Source: an uncultured Methanosarcinales archaeon (GTDB lineage: Archaea; Nanobdellota; Nanobdellia; Woesearchaeales; CAYMBN01). Taken from it: a DNA stretch of 64,000 bases. The notes beneath the pieces are model-generated. The model worked only from the letters and a program-made list of their open reading frames with translations. It was not told the origin of the DNA and made no database searches. Within the stretch, counting starts at the first letter, position 1, and each line of letters begins with the position of its first letter. Both the position numbers and the translations under genes were made by a program. The stretch lies in NCBI GenBank assembly GCA_964388715.1, contig CAYMBN010000001.1:200962-264961 (forward strand). Reading direction: 5' to 3'. Shown piece after piece: positions 1 through 64,000 of this stretch.

Positions 1-1041
1 GTATTCTTTTGGTGGTTTTCCAGGAATGTGTTTGTATCTTATTTCTAATGTTTGTATTGGTCTAACTTCTTTTGCTGTGAATAAATCCAAAGGTGAACCT
101 GGGATGAATGCTCTTTGTGTTGCTTGATTAACATCTGCTGTTGTGTCTTGATATTGAGGATATCTTCTGCTTAATACAGGTTCAGGGAAGACCCTAAGAG
201 TTTCTATAGGACCTAAAATTCGTTGTTGAAGGTTTTGTAGTCGCATACGTCTTATTTGTTTTGTAGTTAAACCATAAGGAATAAGGAACCCCCAAAAAAG
301 ATTTGTTTTTTTAGGGTGTTGGTAAGTGATTAAAACAGAACTAAGACCATCTTTATTATATAGAGGAGAATCCTTTGCATCAAGATAATTTCTAAGGAAA
401 ATTACTTGTCCACTTGGGAGTTTAACAAAAGGTTTTTCATCTGGGTCAACATCAGTGCGTATGTTAACTTCTTCATTAAGATAAAGATTAACAACAGAAT
501 TAATTCCTCTTACATAAACAGAGGTGTTATAGAGGATTAAATCGTCTATGGTTAATGTTAATGTTTTTGATTCACCAATAAATACGCCTGTTAAATTATT
601 ACCTTCTTGGATAATTCTTAATTTGTATTTTTTGTTTGGGTCATAGCTTTCAAAACGTTTTCTACGTAGAACTCCGTTTCTACAAAAAGCTTTGAAATAT
701 TTTCCCCTTTTCTCGAGGTAAACTTCAACATCTTGGCCAACTTTAAGACGGACAGAACGATTATGTCTTCCTCTTTCTACTGCTTGTTGATATTTAGGAT
801 CACGTAATTGTTCGATTTGTTTGTTTGTAAGATCATGTATGTTTTTTACAATTGCACAGTTTTTTTCAATTTTTGTAATGATAGCTGTTAGAGTTTTTTG
901 TCTTTCTCCAAGTGGTTTTTTTTGGCTAATCACCCTTACAAAAGTACCTTTTCCGTCGAGAATATTACCAGTAGCTTCTCTACCATAATTTCTACGAATT
1001 CTAACGTTACATTGTTGTCCTAATTGATATTGTTGCTGCAT
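1..1041 (-). CDS. Hypothetical protein, runs off the left edge (MQQQYQLGQQCNVRIRR...)
   Basis: Manually translated open frame from ATG at 1041 to window start; TATA-like AT box about 25-30 nt upstream; absent from ORF track because it is truncated. Confidence 0.7.
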   Translation of the reverse strand, partial: MQQQYQLGQQCNVRIRRNYGREATGNILDGKGTFVRVISQKKPLGERQKTLTAIITKIEKNCAIVKNIHDLTNKQIEQLRDPKYQQAVERGRHNRSVRLKVGQDVEVYLEKRGKYFKAFCRNGVLRRKRFESYDPNKKYKLRIIQEGNNLTGVFIGESKTLTLTIDDLILYNTSVYVRGINSVVNLYLNEEVNIRTDVDPDEKPFVKLPSGQVIFLRNYLDAKDSPLYNKDGLSSVLITYQHPKKTNLFWGFLIPYGLTTKQIRRMRLQNLQQRILGPIETLRVFPEPVLSRRYPQYQDTTADVNQATQRAFIPGSPLDLFTAKEVRPIQTLEIRYKHIPGKPPKEY

Positions 1042-1146
1042 AATTAGCTGTAGTTTTGATGTATTATATAAAATTTTTCATCAACTCTTTTTCTCGACGG
1101 TAAAATAACCGAAAAGTATATAAACTACATAGTGCCTAATAGAGTT

Positions 1147-1629
1147 ATGGCGTTTGTTAGAATCAAAAAGATACAAGGAAAAGAGTATGCATATAAGGTA
1201 TGGAATGTTTGGAGAAAGAGAAAACAGTCTTCTCGACAAAAACAGACAAAATACCTTGGGAAGCTCTATAAACCCAAAATTATAGGGAATCAGACGTTTC
1301 AGGAGTATGTTAAAGATGTTGAAGAGTATTTTGAGACTCACTTTTTCAAGGAAATTATTTATGATATGATAAAGGCTGAATTGAAGAATTTAGACGTTCC
1401 AGAGGCTGTAACCATAGATTTCCAAAGACACAAAGTGCACATTAAGGAGAGGAATGTGGTGTTGAAGATGAATGAAGGCTTCTTTTGTACTCTCACTTTT
1501 AGAGAATTGATTAATTTTAAGGGTTCTGGAATTGATAGACAAGTTGGTGAACAACTTGCAAAGAAACTTTTGGAAGTTGGATTAAAGGTTGAACCTGAGA
1601 TTTTTGTTCAATTATTCCAGAAAATATAG
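1147..1629 (+). CDS. Hypothetical protein with transposase-like N-terminal DNA-binding segment, no catalytic domain
   Basis: MAFVRIKKIQGKEYAY...RQKQTKYLGK resembles N-termini of IS4/IS1634-type transposases; only about 160 aa, no DDE region; ATG at 1147 follows a TATA box. Confidence 0.6.
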   Translation: MAFVRIKKIQGKEYAYKVWNVWRKRKQSSRQKQTKYLGKLYKPKIIGNQTFQEYVKDVEEYFETHFFKEIIYDMIKAELKNLDVPEAVTIDFQRHKVHIKERNVVLKMNEGFFCTLTFRELINFKGSGIDRQVGEQLAKKLLEVGLKVEPEIFVQLFQKI

Positions 1630-1630
1630 T

Positions 1631-1654
1631 GTAATGCTTTAAAACACGCATTAC
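1631..1654 (+). terminator. Hairpin directly after the stop codon, T-rich tract downstream
   Basis: gtaatgc...gcattac inverted repeat. Confidence 0.35.
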
Positions 1655-2025
1655 AGCCTTTCTAGTGCAAGAATTGATGTTTTTTGTGGTTTTTTTGATA
1701 CTTTTCCTTCTAACTCTGCTCTTTTTTGTTATTTTCCTCTAGATATCACTTTAACTCTCACTTTTTACACGTAAATACCCTATAAACAATTTTTTTCAAT
1801 ACTGCAAATATATTGTAGAATATATCTATTAAAACATATATTTACAAAAAAATATTTTCTAGAATTGGATAAAACTTTTAATCAATGATTATAATCAATT
1901 TTCTTGAAAGTAACTGAAAAAGCTTAAAATATTTAGTTTGTAGTTGGGCAAAATGCCTTACTATTATGGCACAAAACCGAAAGATTTATATAACAGCTTG
2001 TGTATTAAAAAAATGGTGATTTTCA

Positions 2026-2541
2026 ATGAAACAAACAAAAATAATTTTAACTGATATTGAATCAAGTATTAATCCTTCAAGTGATGAATTAGCCAATGTT
2101 GTGATTAGTAGATTAGGCTTAATTCCGCGGAAAAAGGGTGCTACAAAGGATATGCCTAAGGTTCTTGTTGAAATGTATGAACGCAGTAAATATGCTTCTA
2201 AAGAGAAAAATCCACAGTTAGGAGTGATGACTGTAGAAGATATGGGAAGTTGTGCTGGAATCACAAGGCAAACAATGTATGATTATTTGAAACGATGGCT
2301 TGATCTGCAATTGATTAAAAAAATCAGTTTTATGAAAGATGGTGTTTTGGTTGTTGGCTATGTGTTAAATGGGAATACCTTAGAAAATGCTTTTCAAAAG
2401 ACTAAATCTGCTATTATGGGAAATCTAGACGTTACAGAGCGTTACATCAAGGAATTGCAAAAAGAGTTGAAGAATGAAAAGCTTAGGAAGATGAGTAAGA
2501 AAGAAGAAGAAGAGGAAGATGAAGCAAGCGATGAGCAGTAA
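2026..2541 (+). CDS. HTH (winged-helix-like) DNA-binding protein with C-terminal coiled coil and acidic tail
   Basis: MTVEDMGSCAGITRQTMYDYLKRWLDLQLIKK HTH pattern; GGTGA ribosome-binding site upstream. Confidence 0.75.
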   Translation: MKQTKIILTDIESSINPSSDELANVVISRLGLIPRKKGATKDMPKVLVEMYERSKYASKEKNPQLGVMTVEDMGSCAGITRQTMYDYLKRWLDLQLIKKISFMKDGVLVVGYVLNGNTLENAFQKTKSAIMGNLDVTERYIKELQKELKNEKLRKMSKKEEEEEDEASDEQ

Positions 2542-3365
2542 TTACTCGTGAGTGAACGGGATGTGGTGTATTGCTTGAATTCTGTGTTGTAAATTGTTCT
2601 GAGCATGGTTTAGGGTAAATGGAGAAAATTAAAGGGGAAATTAGACGAAAAGATTGAAATGTGTGTTCTAAAACGTTGTACTGCTTGGATTTTGGTGGCT
2701 GATTTTGGATTTAAGTTGAATTTTATGAATGAAAAAATAAGGAAAATGGGATAAAAATTCCTTGTAGGGAGAACTCAAATTTAGCTGAAATTTCCTTTAT
2801 AGAAAGATAATTGAAAATTACACAAATGCCATCCGAAAGTGATTTTTTTGAATGTTGGGAATTTGGAAGTTTTGAATTGATTTTAGATTTTTACTAAATT
2901 GTATCTATATTTTTCTTTGGGCATAAAAGCCTGTTTGGTAGACGTTTTAGCCTTTGCTGGCAAAGGGAATTTGCTAAATACGAAAAATAAGCGTGATTTA
3001 GGTATGTTTTTTTTGAAAAAGGATATTAGGGTAGAAAAAAATAAGGTGTTTTGCAGAGGGAGGATAGGAGTTTTTAGGGTTTAATGGATTTGTCGGGAAA
3101 ATGTAAGAATAGGGTTTTGGGTATTTTTTGATGGTTTCTGGAATCATGGCAGAGGAGTCGAAATCATGGTACCCTGTTCTGGGATTATTCCGAATGATAG
3201 TTTTTTATTGTTTACATGGGGAACCAAGGTTCTTGGGTATGGATTGTTGAAAAGAGGGTGATTTTTGGTGCTTTATTGGGCTTGTTGGGATAATGTCATA
3301 ATGAGTGTTTTAGCGTCTGAAAGAGGGGGTGAGAGTTTGGTTGATTTTGGGCAGAATTAGGAGTT

Positions 3366-4388
3366 TTATAGGAAACGTAGTTTTCTGTAAATGTGATCAA
3401 GTTCAGCCATAATTTCTGGTGAGAATGGAGCAGTAAGATAGGTTTGAGTGAATCCTTGGCATTGTGTGATTATTTGTTGTTTTTTTGTTTCTGGAGTTAA
3501 TTCTGGTATTAGTGCTTCTCTTTCTTGATAGATATTCTGAGCATGCTCTAAAGCTTTATTTTCAGCGTCTTGAAGATGTTTAAAGGTGTTTTCTGCTATA
3601 TGAGCTCCTTTTATTGCGTCTTGATCTGCTGCAGAATGAGGTATTTTTGTGATAAAGTAATGAATTAGCTTGTATAGAGCTCTCTCAGGCCTGCAAATCG
3701 CCTGGCAGAAAGGGTTTAAGTCCTGATTTGTGATTTTTTTGCCTTCTTCTTGTTCTCTTAGTATTTGATTATAAACAATTTCAATGAAAATAGCATCATG
3801 AGGGTTTTTTGATCTGTATACTTTAACACATTCTTTACATTTAGGGTCTTTAGAATGCCTTTTTCTGGCACTTCGGTAGTCTGTTGCAAGGTTTGATCTT
3901 AGTTCTCTTATCTCACTAATTGAATAACATCGTCCATTAGAAAGTTTTTGATCAAGATCTGAACCAAATCGCTTTGCTTTCCTTTTCTGTTGGGTTTTAA
4001 GTTCTTTTGCAATCTGCTCTAAACCCTTGAAAAACATGTATAGAGCCCTTGTAGGTCTACAAACATCATAACAAGAATAATCAATAAAATGGTCTGCTCT
4101 TCTTGAAATATCAAATTGGGTCATTGATTTTTTATAAGGGGTGAAATACTGTAAAAGAGTATTTAAAGCCTCTTTATCCTGGTTTCCCTCAATATGAAAC
4201 ATTGTTTGGTTTCCAGGAGAAAAACTAAATTGAGAAAGAAGATATGGTTCTCTTAAATTAGCAGAATTGCCATTATTAACCACTACAACGTTTGTTTCAG
4301 GGAAATTCTCCATTAACTCCTTTAATCTTGTTACTTGATCTACTGAAAAACGTTTTAATTCTTTCAAATGCACTTTTAATTCTAACAT
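3366..4388 (-). CDS. Protein with N-terminal HPr-like domain and two CxxxCRPxRALY repeats
   Basis: First about 85 aa align by eye to HPr (NGNSANLRE vs NGKTVNLKS; IEGNQDKEALNTL vs ASGADENDALNAL). Confidence 0.6.
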   Translation of the reverse strand: MLELKVHLKELKRFSVDQVTRLKELMENFPETNVVVVNNGNSANLREPYLLSQFSFSPGNQTMFHIEGNQDKEALNTLLQYFTPYKKSMTQFDISRRADHFIDYSCYDVCRPTRALYMFFKGLEQIAKELKTQQKRKAKRFGSDLDQKLSNGRCYSISEIRELRSNLATDYRSARKRHSKDPKCKECVKVYRSKNPHDAIFIEIVYNQILREQEEGKKITNQDLNPFCQAICRPERALYKLIHYFITKIPHSAADQDAIKGAHIAENTFKHLQDAENKALEHAQNIYQEREALIPELTPETKKQQIITQCQGFTQTYLTAPFSPEIMAELDHIYRKLRFL

Positions 4389-4518
4389 TCATCAAAGGTT
4401 TTAATAGGTTATATATAAAATTACCTGTTTTTCCTAACTAATTGGTAATAGATTAAGAAAGGATTTATTTGAAGTAAAATCTTTAAGCTTTGATAGAATG
4501 TTTTATTCTGTGTGTTTT

Positions 4519-5064
4519 TTAGAAATAATCCCTTAGGAATTGATTCTTAGAGCCAATTTCAGGCTGAAATAATGGGCTTTTTATTTCAATTATATTTTCT
4601 CTTGCTTGAAGTTCTTTAAACGCCTTATCAAGGCTTAAATAGGCTGTGCTGAGCTTATATTCAATGACCACAGATATGCCTTTGGTTATCAAAACGTTGA
4701 TATGTTGCTTTACAAGCTTTGTGGAAAGGTGTAGTTTTTCTGAGATTTGTTTGAATGTTAGTTTTTCTCCAGAAAGGTATAAAACAAGGAAAACCTGCTT
4801 TTCTTGAAGGTTCAGGGGCTGTATTGCTGTTTTTTCAGATTTGATGTTTTGAGAAATCTTTTCAACACTAACTTGGATATCGTCGATACGTTGTTGTAAT
4901 TTGTTCATTTTTTGGTCTATTTCGTATAAACCGTCTGTTTTTTCCTGTAATTCCCCTGTATTCTCATTAATTGACTCTCTATGGTCGTCTAGTTCGTGTT
5001 TTAGATTAGAAATTGTTTTTTTTAGTTCGTCAGTCACCTTTTTTATGTGTTTCTTACTAAACAT
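4519..5064 (-). CDS. Coiled-coil plus winged-helix protein with C-terminal PIP-like motif
   Basis: N-terminal heptads; LNLQEKQVFLVLY...LTFKQISEKLHLSTKLVKQHINVLITKGI wHTH; ends NQFLRDYF. Confidence 0.75.
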   Translation of the reverse strand: MFSKKHIKKVTDELKKTISNLKHELDDHRESINENTGELQEKTDGLYEIDQKMNKLQQRIDDIQVSVEKISQNIKSEKTAIQPLNLQEKQVFLVLYLSGEKLTFKQISEKLHLSTKLVKQHINVLITKGISVVIEYKLSTAYLSLDKAFKELQARENIIEIKSPLFQPEIGSKNQFLRDYF

Positions 5065-5133
5065 ATAGATTTACCCCCGAGAAGCTAGGGGATTAGGTTG
5101 CTTAAAAAATTTTCGATTTTTAGTTGCTACTTT

Positions 5134-5772
5134 TTAGTGTTTTTGAACTGGTTTTACGACGATAAACTTTTCTTTTCCTTGCTTTATAATTTCAAAATTT
5201 TCAGTAGTTTCAAGTTCAGTTAATAGACGATAAAATGAACTTTTTGAACATAAACCTTGTTCATCGACGAGCATTTCTTTTAATTGATAGGCTGAGATCT
5301 TCTCATATCGTTTTATCGTCGATAAAATCAATCCCTTGATATAATCTTTTGAGTTTCGACTAAACTTTTTAAGCAGTTTTTGTCTGAAATTTGAGGTTGC
5401 TTTTTCCTTTTTCTGTTCTAAAAGAGCTAATCTTTGGTTAATCTGGTCAATTTTTTCTTCTGGGATTGAAGTGAGGTCAGTTTGATGTAATTTTGCCTTT
5501 ATCTGGTTGATTTCGGTTGTTACATCTCTTAAGTGGTATTCCTGGTCCAGGATTTGTCTTATCTCTTGTTTTATGTCTGGTTGGTACTTGAGCTGGAGTG
5601 ATAGTTCTTGGATTTGAGATTGCTGCTCTAAATTTTGTTTGTGGAGGTAATCAATCCATTCTTTTATGCTTTGGTTTTCCCTTTTTAAACCACCAAAATT
5701 TTGTTTGAGAAATTGATATAATTGCATCCATCTGCTTTGTTCAAGTTCCTTATTTTTGGTAAAAAGTCCCAT
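5134..5772 (-). CDS. Coiled-coil plus C-terminal winged-helix protein
   Basis: Long heptad region; ISAYQLKEMLVDEQGLCSKSSFYRLLTELE wHTH. Confidence 0.75.
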   Translation of the reverse strand: MGLFTKNKELEQSRWMQLYQFLKQNFGGLKRENQSIKEWIDYLHKQNLEQQSQIQELSLQLKYQPDIKQEIRQILDQEYHLRDVTTEINQIKAKLHQTDLTSIPEEKIDQINQRLALLEQKKEKATSNFRQKLLKKFSRNSKDYIKGLILSTIKRYEKISAYQLKEMLVDEQGLCSKSSFYRLLTELETTENFEIIKQGKEKFIVVKPVQKH

Positions 5773-6076
5773 TTTCTAATAATAAAACACAGCAAATATA
5801 AAAATCTTTTGTTTTTTGGGATTATAATGGGAATGAAATGGGAGCATTTTGGGAATGTTTATCGACGCTGTGGTGGTTGGGACTGGGACTATGGTGGGAC
5901 AGTCTCGGGAGTACGAAAAGACTATGTATATTTTGATGAAAAAGGCTGGGGTCTACGAACAAGTTTTTGGATGGTTTTTCTAAATGGTTGAAAAAATGTG
6001 ATTGAAAAATTAATGTTAAAAATTACAGGAAAATCATGATTTTTGAAAAAATAAGGTAAAAATGACTATTTTGTTG

Positions 6077-6277
6077 TCGGTAAGATGTCCAAATAGTGTC
6101 GAAAAGTGAGGGTTTATTTGTGAGTTTTAGGGCTAGTTTTGGTAAGATTAATCAAAAGTGAGAATTTGATTTGTAACCAATTTTGATAGAAATTAAACAA
6201 ATATGAGATATGCCAAAAAGTGAGTGTTTTGAGTCGGTAAGATAGGCTAATTATAGGAAAAAGTGAGGGTTTATTTG
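6077..6277 (+). repeat. Iterated intergenic motif AAAAGTGAG (x4), three preceded by GGTAAGAT
   Basis: Copies at 6102, 6154, 6216, 6259; 19-bp AAAAGTGAGGGTTTATTTG exact at 6102 and 6259. Confidence 0.8.
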
Positions 6278-6386
6278 AGGTATTTATGGGATGTAGGGCT
6301 TGGAATGTTTGAATTTGGTGGTTTGAGGGCTTGTGAAGGTATTTTGAAGGGTAAGGTTTAAATATTTGAGGTCATTAGAGTGAAAT

Positions 6387-7028
6387 ATGAGCTTGATTAA
6401 AACAAAAAAACAGCTAGCAATGGTTTTGAGTGGCTTGGAAATCTTTGATAAGCCTAAAGTGAGACTTGAGCAGTATGCAACTGATGGAGATAGTGCTGCA
6501 ACTGTATTATGGAATGCTTTTATGCAAGGTGATATTGAGCAGAAGGAAGTGGTTGATATGGGCTGTGGTACTGGAATTCTAGGTATAGGGGCTCTATTGT
6601 TAGGTGCTAGAAAAGTACATTTTATTGATATTGATGAAGCTGCTTTGTTTAAAGTGAGGATAAACATCAAAAAAGTGGAAAGTTTGCTTGGTGTGGTGTT
6701 GAGTTCTAAAGTGGAAGTCGTTTCAAAAGATGTTGTCGACGAGGGTGTTGGAATTAAAGTTGATACTGTCGTCGAGAATCCACCGTTTGGGATTAAGAAA
6801 AAACATGCAGACCGCGATTTTGTCGTCGAGGCAATGAAAGTTGCAGATGTTGTTTATTCAATTCATATGGTAGAGAGTGAGGAATTTATTAAAAAGCTCG
6901 TCGAGAAAGAGGGTTTTTTGGTTAGTGGAGTTTTTGATTTTTCTATTCAATTAAAGCAAACAATGAGTTTTCATAAGAAAAAAATTGATAGGGTAGGAGT
7001 TGTTTGTTTGAGAATTGTTAAAAAGTAA
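6387..7028 (+). CDS. METTL5-like RNA N6-adenine methyltransferase
   Basis: LEQYAT, VVDMGCGTGILG, NPPFG motifs. Confidence 0.9.
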   Translation: MSLIKTKKQLAMVLSGLEIFDKPKVRLEQYATDGDSAATVLWNAFMQGDIEQKEVVDMGCGTGILGIGALLLGARKVHFIDIDEAALFKVRINIKKVESLLGVVLSSKVEVVSKDVVDEGVGIKVDTVVENPPFGIKKKHADRDFVVEAMKVADVVYSIHMVESEEFIKKLVEKEGFLVSGVFDFSIQLKQTMSFHKKKIDRVGVVCLRIVKK

Positions 7029-7175
7029 ATTGTTTTTTAATAGTCTCACATAGTCTCAGTCTTGATTTTTATCGACGAGAAATGATAGTCTCAGGTTGGG
7101 AATGATGATTTAACAGTAACATTTATATAGGTTTGGACGTTTCTTGTGAGTATTAATATCAAGAGGGGAATTATT

Positions 7176-7451
7176 ATGGAACTAAATGTTATCGAACAAA
7201 GTAAAGGAAAATTAATCTTTGAATTAAAAGGAGAAGATCATGGTTTTTGTAATGTGTTGAAAGATGAGTTGAACAAAGACAAACATGTTAAAGGTGCTAC
7301 TTATAATATTGAACATCCACTTGTTTCTGAACCACGATTTGTCGTGGAGACCGACGGTGCTGATCCTAAAAAAGTGTTAACAGATGCTGCTAAGAGATTA
7401 AGTAAGACTGTGGATAAGTTTAAGACTCAATATAAAAAAGAAGTAAAATGA
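7176..7451 (+). CDS. rpoL: DNA-directed RNA polymerase subunit L (Rpo11)
   Basis: GEDHGFCNVLKDEL...ATYNIEHPL. Confidence 0.93.
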   Translation: MELNVIEQSKGKLIFELKGEDHGFCNVLKDELNKDKHVKGATYNIEHPLVSEPRFVVETDGADPKKVLTDAAKRLSKTVDKFKTQYKKEVK

Positions 7452-8014
7452 TTTCTTTAGAACAAGCTGAGAAATTGATTAAACTTGCTAGACAGAGTAT
7501 TGAAAGTCATTTTTCTGGAAAAGAAGTTAGTACTGAGTTTAAGGAGGAGTTTTCTGAGAAAAGAGGAGTGTTTGTTACTCTGACTATTAACAAGGAGTTG
7601 AGAGGTTGTATTGGATATATTGAAGCTGTGGTGCCGTTGTGGCAGGCTGTGATTGATGCTGCGCGAAATGCTGGTTTTTCTGATCCTAGGTTTGGGCCGT
7701 TATCAAAAGAAGAATATGAAAAGGTGGATGTTGAGGTTTCGGTTTTGACTGTGCCTAAGCTTGTTGAAGGTGATTATTTGCAAAAGGTTAAAGTTGGAAG
7801 AGATGGTTTGATTGTTGAGAAAGGAATGAATAAAGGGTTATTGCTGCCACAAGTGCCTGTTGAGTGGAAATGGGATGTTAGGCAGTTTTTGAATCATACT
7901 TGTATGAAAGCTGGCTTAGCTCCTAGTGCTTGGGAGAGTGGGGAGTGTAAGATATATTCTTTCCAATGTCAGGTTTTTAGTGAGGAAGATGGTAAGATTG
8001 TACAGAAAATGTAA
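7448..8014 (+). CDS. AMMECR1 / AmmeMemoRadiSam protein A
   Basis: GVFVTL...LRGCIG, DPRF, GLLLPQV, CMKAG. Confidence 0.93.
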   Translation: MISLEQAEKLIKLARQSIESHFSGKEVSTEFKEEFSEKRGVFVTLTINKELRGCIGYIEAVVPLWQAVIDAARNAGFSDPRFGPLSKEEYEKVDVEVSVLTVPKLVEGDYLQKVKVGRDGLIVEKGMNKGLLLPQVPVEWKWDVRQFLNHTCMKAGLAPSAWESGECKIYSFQCQVFSEEDGKIVQKM

Positions 8015-8201
8015 ACTTTTAGAAATTTCTTAAATTTCTAAACGGTTTAAAAACTCTGTTTTTAAAACTTTTTCTTTTGGTTGTCTGAAATAGCTGTTTT
8101 ACGACGGTATAAGGGGTGTAGAGAAGGGTCCTAAAACAGGTATTTTCATAGTGCCTAATTTGTGGAGAAATGTGTTGTTTTTTGGATTAATTCTGACATT
8201 T

Positions 8202-8384
8202 TTATATAGCAGGTTCTGCTATTGGACCCTTGTAAGGTTTGTTTTTATTTGGACGGTTAAGTATTTTTAGAATGTCTTCAACTCTTTTCATGTAATATCT
8301 TTTATCAGGATTATCATAAGGATTACCAATATCAGTTGGAACTGTCTTACAGCCTTCTTTTATAATTTCATTTATTGTGGTCAT
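8202..8384 (-). CDS. Small hypothetical protein
   Basis: ATG-start 60-aa ORF with TATA-like box upstream, downstream of PEP-mobile gene. Confidence 0.4.
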   Translation of the reverse strand: MTTINEIIKEGCKTVPTDIGNPYDNPDKRYYMKRVEDILKILNRPNKNKPYKGPIAEPAI

Positions 8385-8430
8385 TTTATACTATAAAAGA
8401 AGTTATTCTTTATAAATCTTTTGTTTTTTG

Positions 8431-9783
8431 TTACTGTTTAGTGACAATGCCTTTGTCTGCGTTGACTTCAACAATATCACCATCTCTTAATGCTCTGGTG
8501 GCTATCTTTGTTCCGATGATGCATGGCTTTTTCATTTCTCTTGCTATGATTGCTGCATGACATAAGATTCCACCTTCGTTTGTTACAAATGCTGCTGCAC
8601 GTTCCATTGCAGGTACAAATTCTGGGATTGTCATTGATGCAACTAAGATGTCTCCTGGTTTTACTTTTCTTATGTCTGAGATTTCTTGGATAATTTTAAC
8701 AGTGCCTTTTGCATATCCTGCAAAAGCTGTGCTACCTTTGATTTCTTTGATACCTGTTATTGATTCATCTTTTAGGTTTTTGATTATTTCTACTGACATT
8801 ACACCATCTTGGCTTAGAAAAGATATGTTTTTTTGTTGAAGTCTTTGTTTGAATTGGTTTTGGTCAGTATATTTGTTGTTTAATAGGTTGATTATTTCAT
8901 GGAATAGCATGTTTCTTACAATTTGGTAATCCCATTCTGTTTGTTTTGATATTTCTTTTAGTAAATAAGACATGTAAAAGGATGATTTTAGGAAAAGGTT
9001 CATTCTGTGGGTTCTGAAGTAGACATATGTTTTGACTAGTTCAACATAATCAGGATCTATATTGATTTTTTTTATTATTTCTTGTGATTTTAATTTGATT
9101 TCTTGTTTTTTTTCTTTTATTGATTTTTTTGAGATTTCTTTTTTGAGTCTTGATTCTATTTGTTCTTTGGTTAAAGCTTCTCCTGACCTTCCTTGAAATA
9201 TCCAGCCCCATTTTTTTATGTGATTGTCTATAGGGGTTTTGTTAATTTGAATATCTCTTAGTTCATCAAGTTCTTGCTCTGTTTCGTCGATAAGTTCTGT
9301 TGTTGTTAGGATCTGGAAATATTCTTTTTGTAGGTCTGGGTTAGGTTCTTTCTCATTTATCATTAATCTAAGGTTTGTTTCAATAACAGGTTCAATTACA
9401 TTAGCAATTACTAAAGCTGGTGAGTAGTCTCTTGCAAGGTTTTGGATTGTTATTATTGCTTGTTTTAGTTCTTGTTTTGAGTTAAAGGTTTTGTTTTGGA
9501 GTGTTAAACAATAGTTTACTAGTTTGTTTCCTAAGAAACCTAGTTTTTTTGTTAAGTTAATGAAATATCTTGGAGTTTTTTCTTTTAATTGTTTTTTTAT
9601 GATTTCAACTCCTTGCTTGAATTCATGATCCTTATATCCTATTTCATAGCAATAATTTCTGAATGCATTTACTCCTAGTTTAAATCCAAGAATTTCTTTA
9701 CATTTTTCATCATATACTCCTAAGGAAACTAAATCTAGGAAAGTTACAATGTTTTTTCTTTCTCCTATTTTCATCCATTTCAT
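8431..9783 (-). CDS. PEP-utilising enzyme mobile (phosphohistidine swivel) domain protein with helical N-terminal region
   Basis: GDILVASMTIPEFVPAM...TNEGGILCHAAIIAREMKKPCIIG; no ATP-grasp domain evident. Confidence 0.88.
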   Translation of the reverse strand: MKWMKIGERKNIVTFLDLVSLGVYDEKCKEILGFKLGVNAFRNYCYEIGYKDHEFKQGVEIIKKQLKEKTPRYFINLTKKLGFLGNKLVNYCLTLQNKTFNSKQELKQAIITIQNLARDYSPALVIANVIEPVIETNLRLMINEKEPNPDLQKEYFQILTTTELIDETEQELDELRDIQINKTPIDNHIKKWGWIFQGRSGEALTKEQIESRLKKEISKKSIKEKKQEIKLKSQEIIKKINIDPDYVELVKTYVYFRTHRMNLFLKSSFYMSYLLKEISKQTEWDYQIVRNMLFHEIINLLNNKYTDQNQFKQRLQQKNISFLSQDGVMSVEIIKNLKDESITGIKEIKGSTAFAGYAKGTVKIIQEISDIRKVKPGDILVASMTIPEFVPAMERAAAFVTNEGGILCHAAIIAREMKKPCIIGTKIATRALRDGDIVEVNADKGIVTKQ

Positions 9784-9840
9784 TTTAATACCTGAAAACT
9801 TACTGTTTTATTTAAATTTAGCCAAGATATATTAATATTA

Positions 9841-9859
9841 GTGCCCCCTTAGGGTGCAC
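9841..9859. promoter_or_regulatory. GC-rich imperfect palindrome, probable TrmB-family operator between divergent genes
   Basis: GTGCCCCCT-T-AGGGTGCAC (8 of 9 bp symmetric) in an otherwise AT-rich spacer. Confidence 0.55.
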
Positions 9860-9900
9860 CAATAGTAAGATTTATATATTAGAATGGATTATTGTATATT

Positions 9901-10638
9901 ATGAAGTTGCTTAGAGAGATTGGATTGACTGATTCAGAAGTAAAGGTGTATCTTGCTTTGTTGGAATTAGGTAGTTCTAAAAAGGGTAGGATTGTGAAGA
10001 AGGCTGGGATTACGTCTTCTAAAGTGTATGAGGTTGTTGATAAGTTGATTGAGAAAGGTCTTGCAAGTTATGTTATCAAGAATAAGGTTAAGCATTTTAG
10101 TGCTGCGCCACCTTCTAGGATTAAAGATTACCTGATTGAGAAGGAGGATAGGTTAAAGAAGCAGGAGCAAGAGTTTGAAAATATATTGCCTGGTTTGGAA
10201 TTAAAGCAGAAGCTTGTTAAGAAAGGAACTGATGCAGAGGTTTATCGTGGTTGGAAAGGGATGCAGACTGTTTATAATGATTTGTTAACTAGTTTGAAGA
10301 AAGGAGAAGAGTATTATATTGTTGGTGCTAGCAAAGGAATGGATGAGAAAAGAGTAAAATCGTTTTTTATTAGGTTTAATCAGAGAGTTGTTAGGAAGGG
10401 ATTAAAGGTTAAGATAATATTTAATGAAAATGCTAGAGGTAATATACCTAATGTTGGGAAAACTGGCAAGGTAAGGTATCTTGATCAGACAACTCCTGCT
10501 GAGATTTTAGTGTATAAGGATAAGGTTGGGATTGTGTTGCTTGAGAAAGAACCTTTGGTTGTTTTGATAAGTGGTAAGAGTGTTGCGAATTCTTTTAGGG
10601 CGTACTTTGATGTTATGTGGGTTATGGGGAAGAAGTGA
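9901..10638 (+). CDS. TrmB-family transcriptional regulator
   Basis: LREIGLTDSEVKVYLALLELG...SKVYEVVDKLIEKGL; C-terminal effector domain ending FDVMW. Confidence 0.92.
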   Translation: MKLLREIGLTDSEVKVYLALLELGSSKKGRIVKKAGITSSKVYEVVDKLIEKGLASYVIKNKVKHFSAAPPSRIKDYLIEKEDRLKKQEQEFENILPGLELKQKLVKKGTDAEVYRGWKGMQTVYNDLLTSLKKGEEYYIVGASKGMDEKRVKSFFIRFNQRVVRKGLKVKIIFNENARGNIPNVGKTGKVRYLDQTTPAEILVYKDKVGIVLLEKEPLVVLISGKSVANSFRAYFDVMWVMGKK

Positions 10639-11478
10639 TTATTCTTTAGATTGTTCTTCAAGTACTTGACCAAGGTTTTTTCCACCTGTACAAGTTTTTA
10701 CTAATTTTTGGTATGCTTCTCTTGTATAAAGTTGGGCTTGAGATTCTGTAACATAATCAACACCTTTTTCTTTGGCAATCAATGCTAATGCAATTCCTTG
10801 TAATCCATAACTTATTTCATTCATTAAGAGTTGATGAGGTAAATAATTAGCAATTGCTAGTTCTGTGCATTCTTCACTTCCACAAACATAAACTCTTCCT
10901 GCAATCCCAATAAGACAGGGTTTATAGTAAAAAAAGTGTTTGTTATCCTCTTGATTACTAGAAACAATTATTGCTTCACCACAGTATCCACAAAGAGAAT
11001 TGCGTGTTTTTCTATCATTTATTAATTCTGTATTTAATATTTTCCTTCTTAATTTTGGGGGTACTTCATGCATATCCTTTACCAACTTTTGACTTACACC
11101 ATCTTCTTCCTTATAATTAAATCTTGAACCTAGCCAATAATCGTCTTTTACTTCTGGATAAAAATAAGTAGGACATGGAGTTACTTTGTGTTCTTGTCTA
11201 TGTAACTTTAAAGCATTATTATAATCTAGGATTGCTTTTTCAAGTTTTCCAACAATCTTTTCATCTCTTCTGTTTTGCAACCAATGAATTGTAATATGAT
11301 CTGGTAGTTTTAGTTTAGAAGCTATCCTATACCACAATCTATTATTAAAAGCTTCTTCAAGTTTTCCAATCTGTCTAGAATATTTAATAAGTCTTTGCCA
11401 TTCTGGAGTTCTTTTTAGCTCTTCAACTGGTTCTAAGATCTTTTCTAATTCTTTTTTAGGAAAGTCTTCAAATCTCAT
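10639..11478 (-). CDS. Hypothetical protein with putative Zn-binding cysteines
   Basis: 279-aa ORF with CGYC ... VCGSEEC. Confidence 0.65.
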   Translation of the reverse strand: MRFEDFPKKELEKILEPVEELKRTPEWQRLIKYSRQIGKLEEAFNNRLWYRIASKLKLPDHITIHWLQNRRDEKIVGKLEKAILDYNNALKLHRQEHKVTPCPTYFYPEVKDDYWLGSRFNYKEEDGVSQKLVKDMHEVPPKLRRKILNTELINDRKTRNSLCGYCGEAIIVSSNQEDNKHFFYYKPCLIGIAGRVYVCGSEECTELAIANYLPHQLLMNEISYGLQGIALALIAKEKGVDYVTESQAQLYTREAYQKLVKTCTGGKNLGQVLEEQSKE

Positions 11479-11516
11479 TTACATAGAATAAAAAGTTAGA
11501 GTTTATAAATGTTTTG

Positions 11517-12833
11517 TTACTGTTTAGTAATTAAACCTTTCTCAGCATCAAGTTCAATCTTTTGGTTGTCTTTGAGTATTTCTGTTGCGTTTTTGACTCC
11601 AACTAAGCATGGAATGTTAAATTCTCTGCTCACTATTGCTGCATGACTTCCAAGACCACCTCTATTTGTGATTATCCCTGCTGCTCTTCTCATTGCAGGT
11701 ACAAAGTCTGGAGTTGTTTCTGGTGCAACAAGAATGTCACCTTTGTTGACTTTGATTATGTCATCTGGGCTGATTACTATTTTTACTATCCCTATTGCTT
11801 TTCCTTTTGAAGCTATTCTTCCTTTGAGTGGCAATTCTGTTTTTGTTGGTTTTTCTAAGAATTGTTCAAGAATTTTGTCTACTTCTTTGCCTGAGATGAT
11901 GATTTCTTTGTTGTCTATTGGAATTGTTCCTGTTTTTTGTTTTCTGGATTCAATATCTGGTCTTTTGAATAATGTTGGGTTTTCTAAGCCTTGCATTATT
12001 TCATCATAACTTAACCATAAATAGTCATTTTCTTTTAGATTAAGGATCTTGTTTGCTTGTTTTAGTTTTGGTGTTATATTATGTTGCAAAAAACCAGATG
12101 TTTCTGCCATATATGTTCTTGCAAATACAACAAAACAAGCTAGTTTTACTTTGTCTTTTAGTTCTTCTGGGATCTTTATTTCTGGTTCTTGTTGTTTTGT
12201 TCTTAGATGAAAACCATTGATAAATGATTCTACAGAATATGGTTGGCCAACAAAATGATGGACTCCGCAGAATTCAAATTCTTTAACGTGTTGTTCTATT
12301 TCTTGCATTATATCATCTGGTTTTATTCCTAGTTTGTTTATTTTTTGATATAATTTCGAAGCTTGTTCATATTGTTGTACTAAAAAAGGTTTTCTTGATG
12401 GTTTTATTCCCTGGCTTATTTTTTGGAAATCATATCCTTTGTTTTTACATATAGTTTCTATTTCTTTGGTGATAATATAATCCAATATAACAAAGAAAAC
12501 CCATGCATCTGTCATTTTTGCATATAGTTTTCTGAAATTTTTTAGAGAATCTATTAGATTTAGGTTAAGGTTGATGTTTTTTCTACATTCTTGGTGAACA
12601 TCATCAGCCCATTTTTCTAGAACTTGTATTTTATTTGGGTTGATAAACTTTCTAATAATTTTAATATCATTTTTTCTTAGAAATGAGTAACCATATAATA
12701 TTATAGCTCTTCCATCTAACTTAGGAATGTCGAAAGGGTAATTGTTTTGAGACCAATTGTTCCATAGGCAGTCTGATAAAGTGGGTTGTACCCATTGACC
12801 CATGTTGACCCATTCTGATTTGTTGAATTTCAT
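11517..12833 (-). CDS. Second PEP-utilising mobile-domain protein
   Basis: GDILVAPETTPDFVPAM...TNRGGLGSHAAIVSREFNIPCLVG. Confidence 0.88.
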   Translation of the reverse strand: MKFNKSEWVNMGQWVQPTLSDCLWNNWSQNNYPFDIPKLDGRAIILYGYSFLRKNDIKIIRKFINPNKIQVLEKWADDVHQECRKNINLNLNLIDSLKNFRKLYAKMTDAWVFFVILDYIITKEIETICKNKGYDFQKISQGIKPSRKPFLVQQYEQASKLYQKINKLGIKPDDIMQEIEQHVKEFEFCGVHHFVGQPYSVESFINGFHLRTKQQEPEIKIPEELKDKVKLACFVVFARTYMAETSGFLQHNITPKLKQANKILNLKENDYLWLSYDEIMQGLENPTLFKRPDIESRKQKTGTIPIDNKEIIISGKEVDKILEQFLEKPTKTELPLKGRIASKGKAIGIVKIVISPDDIIKVNKGDILVAPETTPDFVPAMRRAAGIITNRGGLGSHAAIVSREFNIPCLVGVKNATEILKDNQKIELDAEKGLITKQ

Positions 12834-12926
12834 TAGATGTTAGAAAGGGTCATTTGTTTATTAATTTTTCTTAATATATTCTGGAGTTTAATAATATTTT
12901 AAAAATAATGATGGTTTTTGTTGTTT

Positions 12927-13772
12927 ATGGCAGATTATTCAAAGGATTTGGTTAGGAAGGAGAAGTTTTGTTGGTTTGTTGAAAGACTTGGTAGGTATGT
13001 ATTGCAAACTTACTTTGATGTTCAGTATGAAGGGTTGAAGAATTTTGAAGGGTTGAGGAATAAAGGGTTTGTTTTGTTGCCTAAGCATCAAAGAAGGAGG
13101 GATATTGTTTATGAAGGGATTATGTTTAAGAGGTTTCTTAATGTGTTTGCTTATTTTATGATGAAGAACACTTTTCGTTGGCCATTTGATGTTCTCCAAA
13201 AATGGTTAGGTGGGATTGAGACTTATCAATGGAAGTATTTTAGAAATACTGTTAATGCACGGCTTAAGGCTGGATTTGGAGAAGGAAAGCTAGAAGGAAT
13301 ATTAAAAGAAAAAAGAGATGTAAGAAGAGAGGAAATAAAAGAAGAAGTTAGATCTGAAATGGAGGAAAGGATTGATTTTGTATATGAAATGTTTGCATAT
13401 TTATTAAATAAAGGAGAAGTTGTTGTTATACAACCTGAAGCTACAAGAAAGTTCAGGAAAAAATTAAGTGTAAATAAAGATGTTATGAAAAGATTAGTTA
13501 CATTGCCAGAGCTAGTTAAAGACTCTGTTACATATGTTCCTTTGGATATTTATTATGAAAGGTTGTGGGTGCCTAGGTCTGATGTGATTCTTAAAGTTGG
13601 TGAACCTTTTGAATTGGATTATTTTCCTGAGTTTATGGCTGAAGTGGAAATAAAGAAAGATGATAAAGAAGAAGATGTGTTAGAAAAAAAGACAAAATTA
13701 AGAGAGTTTAGAAAAGAACAGATTAGTGTGTTGGAGGAGCATTTAGAGAAAGAGATTGTGATGAATAAGTAA
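12927..13772 (+). CDS. PlsC-like lysophospholipid/glycerol acyltransferase family protein
   Basis: PKHQRRRD (HxxxxD), QPEATR (block III-like), YVPLDIYY...KVGEP. Confidence 0.7.
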   Translation: MADYSKDLVRKEKFCWFVERLGRYVLQTYFDVQYEGLKNFEGLRNKGFVLLPKHQRRRDIVYEGIMFKRFLNVFAYFMMKNTFRWPFDVLQKWLGGIETYQWKYFRNTVNARLKAGFGEGKLEGILKEKRDVRREEIKEEVRSEMEERIDFVYEMFAYLLNKGEVVVIQPEATRKFRKKLSVNKDVMKRLVTLPELVKDSVTYVPLDIYYERLWVPRSDVILKVGEPFELDYFPEFMAEVEIKKDDKEEDVLEKKTKLREFRKEQISVLEEHLEKEIVMNK

Positions 13773-13807
13773 AATTTATAAAGCATAAGTAAATTAATTC
13801 TATATGT

Positions 13808-13923
13808 GCCGCGGTGGCACAACCTGGTACTGCGCAGGATTGCTAATCCTGTTTCCTCTGGATATGAGGGTTCAAATATCAGAAAGGTTCAAACCTTTCG
13901 GTTTGAAAGTCCCTCCCGCGGCG
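13808..13923 (+). tRNA. tRNA-Ser(GCT) with about 33-nt intron in the T-loop
   Basis: GCCGCGG/CCGCGGC acceptor, CAGGA-TTGCTAA-TCCTG, long variable arm, G73; GAGGG-TTCAAA[intron]T-CCCTC. Confidence 0.9.
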
Positions 13924-13937
13924 TTTCTTAATTTAAA

Positions 13938-14726
13938 ATGAAAATTGCAATAACACAACAGGAAAGTATTAATGAAGATGTTGCTAAGTTAGTTGATTAT
14001 ATTGAGTTAGTGCATGTTGATATGAATGCTGTTCGAGAGTTTTCTAGGTTTAATAAACCTTTTTTATTGCATGCACAGTTTCCAGCTGGTTCTAGTCAAA
14101 CAATTAATTTGTGTGATCCTGATTTTATTAATAAGATTGGACCGATTAAAGAAATCATTGGTATGATTAAGACTCCTTATGTTTCTTTTCATCTTGGTTA
14201 TTGTGCTGAAAAGGTTTTTTCAAAAGGATGGGATCATGCTGATGAAGCACTTTCATCAAGTCTTTCAGCTGAACAGATTGTTATGAGAATTAAAGATAAT
14301 TTAAAATTGCTTAAACTTGATATTCCTATTCTATTAGAAAACCTGGATTATAATGAGACTGGTGCTTACAAACATATATGTGATCCTGTTTTTATTAAAT
14401 GTTTTTTTAAGGATTGTCCTTGTGATATGTTATTAGATATTGGACATATGGTTGTTGCTGCAAAGAATCTTGGTTATAGTGTTGATGATTATTTAGAAAA
14501 GTTGCCTTTGGATAAGGTTGTAGAAATTCATATGTCAAAGCCAAAAGAGGTTAAAGAAGGTGTTTATTTTGATAGTCATGCTAGTATTGATAATGAAGAG
14601 ATTGAATTAGTAAAGAAAATTCTAGAAAAAGCTAAAGGTGTTGAAGTGATTTGTTTAGAAACATTTGGAAATCCTGATGAATTGATTAGAGAATTGGAGT
14701 TGATTAGGGAGAATTTCTGTCACTAG
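13938..14726 (+). CDS. DUF692-family (MNIO-like) TIM-barrel metalloenzyme
   Basis: SFHLG, LLENLDY, LLDIGH, EIHMS, DSH, LE metal-ligand pattern. Confidence 0.75.
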   Translation: MKIAITQQESINEDVAKLVDYIELVHVDMNAVREFSRFNKPFLLHAQFPAGSSQTINLCDPDFINKIGPIKEIIGMIKTPYVSFHLGYCAEKVFSKGWDHADEALSSSLSAEQIVMRIKDNLKLLKLDIPILLENLDYNETGAYKHICDPVFIKCFFKDCPCDMLLDIGHMVVAAKNLGYSVDDYLEKLPLDKVVEIHMSKPKEVKEGVYFDSHASIDNEEIELVKKILEKAKGVEVICLETFGNPDELIRELELIRENFCH

Positions 14727-14953
14727 ACAAACTTATTTGTCGAGTGGGATTTTGATGTTCTAGGTTCTGTGTGTGTTGTTTTCTTTGGATTAGGTTTGTC
14801 ACAACCCACTGGACAAGTGGTGGCGTGAGATATATAAAGGAGTAAGGTTCTATATATATTACATTGTTGAATGGGTTCGGCAAGGTTTCCTTATCCCCTA
14901 AGCACCTTGCCCCAATTCTTTTTCCTACAATGTTTTAAAAGGAGGTGTATAAG

Positions 14954-15082
14954 ATGTCAGTAGATTTAAGTCCAAAAACAATTAATGAACTTTTTAATAA
15001 ACAAATACGTGATCTTACAACAAAAACTGTTGGTAGTTTTGATTATCAGTTTAGTGATAGATGGTTAAAGGTGAGATTATGA
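14954..15082 (+). CDS. 42-aa microprotein MSVDLSPKTINELFNKQ...RWLKVRL
   Basis: Strong AAGGAGGTG site before ATG; own TATA box near 14832. Confidence 0.55.
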   Translation: MSVDLSPKTINELFNKQIRDLTTKTVGSFDYQFSDRWLKVRL

Positions 15083-15183
15083 GACAGACAAATATAAGAG
15101 AATTGTTGTTAAAGTATCAGCCAGAACAATTTTCACATCTAAAAGATCATGGTGATGAGTGGTCCCAGCACCCTGTGTTTTAA
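15079..15183 (+). CDS. 34-aa microprotein MRQTNIRELLLKYQ...EWSQHPVF
   Basis: ATGA overlap with previous ORF and AAGGTGA site. Confidence 0.45.
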   Translation: MRQTNIRELLLKYQPEQFSHLKDHGDEWSQHPVF

Positions 15184-15248
15184 ATCTGTTAGAAACCTCA
15201 AACTTGTTTCAAGTTTGAGCATTCACACTCCCGCAGAGCAATCTGCGT

Positions 15249-15286
15249 TGAAACAAAATGCGACAAGCAAGGAGGTGTTTTATATG
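15249..15286 (+). repeat. 38-nt leader repeat, copy 1
   Basis: TGAAACAAAATGCGACAAGCAAGGAGGTGTTTTATATG identical to 15819-15856. Confidence 0.95.
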
Positions 15287-15463
15287 CAAGAATCAAAAGA
15301 ACATTTTACAAAAAAATGGGAGATTTCTTTAATTGAATTAGAGAATCATATTGGTAAGAAATATAAGGTAACTAAAAGAATTTCTGAGTTGTCTGTAGCA
15401 GAAACAAAGGTTTTTAGTTCTAAGCAGGAAGCAAAAGAACAAATGGAGGAATGGTTAGAATAA
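15284..15463 (+). CDS. 59-aa hypothetical protein
   Basis: ATG preceded by GGAGGTG within the repeat. Confidence 0.7.
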   Translation: MQESKEHFTKKWEISLIELENHIGKKYKVTKRISELSVAETKVFSSKQEAKEQMEEWLE

Positions 15464-15760
15464 TTGATTTATCTTAGAATTCAAAATTTTAATTAATTCG
15501 GGTTGATTATGATGGTAAATATCTGGAATATTCAAAGAAAGTATTTGTTTTTTCATGTATTCACGAGGAAAACGTCTAGCAATCTCAGAACGATGAGAAT
15601 CTTCCATAACAATTACAGTATCTGCCCAGGAAAGTTGTTTTTTGGAAAGAGGTTTTTCATTAAACAAACCAGCAGATTTGGTTTGGAATCTATTCCGAAA
15701 TATGTCAGCAGCTGTCTTGCTGCGGTTCTGGTTTTGGTTACAAACAAAAAGTACTTTCAT
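15455..15760 (-). CDS. Low-molecular-weight protein tyrosine phosphatase-like protein
   Basis: MKVLFVCNQNQNRS (CX5RS P-loop), SAG, WAD, LNIPD. Confidence 0.85.
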   Translation of the reverse strand: MKVLFVCNQNQNRSKTAADIFRNRFQTKSAGLFNEKPLSKKQLSWADTVIVMEDSHRSEIARRFPREYMKKQILSLNIPDIYHHNQPELIKILNSKINQLF

Positions 15761-15818
15761 AAACACATGAAAATGTTTAATAGATATAAATTTTACGCTC
15801 CAGCAGGTTAATCCTGTC

Positions 15819-15856
15819 TGAAACAAAATGCGACAAGCAAGGAGGTGTTTTATATG
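15819..15856 (+). repeat. 38-nt leader repeat, copy 2
   Basis: Identical to 15249-15286. Confidence 0.95.
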
Positions 15857-16123
15857 GAGAACTATAAAGAAACAGGTGTTAATGTACCTGAAAAAAAGTT
15901 TAGCACTGGTGTAATCCAGGCAACTATCTGGAAAAACCAGGCAATAAGAAAGAATGGTGAGGCTTTTGCGTACAGGACTATTTCTCTATGCAGAAGGTAT
16001 AGTGATAAACATGGACAATGGAAATCTACTTCTTCTTTTAGAAGGGATGATTTGCCTAATGCAGCGTTAGTTATTCAAAAAGCATATGAATATATTGCTT
16101 TGAAAGAGAAGGAAGCTGCTTAA
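15854..16123 (+). CDS. 89-aa hypothetical protein, possibly nucleic-acid binding
   Basis: PEKKF...ATIWKN...RRYSDKHGQWKSTSSFRRDDLP; strong ribosome-binding site. Confidence 0.75.
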   Translation: MENYKETGVNVPEKKFSTGVIQATIWKNQAIRKNGEAFAYRTISLCRRYSDKHGQWKSTSSFRRDDLPNAALVIQKAYEYIALKEKEAA

Positions 16124-16126
16124 ATT

Positions 16127-18334
16127 TTATTTTTCTTTTTTATTATTTTCAATCTTTTCTGTGCAACGGCATTTAGGATAATTAGAACATCCATAAAATT
16201 TACCATAAACACTTTGTCTTAGAACAAGTTTACCATTTTCACATTTAGGACATTTCTTTTCTATCTTACCTGCTTCAACTTTTTTTGCATTTTTTTCTTC
16301 TTCTTTAGACAATTTTTTAGAAGGACATTTAGGATTAATACAAATTATTCTTTTATTGAGTTGTATCATTGGATGATTACATTCAGGACATACTTTTTCT
16401 GTTGTTTTTAGAAAACCTGTATTTGGAACATTAAATGTTGTTTTACAATCAGGATATTTGTTGCATGCAATAAAACGGCCAAATTTGCCTTTTCTTATTT
16501 GGAGTTCTCCATCTTTACATACAGGACAAGGTCCTACTCTGCTTGCCTCAATCATTGCATTGTAATTTGCTTCTTTTAGGTTTTTTCCAATCTTTTTTTC
16601 ATGTTTTTTCATGTCTTCTGAGATTTTTGTGACTGCTTTTTTTGCTTCTTTAAGAATTGATTCACTTTTTGCTTTACCTTGTAGAATCTTTTCCATTTCT
16701 ACTTCAAAATGTCTTGTTAATGCTTCGTCAACTATTGTTGGAGAATATTTTGTAAGAGTGTCAGAAGTTTTTATACCTAAGATTGTTGCTTGAAGTGGTT
16801 TTCCGTTAATATAACCTCTATTAAGTAATGTTTCTAGGATTGATGCACGTGTTGCTTTTGTTCCTAAATTACGTTTTTCTAATTCTTTTATGATAGAAGC
16901 TTGAGTATAACGTTTTGGAGGTTTTGTTTCTTTTTCATGTAATGTAATTTTTTTAACTTTAAGTACTTGGCCTTCTTTAACATCAGGTAGTTCAAGTTCT
17001 TTGAGCATGACAAATGAACCATAAAGAGTATGCCAGCCTTTTTCTTTTGTTGTTGTGCCTTTTGCAATAAATATTTCTTGTTTACAATCAATCTTTATTG
17101 TTAATGTTTCCCTAGTAGCAGGATCACCAAATGTTGCTAAGAATCTTCTTGCGATTAAATCATAAAGTTGTTCTTCTTTGCCTTCTAAACCTTTTGGTGG
17201 AATACCTGTTGGATAAATTGCTGGATGTGCTGGGTCTGATTTTTTACCTTCATTTGGTTTTAGAACTGATTTTTTTAATAAAAAATCTGATTCTTTTTTG
17301 TAACCTTCTCTTCCTAAAGCTGTAATTATCTTTTTGTAATTGATTTCTTTAGGTAATTTCTGAGAAGATGTTCTTGGATAAGAAATCCAACCATTTGTAT
17401 AAAGTTCTTGTGCAATCTCAAGTGTTTTTTTAGGAGAAATATGAATTGTTTTGTGAGCTTCAATTTGTAATGATGTTAGATCAAAAGGAAATGGTGGTGC
17501 CTGTTGAAATTCTTTTCTTTTGATTTCTTTTACTATTGCTGTTTTTTCTGATTTGATTTTTTTGTGGATTGTTTGTGCTTCTTTCTTTTCCCAGAATTTA
17601 TCTTTTTCATGCCAGGATTCAATTATTTTTGTTTTTGGAGTTGAATCAAGTTGAATTTGCCAGTATTTGACTGGAATAAAAGCTTTGATTTCTTTTTCTT
17701 TATCAACAATTAATTTAAGAGCAGGACCTTGGACACGGCCTGTTGACATTACTTTGAATGAACCAATTGATTTTATTGCTGAAGTTAGCGCTCTGCTTGT
17801 GTTAATGCCATAAAACCAGTCCATTTTATGTCGTGTTTCACCTGCGTTTGCTTGGCCCCAATCAAGATGTTTTGTTTTGTTTTCATATGCTTTAATTAAA
17901 TCTTGTTTTGTTAATGTTGAGAATTTCATTCTGTTTGCATCTTTTTTTTTGCAAATAAAACGGATTACATTAAGTCCAATAACTTCACCTTCAACATCAT
18001 AATCTGTTGCAACTGTGAATTCTGAAGCATCTTTTGCAAGTTTTTTTAAAACATTAAGATATTTTTTTGAGAATTTTGCTGTTTTACTTGTTTCTGAAGT
18101 TGGTTTCCATTCAATGTCAAATATTGGAAAACCGTATTTTTCGCCTGATTTTTGGGTGAGTCCGTACAAGTGACCAACTGCACATCCAACGATAATATCT
18201 TTGTTTCCATGTGTTATTTCATAATAAGGTACTTTATTAACTGATCTTTTGATAGGTTTACCGTCGGCAAGTGCTTGTGCAATTTTTAATGCTGCTTTTG
18301 GTTTTTCGGAAATTATTAATTCATATTTTGTCAT
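16127..18334 (-). CDS. topA: DNA topoisomerase I (type IA) with C-terminal Zn ribbons
   Basis: ISEKPKAA, ATDYDVEGE, STGRVQGPAL, ISYPRTSS, GTKATRA, C4 repeats. Confidence 0.97.
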   Translation of the reverse strand: MTKYELIISEKPKAALKIAQALADGKPIKRSVNKVPYYEITHGNKDIIVGCAVGHLYGLTQKSGEKYGFPIFDIEWKPTSETSKTAKFSKKYLNVLKKLAKDASEFTVATDYDVEGEVIGLNVIRFICKKKDANRMKFSTLTKQDLIKAYENKTKHLDWGQANAGETRHKMDWFYGINTSRALTSAIKSIGSFKVMSTGRVQGPALKLIVDKEKEIKAFIPVKYWQIQLDSTPKTKIIESWHEKDKFWEKKEAQTIHKKIKSEKTAIVKEIKRKEFQQAPPFPFDLTSLQIEAHKTIHISPKKTLEIAQELYTNGWISYPRTSSQKLPKEINYKKIITALGREGYKKESDFLLKKSVLKPNEGKKSDPAHPAIYPTGIPPKGLEGKEEQLYDLIARRFLATFGDPATRETLTIKIDCKQEIFIAKGTTTKEKGWHTLYGSFVMLKELELPDVKEGQVLKVKKITLHEKETKPPKRYTQASIIKELEKRNLGTKATRASILETLLNRGYINGKPLQATILGIKTSDTLTKYSPTIVDEALTRHFEVEMEKILQGKAKSESILKEAKKAVTKISEDMKKHEKKIGKNLKEANYNAMIEASRVGPCPVCKDGELQIRKGKFGRFIACNKYPDCKTTFNVPNTGFLKTTEKVCPECNHPMIQLNKRIICINPKCPSKKLSKEEEKNAKKVEAGKIEKKCPKCENGKLVLRQSVYGKFYGCSNYPKCRCTEKIENNKKEK

Positions 18335-18430
18335 TAAAGTTTACAAAAGTGATTAATCCTTTATAAATGTGTCGAAATGGTGATTTTTTTGGATAAATTT
18401 TTAAAGGAATCGCTCTTTTTTTGTATTAAA

Positions 18431-19753
18431 ATGTTTAAATTCCTAAAAGAAAAACTGAAGAAAGGACTTGATCTATTTAGTAAGAAGGTTGAAGAAGATG
18501 TTGTTAGTGAGGAAGTTGTTGAAGAAAAGGTTGAAGAAGTTAAAGTTGAAGAGAAAAAGGTTGTTGAGGAGTTTAAAGATAGGATTCCTACTGCTTATGA
18601 ACTAGCGCAACGTAAGAAAAAGAAAGAAGTTGAAGAGAAAAAGGAAGAAGTGATTGAAGAGCTTGAACCTGAACCTGAGGTTGAAGTGGAGGAGAAAAAA
18701 CCTAGTGCTGCTGAGTTATTAAAGCAGGTTGATGAAAAACCTCAAGTAAAGATTCCTACTGCTGCTGAAATACTTGATCAAGCTGTTGAAGAAAAAGAAA
18801 AGTTGGAGAAGAGAATACCAACTGCAAGAGAAGTTGTTGAAAAATTAAGAGAAGAGAAAAAAGAGCCTGAGAAAAAAGGGTTTTTTGGGAAATTAAAAGA
18901 TAAGATTGTTACTAAAAAGATTGATGAGAAACAGTTTGAAGAATTGTTTTGGAATCTTGAGTTAATTCTTTTGGAAAATAATGTTGCTGTTGAAGTTATT
19001 GAAAAGATTAAGAGTGATCTTAAGGAAGAACTTGTTGATAAACCTATTCAAAGAGGAAAAGTTTTGGATAGAATTTCTGGAGTTTTGAAAAACAGTGTTG
19101 AAGGATTGTTTGATGTTGAACAGTTTGATTTGTTAGAAAGAGTTAAGGTTAAGAGTCCTTTTATTATTTGTTTTGTTGGTATTAACGGTTCTGGAAAAAC
19201 AACAACTATTGCAAAGATTGCTCAGTTGTTAATGGATAATGATCTTAAATGTGTGATGGCTGCTGCTGATACGTTTAGAGCAGCTTCAATTGAACAGTTG
19301 GAAGAACATGCTAATAATTTAGGTGTTAAAGTAATTAAACATGATTATGGTAGTGATGCTGCTGCTGTTGCGTTTGATGCAGTACGTTATGCAGAATCAA
19401 AAGGTACTGATGTTGTTTTGGTTGATACAGCTGGTAGATTACAGTCAAATGTTAATTTAATGGATGAATTGAAAAAAGTTATTAGAGTTGTTAAACCTGA
19501 TTTAACATTGTTTGTTGGAGAATCTATAACTGGAAATGATTGTGTTAATCAAGCAAGAGAATTCAATGAAATTGTTGGAATTGATGGAATTATATTATCT
19601 AAAGCAGATATTGATGAGAAAGGTGGTGCTGCTATTTCAGTAAGTTATGTTACTAAGAAGCCTATATTGTTTATTGGTACAGGTCAAGAGTATAAAGATC
19701 TGAAAGAATTTAATTCTGATGTTGTGGTTGAGAGTTTAGGATTGGAAAGTTAA
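18431..19753 (+). CDS. ftsY: Signal recognition particle receptor FtsY with acidic N-terminal extension
   Basis: GINGSGKTTTIAK, DTFRAAS, DTAGR, KADIDEKGG, GTGQ. Confidence 0.97.
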   Translation: MFKFLKEKLKKGLDLFSKKVEEDVVSEEVVEEKVEEVKVEEKKVVEEFKDRIPTAYELAQRKKKKEVEEKKEEVIEELEPEPEVEVEEKKPSAAELLKQVDEKPQVKIPTAAEILDQAVEEKEKLEKRIPTAREVVEKLREEKKEPEKKGFFGKLKDKIVTKKIDEKQFEELFWNLELILLENNVAVEVIEKIKSDLKEELVDKPIQRGKVLDRISGVLKNSVEGLFDVEQFDLLERVKVKSPFIICFVGINGSGKTTTIAKIAQLLMDNDLKCVMAAADTFRAASIEQLEEHANNLGVKVIKHDYGSDAAAVAFDAVRYAESKGTDVVLVDTAGRLQSNVNLMDELKKVIRVVKPDLTLFVGESITGNDCVNQAREFNEIVGIDGIILSKADIDEKGGAAISVSYVTKKPILFIGTGQEYKDLKEFNSDVVVESLGLES

Positions 19754-20702
19754 ATTCTGTTGTTATGATTTCTAAATCTTGTAATTCTGGTACTGCATCT
19801 ACAATGTAAAGGTCTGTGATGATAGTTTTTGGTTCTGGTAACCTTTCTAAATAAATACTAAAGTCAGGGTAAAACATGACTGTTTCAGCAAATCTATCTT
19901 TAATACACTTACGCATCATTTTTTGTATAGCTTCTGGTTGATCATCAATTGTGGAATTTATCATATCTAAAAAATCCTGTATTTCCTTAGGAATCTCAGG
20001 TTCTTTTTGTAGATAAACAGTATACTTTGTTGGTTTAAAATTAGGTGGATAAAAATACAAAGGCAAGGATTCTGAAACTTGATTTGCTCTAAACCTTTCT
20101 TCATAGTATTCTTCTATTTGTTTAAGTTTGTCTCTATTCATAGGAAAACTTTCAATATTTTGAACTGCTTGTTCTAATACTGAACTAACATTTAGGTGAG
20201 GTAATTGTACTTTTGATTTTTCACCAAGTTCTTTAATTTGACGCTTTGAAATTTGAGCATGTGCAATTGTAGTCATAAGAGGTATTAAAAATTCTAAATT
20301 TTTGGGAATAGTCTTGTCAAGCAAAATAGAGGGATTACAAAATAAATATTTGACATTTCGGTAGAAATATTCTGCATCAACAAGATCTTTTATTTCTTCT
20401 TTTTCTAATTTTAATGCTGTTCTTAAAATGGTTAATGGAAGAAAAGTTGTAAAATAATCAATAGATCCAAATTCTTTTATTAAGCTTTCAGATTCATGAA
20501 AAAAATCTCTAATAGGTTGTAAGTAAGTCACAACACCTATTGTTTCAGGTAGATCTGGAACTGTCTTTCTCAGGTGCTCATAGTTAACCCTTAATTTTTC
20601 TCTGGTATTTTCACATAATCCATACATAGAACGATACATTTCTGTATTATCAAATCTAAACAAATCTGAATTCGGAGTGTATATTATGTGTATTGGTTTC
20701 AT
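19710..20702 (-). CDS. Hypothetical protein
   Basis: 330-aa ORF with AAGGTGA site; convergent overlap with ftsY. Confidence 0.7.
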   Translation of the reverse strand: MKPIHIIYTPNSDLFRFDNTEMYRSMYGLCENTREKLRVNYEHLRKTVPDLPETIGVVTYLQPIRDFFHESESLIKEFGSIDYFTTFLPLTILRTALKLEKEEIKDLVDAEYFYRNVKYLFCNPSILLDKTIPKNLEFLIPLMTTIAHAQISKRQIKELGEKSKVQLPHLNVSSVLEQAVQNIESFPMNRDKLKQIEEYYEERFRANQVSESLPLYFYPPNFKPTKYTVYLQKEPEIPKEIQDFLDMINSTIDDQPEAIQKMMRKCIKDRFAETVMFYPDFSIYLERLPEPKTIITDLYIVDAVPELQDLEIITTEFNFPILNSQPQHQN

Positions 20703-20757
20703 TTTTATTGTTAGAAATCACCTTTTTTATTGAAAATAGGAGGTTTGGTTTATAAAT

Positions 20758-21423
20758 TTATTCAAACTCAACTTTTCCTTTGTAATAAATGCCTTTATGG
20801 AGTTTGACTGGGCGCCAGTTGTCTATGATTAGGTTTGCATTGAGCCATTTAGAAAGTTCTTTTGGGTTGCCTATTGTTGCGCTTAATGCTATTATTTGTG
20901 CGTGAGGGAGGAGTTCTCTTAGGATTGTTAAGAGGATTTCTAGGGTTGGACCTCTGCTGATGTCATTTAATAAGTGGACTTCGTCAACAATTATTGTAGA
21001 AACATCTCTGAGCCATGGTGAGTGGTGGCGAATCAAGGAATCTAATTTTTCAGAAGTTGTTAGGATGAGGTCATAGTTCGCTAAGTAAGGTTCTGCACTG
21101 TCCATGTCTCCTATTGAAAGTGCGATTCTGCAGAGATGTTGGTATTTTCGTTTGAAATCTTTGAATTTTTCGTTTGCTAAGGATTTGAGTGGAACAATGT
21201 AAATGGTTTTTCCGATTCTGTTGATTATGTTTTTTAATGCAATTAGTTCTGCGATTAATGTTTTACCTGAAGCAGTTGGTGTGCAGACAAGAAGGTTTTT
21301 TTTGTCAAATAGTCCTTTGTTAATTGCTTTGGTTTGACATTTTCTTAGTTCTGCTATGTTTTCTGCTTTTAGAACTGTGTATAATTGTTCTGGGATTTGT
21401 TTTTTTATGTCTTTTAGATTCAT
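20758..21423 (-). CDS. Ski2/Hel308-like helicase N-terminal (DExH) domain only
   Basis: PTASGKT, VPLKSLANEK, DEVH, LSAT, WRPVKL; stops before the second RecA domain. Confidence 0.85.
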   Translation of the reverse strand: MNLKDIKKQIPEQLYTVLKAENIAELRKCQTKAINKGLFDKKNLLVCTPTASGKTLIAELIALKNIINRIGKTIYIVPLKSLANEKFKDFKRKYQHLCRIALSIGDMDSAEPYLANYDLILTTSEKLDSLIRHHSPWLRDVSTIIVDEVHLLNDISRGPTLEILLTILRELLPHAQIIALSATIGNPKELSKWLNANLIIDNWRPVKLHKGIYYKGKVEFE

Positions 21424-21439
21424 TTTTCTTATTAAAGGG

Positions 21440-21561
21440 CGCCGGGGGCGGGATTTTCACCCGAGGTTCAAATCAATGAAGCCAAGATATTTGAACCCGC
21501 ATGATCCGGTGAGATCACTTAGTTCTAAACTAAGCGTCATACCAAATTAGACAACCCCGGC
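21440..21561 (-). tRNA. tRNA with TAG anticodon (nominally Leu) but Ser-like body; about 36-nt T-loop intron
   Basis: GCCGGGG/CCCCGGC-G73; CTTAG-TTTAGAA-CTAAG; variable arm TGATC..GATCA; GCGGG-TTCAAA[intron]T-CCCGC. Confidence 0.85.
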
Positions 21562-21602
21562 ATTATGGAAAAGTTTAAATATGAGCTTAACTTATAATAC
21601 TT

Positions 21603-21649
21603 TGATCCGGTGGAGAGTCAAGGTACATACCAAATTAAGCGACCCTGGC
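21603..21649 (-). pseudogene. Degenerate partial copy of the adjacent tRNA
   Basis: GCCAGGGTCGCTTAATTTGGTATG...CACCGGATCA matches the 5' half and variable arm; no anticodon stem or T arm. Confidence 0.65.
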
Positions 21650-21721
21650 TTTTTTTCTTTTTTTATTATTGAATTAGAATTAGTTTATATATTTTTACCG
21701 TGTTTGTCTAGTGGGGAGTGG

Positions 21722-23809
21722 TTATTCAACATGACCATTCTTTACTTTTTCTACTGTTACTTGTTTTAGTTGGAGGTTGTTGTAGTAGACTTTACTGTCT
21801 CTTATTTTGAGTTTTATTTTTTTGAATTCCTCGAATGTTATTTCTGAGGTGTTGTTTTTTAGGTTTTCTGGGTTTATTTGAGTGCCTGGTTTTGCTTTTG
21901 TTGTTAATATCCCTACATTTTTCTTTTTGTCAATGCCTGCTAATAACATTCCTTGGCTTTCAATTCCTCTAAGTTTAGCTGGTTTTAGGTTTGTGACTAC
22001 AATTAGGTTTTTGTTTTTTAGTTGGTCTTTTGTGTAGTAACCTTTAAGTCCTGCGACAAGTTGTCGCTTTTCTTTTCCAAGGTTGACTTTTAATATATAG
22101 AGTTTGTCTGCTTTTGGATGTTGTTTTACATCTGTTATTTTTGCTACTTTTAGATTGAGTGGGAATTTTTCTGTTGTTTTTTTGCCTGCAAACATTTTTC
22201 TGAATTTTTGCATATCTTTGTCTTCGAGTTTTTGGAATAAAACCTTTGCTTTGTTGATTTTGTGTGATTTTTTTATTGAGATTTTGTTAAGGTCTTTTAA
22301 TGTAAGGTCTTTTATGTTAAGTTGTTGTTGGATTGAAGCTGATGTTTGTGGTAAGAATGGACTGATTAGGATGCTTAGGTCTTTGACTACATTGATTAAA
22401 GTGGCTATTGTGTTTGGCGCAGTGTCTTTATTTTTCCATGGTTCGTTTTCTTGGAAATATTGGTTTGCAAGTTTGCTTATTGCCATGATTTTTCTTAATG
22501 ATTCTTTAAGTTGGATCTTTGACATTAGCTCTGTTACTTTGTCTGATTCTTGTTGTACTTTTTTTAGGAATGTTTTGTCTGGTTTAAAGTTTGGAACTTG
22601 ATTGTTGAAAAATCTGTTTGTGAATGTGATTGTTCTGTTTACTAAGTTTCCAAAGTTTGCAATAAGTTCTTTATTTAATTTTGCTTGGAAATCTTCCCAA
22701 ATAAATTCTGTATCTGTTTTTTCTGGACGGTTTACAATGATGTAATAACGCCAAACATCTGCTGCAATACCTGTTGCTTTTGCATCGTCGCCAAAAACAC
22801 CGATGTTTCTTGACTTTGAGAAATGGCCTGATTCATAATTAAGGTATTCGTTAACAGAGAGTTCTCTAACTAAAGTGTAAGGATCTTTTGTTCCTATTAG
22901 GAATCCTGGGAATAAAATTGTGTGGAATGGAATGTTATCTTTGCCCATGAACTGAACTAGTTTAACATCTTTGTTGTTTTTCCACCAGTTTTGCCAGTTA
23001 GGTTTGTGTTCTTTTGTGATTCCAATGTATCCAATAGGTGCGTCAAACCATGAGTAAAATACTTTATCTTCATATCCTTTTTTTGGCACAGGTATTCCCC
23101 ATTTAAGGTCACGTGTTATGCAACGTGGTTTAATACCTTCCTTAAGCCAGGCATAAGTCATTGTTCTTGCGTTTTCTGACCAGTTTTTTTCAACTGTTTT
23201 GATCCAGGATTTTAATTGAGGTTCAAGTTTTGGTAAGTCAATGAATAAATGGTGTGTTTCTTTTACTTCTGGGGTTGAAGAGCAGATTTTGCATTTTGCG
23301 TTGATTAATTCTGTTGCATTCAATAGTTTACCACAGTGTTCGCATTGGTCACCACGTGCTTCTTTGTAATTGCAAAAAGGACATTCGCCTTCAACAAAAC
23401 GATCTGCTAGAAATTTATTGCATTTTTTACAGAATGTTTGTTCAAGTATGTCTTCTTTGATAAAACCGTTTTTGTCGAGTTTTTTGAAAATATCAATTGT
23501 AACTTCTTTATTTGGTTTAGAGCTGGTTCTTCCGAAGCAGTCAAAGTCGCAATTGAACCAATCATAGATTTCTTTTTGGAGTTTATAGTATTTATCTGTG
23601 ATTTGTCTTGGTGTGAGACCTTCTTCTAATGCTTTTGTTTCTGTTGTGGTTCCGTGTTCATCTGTTCCGCACACGCTGATAACGTTTTCTCCTTTAAGCC
23701 TGAGAAATCTAGTATAAACATCTGCACTTAGCACGCATACCATTGTTCCAAGATGTGGCAGATTGTTTACATAAGGTAATGCGCTTGTTACGAGTATTTT
23801 TTTGGTCAT
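21722..23809 (-). CDS. metG: Methionyl-tRNA synthetase with C-terminal tRNA-binding domain
   Basis: SALPYVNNLPHLG, GTDEHGT, Zn knuckle, GKDNIPFH, FSKS, C-terminal OB domain. Confidence 0.97.
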   Translation of the reverse strand: MTKKILVTSALPYVNNLPHLGTMVCVLSADVYTRFLRLKGENVISVCGTDEHGTTTETKALEEGLTPRQITDKYYKLQKEIYDWFNCDFDCFGRTSSKPNKEVTIDIFKKLDKNGFIKEDILEQTFCKKCNKFLADRFVEGECPFCNYKEARGDQCEHCGKLLNATELINAKCKICSSTPEVKETHHLFIDLPKLEPQLKSWIKTVEKNWSENARTMTYAWLKEGIKPRCITRDLKWGIPVPKKGYEDKVFYSWFDAPIGYIGITKEHKPNWQNWWKNNKDVKLVQFMGKDNIPFHTILFPGFLIGTKDPYTLVRELSVNEYLNYESGHFSKSRNIGVFGDDAKATGIAADVWRYYIIVNRPEKTDTEFIWEDFQAKLNKELIANFGNLVNRTITFTNRFFNNQVPNFKPDKTFLKKVQQESDKVTELMSKIQLKESLRKIMAISKLANQYFQENEPWKNKDTAPNTIATLINVVKDLSILISPFLPQTSASIQQQLNIKDLTLKDLNKISIKKSHKINKAKVLFQKLEDKDMQKFRKMFAGKKTTEKFPLNLKVAKITDVKQHPKADKLYILKVNLGKEKRQLVAGLKGYYTKDQLKNKNLIVVTNLKPAKLRGIESQGMLLAGIDKKKNVGILTTKAKPGTQINPENLKNNTSEITFEEFKKIKLKIRDSKVYYNNLQLKQVTVEKVKNGHVE

Positions 23810-23848
23810 ACTCTGAAGAAATGAGGTTTTTATTTATAAATGTAATGA

Positions 23849-24574
23849 TTAAATTCCTAGATATTCTACTAGTTGATTTAGGACTTTTTCAAAACGTTGG
23901 TTTACTTCATTATGAGTTATATCACAAGAAATATTTCTTAAAACATAATTCTTAGAACCTGTTCTATTAAAGTTTATGTTAACAAAATCATGGTTTATTT
24001 GTCCTGACTCATCCGGGCTGTAACAGGAATATTTTTGTACAAAACCATTCCTACTAACAAGAAAGTCTTCATCTTCAATAACATTTGGATCATTTTCTGT
24101 TCTAAATTGTAGATCATCAATGTAAAATATGTTTTGTGGTCTAGGGGATTCTTTTTTTAGTTTTGCATGATGAATCAAAACTCCATTTATAGTTTCTGTG
24201 TCAAAAGGACCACAAGCATAAATTGAAAAATATTCTTTACCAACCATAAGATCTAATTGATAACTACGCATTGTTATCCAAGCAAAAGGGCCTCTTGCTG
24301 CTTCTGCGGAAAATGTATCTTTTTTACCATTTTCAATAAAAAAATGGATTGTTTTATCTAAAGATTCTTTTACTGACGGTTTAACATCTTTTGAAATTTT
24401 TTCATCATAAGAGTAACGTAAACCAATATCATTATCAACATCTTCTTTTCTGATTATTATTCTGTACAAGAGTTTTAATTTATCAGTGAATTGTTTTTGT
24501 CTATTTGCAATTCTATGTAAAGTTTCCATTTCCTTGAAAAATTCTTTTGAAAAAGGGTTTTGGTTCATTTTCAT
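23849..24574 (-). CDS. Hypothetical protein, likely paralog of 24607-25635
   Basis: 241-aa ORF, last gene of a five-gene run. Confidence 0.7.
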   Translation of the reverse strand: MKMNQNPFSKEFFKEMETLHRIANRQKQFTDKLKLLYRIIIRKEDVDNDIGLRYSYDEKISKDVKPSVKESLDKTIHFFIENGKKDTFSAEAARGPFAWITMRSYQLDLMVGKEYFSIYACGPFDTETINGVLIHHAKLKKESPRPQNIFYIDDLQFRTENDPNVIEDEDFLVSRNGFVQKYSCYSPDESGQINHDFVNINFNRTGSKNYVLRNISCDITHNEVNQRFEKVLNQLVEYLGI

Positions 24575-24606
24575 TTTCTAGTTTTGGTTTGTTTTGTATT
24601 TTTATT

Positions 24607-25635
24607 TCACCTTATAGGAAAAGCATAACTTCTTCCTTGGGTTGTTTTTTCATTATACTTCTTAATAGATTCAGCTAAAATTAAGTCACCGGATTTTGTT
24701 CCAAACTCCCCTTCTGTTGTTTCATTATTTGTGCTAGAAAATCTTGTAACTAAATTATTTGGATTATTAAATGGTCTAAACCAATACAAACCTTGTCTAT
24801 CAAATGCCACTAATACAGTAGAGAACCTTTGTTCTGGGGAATCCCCACGCTCTCTAGTTTTACTAGAGATAGTACCAGTATCTGTATTATAAGTGATTTC
24901 ATATACCTTATATCCATATTCTTTACCAGAAATACCATTTTCTCTTAAGACTTTGGCTTCAACAAATTTGACATTTCCGTTTGGAGAACCTAACATATCT
25001 AAATTAGAGTCAAGTACTTTTTTTGTGTGTAATTTCATTAGGTGATTAATCATTTTATCAAGGTTACACTTTATTGCTTCATAAGAAACATCACCTTTTA
25101 ATACGTGAAATCCTGTTTCTCTGTTTGATAAATAACCAATCGCCCCTATTGATTGATGTTGTTTACTTAATCTGTCTGCAAACCCCATGGTTTGAATATC
25201 ATCTTTATTAGAGTTAAAATATGCCATTAAAGTACCATCAAGATTTACAAAAAAACGTTCATGTTTTGTGATGTAATCTTCTTCTTTTTCTGGTTTTCCT
25301 CCTGTAAAGATTGTAAACCAATGTTCTCTACTAAATGATATTTTTTTGTTACTAATTATTTCACAAATATCTTTTTCTGAGATTACATGATGAATTTCAA
25401 TATCATCAATTGTTCCATTTTTATCATAATCATTAGCAATTACACATAAATATTCATTCCCGTTTATAAAATCTGATGCATATTGAGATTTAGTAATATT
25501 TTTAGTTTGCTCGTTTAGTATTGAACCATTCTGCATTGCAATTCCAAATGTAAAGTTTGCAAGTTGTTGGACTATACCTGATCTTGTTACTTGTTCTAGT
25601 AATTTATTTGTTGAATTTGATTTTTGTTTTTGCAT
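24607..25635 (-). CDS. Hypothetical protein (MQKQKS start)
   Basis: AAAGGTGA site overlapping upstream stop; DYDKNG Ca-binding-like motif. Confidence 0.7.
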   Translation of the reverse strand: MQKQKSNSTNKLLEQVTRSGIVQQLANFTFGIAMQNGSILNEQTKNITKSQYASDFINGNEYLCVIANDYDKNGTIDDIEIHHVISEKDICEIISNKKISFSREHWFTIFTGGKPEKEEDYITKHERFFVNLDGTLMAYFNSNKDDIQTMGFADRLSKQHQSIGAIGYLSNRETGFHVLKGDVSYEAIKCNLDKMINHLMKLHTKKVLDSNLDMLGSPNGNVKFVEAKVLRENGISGKEYGYKVYEITYNTDTGTISSKTRERGDSPEQRFSTVLVAFDRQGLYWFRPFNNPNNLVTRFSSTNNETTEGEFGTKSGDLILAESIKKYNEKTTQGRSYAFPIR

Positions 25636-25642
25636 TTTTATT

Positions 25643-26713
25643 TCACCTTTCAACATATGAATTTGGTATGAATGTGAATGGACCAAGGTTAAGTCTAATT
25701 GCTTTGCCTTTTAGATCATCAAGCTTTTTACCTAAGTATTCAATTTGTTCTTGCTCTGACATTAATTGGTTAACATATTTTCCAAATGTTTTTCTCCATT
25801 CATCTGGTGAAGCACTTCCAACTTTGATTTTTGTATCAACAATATTTTTTTCTCTGTCAAGTGCGATGAATCCTGACAAATCTTCTAATTCTACTTCTAA
25901 GACTTTTCTGTAAGGAATACCACTATGACCTATCTGATTTTTTAGAACTGTTATTTTTACTCCATCTTGTTCATTTGTGTACATTTCATCAGGATCAGTG
26001 TACCATTTAATTAGTTCAACTATTCTTGAGTAGCATTCATCTTTAAAATGTGTTATTTGGTCTGGCCCTACTTGCTTTAACACTTGAGCAAATCTTATTG
26101 TTTCTTCTTCTGATAGATGTTTACCCCATTTATCCTTTGAATAATCATATTTTAGTTCATAAGGTGTTCCATCAGAATTAAATACTTTACCAGTTTCAAA
26201 GTTGCTTCTTAGAAGGTTATTATCTAAATCAAAAAACTTAACTTTGTTAAGATCTATTTCCAAAACACTTCCATCTGATTTTCTTAAGGAATTTTTACCT
26301 GTTTCTGGATCAAATTGAATTTTTTTAAGGTCTAGAACATCTAATTTATCTCCCTCAACCGGATATTTAACAATGAAATTGCTTGGGATCTGTTCTCTTG
26401 AATTTAATCCAACAGAGACAGTACCATTTGAAACATAATGAGTACCTCCTGGAAAAAGAATATTAGATCTTGCCAAACTTTCAATATCAGGATTATAAGC
26501 TACTTGTATGATACTGTGATAAGCAAGTTCGTCTGAAGTAACCATTTGACCTTTTTTTGAATCAGATAAATGTTTAATTGTTCCTTCAAGAGATCTCATG
26601 AAATCTTTAATACGTTCATCTGACTCGCTTGGATCTATAGTAAATATAACATCTCTGTGATCTCTGTATAGATCACTTATTGACATTATATCAATTCCTT
26701 TTTGTTGGTTCAT
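25643..26713 (-). CDS. Hypothetical protein (MNQQKG start)
   Basis: Long ORF with AAAGGTGA site. Confidence 0.7.
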   Translation of the reverse strand: MNQQKGIDIMSISDLYRDHRDVIFTIDPSESDERIKDFMRSLEGTIKHLSDSKKGQMVTSDELAYHSIIQVAYNPDIESLARSNILFPGGTHYVSNGTVSVGLNSREQIPSNFIVKYPVEGDKLDVLDLKKIQFDPETGKNSLRKSDGSVLEIDLNKVKFFDLDNNLLRSNFETGKVFNSDGTPYELKYDYSKDKWGKHLSEEETIRFAQVLKQVGPDQITHFKDECYSRIVELIKWYTDPDEMYTNEQDGVKITVLKNQIGHSGIPYRKVLEVELEDLSGFIALDREKNIVDTKIKVGSASPDEWRKTFGKYVNQLMSEQEQIEYLGKKLDDLKGKAIRLNLGPFTFIPNSYVER

Positions 26714-26732
26714 TTTTGATTTCACCTTTTGA

Positions 26733-27617
26733 TTATCTTGCTAGATTGTATTCTTTCTTTGCTTGATTTATTGTTATCTGAGCTAGATCACCAATAAGTT
26801 CTTCTAACAGTGTTTTTATTCCACCGCTGATATCAATATTAGGTAATACTGAAGATCCACCAGGTAGTAAGACTGTAAATTGATAATTATCTCTTCCTTT
26901 CTCTGCTTGTACAAAGTATTGAGTTCCGTTTTTGTCTGTCATAAAAATTGTTGCTATTTGGTATTCATCAAAGGAACCTTTAACTTTGATTCTTCCATCT
27001 AATGTTTCCATTTGAGGCAGTTTATAACCCATAGAACTATTTGCTTTATATTTCAAAAATTCATCATAATCCCTTGAAAGTACTAGTTCAATGTCTCCTT
27101 CTTCTTTCCCTTGAACAATTGATCTGAATTTGTTTGCATATTTTTTTACAAATTCATCTCTTTTTTGTCTGAATAATCCTCCATATTGTGCATCTACTTG
27201 TTTTTCTCCATTTGTTTCTGTTTCTTTTCCATCTATTAAAGAAAATGCTTTTTCTGGATAGTCATTTGCACTGTTTTTTCGTTTGTCTGGATCTAATTCA
27301 ATTACTTCATCATTTTCAGTAACTTTGAATCTTAATTCTTGACCACCATCTTTAAATTGGAATTTACCAGAATCTGTTTCAAAGTATAATGTTTGTAAAC
27401 CACATTTGTAAGTATATACATTATCTGCCTCAACAAACTTTTGAGTTCCTCTTGCACGATACCTAAAATTATGTTCATTAATTATATTACCACCAACTTT
27501 TTGTTCTGTTGCTCCAGCTGGTTTTTCATCATGAGCAATAAAATTATTTGCATATGTAGGGGCTCCTGATGCTGCTAAAAGCATTGTTGTTAAAATTATA
27601 TTTCTTAAGTTTTTCAT
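26733..27617 (-). CDS. Putative secreted protein
   Basis: MKNLRNIILTTMLLAASGAPTYA signal-peptide-like N-terminus. Confidence 0.72.
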   Translation of the reverse strand: MKNLRNIILTTMLLAASGAPTYANNFIAHDEKPAGATEQKVGGNIINEHNFRYRARGTQKFVEADNVYTYKCGLQTLYFETDSGKFQFKDGGQELRFKVTENDEVIELDPDKRKNSANDYPEKAFSLIDGKETETNGEKQVDAQYGGLFRQKRDEFVKKYANKFRSIVQGKEEGDIELVLSRDYDEFLKYKANSSMGYKLPQMETLDGRIKVKGSFDEYQIATIFMTDKNGTQYFVQAEKGRDNYQFTVLLPGGSSVLPNIDISGGIKTLLEELIGDLAQITINQAKKEYNLAR

Positions 27618-27624
27618 TTTTTAA

Positions 27625-28311
27625 TCACCTTTTCATGTATGTTTTTCCTAATTTCAATTGTGTTTTGTATGATTGCACTGGTTTTCTCATTGTATCCCAC
27701 AAATTCTTAACATTTGCAAGCTCTTCTTTTGTATCTCTACCTTGTTTAACAAACCAGTTTGTGTTAGGATTAAAATCAATGTTTTCTGGATCAGGAGAAC
27801 CTTTTTTTAGTGTTCCACTAATTCCAGAAGCTTTTCCACCATGAGCTTGTCTAAGGTTCATGTAATCTCTCAAATAGGTTTTTTCTGTATCAGGTCTATA
27901 TTTAATATCTTTTGTAGACTCACTAATTGTATTATCTTCTAATGGAGAAATTCTTGGAACAAAACGATAGGCATTAGGTTTACCATCTTTTTCTTGATCA
28001 TAAAATCTGTGGATAAAGATCTTTCCATCTTTTTCATATGCAACTGTAAAAGCTATATCAGGATTAACATCTCCAGGAGGTAGTTGACCAGTGCCAACTC
28101 TATATTTTTTACCATCAAGCTCAAAATAGCCTGTTTGACCATGCTGGCCCATGTATACTTCAACAGGGATTTTTTTACCTTCATGTGTGAAATTAGTTTG
28201 GATAACATTAACATCGCTACATCCAGTTGTGGTTACAATAAGACCAACAAGGCCCGCAGTAGTTAATCCTCTTTTAGTATAATTGTTTAATTTTTGTCTT
28301 AAGTTTTTCAT
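27625..28311 (-). CDS. Putative lipoprotein
   Basis: ...KRGLTTAGLVGLIVTTTGC lipobox-like segment. Confidence 0.7.
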   Translation of the reverse strand: MKNLRQKLNNYTKRGLTTAGLVGLIVTTTGCSDVNVIQTNFTHEGKKIPVEVYMGQHGQTGYFELDGKKYRVGTGQLPPGDVNPDIAFTVAYEKDGKIFIHRFYDQEKDGKPNAYRFVPRISPLEDNTISESTKDIKYRPDTEKTYLRDYMNLRQAHGGKASGISGTLKKGSPDPENIDFNPNTNWFVKQGRDTKEELANVKNLWDTMRKPVQSYKTQLKLGKTYMKR

Positions 28312-28442
28312 TTTTTTGATCACCTTTGGTTTTTGTTACTAGTAAGTGAGTTATCTATTTTATGTAAACTTTTTGTGTAAATGGTGTATATTTATTGAAA
28401 AGTGTAAATAAAATAGAAAGTTTTTTATATTAAAGATGTTTA

Positions 28443-29369
28443 TTGAATGTTATGAATAGAAAGCTTGTAAAGCATGGACCTAGCACTTTAATGGTTTCTT
28501 TACCTAGAAAATGGATCAAAAAAAATGAATTAGAAAAAGGAGTTGAGTTGAATATAGAAGAACATGATAATGTGTTGATGTTAAGCACTGGAAAGATTGT
28601 TAAGGAAAAGAAGGAAACTTTTGTTAATATTGAAGTTAATGATGAGAGATACATAAGAATTGTTCTTAATAATACTTTTAGGATGGGTTTTGATAAAGTC
28701 AAGGTTAATTTTAAGGCAAGGAATGTTTTTAATGTTGTTCAAGATGTTGTAGATCATCATTTGCTCGGATTTGAGATTACAAAGAAAGAGTTGGATTATT
28801 GCATTATTGAAAATATTACTGAACCTACAAAGGACAAATCATCTATTTTATTGAAAAGAATGTTTATGATTATTAAGGATTCTTTGAATGTGTTGGAAGA
28901 AGATATGAAGAAAAATGAGTTTGAAAATATGAAAGTAATAAAACAACACACCAGCAAATTAGGGCAATATGATAATTTTTGTAGGAGAAGCATAACAAAA
29001 GGAATTTTTATAGAAAAAAATTCTAATTTTTATTGGTCATTATACAGGGAATTACTTTTTATTCAGAGAGACATGTTTTATCTGTATAAGTATTTGTCTG
29101 AGGAAAAAATAAAGATTAGCAAGGAAACTATTGAACTTATTCAAGAGACTAAAGTGATGTTTAATGATTTGTTTGAGTTGTTTTATAAAAAAGATATTAA
29201 AAAAATGATGGAAGTTAATAAGAGATTTAAAAAAATACATTTTGGAGAGATCTATGAATTATTAAGCAAAAATAAAGGAAAAGAAAATGTTATTATATTT
29301 TATTTGGGGAAATTAGTGAGAAAAATTAATCTTTGCACTAGCCCAGAGTTTTCTATTGTTTTTCAGTAA
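28443..29369 (+). CDS. AbrB-domain / PhoU-like phosphate uptake regulator family protein
   Basis: RKLVKHGPSTLMVSLPRKW N-terminus, GFEI, helical PhoU-like region. Confidence 0.8.
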   Translation: MNVMNRKLVKHGPSTLMVSLPRKWIKKNELEKGVELNIEEHDNVLMLSTGKIVKEKKETFVNIEVNDERYIRIVLNNTFRMGFDKVKVNFKARNVFNVVQDVVDHHLLGFEITKKELDYCIIENITEPTKDKSSILLKRMFMIIKDSLNVLEEDMKKNEFENMKVIKQHTSKLGQYDNFCRRSITKGIFIEKNSNFYWSLYRELLFIQRDMFYLYKYLSEEKIKISKETIELIQETKVMFNDLFELFYKKDIKKMMEVNKRFKKIHFGEIYELLSKNKGKENVIIFYLGKLVRKINLCTSPEFSIVFQ

Positions 29370-31274
29370 ATTCTTAATATTATACATTGATTTAAAATAA
29401 GGAGTAGGATCTCTACCACGTGAAACTTCCCATGCACCAATCCTTAGATTTTCAACAAAAGCTCTTTCTAAAGTGTGTTGATAAAATTCTTCTGAGTCTA
29501 CTTCAAAGTTTTCTTCATGTTTTCTCATAGCTATATATGAATTTATGTATTGTTTTGCTGTTAATCCTTTTGTCCTTGAGTTTCTAAATACTTCTGGACT
29601 TAGTAAGAATGGTCTTGCCATGTCACAATATTCATTGCTTGGTTTAACAGAACCAAAATCTCCTAGGAATATGTGATTAAAGAAATTATCTGGTTTTGCA
29701 TCATAGTGAGCAAGTACTGTTACAATATCATCAATTTCTTTTAATTTTCTTACACATTCTTCATATTTCTTTTTTATTTCTACCATGTCACCTTTGTATT
29801 TTTTAAACACGTTATTTTGTTTTAACATTCTTTGGGCTAAAAATTCATAGTCATTAAAAGAAGCCATTTTTCCTTTTTGTACTTCTGGTGAGTTCATGTG
29901 TTTTTTCATATAAGTGTGGAATAATGATAAAACATATAATCTATGCATAATTGGGTCTGTAAAATGCTTTCTTAAGCCAAGTTCTTCAAAGGTTTTCAAT
30001 TTTTCTTCACTGAATGGGATAACCTTTTTTGATATATCTTCGTAGAGGACTAAACTATAACCATTATTTGTGATTGGTTCATTAATCAGAACATTAGGAA
30101 CATATGGTTGTAATTTTTTTATTTTTCTTGCTTCTGTTGTGATAAATATTTCTTTTTCAGCTCTTCCCTGATTTTTTGTAATCTTAAAAACATAAGCATC
30201 TTTTCCAATAATTAATCTACCAACAGCATCTGATAATGTTTTATCATTGCTAAGGTTTTGGAAGTATATTTTATCAACATGAATATTACCATCAATGCCT
30301 TGTAATGCTTCATAAACAGATTCTTGGATTATGTTAGGATCAAGTTTTTTGAATAAATCTCTTAGTATGTCTTCTAGTTCTTGATGTTCTCTAACAATAT
30401 CATCTGCTTTTCTTTTTCTGATCCATGCTCTTTCTTCTTGTCTTTTTTGATAAGGATTAGCTTCTTGAGCTGAAGGGTTATGGCAAACTGTGCCCAAAAC
30501 ACTAGCTAACAAAAAGGTGTGTTTTAGTTGAGGTATAGAAAAATCAATACCTTTAGCAAAAGTATCTTCTTCACACCATGCAGGTATTTCTTCTAGATAT
30601 GAATCTATATTACTCATAAAACTGTTGTACATTTGTTTTGCTTCATATGGATTTTTAGCAGTTAATAATGAATTAAAGTAATCCATAAATTTAAAACTAA
30701 AAGACCTACATGAATTTGACATTTGGATAAGACTTGCTACTTTATTATTTTTAATACAATATTGTTTTAATTGATTAACTTGTTTTTTTAATTTAGGAGA
30801 AGACCATTTTTTAGGAGAACCTGAATATTCTCTACCTATTTTAGAAAGTGTTGATTTAATATGCTGACTTCCTTCATCTTCTTGGTAGTACACAAAATCA
30901 TCATTAGCTGTTGTTTTATGGCTAAATAATTCTAATAAGTCAAGAGTTAAATTTTCCATGTATTTTTTATATAAAATAGGATCATAATCTATTGAATTAA
31001 TAGTTATTGAAGATCCTTGATTAAATGGGGCATTAAAACCAGAATATTTAGATCTTTGTTCCTCTGTTAAATGTACATTTGTACTAAGTTCATTTTTACT
31101 ATCAATTTTATAAACATTATTTTTAATTGAAAGTTTATCTTGAGGAAATAATGAACAATAAAATGAAGGGTTGAAAAGAGTAAATAATGATAATATAATT
31201 GGGAGAGTTTTTCTTTTAATACTCATTAAACATTTAGGAGAGTCCACTTTTTCCTCAAGTGATTTAGTTGTCAT
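29313..31274 (-). CDS. Large protein with N-terminal hydrophobic segment and C-terminal APH/choline-kinase-like domain
   Basis: YVFK...EKE, HYDAKPDN, LGDFG, EYCDMAR. Confidence 0.72.
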   Translation of the reverse strand: MTTKSLEEKVDSPKCLMSIKRKTLPIILSLFTLFNPSFYCSLFPQDKLSIKNNVYKIDSKNELSTNVHLTEEQRSKYSGFNAPFNQGSSITINSIDYDPILYKKYMENLTLDLLELFSHKTTANDDFVYYQEDEGSQHIKSTLSKIGREYSGSPKKWSSPKLKKQVNQLKQYCIKNNKVASLIQMSNSCRSFSFKFMDYFNSLLTAKNPYEAKQMYNSFMSNIDSYLEEIPAWCEEDTFAKGIDFSIPQLKHTFLLASVLGTVCHNPSAQEANPYQKRQEERAWIRKRKADDIVREHQELEDILRDLFKKLDPNIIQESVYEALQGIDGNIHVDKIYFQNLSNDKTLSDAVGRLIIGKDAYVFKITKNQGRAEKEIFITTEARKIKKLQPYVPNVLINEPITNNGYSLVLYEDISKKVIPFSEEKLKTFEELGLRKHFTDPIMHRLYVLSLFHTYMKKHMNSPEVQKGKMASFNDYEFLAQRMLKQNNVFKKYKGDMVEIKKKYEECVRKLKEIDDIVTVLAHYDAKPDNFFNHIFLGDFGSVKPSNEYCDMARPFLLSPEVFRNSRTKGLTAKQYINSYIAMRKHEENFEVDSEEFYQHTLERAFVENLRIGAWEVSRGRDPTPYFKSMYNIKNLLKNNRKLWASAKINFSH

Positions 31275-31413
31275 TGTTCTTTACCTCTTCTACTAGTTTC
31301 TTTACAGCGAATTCTACTACGTGGGATTTATTACGGAAAGAACCTGATCTGACTAGCTCTCTAATTGCATATATGGTGTCTTCTTCAAATGCAACGCTTG
31401 TCTTGTGTTTCAT
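31264..31413 (-). CDS. 49-aa ribbon-helix-helix (CopG/CdrS-like) protein
   Basis: Manual translation MKHKTSVAFEEDTIYAIRELVRSGSFRNKSHVVEFAVKKLVEE; overlaps the kinase start. Confidence 0.8.
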   Translation of the reverse strand: MKHKTSVAFEEDTIYAIRELVRSGSFRNKSHVVEFAVKKLVEEVKNNDN

Positions 31414-31572
31414 ATATACCTATAATTACCCCAAGTATTTAAATCTTTCGGTTTTTAACTACTGTTTAGTGATAAATTATAACATAATGTGTTTTAGAGG
31501 TTGTACTGTGGGAATTGATGGGTTTGGGGGGAATGAAAAACTTTAAATATTAGCACTTAAGTTGAGGTTTGT

Positions 31573-31959
31573 ATGGCACCAGATAGAGTAATACATTATG
31601 GAAAACATGTGGATAGTCTTAAAGTATATGGTACTCCTGATTTTAATCCTGCGCTGGGAGAAGCTGCTCTTTTTGCAAATGATGCTTTTGGAGATGGAAG
31701 TCATATAATTGAAGCAGAGCTTGTGCCTACAGATGGAGGACATGTTTTAGTTGAAAGAAGACATATATTTGAAGGAAATTATGTGTATACTCACACTTCA
31801 AGAGGGGTTTTTGGACCAGTTAGAAATGTTAGAGTAACACAAGATGAAGGTCTTCATATTGAAGCTGAGGTTGAACTTCCTGATGATAGAGATTCATTAG
31901 CTAAACAGGTTGATGCATTTCATAATAGAGGACGTTTAAATAATAGAGATCTAAAATAA
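31573..31959 (+). CDS. Hypothetical protein
   Basis: 128-aa ORF with GAGGT site. Confidence 0.65.
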   Translation: MAPDRVIHYGKHVDSLKVYGTPDFNPALGEAALFANDAFGDGSHIIEAELVPTDGGHVLVERRHIFEGNYVYTHTSRGVFGPVRNVRVTQDEGLHIEAEVELPDDRDSLAKQVDAFHNRGRLNNRDLK

Positions 31960-31962
31960 AAA

Positions 31963-32652
31963 TTAAACATTCATTTCAATCTCTGTTTCTGTTGTTTTGC
32001 CATCTATGTTTACTAGACGCTTTATCTTGCCTTTTCTGGTTGCCTTTAGTCTTGCTTGTGCTGGGTCGTTCTCGTATTGTTTTGGGACATCGATTTTGTC
32101 AATTATGTATGTGTGCTTGATTTCTACTGTTTTGAATTCACTGCCTGGGTTGTCAAATAAGAAGAGTTTCTTTGCTGCTTCATAGTCTTTCTTTGGAAGT
32201 TTTGCTGTTAAGAACTTTTCAACTAACTTGCCTGGTTTTGGTATTGATTTTTTTAGTTTAAGAACATAGTTAGGTGACTTTAGATTCAATAAAAGCGCGT
32301 ATTGATTGAATGCTTTTACAAATTCTTTGAATTTTGCTGGGTTTAGAGTTATGTCTATTGTGTATTTCTTGCCTGTTACTTTTTCTGGCTCAATACCTTG
32401 TGCTTGAAGTTCTGGTAAAATTTTTTTCTTTGTTACAATTACACCTTTGAGTGGGACATCTTCGTCAATAATTCCAGATAAAAAGTCAAATATTACATCA
32501 AGATATTCATGTCCTGCTTGTATTGTTACTCCTTTGCCTGTTTTTTTCATGAAGAAGGTTTCTTTTTCAAACTGACCCAAACCGTAACGGATAAACTTCT
32601 TATGTGTCCATTCATCTATGTTTTTTTCGAAAATATTTTTTATGTGGTTCAT
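31963..32652 (-). CDS. Hypothetical protein
   Basis: 229-aa ORF with GAGGTGG site. Confidence 0.75.
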   Translation of the reverse strand: MNHIKNIFEKNIDEWTHKKFIRYGLGQFEKETFFMKKTGKGVTIQAGHEYLDVIFDFLSGIIDEDVPLKGVIVTKKKILPELQAQGIEPEKVTGKKYTIDITLNPAKFKEFVKAFNQYALLLNLKSPNYVLKLKKSIPKPGKLVEKFLTAKLPKKDYEAAKKLFLFDNPGSEFKTVEIKHTYIIDKIDVPKQYENDPAQARLKATRKGKIKRLVNIDGKTTETEIEMNV

Positions 32653-32881
32653 GTGACCACCTCACAATTTTTTTCATATGTTGTTTAGCATAATGTATTC
32701 CTTCTAATCCGCTCATTAAAAAACCAAATCCTAGCATGATCCAAGTGAAAATGTATACTCCACCCCAAAATTTAACAAGTGATATGTTAGGGTAGGCAAC
32801 TGCACCTAATGCAACACTGATCCAACCAATAATGTAACTTATTAAGATTACTGCAACACCAATATGAAATAATTTCTTCAT
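32612..32881 (-). CDS. Small two-TM membrane protein
   Basis: Two hydrophobic segments; ATGA coupling to upstream gene. Confidence 0.65.
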   Translation of the reverse strand: MKKLFHIGVAVILISYIIGWISVALGAVAYPNISLVKFWGGVYIFTWIMLGFGFLMSGLEGIHYAKQHMKKIVRWSHEPHKKYFRKKHR

Positions 32882-33684
32882 AGTCTTTTCACCTCTATAC
32901 TAACTGCATCACAAAGTACTCTTATGTAACGTGGACAAAAAGTAAATTCAAGTTCTCGTTCTTCGCAATAATCAATTATCTTTTGTTTTTCTTGATCATC
33001 TTTGTATTTGATAATAACATTTATACCATTTTTATCTTTATGGATTATGTTGAAATCTTTAAGATCTGATTTAACTTTTTCAGAAACTTTCCTGAAATAT
33101 TCTTGTCGTGGTTTAACATTTTCAAGTAATTGTTTTAATTCATCAAGTTTGGTTTTGTCAAAGCTAAATTGGGAAAATTGATCTTTTATCTTGAAAAAAT
33201 CTTGATTGTTTGTTGTTATGAATCCACCATAACCAAGATTAACAGGTTTCCATTTACCAAAACTTCCTACTATTATATCTGCGTAGTTACCATCACACAT
33301 ATCTGTGGCAATTGAACCACTACAATCCATTATAACAAGACATTTACCTTTACATGTTTGGTAAATTTTTTTGAAGTCTTGTTCTGCAAAATAACCTGCA
33401 GGATTTGTATAAATTAAACAAGAAGCATTGTCTAGTTTGTTTTTCAAATCGTCAATATTAATGATACCATTATCTGTTTTTAGTTCAACAAATTTCATTC
33501 CAAGCTTTTTTGGATAGTTTTTATATGTAAGCCACCCACCTTGGTCAGGAATTAGAACATTTCCTTCTGGATTTAAACGTTTTACAATAGAAAATGCAAT
33601 ATATATTGAATTATTGCCACGGGCTGTTAATTCTACAAGTTTATGTTTAGTATATTTTTGTAATAATTCTACTACTTTTTCCAT
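32878..33684 (-). CDS. PLP-dependent transferase (DegT-like fold)
   Basis: TARGN, IPDQGGWLTY, IMDCSGS, GSFGKWKPVNLGYGG. Confidence 0.8.
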   Translation of the reverse strand: MEKVVELLQKYTKHKLVELTARGNNSIYIAFSIVKRLNPEGNVLIPDQGGWLTYKNYPKKLGMKFVELKTDNGIINIDDLKNKLDNASCLIYTNPAGYFAEQDFKKIYQTCKGKCLVIMDCSGSIATDMCDGNYADIIVGSFGKWKPVNLGYGGFITTNNQDFFKIKDQFSQFSFDKTKLDELKQLLENVKPRQEYFRKVSEKVKSDLKDFNIIHKDKNGINVIIKYKDDQEKQKIIDYCEERELEFTFCPRYIRVLCDAVSIEVKRL

Positions 33685-33779
33685 TCTAATTGATAAAAAA
33701 GGTTTTTTATTAATAAATGTTACTATGCACATAGTATAGACCATAACATTTATAAAGGGTTGATAATTTATGTAAATAA

Positions 33780-34157
33780 ATGAGGAAGATAGTGTTTGAT
33801 ACTAATTTCCTGTTGATACCTTACCAATTTAAGGTTGATATTTTTGAGGAAATAAAGCGTATAGTGCTTTTTAAATACAAATTATGTGTTTTAGATAAGA
33901 CAATTGAGGAACTTAAAAAGATTATAAAAGAGCAAAAAGGCAAGCATAAACTCGCTGCAAAACTGGGTTTAGAACTTGTAAAATCAAAACATATAAATAT
34001 TATTCATACAAAATCATTAAAAAATACTGATGATACATTAGCTGAGTTGTCAAAAAAAGGGTATATTATTGCAACTCAGGATAAAGGTTTAAAAGTTAAG
34101 ATTAAGAAAGGAAATTTAATAACATTAAGACAAAAAAAATATATTGGGGTAGGATAA
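33780..34157 (+). CDS. PIN-domain (Fcf1/Utp24-like) nuclease
   Basis: VFDTNFL, EEL, TDD, IATQD; usual position before rpoE. Confidence 0.88.
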   Translation: MRKIVFDTNFLLIPYQFKVDIFEEIKRIVLFKYKLCVLDKTIEELKKIIKEQKGKHKLAAKLGLELVKSKHINIIHTKSLKNTDDTLAELSKKGYIIATQDKGLKVKIKKGNLITLRQKKYIGVG

Positions 34158-34745
34158 ATGTTTTACAAAGCCGAAATAAAAGATCATATAAGAGTACCAC
34201 CTGTACTTTTTAGTATTCCAAAGCAAGAAGCAGTAATAAAGTGTATCAAAAAAGAATATGAAGGTTATATTTCAAAAGACCTAGGCATTGTTATTGATGT
34301 TTGTAGTGTTAGTGACATCAAAGAAGGTGTAATTATAGCAGGTGATGGTGCTTCATATTATGAAACAACATTTAATTTGCTTATTTTAAAGCCAGAAATG
34401 CAAGAGGTTTTACTTGGAAAGGTAAAGGATATTGCTGACTTTGGTGTTTTTATGGCACTAGGTCCAATAGAAGGAATGATTCATATTTCACAAGCAATGG
34501 ATGATTTTGTAAGTTTTTCAAAAGACAAAACATTGTCTGGTAAAGAATCAAAAAAGATTTTAAAGGTTGGTGATCTTTGTAAGGCAAGAGTCATTGCTGT
34601 AAGTTACAAAGACCTAACAAATCCTAAGCTTGGTTTAACAATGAGACAAGCTGGTTTAGGACGAATGGATTGGATTGAAGAAGAGTTTGCTCCAAAAAAG
34701 GAGAAAAAAGAAGTTAAAAAGAAAGAAACCAAGGGTAAAAAATAA
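34158..34745 (+). CDS. rpoE1: RNA polymerase subunit E' (Rpo7)
   Basis: IRVPP, GDGA, FGVFMALGPIEGMIHISQ, LTMRQAGLG. Confidence 0.95.
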   Translation: MFYKAEIKDHIRVPPVLFSIPKQEAVIKCIKKEYEGYISKDLGIVIDVCSVSDIKEGVIIAGDGASYYETTFNLLILKPEMQEVLLGKVKDIADFGVFMALGPIEGMIHISQAMDDFVSFSKDKTLSGKESKKILKVGDLCKARVIAVSYKDLTNPKLGLTMRQAGLGRMDWIEEEFAPKKEKKEVKKKETKGKK

Positions 34746-34746
34746 A

Positions 34747-34935
34747 ATGGTAAAGAAAAAAGTGTGTAAGAAATGTAAAATATTTGTTGATGGTAGCAAG
34801 TGTCCTATTTGTAGTGATAATCAGTTTACAACAAATTGGAAAGGACGTGTTTATATTCTTGATGCTAACAAATCAATGGTCGCAAAAAAATTAGGGATAA
34901 CTGTAAAAGGAGAGTATGCTATAAAAGCAAAATAA
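34747..34935 (+). CDS. spt4: Transcription elongation factor Spt4 (RpoE'')
   Basis: CKKC...CPIC...WKG...SMVAKKLGI...GEYA. Confidence 0.93.
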   Translation: MVKKKVCKKCKIFVDGSKCPICSDNQFTTNWKGRVYILDANKSMVAKKLGITVKGEYAIKAK

Positions 34936-34936
34936 A

Positions 34937-35344
34937 ATGCAATTAAAATTACTTGAGAAGAAAGAGAATCCTTTGTTAAGTAGGTCTGAGGTAAAGGGAG
35001 AATTAACTTTTGATGGTGCAACACCTAAAGAAGCTGATGTTAAAAAGTTGTTAGCTACCACAACAAAAAGTGATGAGAAATTAGTTAAGGTTAAAAATAT
35101 TTATACACATAATGGTCATCAAAAGGCTGATATTCATGCACATATTTATACTGATGAGAAAGTTATGAAAGAGCTTGAGAAGGAAAAGAAGAAAAAAGGA
35201 GATAAGAAAGCTCCAAAAAGTGGAGCACCAGCAGCTCCTGCTGAGCAACCTAAGAAAGAAGATAAAAAAGAAGAGGCAAAGAAAGAAGAAGATAAAAAAG
35301 AAGAGAAACCAAAAGAAAAACCTAAGAAGGAAGGTGAGAAGTAA
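34937..35344 (+). CDS. rps24e: 30S ribosomal protein eS24 with K/E-rich C-terminal extension
   Basis: [13 protein letters not shown]; conserved gene order. Confidence 0.88.
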
Positions 35345-35529
35345 TGCCAAAAAAACAAAGAAAACCAAAAAAAACAAGTTCAAAGTATAAATGTTATGAT
35401 ACTTCTTCAGGATTAAAAAGAAAAAATAAGACATGCCCAAAATGTGGTTCTGGTGTGTTCTTAGCACAACACAAGGATAGAGTTACATGTGGTCAGTGTG
35501 GTTATGCTGAATTTATGAGTAAGAAATAA
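35344..35529 (+). CDS. rps27ae: 30S ribosomal protein eS31 (S27ae)
   Basis: [24 protein letters not shown]. Confidence 0.95.
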
Positions 35530-35530
35530 T

Positions 35531-36415
35531 TTATTTTCCATCTTGTTGAAATGCTAATAAATCTTCTGTGGTTAGTTTTTGTCTTTTCTTGATCTTTTCT
35601 TCAACACCCATTTTAATATCTTCTAGTTTTTTCTCGATCTTTTTCTTTTTTTCCTGCTTTTTCTTTGTTTTTAATTTATCTATCTTTTCCTTTATTGGAG
35701 CCACTTCTATAAGTTTCTTTTTCAATTCGTTGTTTATTTCAATAAATTGTTTTTTTAGTTGTATAAATTTTTCAAGAGCTTGTTTTTCTTTTTCTCTGAG
35801 TTCATCGATTTGTTTAGAATTTTCTATTATATGTTCGTGTTTCTCCTGAGATTCTTTTGCTCTACTTTGTACTTTTTTGTGTGTTTCATCTGCTTGCTTT
35901 TTTAGTGTATCTATTTCCTTTGATAACTTTTGAATTTGTTCAAAAACAGTACTTATCACTTTTACTTCATTATATTTCTTTTTAATGGTTTTAATCTGTT
36001 TCATGATTTCTTTTTCTTTTTCAAAACTCATTGGTTGAGTTTCTATTCTTGTTTCTAGTGCTTCTATTTCTGATTTTAACTTAGAAGGATCACCTTTTAT
36101 ATTGTGTTTTTTTAGAATATCTGTTTTTTTGGTTCTAAGTTCTTTAACAGACTGAATCTTCTTTTTAATGAATTCATTAAGTTTTTTTCTTTCTCCTTTA
36201 TCTTTCTTGACTTTAGTTGTGAATGAATCTCTCTTGTTTTTACTTTGTTTTATTTCCCTGATAAGCTTAAGAATTTCTTTAGTATATTTTTCCTTTTTCT
36301 CAAACCATGATTCTTTTTGGTCATTTATTTGGTTAAGTTTAGACCTTAGACTACTAACTTCCTTCTTTTTTTGATTAAATTGGTCAAATAATTCTTTCCT
36401 CGCATTATCTTGCAT
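35531..36415 (-). CDS. Archaeal coiled-coil protein (COG1340-like)
   Basis: Continuous heptads, IETQPMSFEKEK, ADETH, KLTTEDLLAFQ. Confidence 0.75.
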   Translation of the reverse strand: MQDNARKELFDQFNQKKKEVSSLRSKLNQINDQKESWFEKKEKYTKEILKLIREIKQSKNKRDSFTTKVKKDKGERKKLNEFIKKKIQSVKELRTKKTDILKKHNIKGDPSKLKSEIEALETRIETQPMSFEKEKEIMKQIKTIKKKYNEVKVISTVFEQIQKLSKEIDTLKKQADETHKKVQSRAKESQEKHEHIIENSKQIDELREKEKQALEKFIQLKKQFIEINNELKKKLIEVAPIKEKIDKLKTKKKQEKKKKIEKKLEDIKMGVEEKIKKRQKLTTEDLLAFQQDGK

Positions 36416-36422
36416 TGTAAAA

Positions 36423-36743
36423 CTAACCAAACAAAGCGCCTAAACCAGCAGCTGCTTGTTCCTCTGATTTTTTCTCTTCTTCAGCTGCCTTTTTTTCGTC
36501 TGCTTTTTTATCTTCAGCTTTTGGTGCATCTCCACCAGCAGCAGGAGCAGCAGCGACAGCGACAGGAGTTGCAGCTTTTTCAATAGCTTCATCAATATTA
36601 ACTCCATCAAGAGCAGCAACTAAAGCTTTAATCCTAGCATCATCTACCTTGACACCAGCAGCTTCAAGTACTTTTTTTACAGAATCTTCTTTGACTTCTT
36701 TACCAGCTTTATGCAATAACATTGCAGCGTATACGTATTCCAT
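36423..36743 (-). CDS. rpl12: 50S ribosomal stalk protein P1 (L12p)
   Basis: [11 protein letters not shown]...[10 protein letters not shown]. Confidence 0.96.
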
Positions 36744-36765
36744 TTTGTTCATCCTCCAATAATTA

Positions 36766-38343
36766 TTATTTTTTTTGCTCACGTTTCTTCTTTCTTTGAA
36801 GAAGTTCGTAAGCAGTAGGAACATCATCCTTTTTCTTTTGTACTTTTTCTTTTCTAAAATCACCAACAAGTTTTTCTGCACTTATTACTTCTGGTGGTGT
36901 TTCTTTTTCTTTAAGTTGTCCATTTTTGAATGATTGTTTTGTTTTTTCAATAATTTCTTTAGCAGATGGGACAGCATCTTCTTCAACTCCTTTAAGTGCG
37001 TCTTTTACTACTTCTCTAACTTTTTCAGCTGCTTTTTCTACTTTTTGTTTGGTTTCTTCAGGAGCTTTCTTTTCTTCTTCTGCTAATTTTTCAGTAACAT
37101 CAATAACTTCATCTTGAATCTTTTTTTCTGTTTTTTTTATTTCTTCTTGAATATCTTGAACAGGTTCTGATTTTGGTGGTTGAGGTTTAGGTTCTGGTTG
37201 AGGTTTTGGTTCTGGCTGAGGTTTTTCTACTGGTTTTAGTTCTTCCTCTTGTTTTGGTTCCTCAACTTTTGGTTCTTCTTTTTTAACTTCTGGAGCCTTT
37301 GGTTCTGGCTTCTTTTCTTCTTTTACTTCTTCCTTTGGCTTTTCTTCAACTTTTGGTTCAGGTTTTGGCTCTTCAACTTTTGGTTCTGGTTGTTTAGGCA
37401 CTTCTTTTGGTTTTTCTTCTGTCTTTGGCTGTTCTGCTGGTGTTTCCTCACTCTTAGGTTCTTCCTTTGGTTTTTCTTCAGGTTTTGCTTCTTCTGGAAT
37501 ATTAGCAGCAGTCTTTAAACCATTCATTTGTAAGTGTGCTTTTTGAACCATTTCTTTAACTGTTTCACTGCAAACAATGTTTTGTTCTGTTGCAAGTGCT
37601 TTTGCATCTCTAAATGCTTTTGCAATTGAAATTTCTGTGGTCTCTTTTGTAAGATGACCAATTTCAACGCATAAGTTGATTGCTTGTGATGCAAGTTTAG
37701 TAATATTATTAATATATTCTGTCTCGTCAACAGCAAGAATGTCTTTTGTAAAGATTGAACCATCTTCATAAACAGCAACAAGGTCAAGACCTACTTCCAT
37801 TGGTTCAATTCCTAAACGAGTTAGTAATTCTGCGACCTTTGCTTGGATTATTTCTCCTTCTTTAACAACAATAGAATCAGCTTTGATAGCAACTTTACCA
37901 TTTTCAACTCCTGTTTTAATACCAAGCATGCCTAATTCACCAATAATTGGGCCTGGTGCAAATGAAGTTGGACCTGCTTTAACAGTAATGTCCCTTGGAG
38001 CTGTCTGACCTGGTTTAGCAGGAGCAGAAGATTTGTTTTTTGAAAGCATTTTGTAAAGTTTGAAAGGGTTTTCTTTTGTAAAAAGTAATGCTGGCATACC
38101 TTTAAGGTGTTCAACAAGTTTTTCAACACCTTTCTTTTTTTCTTTTGCTTTATCAAATGCGAGTTTCATAAACCTTCTTTTGGTCATTTTGATTACAACA
38201 GAGTCTCTTAACTTTTCTCTCATCTTTTGTAGTTGTTGCGCTGGCAGATTTTCCATGTTAAGAGCACCAACAATAGGATAATCTAGTATTAATTTGCTGA
38301 ATTCAGTTACAATGTCCTTTTTGTATTGTGCTGCTTCTGTCAT
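36766..38343 (-). CDS. rpl10: 50S ribosomal protein uL10 (P0) with about 240-aa Pro/Glu/Lys-rich C-terminal extension
   Basis: [34 protein letters not shown]. Confidence 0.95.
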
Positions 38344-38345
38344 TT

Positions 38346-38996
38346 TTATGCCACTTTAATTGGTTTACTCATTGTGAGTTTGATAAGTACTTTTTTGATA
38401 TTGTTTTTTTCATTTGGGAGATGGTGTATGATTGCATTGTATAAAGTGATTATGTTATCCATCAAAGCTTCTTCATCCATTTCTTCTGTTCCAACAGAAC
38501 ATTTGAATGCTGGTTCTGTTTTAACACTAACCTTAACTAATTTTTGTAATCTGTCGTATAATGGTCTTAGGTTTGCTTTTGGAGGTACAACACAACCTGC
38601 TTTTGGGTTTGGCATTTTACCTCTTGTACCTAAAATACGGCCAAATGTTGTTGCTACTTTTGCCATTACATTTGCCTGTGCAATGAAAAAGTCATATGTT
38701 TCTGCTAGTTTTTTTGTTGCTTTTTTATCTTTATACTTAGGAAAATCATCTGGACTGATTGTTAAGTCAAATATTTCTTTTGCTTGTGATAATAGTTCAG
38801 GACCTACAAAGGCGCAAACTTTAACTTTCTTACCTTTATCATGGTGTAGGTTTGTAAAGAAATCTACATGGTTTTCTGTTTTTTTAAGATCGAGACTTTT
38901 GAAGTTAAAGATTATGTCAATTGTCTGAGTAAAATTACGTTTTTTAGATTCAGCTTTTAATTTTTTTAGTGCTTCTGATAGTTTATTTTTATCCAT
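38346..38996 (-). CDS. rpl1: 50S ribosomal protein uL1
   Basis: KRNFTQTID, LGTRGKMPNPK, IKLTMSKP. Confidence 0.95.
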   Translation of the reverse strand: MDKNKLSEALKKLKAESKKRNFTQTIDIIFNFKSLDLKKTENHVDFFTNLHHDKGKKVKVCAFVGPELLSQAKEIFDLTISPDDFPKYKDKKATKKLAETYDFFIAQANVMAKVATTFGRILGTRGKMPNPKAGCVVPPKANLRPLYDRLQKLVKVSVKTEPAFKCSVGTEEMDEEALMDNIITLYNAIIHHLPNEKNNIKKVLIKLTMSKPIKVA

Positions 38997-39003
38997 TTAA
39001 GCT

Positions 39004-39030
39004 CCCTCCTACATTACGTAGTATCACGGG
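39004..39030 (-). promoter_or_regulatory. Putative uL1-binding autoregulatory leader (23S rRNA mimic) over the ribosome-binding site
   Basis: mRNA CCCG-UGAUA-CUAC-GUAAU-GUAG-GAG-GG just before the rpl1 ATG. Confidence 0.55.
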
Positions 39031-39103
39031 TAATATTGGTTAGAAAATGGAATTTATTTATAAAGTTAACTGTTTGTGAGGTGTGTTACTGTTCAAAGCC
39101 TGT

Positions 39104-40990
<1,887 letters not shown>

Positions 40991-41120
40991 TTACCGTCGA
41001 GAATAGCCATCAAAATTTGGCTTATTTTAATATAAAATAATACGAGTTTCTTTATATAACTTTCGTTTTTAAAATGATAGTAGATGAGCTGTACCTAAAG
41101 AATTTAGGGGTTTGAGCAAA

Positions 41121-41687
41121 TTATTTAATCATTGATTTATTGAAAAAAGACCTGCATTTTTTGTCTTTTTTAAGTTCTGTTTTTAGGGAATTAAAGATTT
41201 TTGTAATGTTTTTATGGAGTTGTTTTTGTTTTCTACAGAGGTCTGATAATTGTTGAATGTTATTGTTTTTGATGTTAAATTTTTTTGAAAGGATTTTATA
41301 ATTTCTTTTTAAGGTAATTAACTTTTTTCTAAAGTCATCAATGTCAGCTGAAATAAAATTTAAGTTCATGTCATCTTGCTGTAAAAATTTGTAAAGAATT
41401 TTTCTTGTAACTCTGTAATCTTTGGTTAGTGTGTTTACTTTTAATCTGCCAAGGTAGCAAGCAAGGCCTTCTAAATTATCACTGATTCTTTGTTTTAGAA
41501 TTAGTCCATCATATAGAAATTTTAATTTTGCAAGTGCGTTGTTAGTTTGTTTTTTTTCTCTTTCAGAAAGTTTTTTGAATTTGGTTATGCTAATTTGAGA
41601 TTTGATTGAAGTGTAAAAACTAGGCATAAGTTCTTCTATGTTTTCTAAGTCAAATACTTTGTCTCTTACTTGTCTAATTGGATTCAT
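41121..41687 (-). CDS. Hypothetical basic helical protein
   Basis: 188-aa ORF with upstream TATA. Confidence 0.65.
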   Translation of the reverse strand: MNPIRQVRDKVFDLENIEELMPSFYTSIKSQISITKFKKLSEREKKQTNNALAKLKFLYDGLILKQRISDNLEGLACYLGRLKVNTLTKDYRVTRKILYKFLQQDDMNLNFISADIDDFRKKLITLKRNYKILSKKFNIKNNNIQQLSDLCRKQKQLHKNITKIFNSLKTELKKDKKCRSFFNKSMIK

Positions 41688-41733
41688 ATTAAGAAAGAAT
41701 GTATTTTGATATATAAATGCTTTTATGCTTCAT

Positions 41734-41887
41734 TGTTTTTGTCAAGAATTTGGCATTGGTACTATGCATAGTGTCATGCCTGTAAAAAACACGAAAACAT
41801 GCTTTTTTAAATTAAGGTTTTCGCTATTACTGTCTTACGATCCGAATAAATGTTTTTTACAAGAATTTGGCATAGACATTATGCATA
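41734..41887. repeat. Imperfect direct repeat, two units 117 bp apart
   Basis: CAAGAATTTGGCAT at 41743 and 41860, each followed by ATGCATA. Confidence 0.75.
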
Positions 41888-41907
41888 TATTAGATATTAT
41901 GTATGTT

Positions 41908-42636
41908 TTATACACAGGTGTTTGCTGATGTACAACTTCCACCGCAACTGCATACTGTTGCTGTTACTGTTACTGTAGTACCTACTGAACCAGATGATGC
42001 GTCTGATGGAACTGCTACAACAAAATCAATACCATACTCATCATTATCATCGTCATAATTTAGTGCACCACATGATATGTTTGTTTTGTTTGCTAGCACT
42101 GATGTTGGTGTGTTTGGGAATACACTTCCTGTATCGCCAAAAGTATTGTTTTTACAATTTACTCCTCCGATTGATGCTGCAAACCATTTGAATGCTTTTT
42201 GAGTTGAAGAACTCCAAGCAGTCCAACTAGATGTGTTTTCATTAAAAGAAACATTTATTCTTGCCCATGTGTTACCTTGATTTTCTAAAACAAGGCCTGT
42301 TGTAATATTGTTAAAATCCCAACAACCTGAGTTACTTGCATTGATATTTTTATCACATTCAGCAGGAGTTGTGTTTGTACAAAGAGTACAATTACCAGAA
42401 CCTGTTGCAACACTACCAGAACCCCAGGTTATGTTATCTGTTGTAAGGTTAATGCTAAGTAGTGTTCCTACTGTTGCATTTGCCATTCCTGTGTCACTTG
42501 TTTGGTTTGTTGCCATGCCAGTTATCATGCGCATGTATAATGCAGCTGGTTGAGTTGTAAGGATTCCTATGATTGAGATTAAGATTGCAATAAATATCAA
42601 AATTGCCATTGTTTTGTTTGAAAGTTCTTTAGTCAT
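41908..42636 (-). CDS. Membrane-anchored Asn/Thr/Cys-rich surface protein
   Basis: N-terminal TM, ITGMA motif, many NxS/T sites, paired cysteines. Confidence 0.78.
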   Translation of the reverse strand: MTKELSNKTMAILIFIAILISIIGILTTQPAALYMRMITGMATNQTSDTGMANATVGTLLSINLTTDNITWGSGSVATGSGNCTLCTNTTPAECDKNINASNSGCWDFNNITTGLVLENQGNTWARINVSFNENTSSWTAWSSSTQKAFKWFAASIGGVNCKNNTFGDTGSVFPNTPTSVLANKTNISCGALNYDDDNDEYGIDFVVAVPSDASSGSVGTTVTVTATVCSCGGSCTSANTCV

Positions 42637-42839
42637 TTTACAGTTAGATTAACCTCACCTGTATCTGTTGATTGAGTATCAATTGGTTTTTCAACTGTTA
42701 AACCAATTTGTGCTGAGGATTCTGATTTTGGAGGTGATGTTAGTGCTGGTTTTTGGTTTAGCACAAAGATAGTGCTTAAAATAGATATAATTATTGTTAA
42801 TAGAATCAAAACTGCTACCACCTTTTTTGAAATGTCCAT
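42633..42839 (-). CDS. Small membrane-anchored protein coupled to the surface protein gene
   Basis: MDISKKVVAVLILLTIIIS; ATGA overlap; N-terminus similar to next gene. Confidence 0.7.
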   Translation of the reverse strand: MDISKKVVAVLILLTIIISILSTIFVLNQKPALTSPPKSESSAQIGLTVEKPIDTQSTDTGEVNLTVK

Positions 42840-43148
42840 ATTCTTCTTTTATATTAAACTAATATTTAAATCTTTTCTTAAAACAGCGAAAAGTTTATAT
42901 ACTAGTGTTACTTATTAGTATATTAATATATGAATTGTATGAGTTGTTGCTTTTAGTATAAAATGGGGAAAGAGAGGCTGATGTGATGAAAATTAAAATT
43001 TTCAGCACATTCCAAAATTTGAAATGAATCTAAAAAAACTAAATGCTGTAAGATGTTTTAGAAAGGTTTCAAGAAAATATTCTAGGCGTGATCCTATTTA
43101 TTATAATGTACAACAGAATTTAGTGATTGTTAGCACTTTAAAGGCTTC

Positions 43149-44960
43149 TTAAAGAATTATTCTAACATTTTCTCTATTATTTAATGCTTCTGCAAGTATT
43201 TTGCCTAGTTTGTTTGATCTACGGATTTTTATTAAAGCTGTTTTACTTGCTTTTGCGCTCATTAAATAATCATCATCAATAAATATGTCAACATCTTTGT
43301 TTTTCATCTTTATATCAAGGTAAAGTAGTATTTGTTTCTTGCTAATATTGAATTCAAATGGTACTGTGTCTCCTGTTGGTTGTGTTGATTGGTCTAGCTC
43401 TTGTACATCAATGCTTAAACCAAGTTTTTTCTCAAGTGCTTCAATATTTTTTCCTTGTTTACCAATAATTCTTGCAATGTTTTTTTCTGGAACTCTTACA
43501 ATACATTTGTTGTCTGAAACAACATCAACTTCAACTTGGTCTGAATAATTTTTGAATGTACGTTCTATTTCATTTGCTGCTAATCTTTTTGCACCTGTTA
43601 TTTTTCCTGTTGATTCACTAGCTGTAACAGGAATAACAACTGTTTGTTCACCATAAGTATAAATTTCATATTCTAATTTTTGTGTTTCAAAATCGTTTAC
43701 AACTACAACAGGACGTGCTAGATCTGCTTCTGTCATTCCGCTTGGTACTTTGACTGTCATGCCTAAGCTAAGAACTTTGTCAACTTGGCCATTTTTTATG
43801 AAAACAACTGTATCAATGATCTGTGGAATGACTCCCATTTCAACACGGCCTATAAATCTTTGAATTGCATCAATTGGATTTGTTGCGTGAACAACACCTA
43901 CCATACCAACACCTGCTAAACGCATGTCTGCAAAAAGTTTAAAATCGTCTGTGTTACGCATTTCATCAAAGATAGTGTAATCTGGACGTGATAAGAGAAG
44001 AATATCATGTATTTCTTGGCTTGAACCGTGGCTGATTGCATATTGAGTTATTGATTCCGGAAGAATAAGGTCTCGAGGTGCTTCAACTGTTTTTACAATC
44101 TTATTTTGTAAAGCATAATGAACTGCTAGTGCTTGTGCAAAAGTTGATTTACCCATACCTGGTGCACCTGCAATAAGAATACCTTCTGCTTGTTCTGCAA
44201 TACGTTGCTTAAGTTTTTCAGTTAATTTATAATCTTCAAGTTCTAATCTTTTTACAGGATGTACTGCTGTTATTTCCCAACCATCTGCAAAAGGTGGCTT
44301 TGTGATAACAATTCTAAATTTACCTAATTGAACTATTGTTGAACCTGGTCTGTCAATTTCAATAAAAGAGTCTCTTCTTATCTTTGTTTCTTCAATTATT
44401 TCTTCTGCAATCTCTTGGATTTGTTTTTGGGTTAGTTGTTTTTTTGATACTTTTTCAAATTTCCAGTTTCCTGGCATACCTTTTTTTGCAAAAGCTTCAA
44501 CTTCTTGCCTTAAGTGAACACTCATTGTTAGTTCGTCAAAGAATTTTTCTAATTTAATTTTCTTTTTTGTTGTTGAAGGTTGAATATGAAGGACTTTCAT
44601 GCCACGTGCTTCTGCAACTTTTGCTTGAACTCTATCTGCTGTGATTAAAGTTGCATCTTCATCATATGCAAGTTTACGGATCAGTGCGTCAATTTCACCT
44701 AAAGAAGCGTGTTTGATTTCAACTGCTTTTGGTCTTTGACCTGAGAATTTTAATTGTGCTAAAGAAGATAATCTTTTTATTTCATCTAAACCAAGAAAAC
44801 CAATCACTTTGTTTTGGTTTGCTTGATGTTCAAGTTCAGCAAGAGCTGCTTCATGGATAATGATTTCTTGTATTTTGAATTCTTTCTTGTTTATTTTGTT
44901 TGAAAGGATTCCTTCAATTAAGACAGAAGTGTCTGGTACTATTTTGTCGAATTTTTGCAT
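43149..44960 (-). CDS. PINA: PIN-domain/VirB11-like ATPase with KH domain
   Basis: VPDTSVL, GAPGMGKSTFAQAL, RPDYTIFDEMR, IIGKQGKNI. Confidence 0.93.
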   Translation of the reverse strand: MQKFDKIVPDTSVLIEGILSNKINKKEFKIQEIIIHEAALAELEHQANQNKVIGFLGLDEIKRLSSLAQLKFSGQRPKAVEIKHASLGEIDALIRKLAYDEDATLITADRVQAKVAEARGMKVLHIQPSTTKKKIKLEKFFDELTMSVHLRQEVEAFAKKGMPGNWKFEKVSKKQLTQKQIQEIAEEIIEETKIRRDSFIEIDRPGSTIVQLGKFRIVITKPPFADGWEITAVHPVKRLELEDYKLTEKLKQRIAEQAEGILIAGAPGMGKSTFAQALAVHYALQNKIVKTVEAPRDLILPESITQYAISHGSSQEIHDILLLSRPDYTIFDEMRNTDDFKLFADMRLAGVGMVGVVHATNPIDAIQRFIGRVEMGVIPQIIDTVVFIKNGQVDKVLSLGMTVKVPSGMTEADLARPVVVVNDFETQKLEYEIYTYGEQTVVIPVTASESTGKITGAKRLAANEIERTFKNYSDQVEVDVVSDNKCIVRVPEKNIARIIGKQGKNIEALEKKLGLSIDVQELDQSTQPTGDTVPFEFNISKKQILLYLDIKMKNKDVDIFIDDDYLMSAKASKTALIKIRRSNKLGKILAEALNNRENVRIIL

Positions 44961-45075
44961 TTTAATAAGAAATAGGGAGAAGGGATATTTAAGAGTTGTG
45001 CTGTATATTGTTATCACTTTATAGTGGTGTAAAAGCGAAAGGTTTATAAAGGAGTAGTTTTTCTTTTTTATTAAG

Positions 45076-45162
45076 TAGTTTGGTCAGTTTTCATTCTTAT
45101 AATGAAGACCCCCCAATAACCAAGCTATTTATAAGAAAGTGTCCTGCAAAGGATGCTTTCTT
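45076..45162 (+). promoter_or_regulatory. Structured 5' leader (two hairpins) after BRE/TATA
   Basis: TAGTTTGGT...ACCAAGCTA and AGAAAGTGTCCT-GCAA-AGGATGCTTTCT (GNRA loop). Confidence 0.5.
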
Positions 45163-45186
45163 CTAATAATTCAAAAGGTGGAAAAT

Positions 45187-45282
45187 ATGGCTGAAGTTGG
45201 AAGATGCGATAAATGTAGAGCAAAAAGAATTGTTAAGCATAAGCTTTGTAAAAGATGTAGAATGAGGAATGGAACTAAATGA
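45187..45282 (+). CDS. 31-aa CxxC/CxxC zinc-finger microprotein
   Basis: MAEVGRCDKCRAKRIVKHKLCKRCRMRNGTK; AAGGTGG site. Confidence 0.6.
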   Translation: MAEVGRCDKCRAKRIVKHKLCKRCRMRNGTK

Positions 45283-45443
45283 CTGGAATAAGACATGCTT
45301 TTCAAAAGGTAAAAGAAGATATTTATCATTTAAAGAATGTTGTTTATGATTGGATTATGTTTTTTAACCAAAAACAGAATGATGTTGAGAAGAAGGTTGT
45401 TGAGCTTGAGTATAGATTAAAGATGTTGGAGGAGAAGAGATGA
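45279..45443 (+). CDS. 54-aa coiled-coil microprotein
   Basis: MTGIRHAFQKVKEDIYHLKNVVYDWIMFF...; ATGA overlaps at both ends. Confidence 0.7.
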   Translation: MTGIRHAFQKVKEDIYHLKNVVYDWIMFFNQKQNDVEKKVVELEYRLKMLEEKR

Positions 45444-45892
45444 AGTTGGAAGAATTAGATCAGGATGTTATTGATAAAGCATTGTTAGTTTATTATAAAT
45501 ATGCTAATCCAAATCATGAAGAAAAATCTAGATTAGATCAAAAACTTTGTGATTTACTTGGTTATGATGGAAAAATAACTAATGAAAATTTAAAGAGGGA
45601 TATTCAAGATATTTTAAAGAAATATTATCTATCTAATAATTCTCATGTAAGTGATGAAAGTTATCATCCTATTACTTTAGATGAGGTTGAGAGATCTTTT
45701 TTTGCTGGGCATATGTATCAAGTAAGATTAGGTAGTGAAGATGGACAAACACTTGGAATTGTTATTAGTGTTGATGAAAAAAGACGTGTTTTATTTGATG
45801 TTGATACTAAAAGTAATGTTATAACAAAAGAAAAACAAGATATTAAAGAAATGTGGGAATTATATGGTATACCTATAACACTGGTCAATTAA
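45440..45892 (+). CDS. Hypothetical protein
   Basis: 150-aa ORF with GGAGG site and ATGA overlap. Confidence 0.7.
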   Translation: MKLEELDQDVIDKALLVYYKYANPNHEEKSRLDQKLCDLLGYDGKITNENLKRDIQDILKKYYLSNNSHVSDESYHPITLDEVERSFFAGHMYQVRLGSEDGQTLGIVISVDEKRRVLFDVDTKSNVITKEKQDIKEMWELYGIPITLVN

Positions 45893-45893
45893 A

Positions 45894-46031
45894 ATGGATG
45901 ATGTAGATAAGCTTGAGGAGATTAAGGAAAATAAAGAAAAACCTGATTTTGTTAAGGTTTTGAATAAGAGAGATTTAGATAGGTTTGAACTTGATGTTTT
46001 GATGAATGATGAGGATTTGAAAGAGTCCTGA
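45894..46031 (+). CDS. 45-aa acidic hypothetical protein
   Basis: ATG 1 nt after previous stop; MDDVDKLEEIKENKEKPDF... Confidence 0.45.
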   Translation: MDDVDKLEEIKENKEKPDFVKVLNKRDLDRFELDVLMNDEDLKES

Positions 46032-46094
46032 GCTTGTTTTTTCTAGTGTTTTTTAATAAAATTTATAAATCACATAAAAAATAATCTATTATAT

Positions 46095-46247
46095 GCCGTG
46101 GTGGCACAACCTGGTAAATGGCGAGGCTTGTCCGAGCCTCACTTTCAGGAAACTGCGCAAGCCTGGAAAGCTTGTTTCCTATGGATATCCCAGAGATTTT
46201 TAAGGAAATTTCTTAGAAATCGGGGAATTCAAATCTGGGCCACGGCG
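46095..46247 (+). tRNA. tRNA-Ser(GGA) with two non-canonical introns (D-loop about 36 nt; T-arm 53/54 about 34 nt)
   Basis: GCCGTGG/CCACGGC-G; CAAGC-CTGGAAA-GCTTG; exons nearly match tRNA-Ser(GCT). Confidence 0.88.
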
Positions 46248-46278
46248 TTTTTTCTTAATAAAAAAGAATTATTTTAGT

Positions 46279-47769
46279 TTATTTAATTACAACAATATCT
46301 TTGAGTCTTTTTAGTGCTTGCTTTGCGTATTTAAGACGGGTTTTGTTTTCTGCGTAGATTGTGAAGATTCTTTCTCCTTTCTTTACTTTGTCTTTTTCAT
46401 GTTTGTAAAGATACATTCCTGCGCCATTATCTTTTGGTGCACCTGCGATTCTGCATACTTTTGCAATGTGATAATTGTTTAAATCATATATTTTTCCTGA
46501 TTTTTTTGCCTTGTAATGGAAAGAGTGTTTTCCTATTTCAATTTGACTTGGCTTAATGTTAGATTTACCTTTCTGAGCTTTGATAATCTCTTTCATTTTC
46601 TTGTATGCTTTGCCTGATTCAAGTATTTCTCTTGCTTTCTTTTCTGGATTTTTTATGTCAAGCATTCTGAAAACATCTCCTGCAAGATGAATTGCTTTTC
46701 TTCTTAAATCTTCAGGTGCTTTTGGATGATTTCTTAGAACCCAAAGAACGTCACGTGCTTCAAGTGCAGGGCCAATTCCGTTTCCAATTGGTTGGTAACC
46801 TTCTGTCATGTATACTTTAACTTTCATTCCAAGTTTTTTTCCTATCTTTATGAAGTCATTCTTAAGTGCAACTGCTTTTTTGTGAGTTTTAATCTTAGTA
46901 TCTTTGCCAACAGGAATATCAATTACAACGTGGGTTGAACCAACTGCAGCTTTTTTTGCAAGAATACTTGCAAGTAACATACCTCTTGGATCAAGTGCGA
47001 GTGGGTTTCTTATTTGAATTAATTTGTCGTCAGCACCTGCTAAGTTAACAGCACCACCCCAAACAATGCAGGCATTTGTTTTTCTTACTATTTTTCTCAT
47101 TTGTTTTGCAGAAAAAGATACTTTTGCTAAAACTTCCATTGTGTCTGCTGTACCAGCTGGGCTTGTTATTGCTCTTGAAGATGTTTTTGGCATTGTATAA
47201 CCAGCTGCTGCAACAATTGGTACAACTAACATTGTTGTCCTATTGCCTGGAACACCACCAGAACAGTGTTTGTCAACAATAATTTTGTTTTTTAGTTTTA
47301 ATGTGTTACCATTTCTTACAATTGCTTTTGTTAATGAGACACTTTCTATATCATTAAGACCGTGTAAGTAAGAAGCTGCTACAAAATAAGTCATTTCAAC
47401 ATTGTCAAGATTTCTGTTAACAACGTCTTTTACTATTTCGTTTATTTCATCATTGTTTAATCTTTCACCTTTCAGTTTTTTCTTGATATAAGAGATTGAG
47501 ATCGGTTTGTTAGCTATATCAATTTCAACTGTGGAACCATTTCTTGCACCAATAGCGTCGAGAACTTCTTCAAACAAACCAATATTACCTGGTGGAACTG
47601 CTTTGCTTGATTCAGCTATGTCAACTACAGCGATAACTGATTCAACACCTCTTTTTATTTTAATTCTGTCAAGAACATGAAAATCAAATTTGGTTGCATC
47701 TCTCTCATTAATTAAACAAACAAAAGTACCACCTGTAGAAATATCCATATCTTTTACTTTGATTTTCAT
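46279..47769 (-). CDS. AMP phosphorylase (thymidine phosphorylase family)
   Basis: DKHCSGGVPGNRTT, KTSSRAITSPAGTADTMEVLA, GIGPALEA; N-terminal extra domain. Confidence 0.93.
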   Translation of the reverse strand: MKIKVKDMDISTGGTFVCLINERDATKFDFHVLDRIKIKRGVESVIAVVDIAESSKAVPPGNIGLFEEVLDAIGARNGSTVEIDIANKPISISYIKKKLKGERLNNDEINEIVKDVVNRNLDNVEMTYFVAASYLHGLNDIESVSLTKAIVRNGNTLKLKNKIIVDKHCSGGVPGNRTTMLVVPIVAAAGYTMPKTSSRAITSPAGTADTMEVLAKVSFSAKQMRKIVRKTNACIVWGGAVNLAGADDKLIQIRNPLALDPRGMLLASILAKKAAVGSTHVVIDIPVGKDTKIKTHKKAVALKNDFIKIGKKLGMKVKVYMTEGYQPIGNGIGPALEARDVLWVLRNHPKAPEDLRRKAIHLAGDVFRMLDIKNPEKKAREILESGKAYKKMKEIIKAQKGKSNIKPSQIEIGKHSFHYKAKKSGKIYDLNNYHIAKVCRIAGAPKDNGAGMYLYKHEKDKVKKGERIFTIYAENKTRLKYAKQALKRLKDIVVIK

Positions 47770-47785
47770 TATTTACCTCTCTTTT

Positions 47786-48214
47786 TTACTTGCTTCTCAT
47801 AATATACAATTTAATTTGATCATGAATTTGTTTTTTATCTTTAACATGATGCATTTTAAAGTTAGGAGTGAAAAGGATTGAACATGTTCCAAGTAATGTG
47901 TCAAAAAAGTTTCGTATAATGCTCATCTTACTTATGTTTTTTAAGGGAAGTGTTTTGTTTTTATGTTGAACTTTGTCATGGAAAAAGTGAAATTTTTTGT
48001 AATTTTTTTTGTGGAATAGGATAAGTTCAAGTGCAATTAGGATAAGGATGATTGAGATTGACATTAAATGTAAGTGCGGATTTAGTTTGTAATCAAGAAA
48101 ATAAAAGTTTAGTAAAACTCCAATGTAAAGGATTGCTCCTAATGCTAAAAGTTTTATTCCATAAGGTATAAGAATTCTTGGAGTGTGTGTTTTTAATGTA
48201 AAGTGAGGTATCAT
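47786..48214 (-). CDS. Two-TM membrane protein with PH-like domain
   Basis: Two hydrophobic helices then NFFDTLLGTCSI pattern. Confidence 0.6.
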   Translation of the reverse strand: MIPHFTLKTHTPRILIPYGIKLLALGAILYIGVLLNFYFLDYKLNPHLHLMSISIILILIALELILFHKKNYKKFHFFHDKVQHKNKTLPLKNISKMSIIRNFFDTLLGTCSILFTPNFKMHHVKDKKQIHDQIKLYIMRSK

Positions 48215-48251
48215 TTTAGGAGTATATATGGGCTTAATAAAAAAGCCTGAA

Positions 48252-48374
48252 TGGGCCTGACCGGACTTTCAAAAATTGGAATTTTCAATTCCAATTAATA
48301 TTTGAACCGGCGATCCTCTCCATTTTGAGTTTTAACTCGTCAAGGAGATGTCATAGCCACTAGACCACAAGCCC
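48252..48374 (-). tRNA. tRNA-Val(GAC) with anticodon-loop intron (about 15 nt) and T-loop intron
   Basis: GGGCTTG/CAGGCCC-A; TCTCC-TTGAC..GGAGA; GCCGG-TTCAAA[intron]TCCGGT. Confidence 0.87.
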
Positions 48375-48426
48375 TTGTTATTGTGATTAACTATTTTTGT
48401 TTATAAATTTTTCTACCAAGTTGAAA

Positions 48427-49209
48427 TTAATTTGGGATTTCTAAATCAGCTGGTTTTACTGTTCTAAACTTATAGGCTGTGAATCTTAAGTTTAGTGTTA
48501 CATCTCCATTATCATTAAATTCTTTGTAAGTGTAAGGAACTCCGTAATTTCCTTCAAGTAAGACTTCTATTTTTTTGCCTTGTTTGTTAGTACCTTCAAT
48601 TTTGTGACTTGTTCTTTGTTCATATATTTCTTCTGATACAATCTTACCTGTGTCAATTAATAAAGTGATTTCTTTAGGAGTGATTGTATAAAGTTCATTG
48701 AAATCACGTTCTGTTGCAACACTTTCTTTTTCACAATCTGCTTCTTTACAAAAGCTGACTGCTATTTGTTGTTCTAGGTCAAGTATTGCAATGTTATCTT
48801 CACCTGTGTTAAACATTTCTCTTGTTCTGATTATGTCAAGACGTGCTGTGTTGGCTATTATTTGATAATCGCGTTCTTCAACACCTTTAATATATCGATA
48901 TTCATAATTTTCAAGGTTTTCTGCGCTTTCGATAATAGTTTTAAGTTTTTCTTCCATTTCTGGTTTTTCACAATCTGAGCATGTTGTGAAATCTTCACCT
49001 TCCTCACACAGTGTGTTGCCGCAGCAAGGAATTATTTCAGAATGTTGACATTCAAAATTAGTTTGTTCTGAACAAAGATCATCTGTGCATGCATTAGCAT
49101 CATCACATGATGCAGGACATGTTTGTGCTTCTGGTTCTTCTGGCACTTCTTCTTTTCCACAAGCTGTTATTAATAGAACTAAAACGATTAATAATAATAT
49201 TTTTCTCAT
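48427..49209 (-). CDS. Lipoprotein with Cys-rich module
   Basis: LLITAC lipobox; CPASCDDANACTDDLC...CCGNTLCEEGE. Confidence 0.8.
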   Translation of the reverse strand: MRKILLLIVLVLLITACGKEEVPEEPEAQTCPASCDDANACTDDLCSEQTNFECQHSEIIPCCGNTLCEEGEDFTTCSDCEKPEMEEKLKTIIESAENLENYEYRYIKGVEERDYQIIANTARLDIIRTREMFNTGEDNIAILDLEQQIAVSFCKEADCEKESVATERDFNELYTITPKEITLLIDTGKIVSEEIYEQRTSHKIEGTNKQGKKIEVLLEGNYGVPYTYKEFNDNGDVTLNLRFTAYKFRTVKPADLEIPN

Positions 49210-49298
49210 TAAAATCACCTCTTGTTTTGAATATTTAAGTATAGAGTATTTATATAGGTTTCGTTAAATATTAATATTTGGGATGATTCTTTTGTTTT

Positions 49299-49964
49299 AT
49301 GTTATCAAAACATGAGAGATTGTTGGAAAGGTTTGAAAAGAAACGGCTTGAGTTTAATAAAACAAAAGATAAAGAAAGGAAAGAGTTGATTAAGAAAGAA
49401 GTTAGAGAGTTAGTTAAGGATTTTCCTGCGCTAAAAGGGTTTTATTCTAATGCTAGAGTTTTTTGGGATTCTGAAGCTCTTATATGGAAGTATAGGATTG
49501 AGCCTGAATATAGAGAGTTTGTTAGGAAATTTTTGAAAAGGAAGGTGAAAGGTAAGATTTTGGATATTGGTTGTGGTAGTTATCCTTATTTTGATTCAGT
49601 TTGTTTGGATATTTCTCATAATATGTTGAGTTTGGTTAATGGGAAACGGGTTCAAGCTGATGTTGAGAAAGGATTGCCTTTTAAAAAAGATTGTTTTGAT
49701 ACTGTTCTTATGGTTTTTCTTTTAAAGTATGTGAAGAATATTGAAGGATTGTTAAAAGAAGCTAAGAGGGTTTGTAAAGGAAAGATAATAATTGTAGAGT
49801 CTTTGGCTAAAACAAATGATTGGTTTGTTGAACAGTTGAAGCAGAAGGATGATGGTTTTGATGAATTCTTGATTAAGTTGTTGAAGAAGAAGAGGTTTAA
49901 GTTTAAGAAGTCTGTTAAAAAGGTTGGGAAGAAAGAGTTGTTGATTGTAAAGATTGGAAAATAA
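49299..49964 (+). CDS. Class I SAM-dependent methyltransferase
   Basis: ILDIGCGS, LDIS..ML, ADVEKGLPFKKDCFD. Confidence 0.85.
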   Translation: MLSKHERLLERFEKKRLEFNKTKDKERKELIKKEVRELVKDFPALKGFYSNARVFWDSEALIWKYRIEPEYREFVRKFLKRKVKGKILDIGCGSYPYFDSVCLDISHNMLSLVNGKRVQADVEKGLPFKKDCFDTVLMVFLLKYVKNIEGLLKEAKRVCKGKIIIVESLAKTNDWFVEQLKQKDDGFDEFLIKLLKKKRFKFKKSVKKVGKKELLIVKIGK

Positions 49965-50085
49965 GCCTCTGGAGGGATCTGCACCCTCGACCTCGGCCTT
50001 ACCAAGGCTTTGCGGACACTTGAAAAACCAGAGTGTCTCGCGCAATTTGTAGGACCTAAAGATCTAGCTACTATGCTACAGAGGC
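49964..50085 (-). tRNA. tRNA-Thr(GGT) with two non-canonical introns (D-loop and anticodon stem)
   Basis: GCCTCTG/CAGAGGC-T; CG[intron]GCC-TTGGTAA-GGCCG; T-loop TGCAGAT with A18/G55 covariation. Confidence 0.82.
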
Positions 50086-50223
50086 ATAATGTGATGTTTT
50101 GTGTATTGATTTATATAATTTTTGCATGTTTTTCAGTTTTTGTCTTTTTTTTCCAACGTATATACTGTTCTAAAGAAAACTTTTTAAAGTGGTTGTGTTT
50201 AGTTGTTTCTGGGGTGTTTAGAC

Positions 50224-50592
50224 ATGAAAAAGAACATTCTTATTATTGAAGATGAAGAAGCAATTGCAAAAGCAGAAGCAATGATATTGGGTAGTGATTT
50301 CAATATTCATGTTGCAAAAGATGGTGAACAGGGATTTAAGATGGCTAAAGAAATTAAGCCTGAGCTTGTTGTCCTTGATTTGATGTTACCAAAACGCGGT
50401 GGGTATGATGTATGTTTTAATATTAGGCAAGATGATGAATTAAAAAATACAAAAATATTAATGGTTACAGCTAAAGCGCAAGAGATTGATGAAGATAAAG
50501 GTATGATGGTTGGTGCTGATCATTACCTTAGAAAACCTTTTGAACCACAAGAGTTAAGAGCGCAGGTAAAGAGATTACTGGAAAATGATTGA
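50224..50592 (+). CDS. Single-domain response regulator (receiver)
   Basis: ILIIEDE, VLDLMLP, MVTAK, KPF. Confidence 0.93.
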   Translation: MKKNILIIEDEEAIAKAEAMILGSDFNIHVAKDGEQGFKMAKEIKPELVVLDLMLPKRGGYDVCFNIRQDDELKNTKILMVTAKAQEIDEDKGMMVGADHYLRKPFEPQELRAQVKRLLEND

Positions 50593-52036
50593 TTTAATTC
50601 ATAAATTCTTTTTCTTTTTAGGTACTGCTGGTGGAGAGTTGCTAAAAAATTCTGTTGAATTGCTTATCTTTACTATTCTAGCTTATATGGTGATATCTGA
50701 ATATTCAAGGATTAAGGGAACTGAGTTAAAATTGTTCTCAATTGCGTTTCTTGGGTTAATGGCTCACAGAGCAATGGTTGTTTTTTTATATTTTTTTGTT
50801 GTTTTTGGTGGTTATAGTACGTTGTCTTTAGAGAAGTATATGCCAATAATAATGCATGCACCTGAATTGTTTGCTTTAGTGTTTCTTGTGAATGCTTTTA
50901 TTTATCCTTTAATTAAAAAAAGGTTTAAGAGAAATCTTCTTGTTGAAACTGGTTTAGTAATTTTGATTGTAATCATTATAGAAATTTTCTGGTTGAATAT
51001 GTGGAGAGCTGATCGAGCTTTGTTGTTTAGGAATCACTGGTTTAATACTATTTTTATATTGTTGCAGATTTTGATATTAGCTTATCCTATTTATTATATC
51101 CCACTTAAAGCTTCGAGAAGGGTAATAAGGTATAGAAAAAATATTGTGCTTGGGTTTACTGTTTATTTAATCAAACCTTTCTTGCACTTAACTAATATTG
51201 TTTTATATGATAATCAGTCTGTAAGATTAGCTTTGGTTGAACATCCGTTTACAATATTAGCAGTACTTTTGTTTGTGAGAGTTATTTATCTTAAACTTGC
51301 TGATAAAGCAAGACTTCTTGATAAATTAAGGTCAACAGAGTATAAGTATAAAAAAGAGAAGGAGATAAGTGAAATGAAGGATGAGTTTATTTCTGTTGTA
51401 AGTCATGAGTTAAGAACGCCGTTGACATCTATAAAATTGTATTTGTCTTTATTAAGGGATGGTAATTTTGGGAAAGTGAGTAAAAAACAAAAAGATGCTA
51501 TTACTACTATTGATGATGAAGCTGGAAGATTGAATGGAATGATTAATAATATACTTGATTTGTCAAGACTTGAGGCAAAGAGGGTTAAGTTAAGCATTAA
51601 AAAAGTAGATTTAAATGAGTTGATTTCTGATTTTTATTTTAAAGAAGCTGAACAAAAGGGGTTAAAGGTTGTGATAAAGGTTCCTGGTAAGTTTATGGTT
51701 AATGTTGATCCTGAACAGTTTAAACAGGTTTTGATTAACTTGATTAATAATGCAACAAAGTTTACTGAAAAGGGTAAGATTATTATTTCTGCTAAAAAAG
51801 TTAAGCAAGGATGGACATTGATTATAGAAGATACTGGTGTTGGAATTGAAAAGGATAAAATTCCTTTGTTGTTTGATAAGTTTTATCAGACAGAACATCA
51901 TATGACCCGAACACAAAAGGGTTCTGGACTTGGTCTTGCTATTGCAAAAAAGATTGTTGAGTTACATAATGGCAGAATTGAGGTTGAAAGTGATTATGGT
52001 AAAGGAAGTAGGTTTATTATAGATATGCCTGAGTGA
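50585..52036 (+). CDS. Multi-TM sensor histidine kinase (HisKA + HATPase_c)
   Basis: SHELRTPLTSI, NLINNATKFT, DTGVGI, GSGLGL; about 7 TM N-terminus. Confidence 0.95.
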   Translation: MIDLIHKFFFFLGTAGGELLKNSVELLIFTILAYMVISEYSRIKGTELKLFSIAFLGLMAHRAMVVFLYFFVVFGGYSTLSLEKYMPIIMHAPELFALVFLVNAFIYPLIKKRFKRNLLVETGLVILIVIIIEIFWLNMWRADRALLFRNHWFNTIFILLQILILAYPIYYIPLKASRRVIRYRKNIVLGFTVYLIKPFLHLTNIVLYDNQSVRLALVEHPFTILAVLLFVRVIYLKLADKARLLDKLRSTEYKYKKEKEISEMKDEFISVVSHELRTPLTSIKLYLSLLRDGNFGKVSKKQKDAITTIDDEAGRLNGMINNILDLSRLEAKRVKLSIKKVDLNELISDFYFKEAEQKGLKVVIKVPGKFMVNVDPEQFKQVLINLINNATKFTEKGKIIISAKKVKQGWTLIIEDTGVGIEKDKIPLLFDKFYQTEHHMTRTQKGSGLGLAIAKKIVELHNGRIEVESDYGKGSRFIIDMPE

Positions 52037-52057
52037 TTCTTTTTCTAGAAAAAAATA

Positions 52058-52199
52058 TGCGAGGGAGGGGACATTCGTGCCATATGGCATTTCGAACCCC
52101 CGGACCCACTAAGAGACAGGATAACATATTAATTCCCATTATCAACAATGGGTGTCAATCTTAAGTCCTGCGCATTTGACCAGACTCTGCAACCCTCGC
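52058..52199 (-). tRNA. tRNA-Leu(TAA) with anticodon-loop and T-loop introns
   Basis: GCGAGGG/CCCTCGC-A73; CAGGA-CTTAAG[intron]A-TCCTG; long variable arm. Confidence 0.88.
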
Positions 52200-52254
52200 G
52201 TAATGTCTGGTATTTAGAAAAAGATGGATTTTATTTAAAAATGTTTTTGTTTTT

Positions 52255-52761
52255 CTACTGTATCTCTACTAAATCTATTCTTTTTTCATCTGAAAAGAAA
52301 ACTCTTTCACCATCCTTAAAGAAAGATGCTCTAGCCTTTATCACAAGAAAAGAAGGATATTCAATTCCTGATCTGAATTTTAGATTGGAAACTGTTAGAT
52401 ATTGTTTTGCATTAGGATTAAGTTTTTCTATACCAAAACTAAAATCTCCAAGTGATTTATCAAAGTGACCAGGTGTTATGCCAAGAATGTCAACTCCTAA
52501 GTCTTCTATTGTATGATTAAAATTGTTTTTTAACTCAACATATATTTCAAAATTGTTCCTGTTTCTTAAGTCATAATATAATCTTGATTCTGGTTGAATG
52601 ATTCTAACTTCAATATTCCCTGTTTCTTCTTCCACAATAGGTTCTTGTTCAACTACTGTTTCATTTGGTTCTTCAACTACAACTGGTTCTGATTGTGGAA
52701 TAGTTTTAGTGCAAGCTGATAAAAGTAGTACTAAAAGTAAAATTGTAATTATTTGTCTCAT
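52255..52761 (-). CDS. Lipoprotein
   Basis: LLLSAC lipobox, acidic linker, beta-rich domain. Confidence 0.75.
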   Translation of the reverse strand: MRQIITILLLVLLLSACTKTIPQSEPVVVEEPNETVVEQEPIVEEETGNIEVRIIQPESRLYYDLRNRNNFEIYVELKNNFNHTIEDLGVDILGITPGHFDKSLGDFSFGIEKLNPNAKQYLTVSNLKFRSGIEYPSFLVIKARASFFKDGERVFFSDEKRIDLVEIQ

Positions 52762-52799
52762 AATAGGTTTAAAATAAGCTATGTTTATAAAATTAACTC

Positions 52800-53336
52800 T
52801 TAGAATGTTACAGATCCTGCACTTACTTGAGCTGATGCGTATCTGTATAGGTTTAGGAATGATTTGACTGATGTTTGTATATGATGAACATCATCAATGA
52901 GTTCTGCTTCAAATGCATCTGTATGAAATTTAAAGATATATTTATCAAAAAGTGCTCTTATGAAGAAGAATGTTGGTTTTTGTTCCCATTTATTTTCATA
53001 GTCTGTTTCAATGTAACCATCAATTATAATCTGTACACTACCTTGATTAAGACGATGTTTGACACCATCTTTTTCAACAACAACATCTTTTATACCTTTC
53101 ATGAAAAGTCTTATTTTCATGATCTTGTTTGCATAATCAGTTGGTTTTTTCCATGGTCGCATTTCTATTTCAATATCTTTACCATTAGGAGTGACTCGCT
53201 CATCATTTTTCTTTTCTAACTTATCATAAGCATTTTCGTAGAACCAGCTGTCAAGTAACTTGTATAAGCCGTTGACACTAAATATACCATCATAATTAAT
53301 CTTCAATTGATCAACTACCAGCTTTTTTTCACTCAT
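52800..53336 (-). CDS. Hypothetical protein, paralog of 53374-53925
   Basis: YDGIFSVNGLYKLLDSW. Confidence 0.78.
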   Translation of the reverse strand: MSEKKLVVDQLKINYDGIFSVNGLYKLLDSWFYENAYDKLEKKNDERVTPNGKDIEIEMRPWKKPTDYANKIMKIRLFMKGIKDVVVEKDGVKHRLNQGSVQIIIDGYIETDYENKWEQKPTFFFIRALFDKYIFKFHTDAFEAELIDDVHHIQTSVKSFLNLYRYASAQVSAGSVTF

Positions 53337-53373
53337 TGTAAAGTATAATTATGTTTGTCATTTATATAACTTT

Positions 53374-53925
53374 CTAAACATTATCTCCTAAGTAACCAGC
53401 ATATTCCCTTCCTTTTGTTTCCATGTTAAGGTAATCTTTTATAACAGCTGCAAACTTAAGCATTCTATAATATATTGTATCCCATGTAATGGAATCTGTT
53501 TTTTTGAAAATGATATATTTGTTGTAGAAATCTTTAAGGAATTCTGTTAATTTGTTTTGTTTGTATCTTCTTTGCCAGTCCCTATATAAGGTACATTTTA
53601 ACTTTATTTCCATACGTGCTTTTGTTAATGTTTTTTTCTGACCATCTTGGAAAATTTCTACTTCATTTATGTCCCAAATATGAAAATTAACTGTAAGATG
53701 GAAGCGGAAGTATTCGTCAATGTTTTTCCAGGCAACCCATTTAAGCATGACTTCTTTACCAAAACCATCACCTGGTTTGAATTTGTAAGTGTCTTCATGA
53801 AACCAATAACGTCTTTGTTTGAGCCATTGTACCATTACTTTGTATAAACCGTCAAAGTCAAATATACCTGTATAACGTATTATCTGTCTCTTTGCAGCAA
53901 TCTTGTCTCCGTGGATTGGTTCCAT
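53374..53925 (-). CDS. Hypothetical protein, paralog of 52800-53336
   Basis: YTGIFDFDGLYKVMVQW. Confidence 0.78.
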   Translation of the reverse strand: MEPIHGDKIAAKRQIIRYTGIFDFDGLYKVMVQWLKQRRYWFHEDTYKFKPGDGFGKEVMLKWVAWKNIDEYFRFHLTVNFHIWDINEVEIFQDGQKKTLTKARMEIKLKCTLYRDWQRRYKQNKLTEFLKDFYNKYIIFKKTDSITWDTIYYRMLKFAAVIKDYLNMETKGREYAGYLGDNV

Positions 53926-54040
53926 TTTATTTTATGTATGAAAAATAGGTTTATAAATCTTTTGAAAAATCCGATGGATTTTTTAAGACATTTATACTTC
54001 AAAAAAAATTTTGTATAAATATTTTTACATATAAATCTGA

Positions 54041-55930
54041 TTATTTAATTCTGATAGTTTCTAGATTTCTTGGTGCATTGGTTTCAATCCTGTTTTGTTT
54101 ATGAATTGAAGATGCTAAGTCAAGGCACCTAGAGTTTTCGCCGTGGTTAATGATAACTTTCTTAGGTTTTGGATTACAACGTTGTACAAAAGTCATTAGT
54201 TCGTTTCTGTCTGCGTGATTTGTAATTTCTATCTTGCTAACTTCCATTTTAAGTTCTGTTACTTCTTGTTTGTTTCCACTGTGAAATACAATTTCTCTTA
54301 AACCGTTCTGGATACGTCTTCCTAGTGAACCTTCACCTTGGTAACATGAGAAAACTAAAGAGTTTTTTGGATTATCTGCAAGATGTTTAAGATATTCAAC
54401 ACTTGGTCCTCCTACCAACATACCTGATGTTGCAAGGATTAAACAAGGACCGTGCTCTTCTATTAATTGCATTCTTTCTTTTTGTGAACCTACTCTTTTG
54501 AAAATGCTTGATAAGAATGGATTTTGATCTTTATGGAAAATCTGTTTTCTTACCTGGCTGTTGAGAAATTCTGGGTATGCTGTGTGTATTGCTGTGATAT
54601 CCCAAACCATTCCATCAATATAAACTGGAATTTCTTTTAATTCTTTGTTTCTTACCATGTTTTCAATAAGTATCATAATTTCCTGTGCCCTACCTGAACC
54701 TAAAACTGGCATTAATATTTTCCCACCACGTTTAACAGTATCAATGATTATTTTCTTGAGAACATTGTCTGATTCTTTTCTGTTAGGCATAATATTATCT
54801 TTTCCACCATATGTTGATTCGATAATCATTGTTTCTAAACGCGGAAAGACTGTTGAACAACCTTCTAAAAGTTGTGTCCTGTTAAATTTGAGATCTCCTG
54901 TAAAAACTAGGTTATGTAATCCATTTCCTATGTGTAAATGGGCCATTGCAGAACCAAGAATATGACCTGAATTATATAATGTGAGTCTTACATCAGGTGT
55001 AATGTCAGTTACTTCTTCGTAATTAAGGCAAATGGTATGTTTAACCATTTCTTTAACGTCATCACTTGTATAGATTGGATCTTTACCTTCATTTCTAGTA
55101 ATTTTAATAAAATCAAGTTGCAACAGACTCATAACATCACGTGTAGGAAGAGTACAATAAACTGGTCCTTTATAGCCAAACTTGAACAAGTATGGAAGGA
55201 AACCTGAGTGATCTAAATGTGAGTGTGATATAATTACTGCGTCAAGTTCATTTATCTTAAACTCAGGTGCGTCTAAAAAAGGGTATGGTTCTCTATCATT
55301 TGCAACATCAATTCCACAATCTAATAATACCCTTGATTCTGGTGTTTGAAGTAAAAGACAACTTCTACCAACATGACGTGCACCTCCTAAGAAGCTTACT
55401 CGAATCCATTCATGTTTTTTCTCACGTATCCAACCATCATATACTCTGTGACCTGTTTTATCTAAAAATTTTCTTCTTGCGTCACTATTTTGATAAAGAA
55501 CAGCTCTAATATTATCAATAATTTTTGATTTGATCGCTGGAGTTCTCTTTATTAAAGGGATCCATAATGTTTTTTCTCTTACTTCCCTTAAAATTGAACC
55601 TTGCTTACCAATTGCTAAACCAGGTTTTTCAGCTTCAATTATAACCATACTTCTTTGTGAGTCAAAGATAATTTGGGATATACCTGCTTCTTTTGGAATA
55701 AGTTTTTTTATTTGTTTTTCTGCTTTTTCAAGTTCCATGCAAATAGAAGGATCTGGTCTTAATTCAACTCTTTTTTTAAATTCATTAACTATTTTTCTGA
55801 TTAATCCCTCATTGTCAAAAAAAAATTGTTTATCTTTGGTGTAAAGAACAATGTTTGCTCCTTCAAACCCTGCTGTGGAAACCTTTTTTGCAGGTACTAT
55901 TTTTAAAATTTCTTTTAGAATATCTCCCAT
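54041..55930 (-). CDS. aCPSF1 (FttA) beta-CASP ribonuclease with KH domains
   Basis: FEGANIVLY, SHSHLDH, GHILGS, ESTYGG, SGML.GGPS, HGE. Confidence 0.96.
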   Translation of the reverse strand: MGDILKEILKIVPAKKVSTAGFEGANIVLYTKDKQFFFDNEGLIRKIVNEFKKRVELRPDPSICMELEKAEKQIKKLIPKEAGISQIIFDSQRSMVIIEAEKPGLAIGKQGSILREVREKTLWIPLIKRTPAIKSKIIDNIRAVLYQNSDARRKFLDKTGHRVYDGWIREKKHEWIRVSFLGGARHVGRSCLLLQTPESRVLLDCGIDVANDREPYPFLDAPEFKINELDAVIISHSHLDHSGFLPYLFKFGYKGPVYCTLPTRDVMSLLQLDFIKITRNEGKDPIYTSDDVKEMVKHTICLNYEEVTDITPDVRLTLYNSGHILGSAMAHLHIGNGLHNLVFTGDLKFNRTQLLEGCSTVFPRLETMIIESTYGGKDNIMPNRKESDNVLKKIIIDTVKRGGKILMPVLGSGRAQEIMILIENMVRNKELKEIPVYIDGMVWDITAIHTAYPEFLNSQVRKQIFHKDQNPFLSSIFKRVGSQKERMQLIEEHGPCLILATSGMLVGGPSVEYLKHLADNPKNSLVFSCYQGEGSLGRRIQNGLREIVFHSGNKQEVTELKMEVSKIEITNHADRNELMTFVQRCNPKPKKVIINHGENSRCLDLASSIHKQNRIETNAPRNLETIRIK

Positions 55931-55974
55931 TTACATTCACCTTTTCAGAATTTTATTCATTTTAAATGAAAAAT

Positions 55975-56616
55975 TTAAATTTCAACCTTGGTTGTGAATT
56001 CCTTATTTAGTACTCTTTTAAAACCTTCTTTTGTAAAGGTTATAACATCAATTCCTCCACCTGATGCTGAGTCTCTTTGTAAAGCAGCATTGATTGATTT
56101 TACTGCAAGTTTAACTCCTTCATCTACTGTGAGGTTTGGTTGGTATAATGTTTCTAAAACACCATATGCCATTACACTTCCTGAGCCAGATGAAATAAAG
56201 TCGTCTACTTCAGTGATGGAACCATCTGCGAAAAGATCATATATGTGAAAACCATCATTGTCTGAGCCACCCATTACAAAATGTGCGATTCCTGGTATCA
56301 TTGACATTCTTCGAATGTTACCATAAACCATGCCTGCTAATAGGTTTGCTGCCTCTTTTACAGTCATTTGTCTACTATTTCTTATTTCTTTAAGTTTGAT
56401 TTCTGCTTTGATTAGTTTTGTTAGTAATTGAGCATCACTTACAGTACCTGCCATTGTGACTGCCATTGTATCTGCAATTAGATGTATTTTTTCAACTCTT
56501 TTGTTAACAATAAAATGTCCAGATGTTGCTCTTTTGTCAGCTGCAAGTACAATTCCATCCTTACAAACTAATCCCAGAGTTGTTGTACCGGTTTTCAAAA
56601 GTTCTTTTTCATTCAT
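55975..56616 (-). CDS. psmB: Proteasome beta subunit
   Basis: KTG/TTT propeptide junction, AADKRAT, SGSGS, RDSASG. Confidence 0.96.
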   Translation of the reverse strand: MNEKELLKTGTTTLGLVCKDGIVLAADKRATSGHFIVNKRVEKIHLIADTMAVTMAGTVSDAQLLTKLIKAEIKLKEIRNSRQMTVKEAANLLAGMVYGNIRRMSMIPGIAHFVMGGSDNDGFHIYDLFADGSITEVDDFISSGSGSVMAYGVLETLYQPNLTVDEGVKLAVKSINAALQRDSASGGGIDVITFTKEGFKRVLNKEFTTKVEI

Positions 56617-56734
56617 TAGTATGCACCTCAGAACTCCTTTATTCTAGAGGGGATAATATTGGTGTATATTTAAATGTTGTGGTTTTTTAATTAAATATAA
56701 ATAAAAGAAATAATTACTCTAAGCTTTGGGGAGA

Positions 56735-57958
56735 ATGAACGTTAGGTGTATTAAATGTCAGGGTAAAGGTCATTGTGGTAGGAGTTTTTGTCCTATTTAT
56801 GCTAAAAGTGAAGCTATGTTTAAGGTTAGGAAAGAGGTTAAGGAAGACTTTTCTGGGTCTGCGCCAAATGTTTTTGTTGGAAGATATGGTTATCCTAATG
56901 TTAATGTTGGAATTTTGAGTCCTTCTGAACAAGTAGGAGATGCCTGGTTGTATGATGCGCCAAGGCATTGGGCTGAAAAGGATTTTGGGATTAGAAAGAT
57001 AATTGATTATAGGTCATCACTTGTTAATTCAAGGTATAAGATGGATGTTAAATTAAGGCATAAGTTTCTTGATGTTAGTCAGGAAGTTGGGATGGCTTCG
57101 AAACCTGTTGATATTGAAGTTGGTTTGGAAGCGAAGCCTAAATTTAAGCTTAGTTTTAATCCTGAATTAATGCCAATGGGACCTAATGCTAAATTAAAGA
57201 AAGTGCAAGTAGTTAGTAATCCGTTTGTGGATTCAAGAGTTGATAAAGTTGTTGCTGATACTGATTTTAAAGCGAATGATGCGATTTTGCATTTGTATAA
57301 AAAGAATTTTGATGAGAATTTTTTATCAAAGTTGTTGAGTATTGGTAATATTGGTGTTAAGAAAAACAGAAAGTTGGTGCCAACGCGTTGGAGTATTACT
57401 GCTGTTGATGATAATTTAGGAAAAGATTTGATTAAAAAAGCAAGGGATTTTCAAACTTGTGATTACTCTGCTTATTTTGGTTCGTATCTTGGTAATTATT
57501 ATTTAATATTATTTTTTCCAGATGTCTGGAGTTATGAATTGTTTGAAACATATGCTCCAAGAGCAAGTTGGAATGTGAGTGATGAAGTACAGTTTTCAAC
57601 TGATCATGAAGGTTATTATGGAAGAAAAACTTATGCTGAGAATTGTGTTGGTGGTTATTATGCTGCAAGGTTAGCTGTTTTAGAAAAATTAGTTGGAATG
57701 AAGAGGCAAGCGAGTGTGTTGTGTTTGAGGTTTATTACAGGAGAATATGCTGCACCTCTTGGAGTGTGGGTTGTACGTGAAGCTACACGTAAGGCTATGG
57801 CTTCGAGTGCTATTAAGTTTGCTTCTAAAGAGTTAATGATGACTTATGCCAAACATTTGGTTAAGAAGAAGTTTGGGATTGAGTTGGATAATATTTTAAA
57901 GGAAAGTTTTTTGTTGAAAGAGATGAAACAGCAAAGTAAGTTGAGAGAGTTTTTTTAA
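56735..57958 (+). CDS. Nre-family DNA repair protein with C-terminal PIP box
   Basis: CIKC...CGRSFCP, FVGRYGYP, LVPTRWSITAVD, GGYYA, GVWVVRE; ends QSKLREFF. Confidence 0.92.
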   Translation: MNVRCIKCQGKGHCGRSFCPIYAKSEAMFKVRKEVKEDFSGSAPNVFVGRYGYPNVNVGILSPSEQVGDAWLYDAPRHWAEKDFGIRKIIDYRSSLVNSRYKMDVKLRHKFLDVSQEVGMASKPVDIEVGLEAKPKFKLSFNPELMPMGPNAKLKKVQVVSNPFVDSRVDKVVADTDFKANDAILHLYKKNFDENFLSKLLSIGNIGVKKNRKLVPTRWSITAVDDNLGKDLIKKARDFQTCDYSAYFGSYLGNYYLILFFPDVWSYELFETYAPRASWNVSDEVQFSTDHEGYYGRKTYAENCVGGYYAARLAVLEKLVGMKRQASVLCLRFITGEYAAPLGVWVVREATRKAMASSAIKFASKELMMTYAKHLVKKKFGIELDNILKESFLLKEMKQQSKLREFF

Positions 57959-57974
57959 AAAAAGAAAAAAGAAA

Positions 57975-58160
57975 TTATTTTCCTTTAGCTTTTAACATAA
58001 AAAGCCCTAATACAATTCCTAGTACTACAAATCCCCAGACAATTGATGGAAGTACTGATACCATCATTTCTTTGGCAAATATTACAAGTATTATTATTAT
58101 TGTTAATAAAATACCTCCCAAAGAAGCACCAAGTCCTATAAAATCATTTCCTTTAGCCAT
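57975..58160 (-). CDS. Small two-TM membrane protein
   Basis: GGAGGTGG site; two hydrophobic helices. Confidence 0.7.
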   Translation of the reverse strand: MAKGNDFIGLGASLGGILLTIIIILVIFAKEMMVSVLPSIVWGFVVLGIVLGLFMLKAKGK

Positions 58161-58178
58161 ATAACCACCTCCATGGTT

Positions 58179-59093
58179 TTATATTAATTCTTGAATTTCT
58201 TCTGCTGATAATGGTTCATTGTAGATTCTGAAGTCGTCAATTAATCCTTTGTAATAAATAAAGTCAGGTGAGATCATAAAAGATGATCTTCCATAGCCAA
58301 TTGTCATTTGTTCTTTTACTGGAATGTCATCAAAGAACGCTTTGTCACTTGATGATCCAAAGTTATAATCTCTGTTTGTCATTTCTTCTCCGTTTAAGTA
58401 TCCTGCATTTCCATCTGGTCCTACAGTAACAGCAAAGTGATGCCAAGTGTTTTCTTCAAGGTTATCTGTTGAATCATAACAAAGGAAAGGTTCTGCACCG
58501 TTCTTAACCCATGTTGAATAAAGCATTTTATTTGTTGGATCAGGAGTTGATCCTGAACCTTCACCACCTGCACCACCACTATGTCCTATTTCTATGAGGA
58601 ACATGTTATCTTGTCCTTGTTCCATTCCAATGTAAAAGATTGGCATTAGTGTTTGTGTTTCAAGAATTGATTCATAATTAAACCAGAATGCAATTGTTCC
58701 TTGAGTTAAAGAGCCAATGTCATTTAATGGGAGATCAACATAGCTGTTATCAAGGTAAAGTGCTTTGTCTTTTTTTCCTTCAGAGAAACTTGTTTGTCCT
58801 ACAATTGTTCCGTCATAGTTTCCTGTTGCATCTTTAAGATCATCATCGAATTTCCAGTATGCAACTAGATTTTCTGGAAATGTTTCTTGTGGTGCAGTGA
58901 CTTGTGTTTCCTCTGGTTGTTCTTCAATAGTTTCTTCTGGTTTTGGAGTTGGTTCTTCAACTGGAGTTTCTTCTGGTGTTGGTTCTGTTACTTCTGGTTC
59001 TGGTTCTTCTGGTTGAATATCTTGTTGTTGTGCGCAACTTACAATGAATAAAATTAATACAAATAAGATCAGTATTTTTTTTATTTTAATCAC
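58179..59093 (-). CDS. Lipoprotein with LamG/concanavalin A-like domain
   Basis: IVSC lipobox, P/E/T linker, LVAYWKFD, TWHHFAVT, GLIDDFRIYN. Confidence 0.88.
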   Translation of the reverse strand: MIKIKKILILFVLILFIVSCAQQQDIQPEEPEPEVTEPTPEETPVEEPTPKPEETIEEQPEETQVTAPQETFPENLVAYWKFDDDLKDATGNYDGTIVGQTSFSEGKKDKALYLDNSYVDLPLNDIGSLTQGTIAFWFNYESILETQTLMPIFYIGMEQGQDNMFLIEIGHSGGAGGEGSGSTPDPTNKMLYSTWVKNGAEPFLCYDSTDNLEENTWHHFAVTVGPDGNAGYLNGEEMTNRDYNFGSSSDKAFFDDIPVKEQMTIGYGRSSFMISPDFIYYKGLIDDFRIYNEPLSAEEIQELI

Positions 59094-59164
59094 CTCTTTG
59101 GTTTTATGATATGTTTAATATATATAAAAGTTTTTATATTAGTAAATCTTGATAACTTTAAGAG

Positions 59165-59368
59165 GTGATGCACATGAGTTATATAAATTGGATGAATAAA
59201 TGTGTTAAGAAACTTGATTGGAAAGATATTGGATTAGTTAAATTAAGTGTTGCTGGATTTATTTTGATGGTCGCGAAGTTATGGTCAGGGATATTGGCTT
59301 TAGACTGGTATTGGTATCTAGTTATTGCATTAGTCGCTGCAATTAGACCAATGAAGAAGATGTTTTAA
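59165..59368 (+). CDS. Small membrane protein
   Basis: KKLDWKDIGLVKL...WYWY; GAGGTG site. Confidence 0.7.
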   Translation: MMHMSYINWMNKCVKKLDWKDIGLVKLSVAGFILMVAKLWSGILALDWYWYLVIALVAAIRPMKKMF

Positions 59369-59434
59369 TTGTTTTTTATTTTATTTTTTCTATCACAACA
59401 ATCTTTATAAAAAAAACCTAATTAAAATATATTT

Positions 59435-60522
<1,088 letters not shown>

Positions 60523-60526
<4 letters not shown>

Positions 60527-60891
60527 AGAAATCGTTTGAAGAATTGTATCTTGCATTGAAGGTTAATAGAGAGAAATGTCATTGGGCTTCTAAAGTTGAT
60601 ATTGAAGAGTATAGTGATGAACTAATAAGTGAGATCGAGGAAGTGAAGAAAGCTGTTAAGAATAATGATATGAAGAATCTTAAAGAAGAGGTTGGTGATA
60701 TGTTATGGGATGCTATTTTTTTAGCAATAATTGCTGAAGAAAAAGCTGGTTTTGAGTTAAAGGAAGCTTTACAGGGTGCTTTAGATAAGTTGAAGAGAAG
60801 GAAATCATGGATGTTTGAAGGAAAAGATGTTACAATTGAGGAAGCTAGGCGAATCTGGAGAGAAGCTAAGGCTAAGGAAAAAAATATTTAA
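60523..60891 (+). CDS. MazG-like NTP pyrophosphohydrolase
   Basis: CHW, EIEEV, LKEEVGD, KLKRR. Confidence 0.85.
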
Positions 60892-60915
60892 ATATGTACT
60901 TCTTTAAATAATAAA

Positions 60916-61383
60916 ATGGCAAAGAAAGATATTCATAAGGAGATACAAGAAAAGATTGGGACTTATGAAGATAAAGAAAAGATGTGTATTTTTTGTAAGA
61001 TTATAAGAGGAGAGATTCCTAGTTCTAAAGTTTATGAAGATGATGAGATTCTAGCTTTTCTTGATATTATGCCTGTGCATAAAGGACATACATTAGTTAT
61101 TCCAAAACAACATTATGAAACAATATTGGATACACCTGATGAATTGTTGCAGAAAATTATTACGGTTGTGAAAAAGGTTGGTGGAGCTGTGATTAAAGCT
61201 GCTCAAACTGATGGGTTTAATGTTTTGCAGAGTAATAATGAAACAGCAGGACAGGTTGTTCCTCATTTACATTTCCATATTATACCTAGGCATGTTGATG
61301 ATAATCTAAAGTTTTGGCCTCAAGGTAAGTATAATGAAGGAGAGATGCAAGAATATCTTGAAGATATAAAGAAACATTTATAA
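60916..61383 (+). CDS. HIT-family hydrolase
   Basis: CIFCKI, AFLDI, GHTLVIPK, HLHFHIIPR. Confidence 0.95.
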   Translation: MAKKDIHKEIQEKIGTYEDKEKMCIFCKIIRGEIPSSKVYEDDEILAFLDIMPVHKGHTLVIPKQHYETILDTPDELLQKIITVVKKVGGAVIKAAQTDGFNVLQSNNETAGQVVPHLHFHIIPRHVDDNLKFWPQGKYNEGEMQEYLEDIKKHL

Positions 61384-61409
61384 AAAAGATATGATTTTTC
61401 TGTGTTAAT

Positions 61410-61531
61410 GCCGCTGTAGCTCAGCCTGGTTAGAGCGCTAGACTCATATTTTTGAGTGATGAGGATTATTCCGATGAAAAGACTCATAACGAGGCATCTA
61501 GAGGCCATGGGTTCAGATCCCGTCAGCGGCA
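61410..61531 (+). tRNA. tRNA with CAT anticodon (probably elongator Met), 47-nt intron at 37/38
   Basis: GCCGCTG/CAGCGGC-A; CTAGA-CTCATA[61449-61495]A-TCTAG; GGGTTCAGATCCC. Confidence 0.87.
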
Positions 61532-61542
61532 TTTTTATTTTT

Positions 61543-61875
61543 TTAATTTGAATATCTTTTATCACAATCTTGTATAGTGGTTGTAACTTCTTTGATATAA
61601 TCTCCTAGTTGATTGCCTTGTGCTTGATACCTTTCTAGACTGCTAAGAATTGCATTTAGTGCTGGTTTAATATGTCTGGGGTATAATCCAATTACTACAT
61701 CTTCTCGTTGATGTTCTTTTAGGAAGTTACTTAATTCCTCAAACATATGTATAGCAGAGTCAGGACTTGTTATTCTAATTGTATTTGTAAAATGATCAGT
61801 AATCAGTTCTGCTGTTTGGGTGCTTTGAGCAACACAACTTGTAGAACTAGACTGTACTTTTTGTACTAAACCCAT
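61543..61875 (-). CDS. Hypothetical protein
   Basis: AAAGGTGA site before MGLVQK. Confidence 0.6.
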   Translation of the reverse strand: MGLVQKVQSSSTSCVAQSTQTAELITDHFTNTIRITSPDSAIHMFEELSNFLKEHQREDVVIGLYPRHIKPALNAILSSLERYQAQGNQLGDYIKEVTTTIQDCDKRYSN

Positions 61876-62007
61876 TTTTTCATCACCTTTTTTGGTTAAT
61901 ATTTTTATCTTCAAATCAAAATTTGAAGTTAGTCTATAATCAAAAGGTGGAGAGTTATTGTTTATATAGTTATTGATTTTGTCGACGAGAAAAGGTATTA
62001 CTTTATA

Positions 62008-62322
62008 TTACTTCTTATAAGGGAATCTCATGTATTTCTTGCAGTTGAGGCAGTAATATACTAGTTTGCTTTTGTTTGTTCTTATGCGGCAATTCTTGCT
62101 TGGCACGAGGTAAGTGTAGCAGTGTTTACAAAATTGTTTTTTTAGGTTAGAAGGAATCTTTACTTTGTATTTCATAGCCATTTTCCTGGCAAGACGAACA
62201 TATCTATTAGATAATTTCGGGTCTTGTTTGAATGCTTTTTTAGCTTGTTTAAATAATTCCTTGATTCTCTCATTAGCTATCTCAAGCTGTTTTTTAGGCT
62301 TTTTATTGTGTTTCCTAACCAT
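62008..62322 (-). CDS. rnp4: RNase P protein component Rpp21 (Rpr2)
   Basis: IANERI..LF, RYV.LARKMAMK, FCKHC...CLNC...RFPY. Confidence 0.92.
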   Translation of the reverse strand: MVRKHNKKPKKQLEIANERIKELFKQAKKAFKQDPKLSNRYVRLARKMAMKYKVKIPSNLKKQFCKHCYTYLVPSKNCRIRTNKSKLVYYCLNCKKYMRFPYKK

Positions 62323-62385
62323 ATACTTCAATGAATATTCTTGGGTTTATAAAACTTTATATAGGGAAATATATTTCTATAGTCT

Positions 62386-63639
62386 ATGTTTGAATTTATA
62401 AAGAAATTTTTTACAAAACCTGTTGTTTACCAGGAACAGGTTCTATTGAATGAGGTTGATACTTGGTTTTCTAATAAAATGCGTTCTAGAACTAAAAGGT
62501 TGGATGATAATTTCTTTTCTTTTTTTAATTCTGTACAAACAGAAGTATCTTTTTTACAAAGTAAAATAAAAGAATTGGAAAGTGCAGAGATTGATGAAAA
62601 AGAAAATATTCAGCATAGGGTTAAGCAGGTGGTTTTAGGTAACAGACAACATTATGTAAGGCAGTTAAACAGTTTTATACAAAATATCAAGGTTCCGGAA
62701 AGCAAGAATGCTCAAGTAGGGATGAATTATCTTAATAGGCTTTCTGTTGAACTTGATAATTTTGCTAAAAAAACAACCAAAACATATTATACAACACAAC
62801 ATTTATTCCATAAACAGGCTGATGAGATTGCAAAGATAATAAAAAATCTTTCTAATCTTTTGAAAGAGATGAAATCAACAATGAAGGAAGATGAATTAGA
62901 GCTATTACAACAAACACAAAGTATAATTAAAGAGTTTTTTGAAAAAAGAGAATTAAAAAGTCAGTTAGAAAAGGAACTTATTGAAAAACAAAGTGCTTTT
63001 AAGAAGGTTGAATCTGAGATTAATGAGTTTACAAATCAAATTAAAAATAAAACAGAATCAGATGGGTTTAAAGATTATACTGAGTTGGAACAAAAAAATA
63101 AAGAATTGGATGATTCACTGAAAAGTATGAAGGATGAGATTTATAGTTTATTTAAGTCAATTGAACGTAGCCTTAAAAAGTTTGAACATATTGACGATAA
63201 AAATCAAAAATTAATCAAAGAATATATCAATGATCCTGTAAAAACACTCTTTGAAGATAAGAGTTTTGAGATATTGAATATTCTTAAGGAATTGAAAGCA
63301 AATATTGATTCTTTGGGTTTAAAGGATAAAGAAAAGGAAAAAACATTGGATATACTTAAACAAATAACTTCAAAGAAACTTAAAGATTTTGTTAAAGAAG
63401 AGGAAAATATTAAACAACAGCAAAAATTACTTGGACAACAGGTAGAAAACCATGAGGTTAAAAAGTCTATTAATGAAATTAAATATCTTATGACTTTTAA
63501 ACTTCATAAATTTGATAACATTAAAGAGGATATTGAGAAGATTAATGAGAAATTGAGTAGTATTGACTTGGAAAAACTTAAACAACAAATAAAAGAAAGT
63601 ATAAAAGAAAGTATTAATATTGATATTATATTAGCTTGA
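62386..63639 (+). CDS. Long coiled-coil hypothetical protein
   Basis: 417-aa heptad-rich ORF. Confidence 0.75.
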   Translation: MFEFIKKFFTKPVVYQEQVLLNEVDTWFSNKMRSRTKRLDDNFFSFFNSVQTEVSFLQSKIKELESAEIDEKENIQHRVKQVVLGNRQHYVRQLNSFIQNIKVPESKNAQVGMNYLNRLSVELDNFAKKTTKTYYTTQHLFHKQADEIAKIIKNLSNLLKEMKSTMKEDELELLQQTQSIIKEFFEKRELKSQLEKELIEKQSAFKKVESEINEFTNQIKNKTESDGFKDYTELEQKNKELDDSLKSMKDEIYSLFKSIERSLKKFEHIDDKNQKLIKEYINDPVKTLFEDKSFEILNILKELKANIDSLGLKDKEKEKTLDILKQITSKKLKDFVKEEENIKQQQKLLGQQVENHEVKKSINEIKYLMTFKLHKFDNIKEDIEKINEKLSSIDLEKLKQQIKESIKESINIDIILA

Positions 63640-64000
63640 TTATTTCTTTTCAAAAAAGAAATTTACTAACCATTTATTTAACTTACTTTGTTTTTTTGGT
63701 TTCTGTTTTTTCTTAGGTTTTTTTACTATTTTCTTTTTAGGAGCTTTTTTCTTAATTTTAACTTTTTTCTCTTGGAAAAAGAAGTTTAATAAAGATTTGC
63801 TTGTTCTCTTAAAAAAGTTTTTGATTTTTCTAAATCCTTTTTTTATTGGGTTAGAGATTTTTTTCTTTTTCATTTTTATTTTTGGTCTCCATTGTTTTAA
63901 TTGTTCTATTTTGCTTAGCTTTTTAGGTTTTTTCTTTTTAGGAGTTAACATTATTACTGTTGTTAGTAATATTATTAAAATAACAACAATTGTTGCAATT
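63640..64000 (-). CDS. 3' end of a membrane-anchored protein with Lys-rich tail; begins beyond the right edge
   Basis: Frame open to the edge: IATIVVILIILLTTVIMLTPKKKK... Confidence 0.7.
   Translation of the reverse strand, partial: IATIVVILIILLTTVIMLTPKKKKPKKLSKIEQLKQWRPKIKMKKKKISNPIKKGFRKIKNFFKRTSKSLLNFFFQEKKVKIKKKAPKKKIVKKPKKKQKPKKQSKLNKWLVNFFFEKK

What the first reader, a model, noticed from the sequence alone, without database searches (positions are those of the whole stretch)
21440..21561. tRNA with a leucine anticodon (UAG) on a serine-type body
Seen: the loop reads TT-TAG-AA, but the gene groups with this window's two tRNA-Ser genes and not with its tRNA-Leu(TAA). It starts GCC (Leu: GCG), has G73 (Leu: A73), A15:T48 (Leu: G15:C48), a short GGTA D-loop (Leu: GGTCAA), A37 (Leu: G37) and a well-paired long variable arm ending AT. 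Only T9 is Leu-like. All stems and the intron are intact. Known: SerRS reads the variable arm and G73 and ignores the anticodon, while archaeal LeuRS relies on A73; yeast tRNA-Ser(CAG) is the precedent. CTA still encodes conserved Leu here (GyrB GKLADC, METTL5 GILG). Inference: an ambiguous or mistranslating tRNA, a tRNA recruited across isoacceptor families, or one with a non-translational role.
Basis: partly seen in the sequence, partly recalled or inferred. Interest (0 to 1): 0.8.

Follow-up and report, generated by a model that had tools for sequence, protein, structure and literature searches.

The report
Serine-bodied tRNA with leucine anticodon
A real, intron-containing tRNA gene of a tiny DPANN archaeon has the body of a serine tRNA but a leucine anticodon, and it belongs to a seemingly undescribed family of such wrong-anticodon tRNAs, each with a small mirror copy of itself upstream that probably encodes an antisense RNA.

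Summary
Window 21440-21561 (minus strand) is an intact long-arm tRNA gene with anticodon UAG, G73 and a 36-nt T-loop intron. Contigs from two further samples of the same study match it exactly. A serine covariance model scores it 48.4 bits; a leucine model gives no hit. The genome also has canonical Leu(UAG) and Ser(UGA) genes, and CTA still means leucine (367 aligned codons, 56% Leu, like CTT and TTA).

It is not a one-off. At least 17 of 401 genomes sampled from the same order (public members titled Woesearchaeota) carry related serine-derived tRNAs. All 42 copies examined have A at anticodon position 35, so they match Phe, Leu, Ile or Val codons. One genome has 12 copies beside a full canonical set.

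Thirty-five of 38 genes have a diverged partial copy of themselves upstream. In 21 of 24 it carries the same anticodon. A TATA box and a T-run are placed as if it were transcribed antisense.

Best reading, at 0.4 confidence: a serine-charged mistranslating tRNA held in check by its own antisense RNA. Charging and expression are untested. The closest precedent is bacterial allo-tRNAs.

The parts
21440..21561 (-). tRNA gene with a serine-type long-arm body, anticodon UAG and discriminator G73
   Evidence: Sequence and parse. Ser model 48.4 bits and Leu model no hit. Identical in contigs of runs X1, X3 and X5.
21490..21561 (-). 5' exon, tRNA positions 1-59
   Evidence: Parse. The splice site is inferred from the bulge-helix-bulge geometry shared with other T-loop introns of this genome.
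21454..21489 (-). 36-nt intron in the T loop (59/60). Its 3' part ends in the family motif GGGTGAAAAT, which overlaps the first exon base.
   Evidence: The splice positions are inferred, not shown.
21440..21453 (-). 3' exon: T60, the T-stem 3' strand, the acceptor 3' strand and G73. No CCA is encoded.
21525..21527 (-). Anticodon TAG (reads cta on the + strand)
   Evidence: Confirmed in independent contigs.
21603..21649 (-). Partial, diverged, same-sense copy of the tRNA's own acceptor 5' strand, D arm and variable arm, with the anticodon arm missing. Read on the + strand it is the predicted antisense small RNA.
   Evidence: Local alignment score 29 against a shuffle maximum of 22-25. The longest exact match is 12 nt. 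Among 40 tRNA genes of this genome, only this one and one tandem-cluster artefact exceed the shuffles.
21650..21666 (-). A-run, which is a T-run on the + strand. It is the predicted terminator of the antisense transcript.
   Evidence: Sequence. In the family, 32 of 38 genes have a run of at least 5 A here, against 11% of random windows.
21574..21581 (.). TATA-like box B. Its centre lies about 25 nt from the end of the copy, the spacing expected for a promoter firing toward the copy on the + strand.
   Evidence: In the family the box centre lies 25-29 nt from the copy end in 31 of 38 genes.
21592..21599 (-). TATA-like box A, starting at -38 from the tRNA. Canonical tRNA genes here have theirs at -35 to -31, so this is the likely promoter of the tRNA itself.
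21722..23809 (-). Context: methionyl-tRNA synthetase gene upstream on the same strand
   Evidence: Pfam tRNA-synt_1g, E = 7.7e-152.
20758..21423 (-). Context: short DEAD-box helicase gene directly downstream. Its ortholog in G206 (55% identity) also has family tRNA genes directly upstream.

Best explanation
The locus is a functional gene for an extra tRNA derived from tRNA-Ser. After removal of its T-loop intron, the tRNA should be charged with serine by the cell's single SerRS. Its UAG anticodon would then place serine at CUA codons, and by wobble at CUG.

The gene belongs to a family found in one DPANN order whose named members are Woesearchaeota. Members keep the serine body but carry only anticodons with A35, matching Phe, Leu, Ile and Val codons. 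Each gene is coupled to a short upstream copy of part of itself. I propose that this copy is transcribed from the opposite strand into an antisense RNA of about 50 nt, which pairs with the tRNA or its precursor and keeps a potentially proteome-damaging mistranslator silent. This would be a two-RNA, toxin-antitoxin-like or conditionally released module that spreads and duplicates like a selfish or defence element.

Shown: the gene, its serine-type body, the family, the A35 rule, structural conservation, and the upstream copies with their co-variation and fixed TATA and T-run geometry. Inferred: splicing, serylation, decoding, transcription of the antisense RNA, and toxicity.
For: Serine type. 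The CM built from G206 Ser tRNAs scores the candidate 48.4 bits, and the Leu CM gives no hit at E<=1. The controls behave as expected. Canonical Ser tRNAs of G206 share the D arm with family members, and one member has an identical variable arm. The genome has one SerRS with the N-terminal arm domain. [quoted passage not shown] The same passages list G73 as an antideterminant against H. volcanii LeuRS.

Not the cell's decoder and not a code change. The canonical Leu and Ser sets are complete. CTA aligns to Leu in 56% of 367 codons, like CTT (55%) and TTA (54%), and Ser is not among the top 7 residues. CTA is used at 10.7 per 1000 codons.

Family. Relatives are found in at least 17 of 401 genomes of the order. 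All 36 fully parsed members have A35 and 35 of 36 have U33. Six further partial or irregular copies also have A35. Anticodon-stem positions 1-4 are paired in 36 of 36 members with 3-5 pair types each, and every variable region forms a hairpin. This argues against pseudogenes.

Selfish-like spread. G206 has 12 copies beside a full canonical set. There is no conserved protein neighbour.

Upstream copy. Similarity to the gene's own tRNA exceeds the shuffle maximum in 35 of 38 genes. The anticodon is identical in 21 of 24 copies, against 61 of 552 cross pairs. Loop identity is 6.54 of 7 against 3.85, and 0 of 10000 permutations reach it. Two recent G206 paralogs differ in the loop, and their copies differ in step with them.

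Controls. The upstream copy is seen in 1 of 39 canonical G000 tRNA genes, a tandem-cluster artefact. It is seen in 0 of 15 true Ser tRNAs of other phyla with the same intron motif.

Antisense geometry. The TATA-like box centre lies 25-29 nt beyond the copy end in 31 of 38 genes, whereas its distance to the tRNA varies. A run of at least 5 A precedes the copy in 32 of 38 genes, against 11% of random windows.
Against: There are no expression, splicing or charging data of any kind.

This particular member looks weaker than most. It has A37 where CUN decoders normally have G37, and A30:U40 where 27 of 36 members have G30:C40. Its upstream copy lacks the anticodon arm. The + strand transcript of the copy does not fold unusually well (z = -0.67), and the terminator scan finds no hairpin there.

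Co-variation between copy and tRNA could come from local gene conversion rather than selection for pairing. The local alignments themselves favour identical stretches.

Six of 36 members have a pyrimidine at position 37, which suggests poor decoding. A subgroup with a long D loop scores as well or better with the Leu model despite G73, so the charging enzyme may not be the same for all members. Toxicity is an assumption.
Confidence: 0.4

Rival explanations
1. The tRNA family acts outside ribosomal decoding. It might be a regulatory sense/antisense RNA pair, an aminoacyl donor for a non-ribosomal reaction, or a tRNA-like handle of a mobile element. The anticodon would then matter only for pairing with the partner RNA.
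For: Six of 36 members have a pyrimidine at position 37, and one has C33. Copy number is patchy and there is no fixed neighbourhood. [quoted passage not shown]
Against: The complete cloverleaf, G73, the tertiary-pair positions and U33 are kept across the family. A strict restriction to A35 across 13 different anticodons is hard to explain if codons are never read.
Confidence: 0.2
2. It is an ordinary working tRNA charged with the amino acid its anticodon specifies (here leucine): a spare decoder that happens to descend from a Ser tRNA.
For: The anticodons cover a coherent block of the code. Position 37 fits the anticodon in roughly half of the members. The long-D-loop subgroup scores like Leu. 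IleRS, ValRS and PheRS are known to read the anticodon (recalled, not tested here).
Against: The Leu model gives no hit for this gene. G73 is listed as an antideterminant for an archaeal LeuRS, and A73 is the main Leu determinant (PMC9976931 passages). The variable-arm loop motif shared by all four Leu tRNAs of this genome is absent. Canonical decoders already exist in G000 and G206. This reading does not explain the upstream copies.
Confidence: 0.15
3. This particular copy is a decaying, no longer functional member (a pseudogene), even if the family is functional elsewhere.
For: It has A37 and A30:U40. The inner helix of the splicing motif is poorly paired. The upstream copy has lost its anticodon arm, and it is the only copy in the genome. 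The genus has no sequenced relatives with which to test conservation.
Against: All four stems and the variable hairpin are perfectly paired. The fold z-score is -5.0. A TATA box sits at the canonical distance. The sequence is identical in three samples. The same helicase-adjacent locus is occupied by family members in G206, which belongs to a different family of the order.
Confidence: 0.15
4. CUA has been reassigned from leucine to serine, or is decoded ambiguously at a high level, in this organism.
For: A Ser-type tRNA with a matching anticodon exists.
Against: CTA aligns to Leu exactly as other Leu codons do (367 codons). It is the third most used Leu codon. An intact canonical tRNA-Leu(UAG) is present.
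Confidence: 0.02
5. Assembly or binning artefact: a TGA anticodon mis-assembled as TAG, or foreign DNA.
For: Coverage is low (about 3-6).
Against: The sequence is identical in contigs assembled separately from runs X1, X3 and X5. A separate Ser(UGA) gene with a different body exists. The gene lies in a 269-kb contig between housekeeping genes. Homologs with NAN anticodons occur in many genomes.
Confidence: 0.01

Closest known systems
Bacterial allo-tRNAs (Mukai et al. 2017, PMC5389517; abstract and sections 14 and 16 read)
   Same: These are natural tRNAs with serine identity elements and mostly non-serine anticodons. They insert Ser at sense or stop codons when tested in E. coli. They are often found near toxin-antitoxin genes or transposon remnants, and some appear inactive in translation.
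   Different: Allo-tRNAs are bacterial (Acidobacteria and others) and have an 8/4 or 9/3 acceptor/T architecture. Their anticodons correspond to 35 distinct codons, with UAU, GCG and GUC predominant, and they have no introns. The family here is archaeal and has the canonical 7/5 fold and a T-loop protein-spliced intron. Its anticodons are restricted to A35, and each gene has a co-varying upstream self-copy. The sections I read report no such copy.
Yeast CTG-clade tRNA-Ser(CAG)
   Same: A Ser-tRNA body with a leucine-box anticodon, charged by SerRS because SerRS ignores the anticodon.
   Different: In those yeasts it is the decoder of CUG, and the code is reassigned. Here the canonical tRNA-Leu(UAG) is retained and CTA means Leu.
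Type I toxin-antitoxin pairs with a divergently encoded antisense RNA sharing about 20 nt with its target (for example tisB/istR-1, zor/orz), and RNA-toxin (type VIII) pairs such as archaeal CreTA (all recalled; not read here)
   Same: A short direct repeat lies just upstream of the target gene. It is apparently transcribed from the opposite strand, giving a small RNA complementary to the downstream RNA. Distribution is patchy and multi-copy.
   Different: In those systems the target is an mRNA for a toxic peptide, or a small RNA that sequesters a tRNA. Here the target would be a tRNA itself. No transcription or toxicity has been shown.
Archaeal tRNA genes with non-canonical bulge-helix-bulge introns at 59/60 (known from Thermoproteales and ARMAN-2; PMC5829648 abstract seen in the listing; otherwise recalled)
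   Same: The intron sits in the T loop and has a 4-bp central helix and 3-nt bulges. Such introns are common in this genome (16 genes).
   Different: That is an ordinary feature of the lineage and does not explain the anticodon or the upstream copy.
tRNA-ProX / ProRSx deliberate-mistranslation pairs of Streptomyces (recalled; not read here)
   Same: Naturally encoded tRNAs whose body and anticodon disagree.
   Different: They come with a dedicated synthetase paralog. Here only one SerRS is found, and no protein partner is conserved.

Membership tests
tRNA-Ser (archaeal, by body) | Long variable arm (class II tRNA) | tested here: met
   The variable region is 17 nt and forms a 5-6 bp hairpin.
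tRNA-Ser (archaeal, by body) | Discriminator G73 | tested here: met
   G at window 21440. All three canonical Ser genes have G73 and all four Leu genes have A73.
tRNA-Ser (archaeal, by body) | Best score with a Ser covariance model rather than a Leu model | tested here: met
   The Ser model (built from 3 G206 Ser tRNAs) scores 48.4 bits. The Leu model (4 G206 Leu tRNAs) gives no hit at E<=1. Both models classify the window's own Ser and Leu genes correctly. These are small home-made models, not the tRNAscan-SE isotype models.
tRNA-Ser (archaeal, by body) | G30:C40 pair, a weaker identity element (PMC9976931 passage) | tested here: not met
   The candidate has A30:U40. 27 of 36 family members and all three canonical Ser genes of G000 have G30:C40.
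tRNA-Ser (archaeal, by body) | Serine anticodon (NGA or GCU) | tested here: not met
   The anticodon is UAG.
tRNA-Ser (archaeal, by body) | Charged by SerRS | not testable with these tools
   One SerRS gene with the arm domain is present.
tRNA-Leu | Discriminator A73 | tested here: not met
   G73.
tRNA-Leu | Leu-type D loop and the variable-arm loop motif shared by this genome's Leu tRNAs | tested here: not met
   The D loop is the short 9-nt type, and the variable loop lacks the motif common to the four Leu genes.
tRNA-Leu | Leucine anticodon | tested here: met
   UAG.
allo-tRNA (Mukai et al.) | 12-bp acceptor branch arranged 8/4 or 9/3 | tested here: not met
   The arrangement is the canonical 7/5. 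The tRNA resembles an allo-tRNA in what it would do but is not a member.
allo-tRNA (Mukai et al.) | Ser identity elements combined with a non-Ser anticodon | tested here: met
   See the rows above.
Woesearchaeota-type NAN long-arm family (defined here) | Ser-like body with G73, T-loop intron ending in GGGTGAA(W)(D)T, A35, and an upstream partial self-copy preceded by an A-run | tested here: met
   All four features are present in the candidate. Its copy is atypical in lacking the anticodon arm.
Antisense-controlled RNA toxin (type I / type VIII-like toxin-antitoxin) | Antisense RNA is transcribed and pairs with the target; the target is toxic when unopposed | not testable with these tools
   Only the promoter and terminator geometry and the sequence co-variation support it.
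tRNA pseudogene | Broken stems or loss of conserved positions | tested here: not met
   All stems are paired, and U33 and the G18/G19 and T-loop positions are present.

The most novel reading that the evidence does not exclude
A tRNA itself serves as the toxic component of a two-RNA addiction or defence module. A serine-charged tRNA aimed at hydrophobic codons (NUN) would wreck protein cores if released. A divergently transcribed antisense RNA copied from the tRNA's own anticodon or variable arm neutralises it. The module duplicates, switches anticodon within the A35 set, and spreads through DPANN genomes.
Probability: 0.3. Interest if true: 0.9.

Novelty: new variant of a known kind. Interest (0 to 1): 0.8.

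Why it matters
Natural tRNAs whose body and anticodon disagree are the raw material of genetic-code change and of deliberate mistranslation. So far they are documented in yeasts and in a few bacteria. My six literature searches found no archaeal description.

This family is structurally conserved, confined to the hydrophobic-codon column of the code, multi-copy in some genomes and physically coupled to a co-evolving partner element. It therefore offers a concrete system for three questions:
- Can cells tolerate or exploit serine at hydrophobic codons?
- Can a tRNA be regulated by an antisense RNA?
- Can a tRNA act as a selfish or defensive toxin?

There is also a practical consequence. Default ARAGORN found no tRNA in this window, and the Rfam model scores this gene below its cut-off. 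Anticodon-based annotation would label such genes Leu, Phe, Ile or Val.

Tried and rejected
Detection tools.
- Default ARAGORN found 0 tRNAs in the window. With the intron option it found only part of the genome's set and mislabelled some.
- Rfam tRNA scored the candidate below its cut-off.
- My first home-made scanner was far too permissive and was discarded.

Expression.
- No RNA holder was listed for this stretch, so expression could not be examined.

Searches for relatives.
- BLAST against 40 relatives found nothing beyond a T-loop fragment. The 400-genome search was needed.
- The metagenome scan returned only 8 loci.
- The viral-contig scan returned 1 hit, which is not a tRNA, so there is no sign of a viral carrier.

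Neighbourhood.
- Flanking genes in 7 loci show no conserved protein partner, apart from the helicase shared by G000 and G206.

The upstream copy.
- A sense promoter upstream of the copy was considered. TATA-like boxes there are scattered with no sharp peak.
- For G000 itself the antisense transcript shows no special fold, and the terminator scan found no hairpin at the copy.
- Rfam has no family for the upstream elements of 10 members. The only hit there is a sub-threshold chance-level match on the antisense strand of L058.
- A second copy of the candidate's anticodon arm elsewhere in G000 was sought and not found.

Other readings considered.
- A frame-shifted reading of the anticodon loop and 'the variable arm is really an intron' were both dropped, because neither gives a consistent picture across members.
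- The earlier scan note on MITEs docked at TATA boxes gave no coordinates and was not followed.

The analysis was redone from coordinates.

Full report
**1. The object**

The window is G000:C1:200962-264961. The genome is a 1.30-Mb assembly of 31 contigs with 30.8% G+C, estimated 95.8% complete. The minus strand of 21440-21561 reads as a 122-nt class II tRNA gene. Its features are:
- a 7-bp acceptor stem and a 3-bp D stem with a 9-nt loop;
- a perfect 5-bp anticodon stem, with a loop carrying U33, anticodon TAG (21525-21527) and A37;
- a 17-nt variable hairpin;
- a 5-bp T stem whose loop is interrupted by 36 nt (21454-21489);
- G73, with no encoded CCA.

The transcript folds far better than shuffles (z = -5.0). 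Default ARAGORN misses every tRNA in the window, and Rfam scores this one at 24.3 bits, below its cut-off of 29. The cause is the T-loop intron. Sixteen tRNA genes of this genome have an enlarged T loop with the same TTCA/TGAA central helix and 3-nt bulges, which places the intron at 59/60. The splice sites are inferred from that geometry and are not shown. Contigs assembled separately from runs X3 and X5 cover the gene with no difference, as does X1, the possible source. TAG is therefore not an assembly error. All three runs come from one study, and depth is low.

**2. The genome's own Ser and Leu tRNAs**

My scans plus ARAGORN with introns give four Leu genes:
- UAA at C1:253019-253160;
- GAG at C2:46089-46192;
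- UAG at C3:113179-113300;
- CAA at C4:42479-42617.

All four have A73, G37 and a long D loop. There are three Ser genes:
- GCU at window 13808-13923;
- GGA at window 46095-46247;
- UGA at C9:46207-46341.

All three have G73 and the short D loop. The candidate is therefore an eighth, extra long-arm tRNA.

**3. Isotype test**

tRNAscan-SE is not available here. I built two covariance models from the intron-free Ser (3) and Leu (4) tRNAs of another genome of the order, G206. I then searched the window and the family loci with both.
- The models classify the window's own genes correctly. Leu(UAA) scores 66.5 bits with the Leu model and gives no Ser hit. Ser(GGA) scores 53.2 bits with the Ser model. 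Ser(GCU) scores 36.6 against 26.3.
- The candidate scores 48.4 bits with the Ser model and gives no hit at E<=1 with the Leu model.

[quoted passage not shown] They also list G73 of tRNA-Ser as an antideterminant for H. volcanii LeuRS. G000 has one SerRS with the N-terminal arm domain. One weaker Ser element, G30:C40, is A:U in the candidate.

**4. The code is unchanged**

CTA is common, at 10.7 per 1000 codons and 3757 occurrences in 904 long ORFs. I ran those ORFs by tblastn against 400 kb of a complete relative, G016. This gave 100 alignments with mean identity 49%. The 367 aligned CTA codons face Leu in 56% of cases, then I, V, M and F. That is the same profile as CTT (55%, n=878) and TTA (54%, n=1237). 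Ser is not among the seven commonest partners, whereas TCA faces Ser in 38%.

**5. The gene is not alone**

BLAST of the gene against 400 genomes of the same order found long-arm, G73 tRNA genes with the same T-loop intron ending but other anticodons. The named public members of this order are titled Candidatus Woesearchaeota or Nanobdellati. Further members came from:
- pattern scans of the species collection;
- metagenomes;
- the order itself;
- a relaxed re-scan of all fetched loci.

The strict intron motif occurs in 15 of 401 genomes, against 0 of 401 for the reversed pattern. Two of those 15 matches are not family genes: one is a canonical Leu and one a 3' fragment. Four further genomes (G072, G147, G007, G212) hold members with a looser motif. 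The family is thus present in at least 17 of the 401 genomes.

Thirty-six distinct members could be parsed fully.
- All 36 have A35. The anticodon counts are GAA 10, CAG 7, GAU 3, GAC 3, UAA 3, GAG 2, UAG 2, and one each of CAA, UAC, AAC, CAC, UAU and AAG.
- Thirty-five of 36 have U33, and 30 of 36 have a purine at position 37.
- Six more copies also have A35. Two of these have anticodon-loop introns, one is cut by a contig end, and three have flawed acceptor stems.
- No member has a serine anticodon.
- In other phyla (Nitrososphaerota, Bathyarchaeia) the same intron motif sits in ordinary Ser tRNAs.

The body is serine-derived. In G206 the canonical Ser tRNAs share the D arm with family members, and one member has an identical variable arm.

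Structure is maintained by compensatory change. Anticodon-stem positions 1-4 are paired in 36 of 36 members with 3-5 pair types each. The T and D stems are kept, and every variable region (13-23 nt, different sequences) forms a hairpin. Acceptor pairing was a selection criterion, so it does not count as evidence.

A subgroup with a long D loop scores as well or better with the Leu model although it has G73. Its charging is less predictable.

**6. Copy number and mobility**

G206 is 100% complete. Its Rfam hits analysed with ARAGORN yield a near-complete canonical set: four Ser, four Leu, three Val and two Ile anticodons. There is also a canonical-type Phe(GAA), whose acceptor 5' strand seems interrupted. 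Beside these G206 carries 12 family genes: GAA x6, CAG x4, GAG and AAG. Several are in tandem.

Flanking genes differ between loci, with one exception. In both G000 and G206 the tRNA gene or genes lie directly upstream of a short DEAD-box helicase gene. The two helicases are 55% identical over their full length. The locus is therefore probably orthologous, yet it carries UAG in one genome and GAA twice in the other. One scan of viral contigs gave no family member.

**7. The upstream self-copy**

Every member I first looked at has a diverged, same-sense copy of part of its own 5' half, 36-58 nt upstream of the gene.
- Over 38 members, the upstream similarity to the gene's own tRNA exceeds the best of 200 shuffles in 35. 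It is at least as good as the similarity to any other member's tRNA in 33.
- The longest identical tract has a median of 13 nt (range 6-22), against 8 nt for shuffles.
- As controls, only 1 of 39 other tRNA genes of G000 exceeds the shuffles, and that one is explained by a neighbouring tRNA gene. None of 15 true Ser tRNA genes with the same intron motif from other phyla does so.
- In 24 members the copy spans the anticodon loop. The anticodon is identical in 21, against 61 of 552 cross pairs. Mean loop identity is 6.54 of 7 against 3.85. None of 10000 permutations reaches the observed value.
- Odd loops, such as C33 or a pyrimidine at 37, are mirrored in the copy.
- Two recent G206 paralogs are about 90% identical from at least 200 nt upstream through the tRNA to its T-run. 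They differ in the anticodon loop, and their copies differ in step with them.

The copy is thus kept in register with the tRNA, either by selection or by local gene conversion.

**8. Which strand of the copy matters?**

Three observations favour the opposite strand.
- A TATA-like box has its centre 25-29 nt beyond the copy's tRNA-proximal end in 31 of 38 members. That is the usual archaeal TATA-to-start distance (recalled). The same box lies at a variable and mostly too short distance from the tRNA: its start falls at -20 to -16 in 18 of 38. Canonical tRNA genes have their box at -35 to -31 in 27 of 34 (G000) and 30 of 43 (G206) genes.
- The far end of the copy is preceded by a run of at least 5 A, which is a T-run on the other strand, in 32 of 38 members. 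Only 11% of random windows have one.
- The copy often begins with a re-shaped perfect hairpin next to that run.
- By contrast, TATA-like boxes upstream of the copy are scattered.

Together these suggest a divergently transcribed RNA of about 45-60 nt that is complementary to the tRNA's anticodon arm, D arm or variable arm. This is inference from geometry, and no transcript was seen. A direct repeat upstream of a gene, read from the other strand, is also how some type I toxin-antitoxin pairs obtain their trans-acting antisense RNA (recalled).

In G000 the copy is at 21603-21649, the A-run at 21650-21666, box B at 21574-21581 and a canonical-distance box A at 21592-21599. The G000 copy is atypical. 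It lacks the anticodon arm. Its antisense transcript has no special fold, and no terminator-like hairpin is called there.

**9. Interpretation**

The most economical reading is a serine-accepting tRNA aimed at hydrophobic codons. Such a tRNA would be harmful if active at a high level, and it comes with its own antisense brake. The restriction to A35 makes sense under this reading: the middle-U codon column encodes only hydrophobic residues, where serine does most damage. This is an argument, not a test. I put 0.4 on the reading.

The rivals are as follows.
- A non-decoding role (0.2).
- Cognate charging as spare decoders (0.15), which fits this gene poorly because of G73 and the Leu-model result.
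- Decay of this particular copy (0.15).
- Codon reassignment and assembly artefact are practically excluded.

**10. Comparison with what is known**

Bacterial allo-tRNAs come closest in behaviour. They combine serine identity with diverse non-serine anticodons, insert serine in E. coli and lie near toxin-antitoxin or transposon genes, and some are inactive (PMC5389517; abstract and sections 14 and 16). They are defined by an 8/4 or 9/3 acceptor branch, which this tRNA lacks. It resembles an allo-tRNA in what it would do but is not a member.

Six full-text searches returned no archaeal or DPANN description of serine-bodied NAN tRNAs or of tRNA genes with antisense self-copies. I did not open supplements, and most subscription journals are not in the library. 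Earlier notes of this scan on the same genome describe multi-intron tRNA genes and call the organism Woesearchaeota-like. None of them mentions this family.

Noticed in passing
window 13808-13923, 46095-46247, 48252-48374, 49964-50085, 52058-52199, 61410-61531: Besides the candidate, the window holds at least six more intron-bearing tRNA genes: Ser GCU, Ser GGA with two introns, Val GAC, a Thr, Leu UAA and Met. Default ARAGORN reports none of them, and Rfam at its gathering score reports only Met.
   Followed up: partly
window 19710-21423 (minus strand): The DEAD-box helicase downstream of the tRNA is only 221 aa (one RecA-like domain). It is followed by a 330-aa ORF with no Pfam match. The G206 ortholog is equally short, so this looks like a conserved split or truncated helicase rather than a frameshift.
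   Followed up: partly
L160 (G206:C3:118200-118700): The canonical tRNA-Phe(GAA) of G206 matches the tRNA model only from position 4. The first bases of the acceptor 5' strand seem to lie about 30 nt further upstream, which suggests an intron inside the acceptor stem.
   Followed up: no
L195 (G206:C16:181154-181270) versus L193 (G206:C10:150088-150200): These are two near-identical family paralogs. One has GAA and G73, the other GAG and A73. The second is the only A73 member seen.
   Followed up: partly
L043, L062, L102, L182: These loci hold 3' parts of family-type tRNAs (T arm with intron motif, and acceptor 3' strand) with no matching 5' acceptor strand within 230 nt. They may be split, truncated or multiply interrupted genes. 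L043 (titled Woesearchaeota) and L102 (titled Methanosarcinales) share the same intron sequence, which hints at a binning error or transfer.
   Followed up: no
G000:C8:41293-41415; L137/L153 in G206: Type I tRNA-Ile genes with anticodon UAU are present. These archaea may therefore read AUA with a UAU tRNA.
   Followed up: no
L181, L087, L184, L101, L118, L100, L180, L186, L058: A subgroup of the family has a long, Leu-like D loop. It scores equally or better with the Leu model although it keeps G73 and the upstream copy. Its copies mirror the variable arm rather than the anticodon loop.
   Followed up: partly
L058:94-157 (minus strand): The antisense strand of one member's upstream copy gives a sub-threshold Rfam match to a bacterial hairpin-plus-U-tail small RNA family (23.3 bits against a cut-off of 41, E = 0.14). 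This is probably chance.
   Followed up: no
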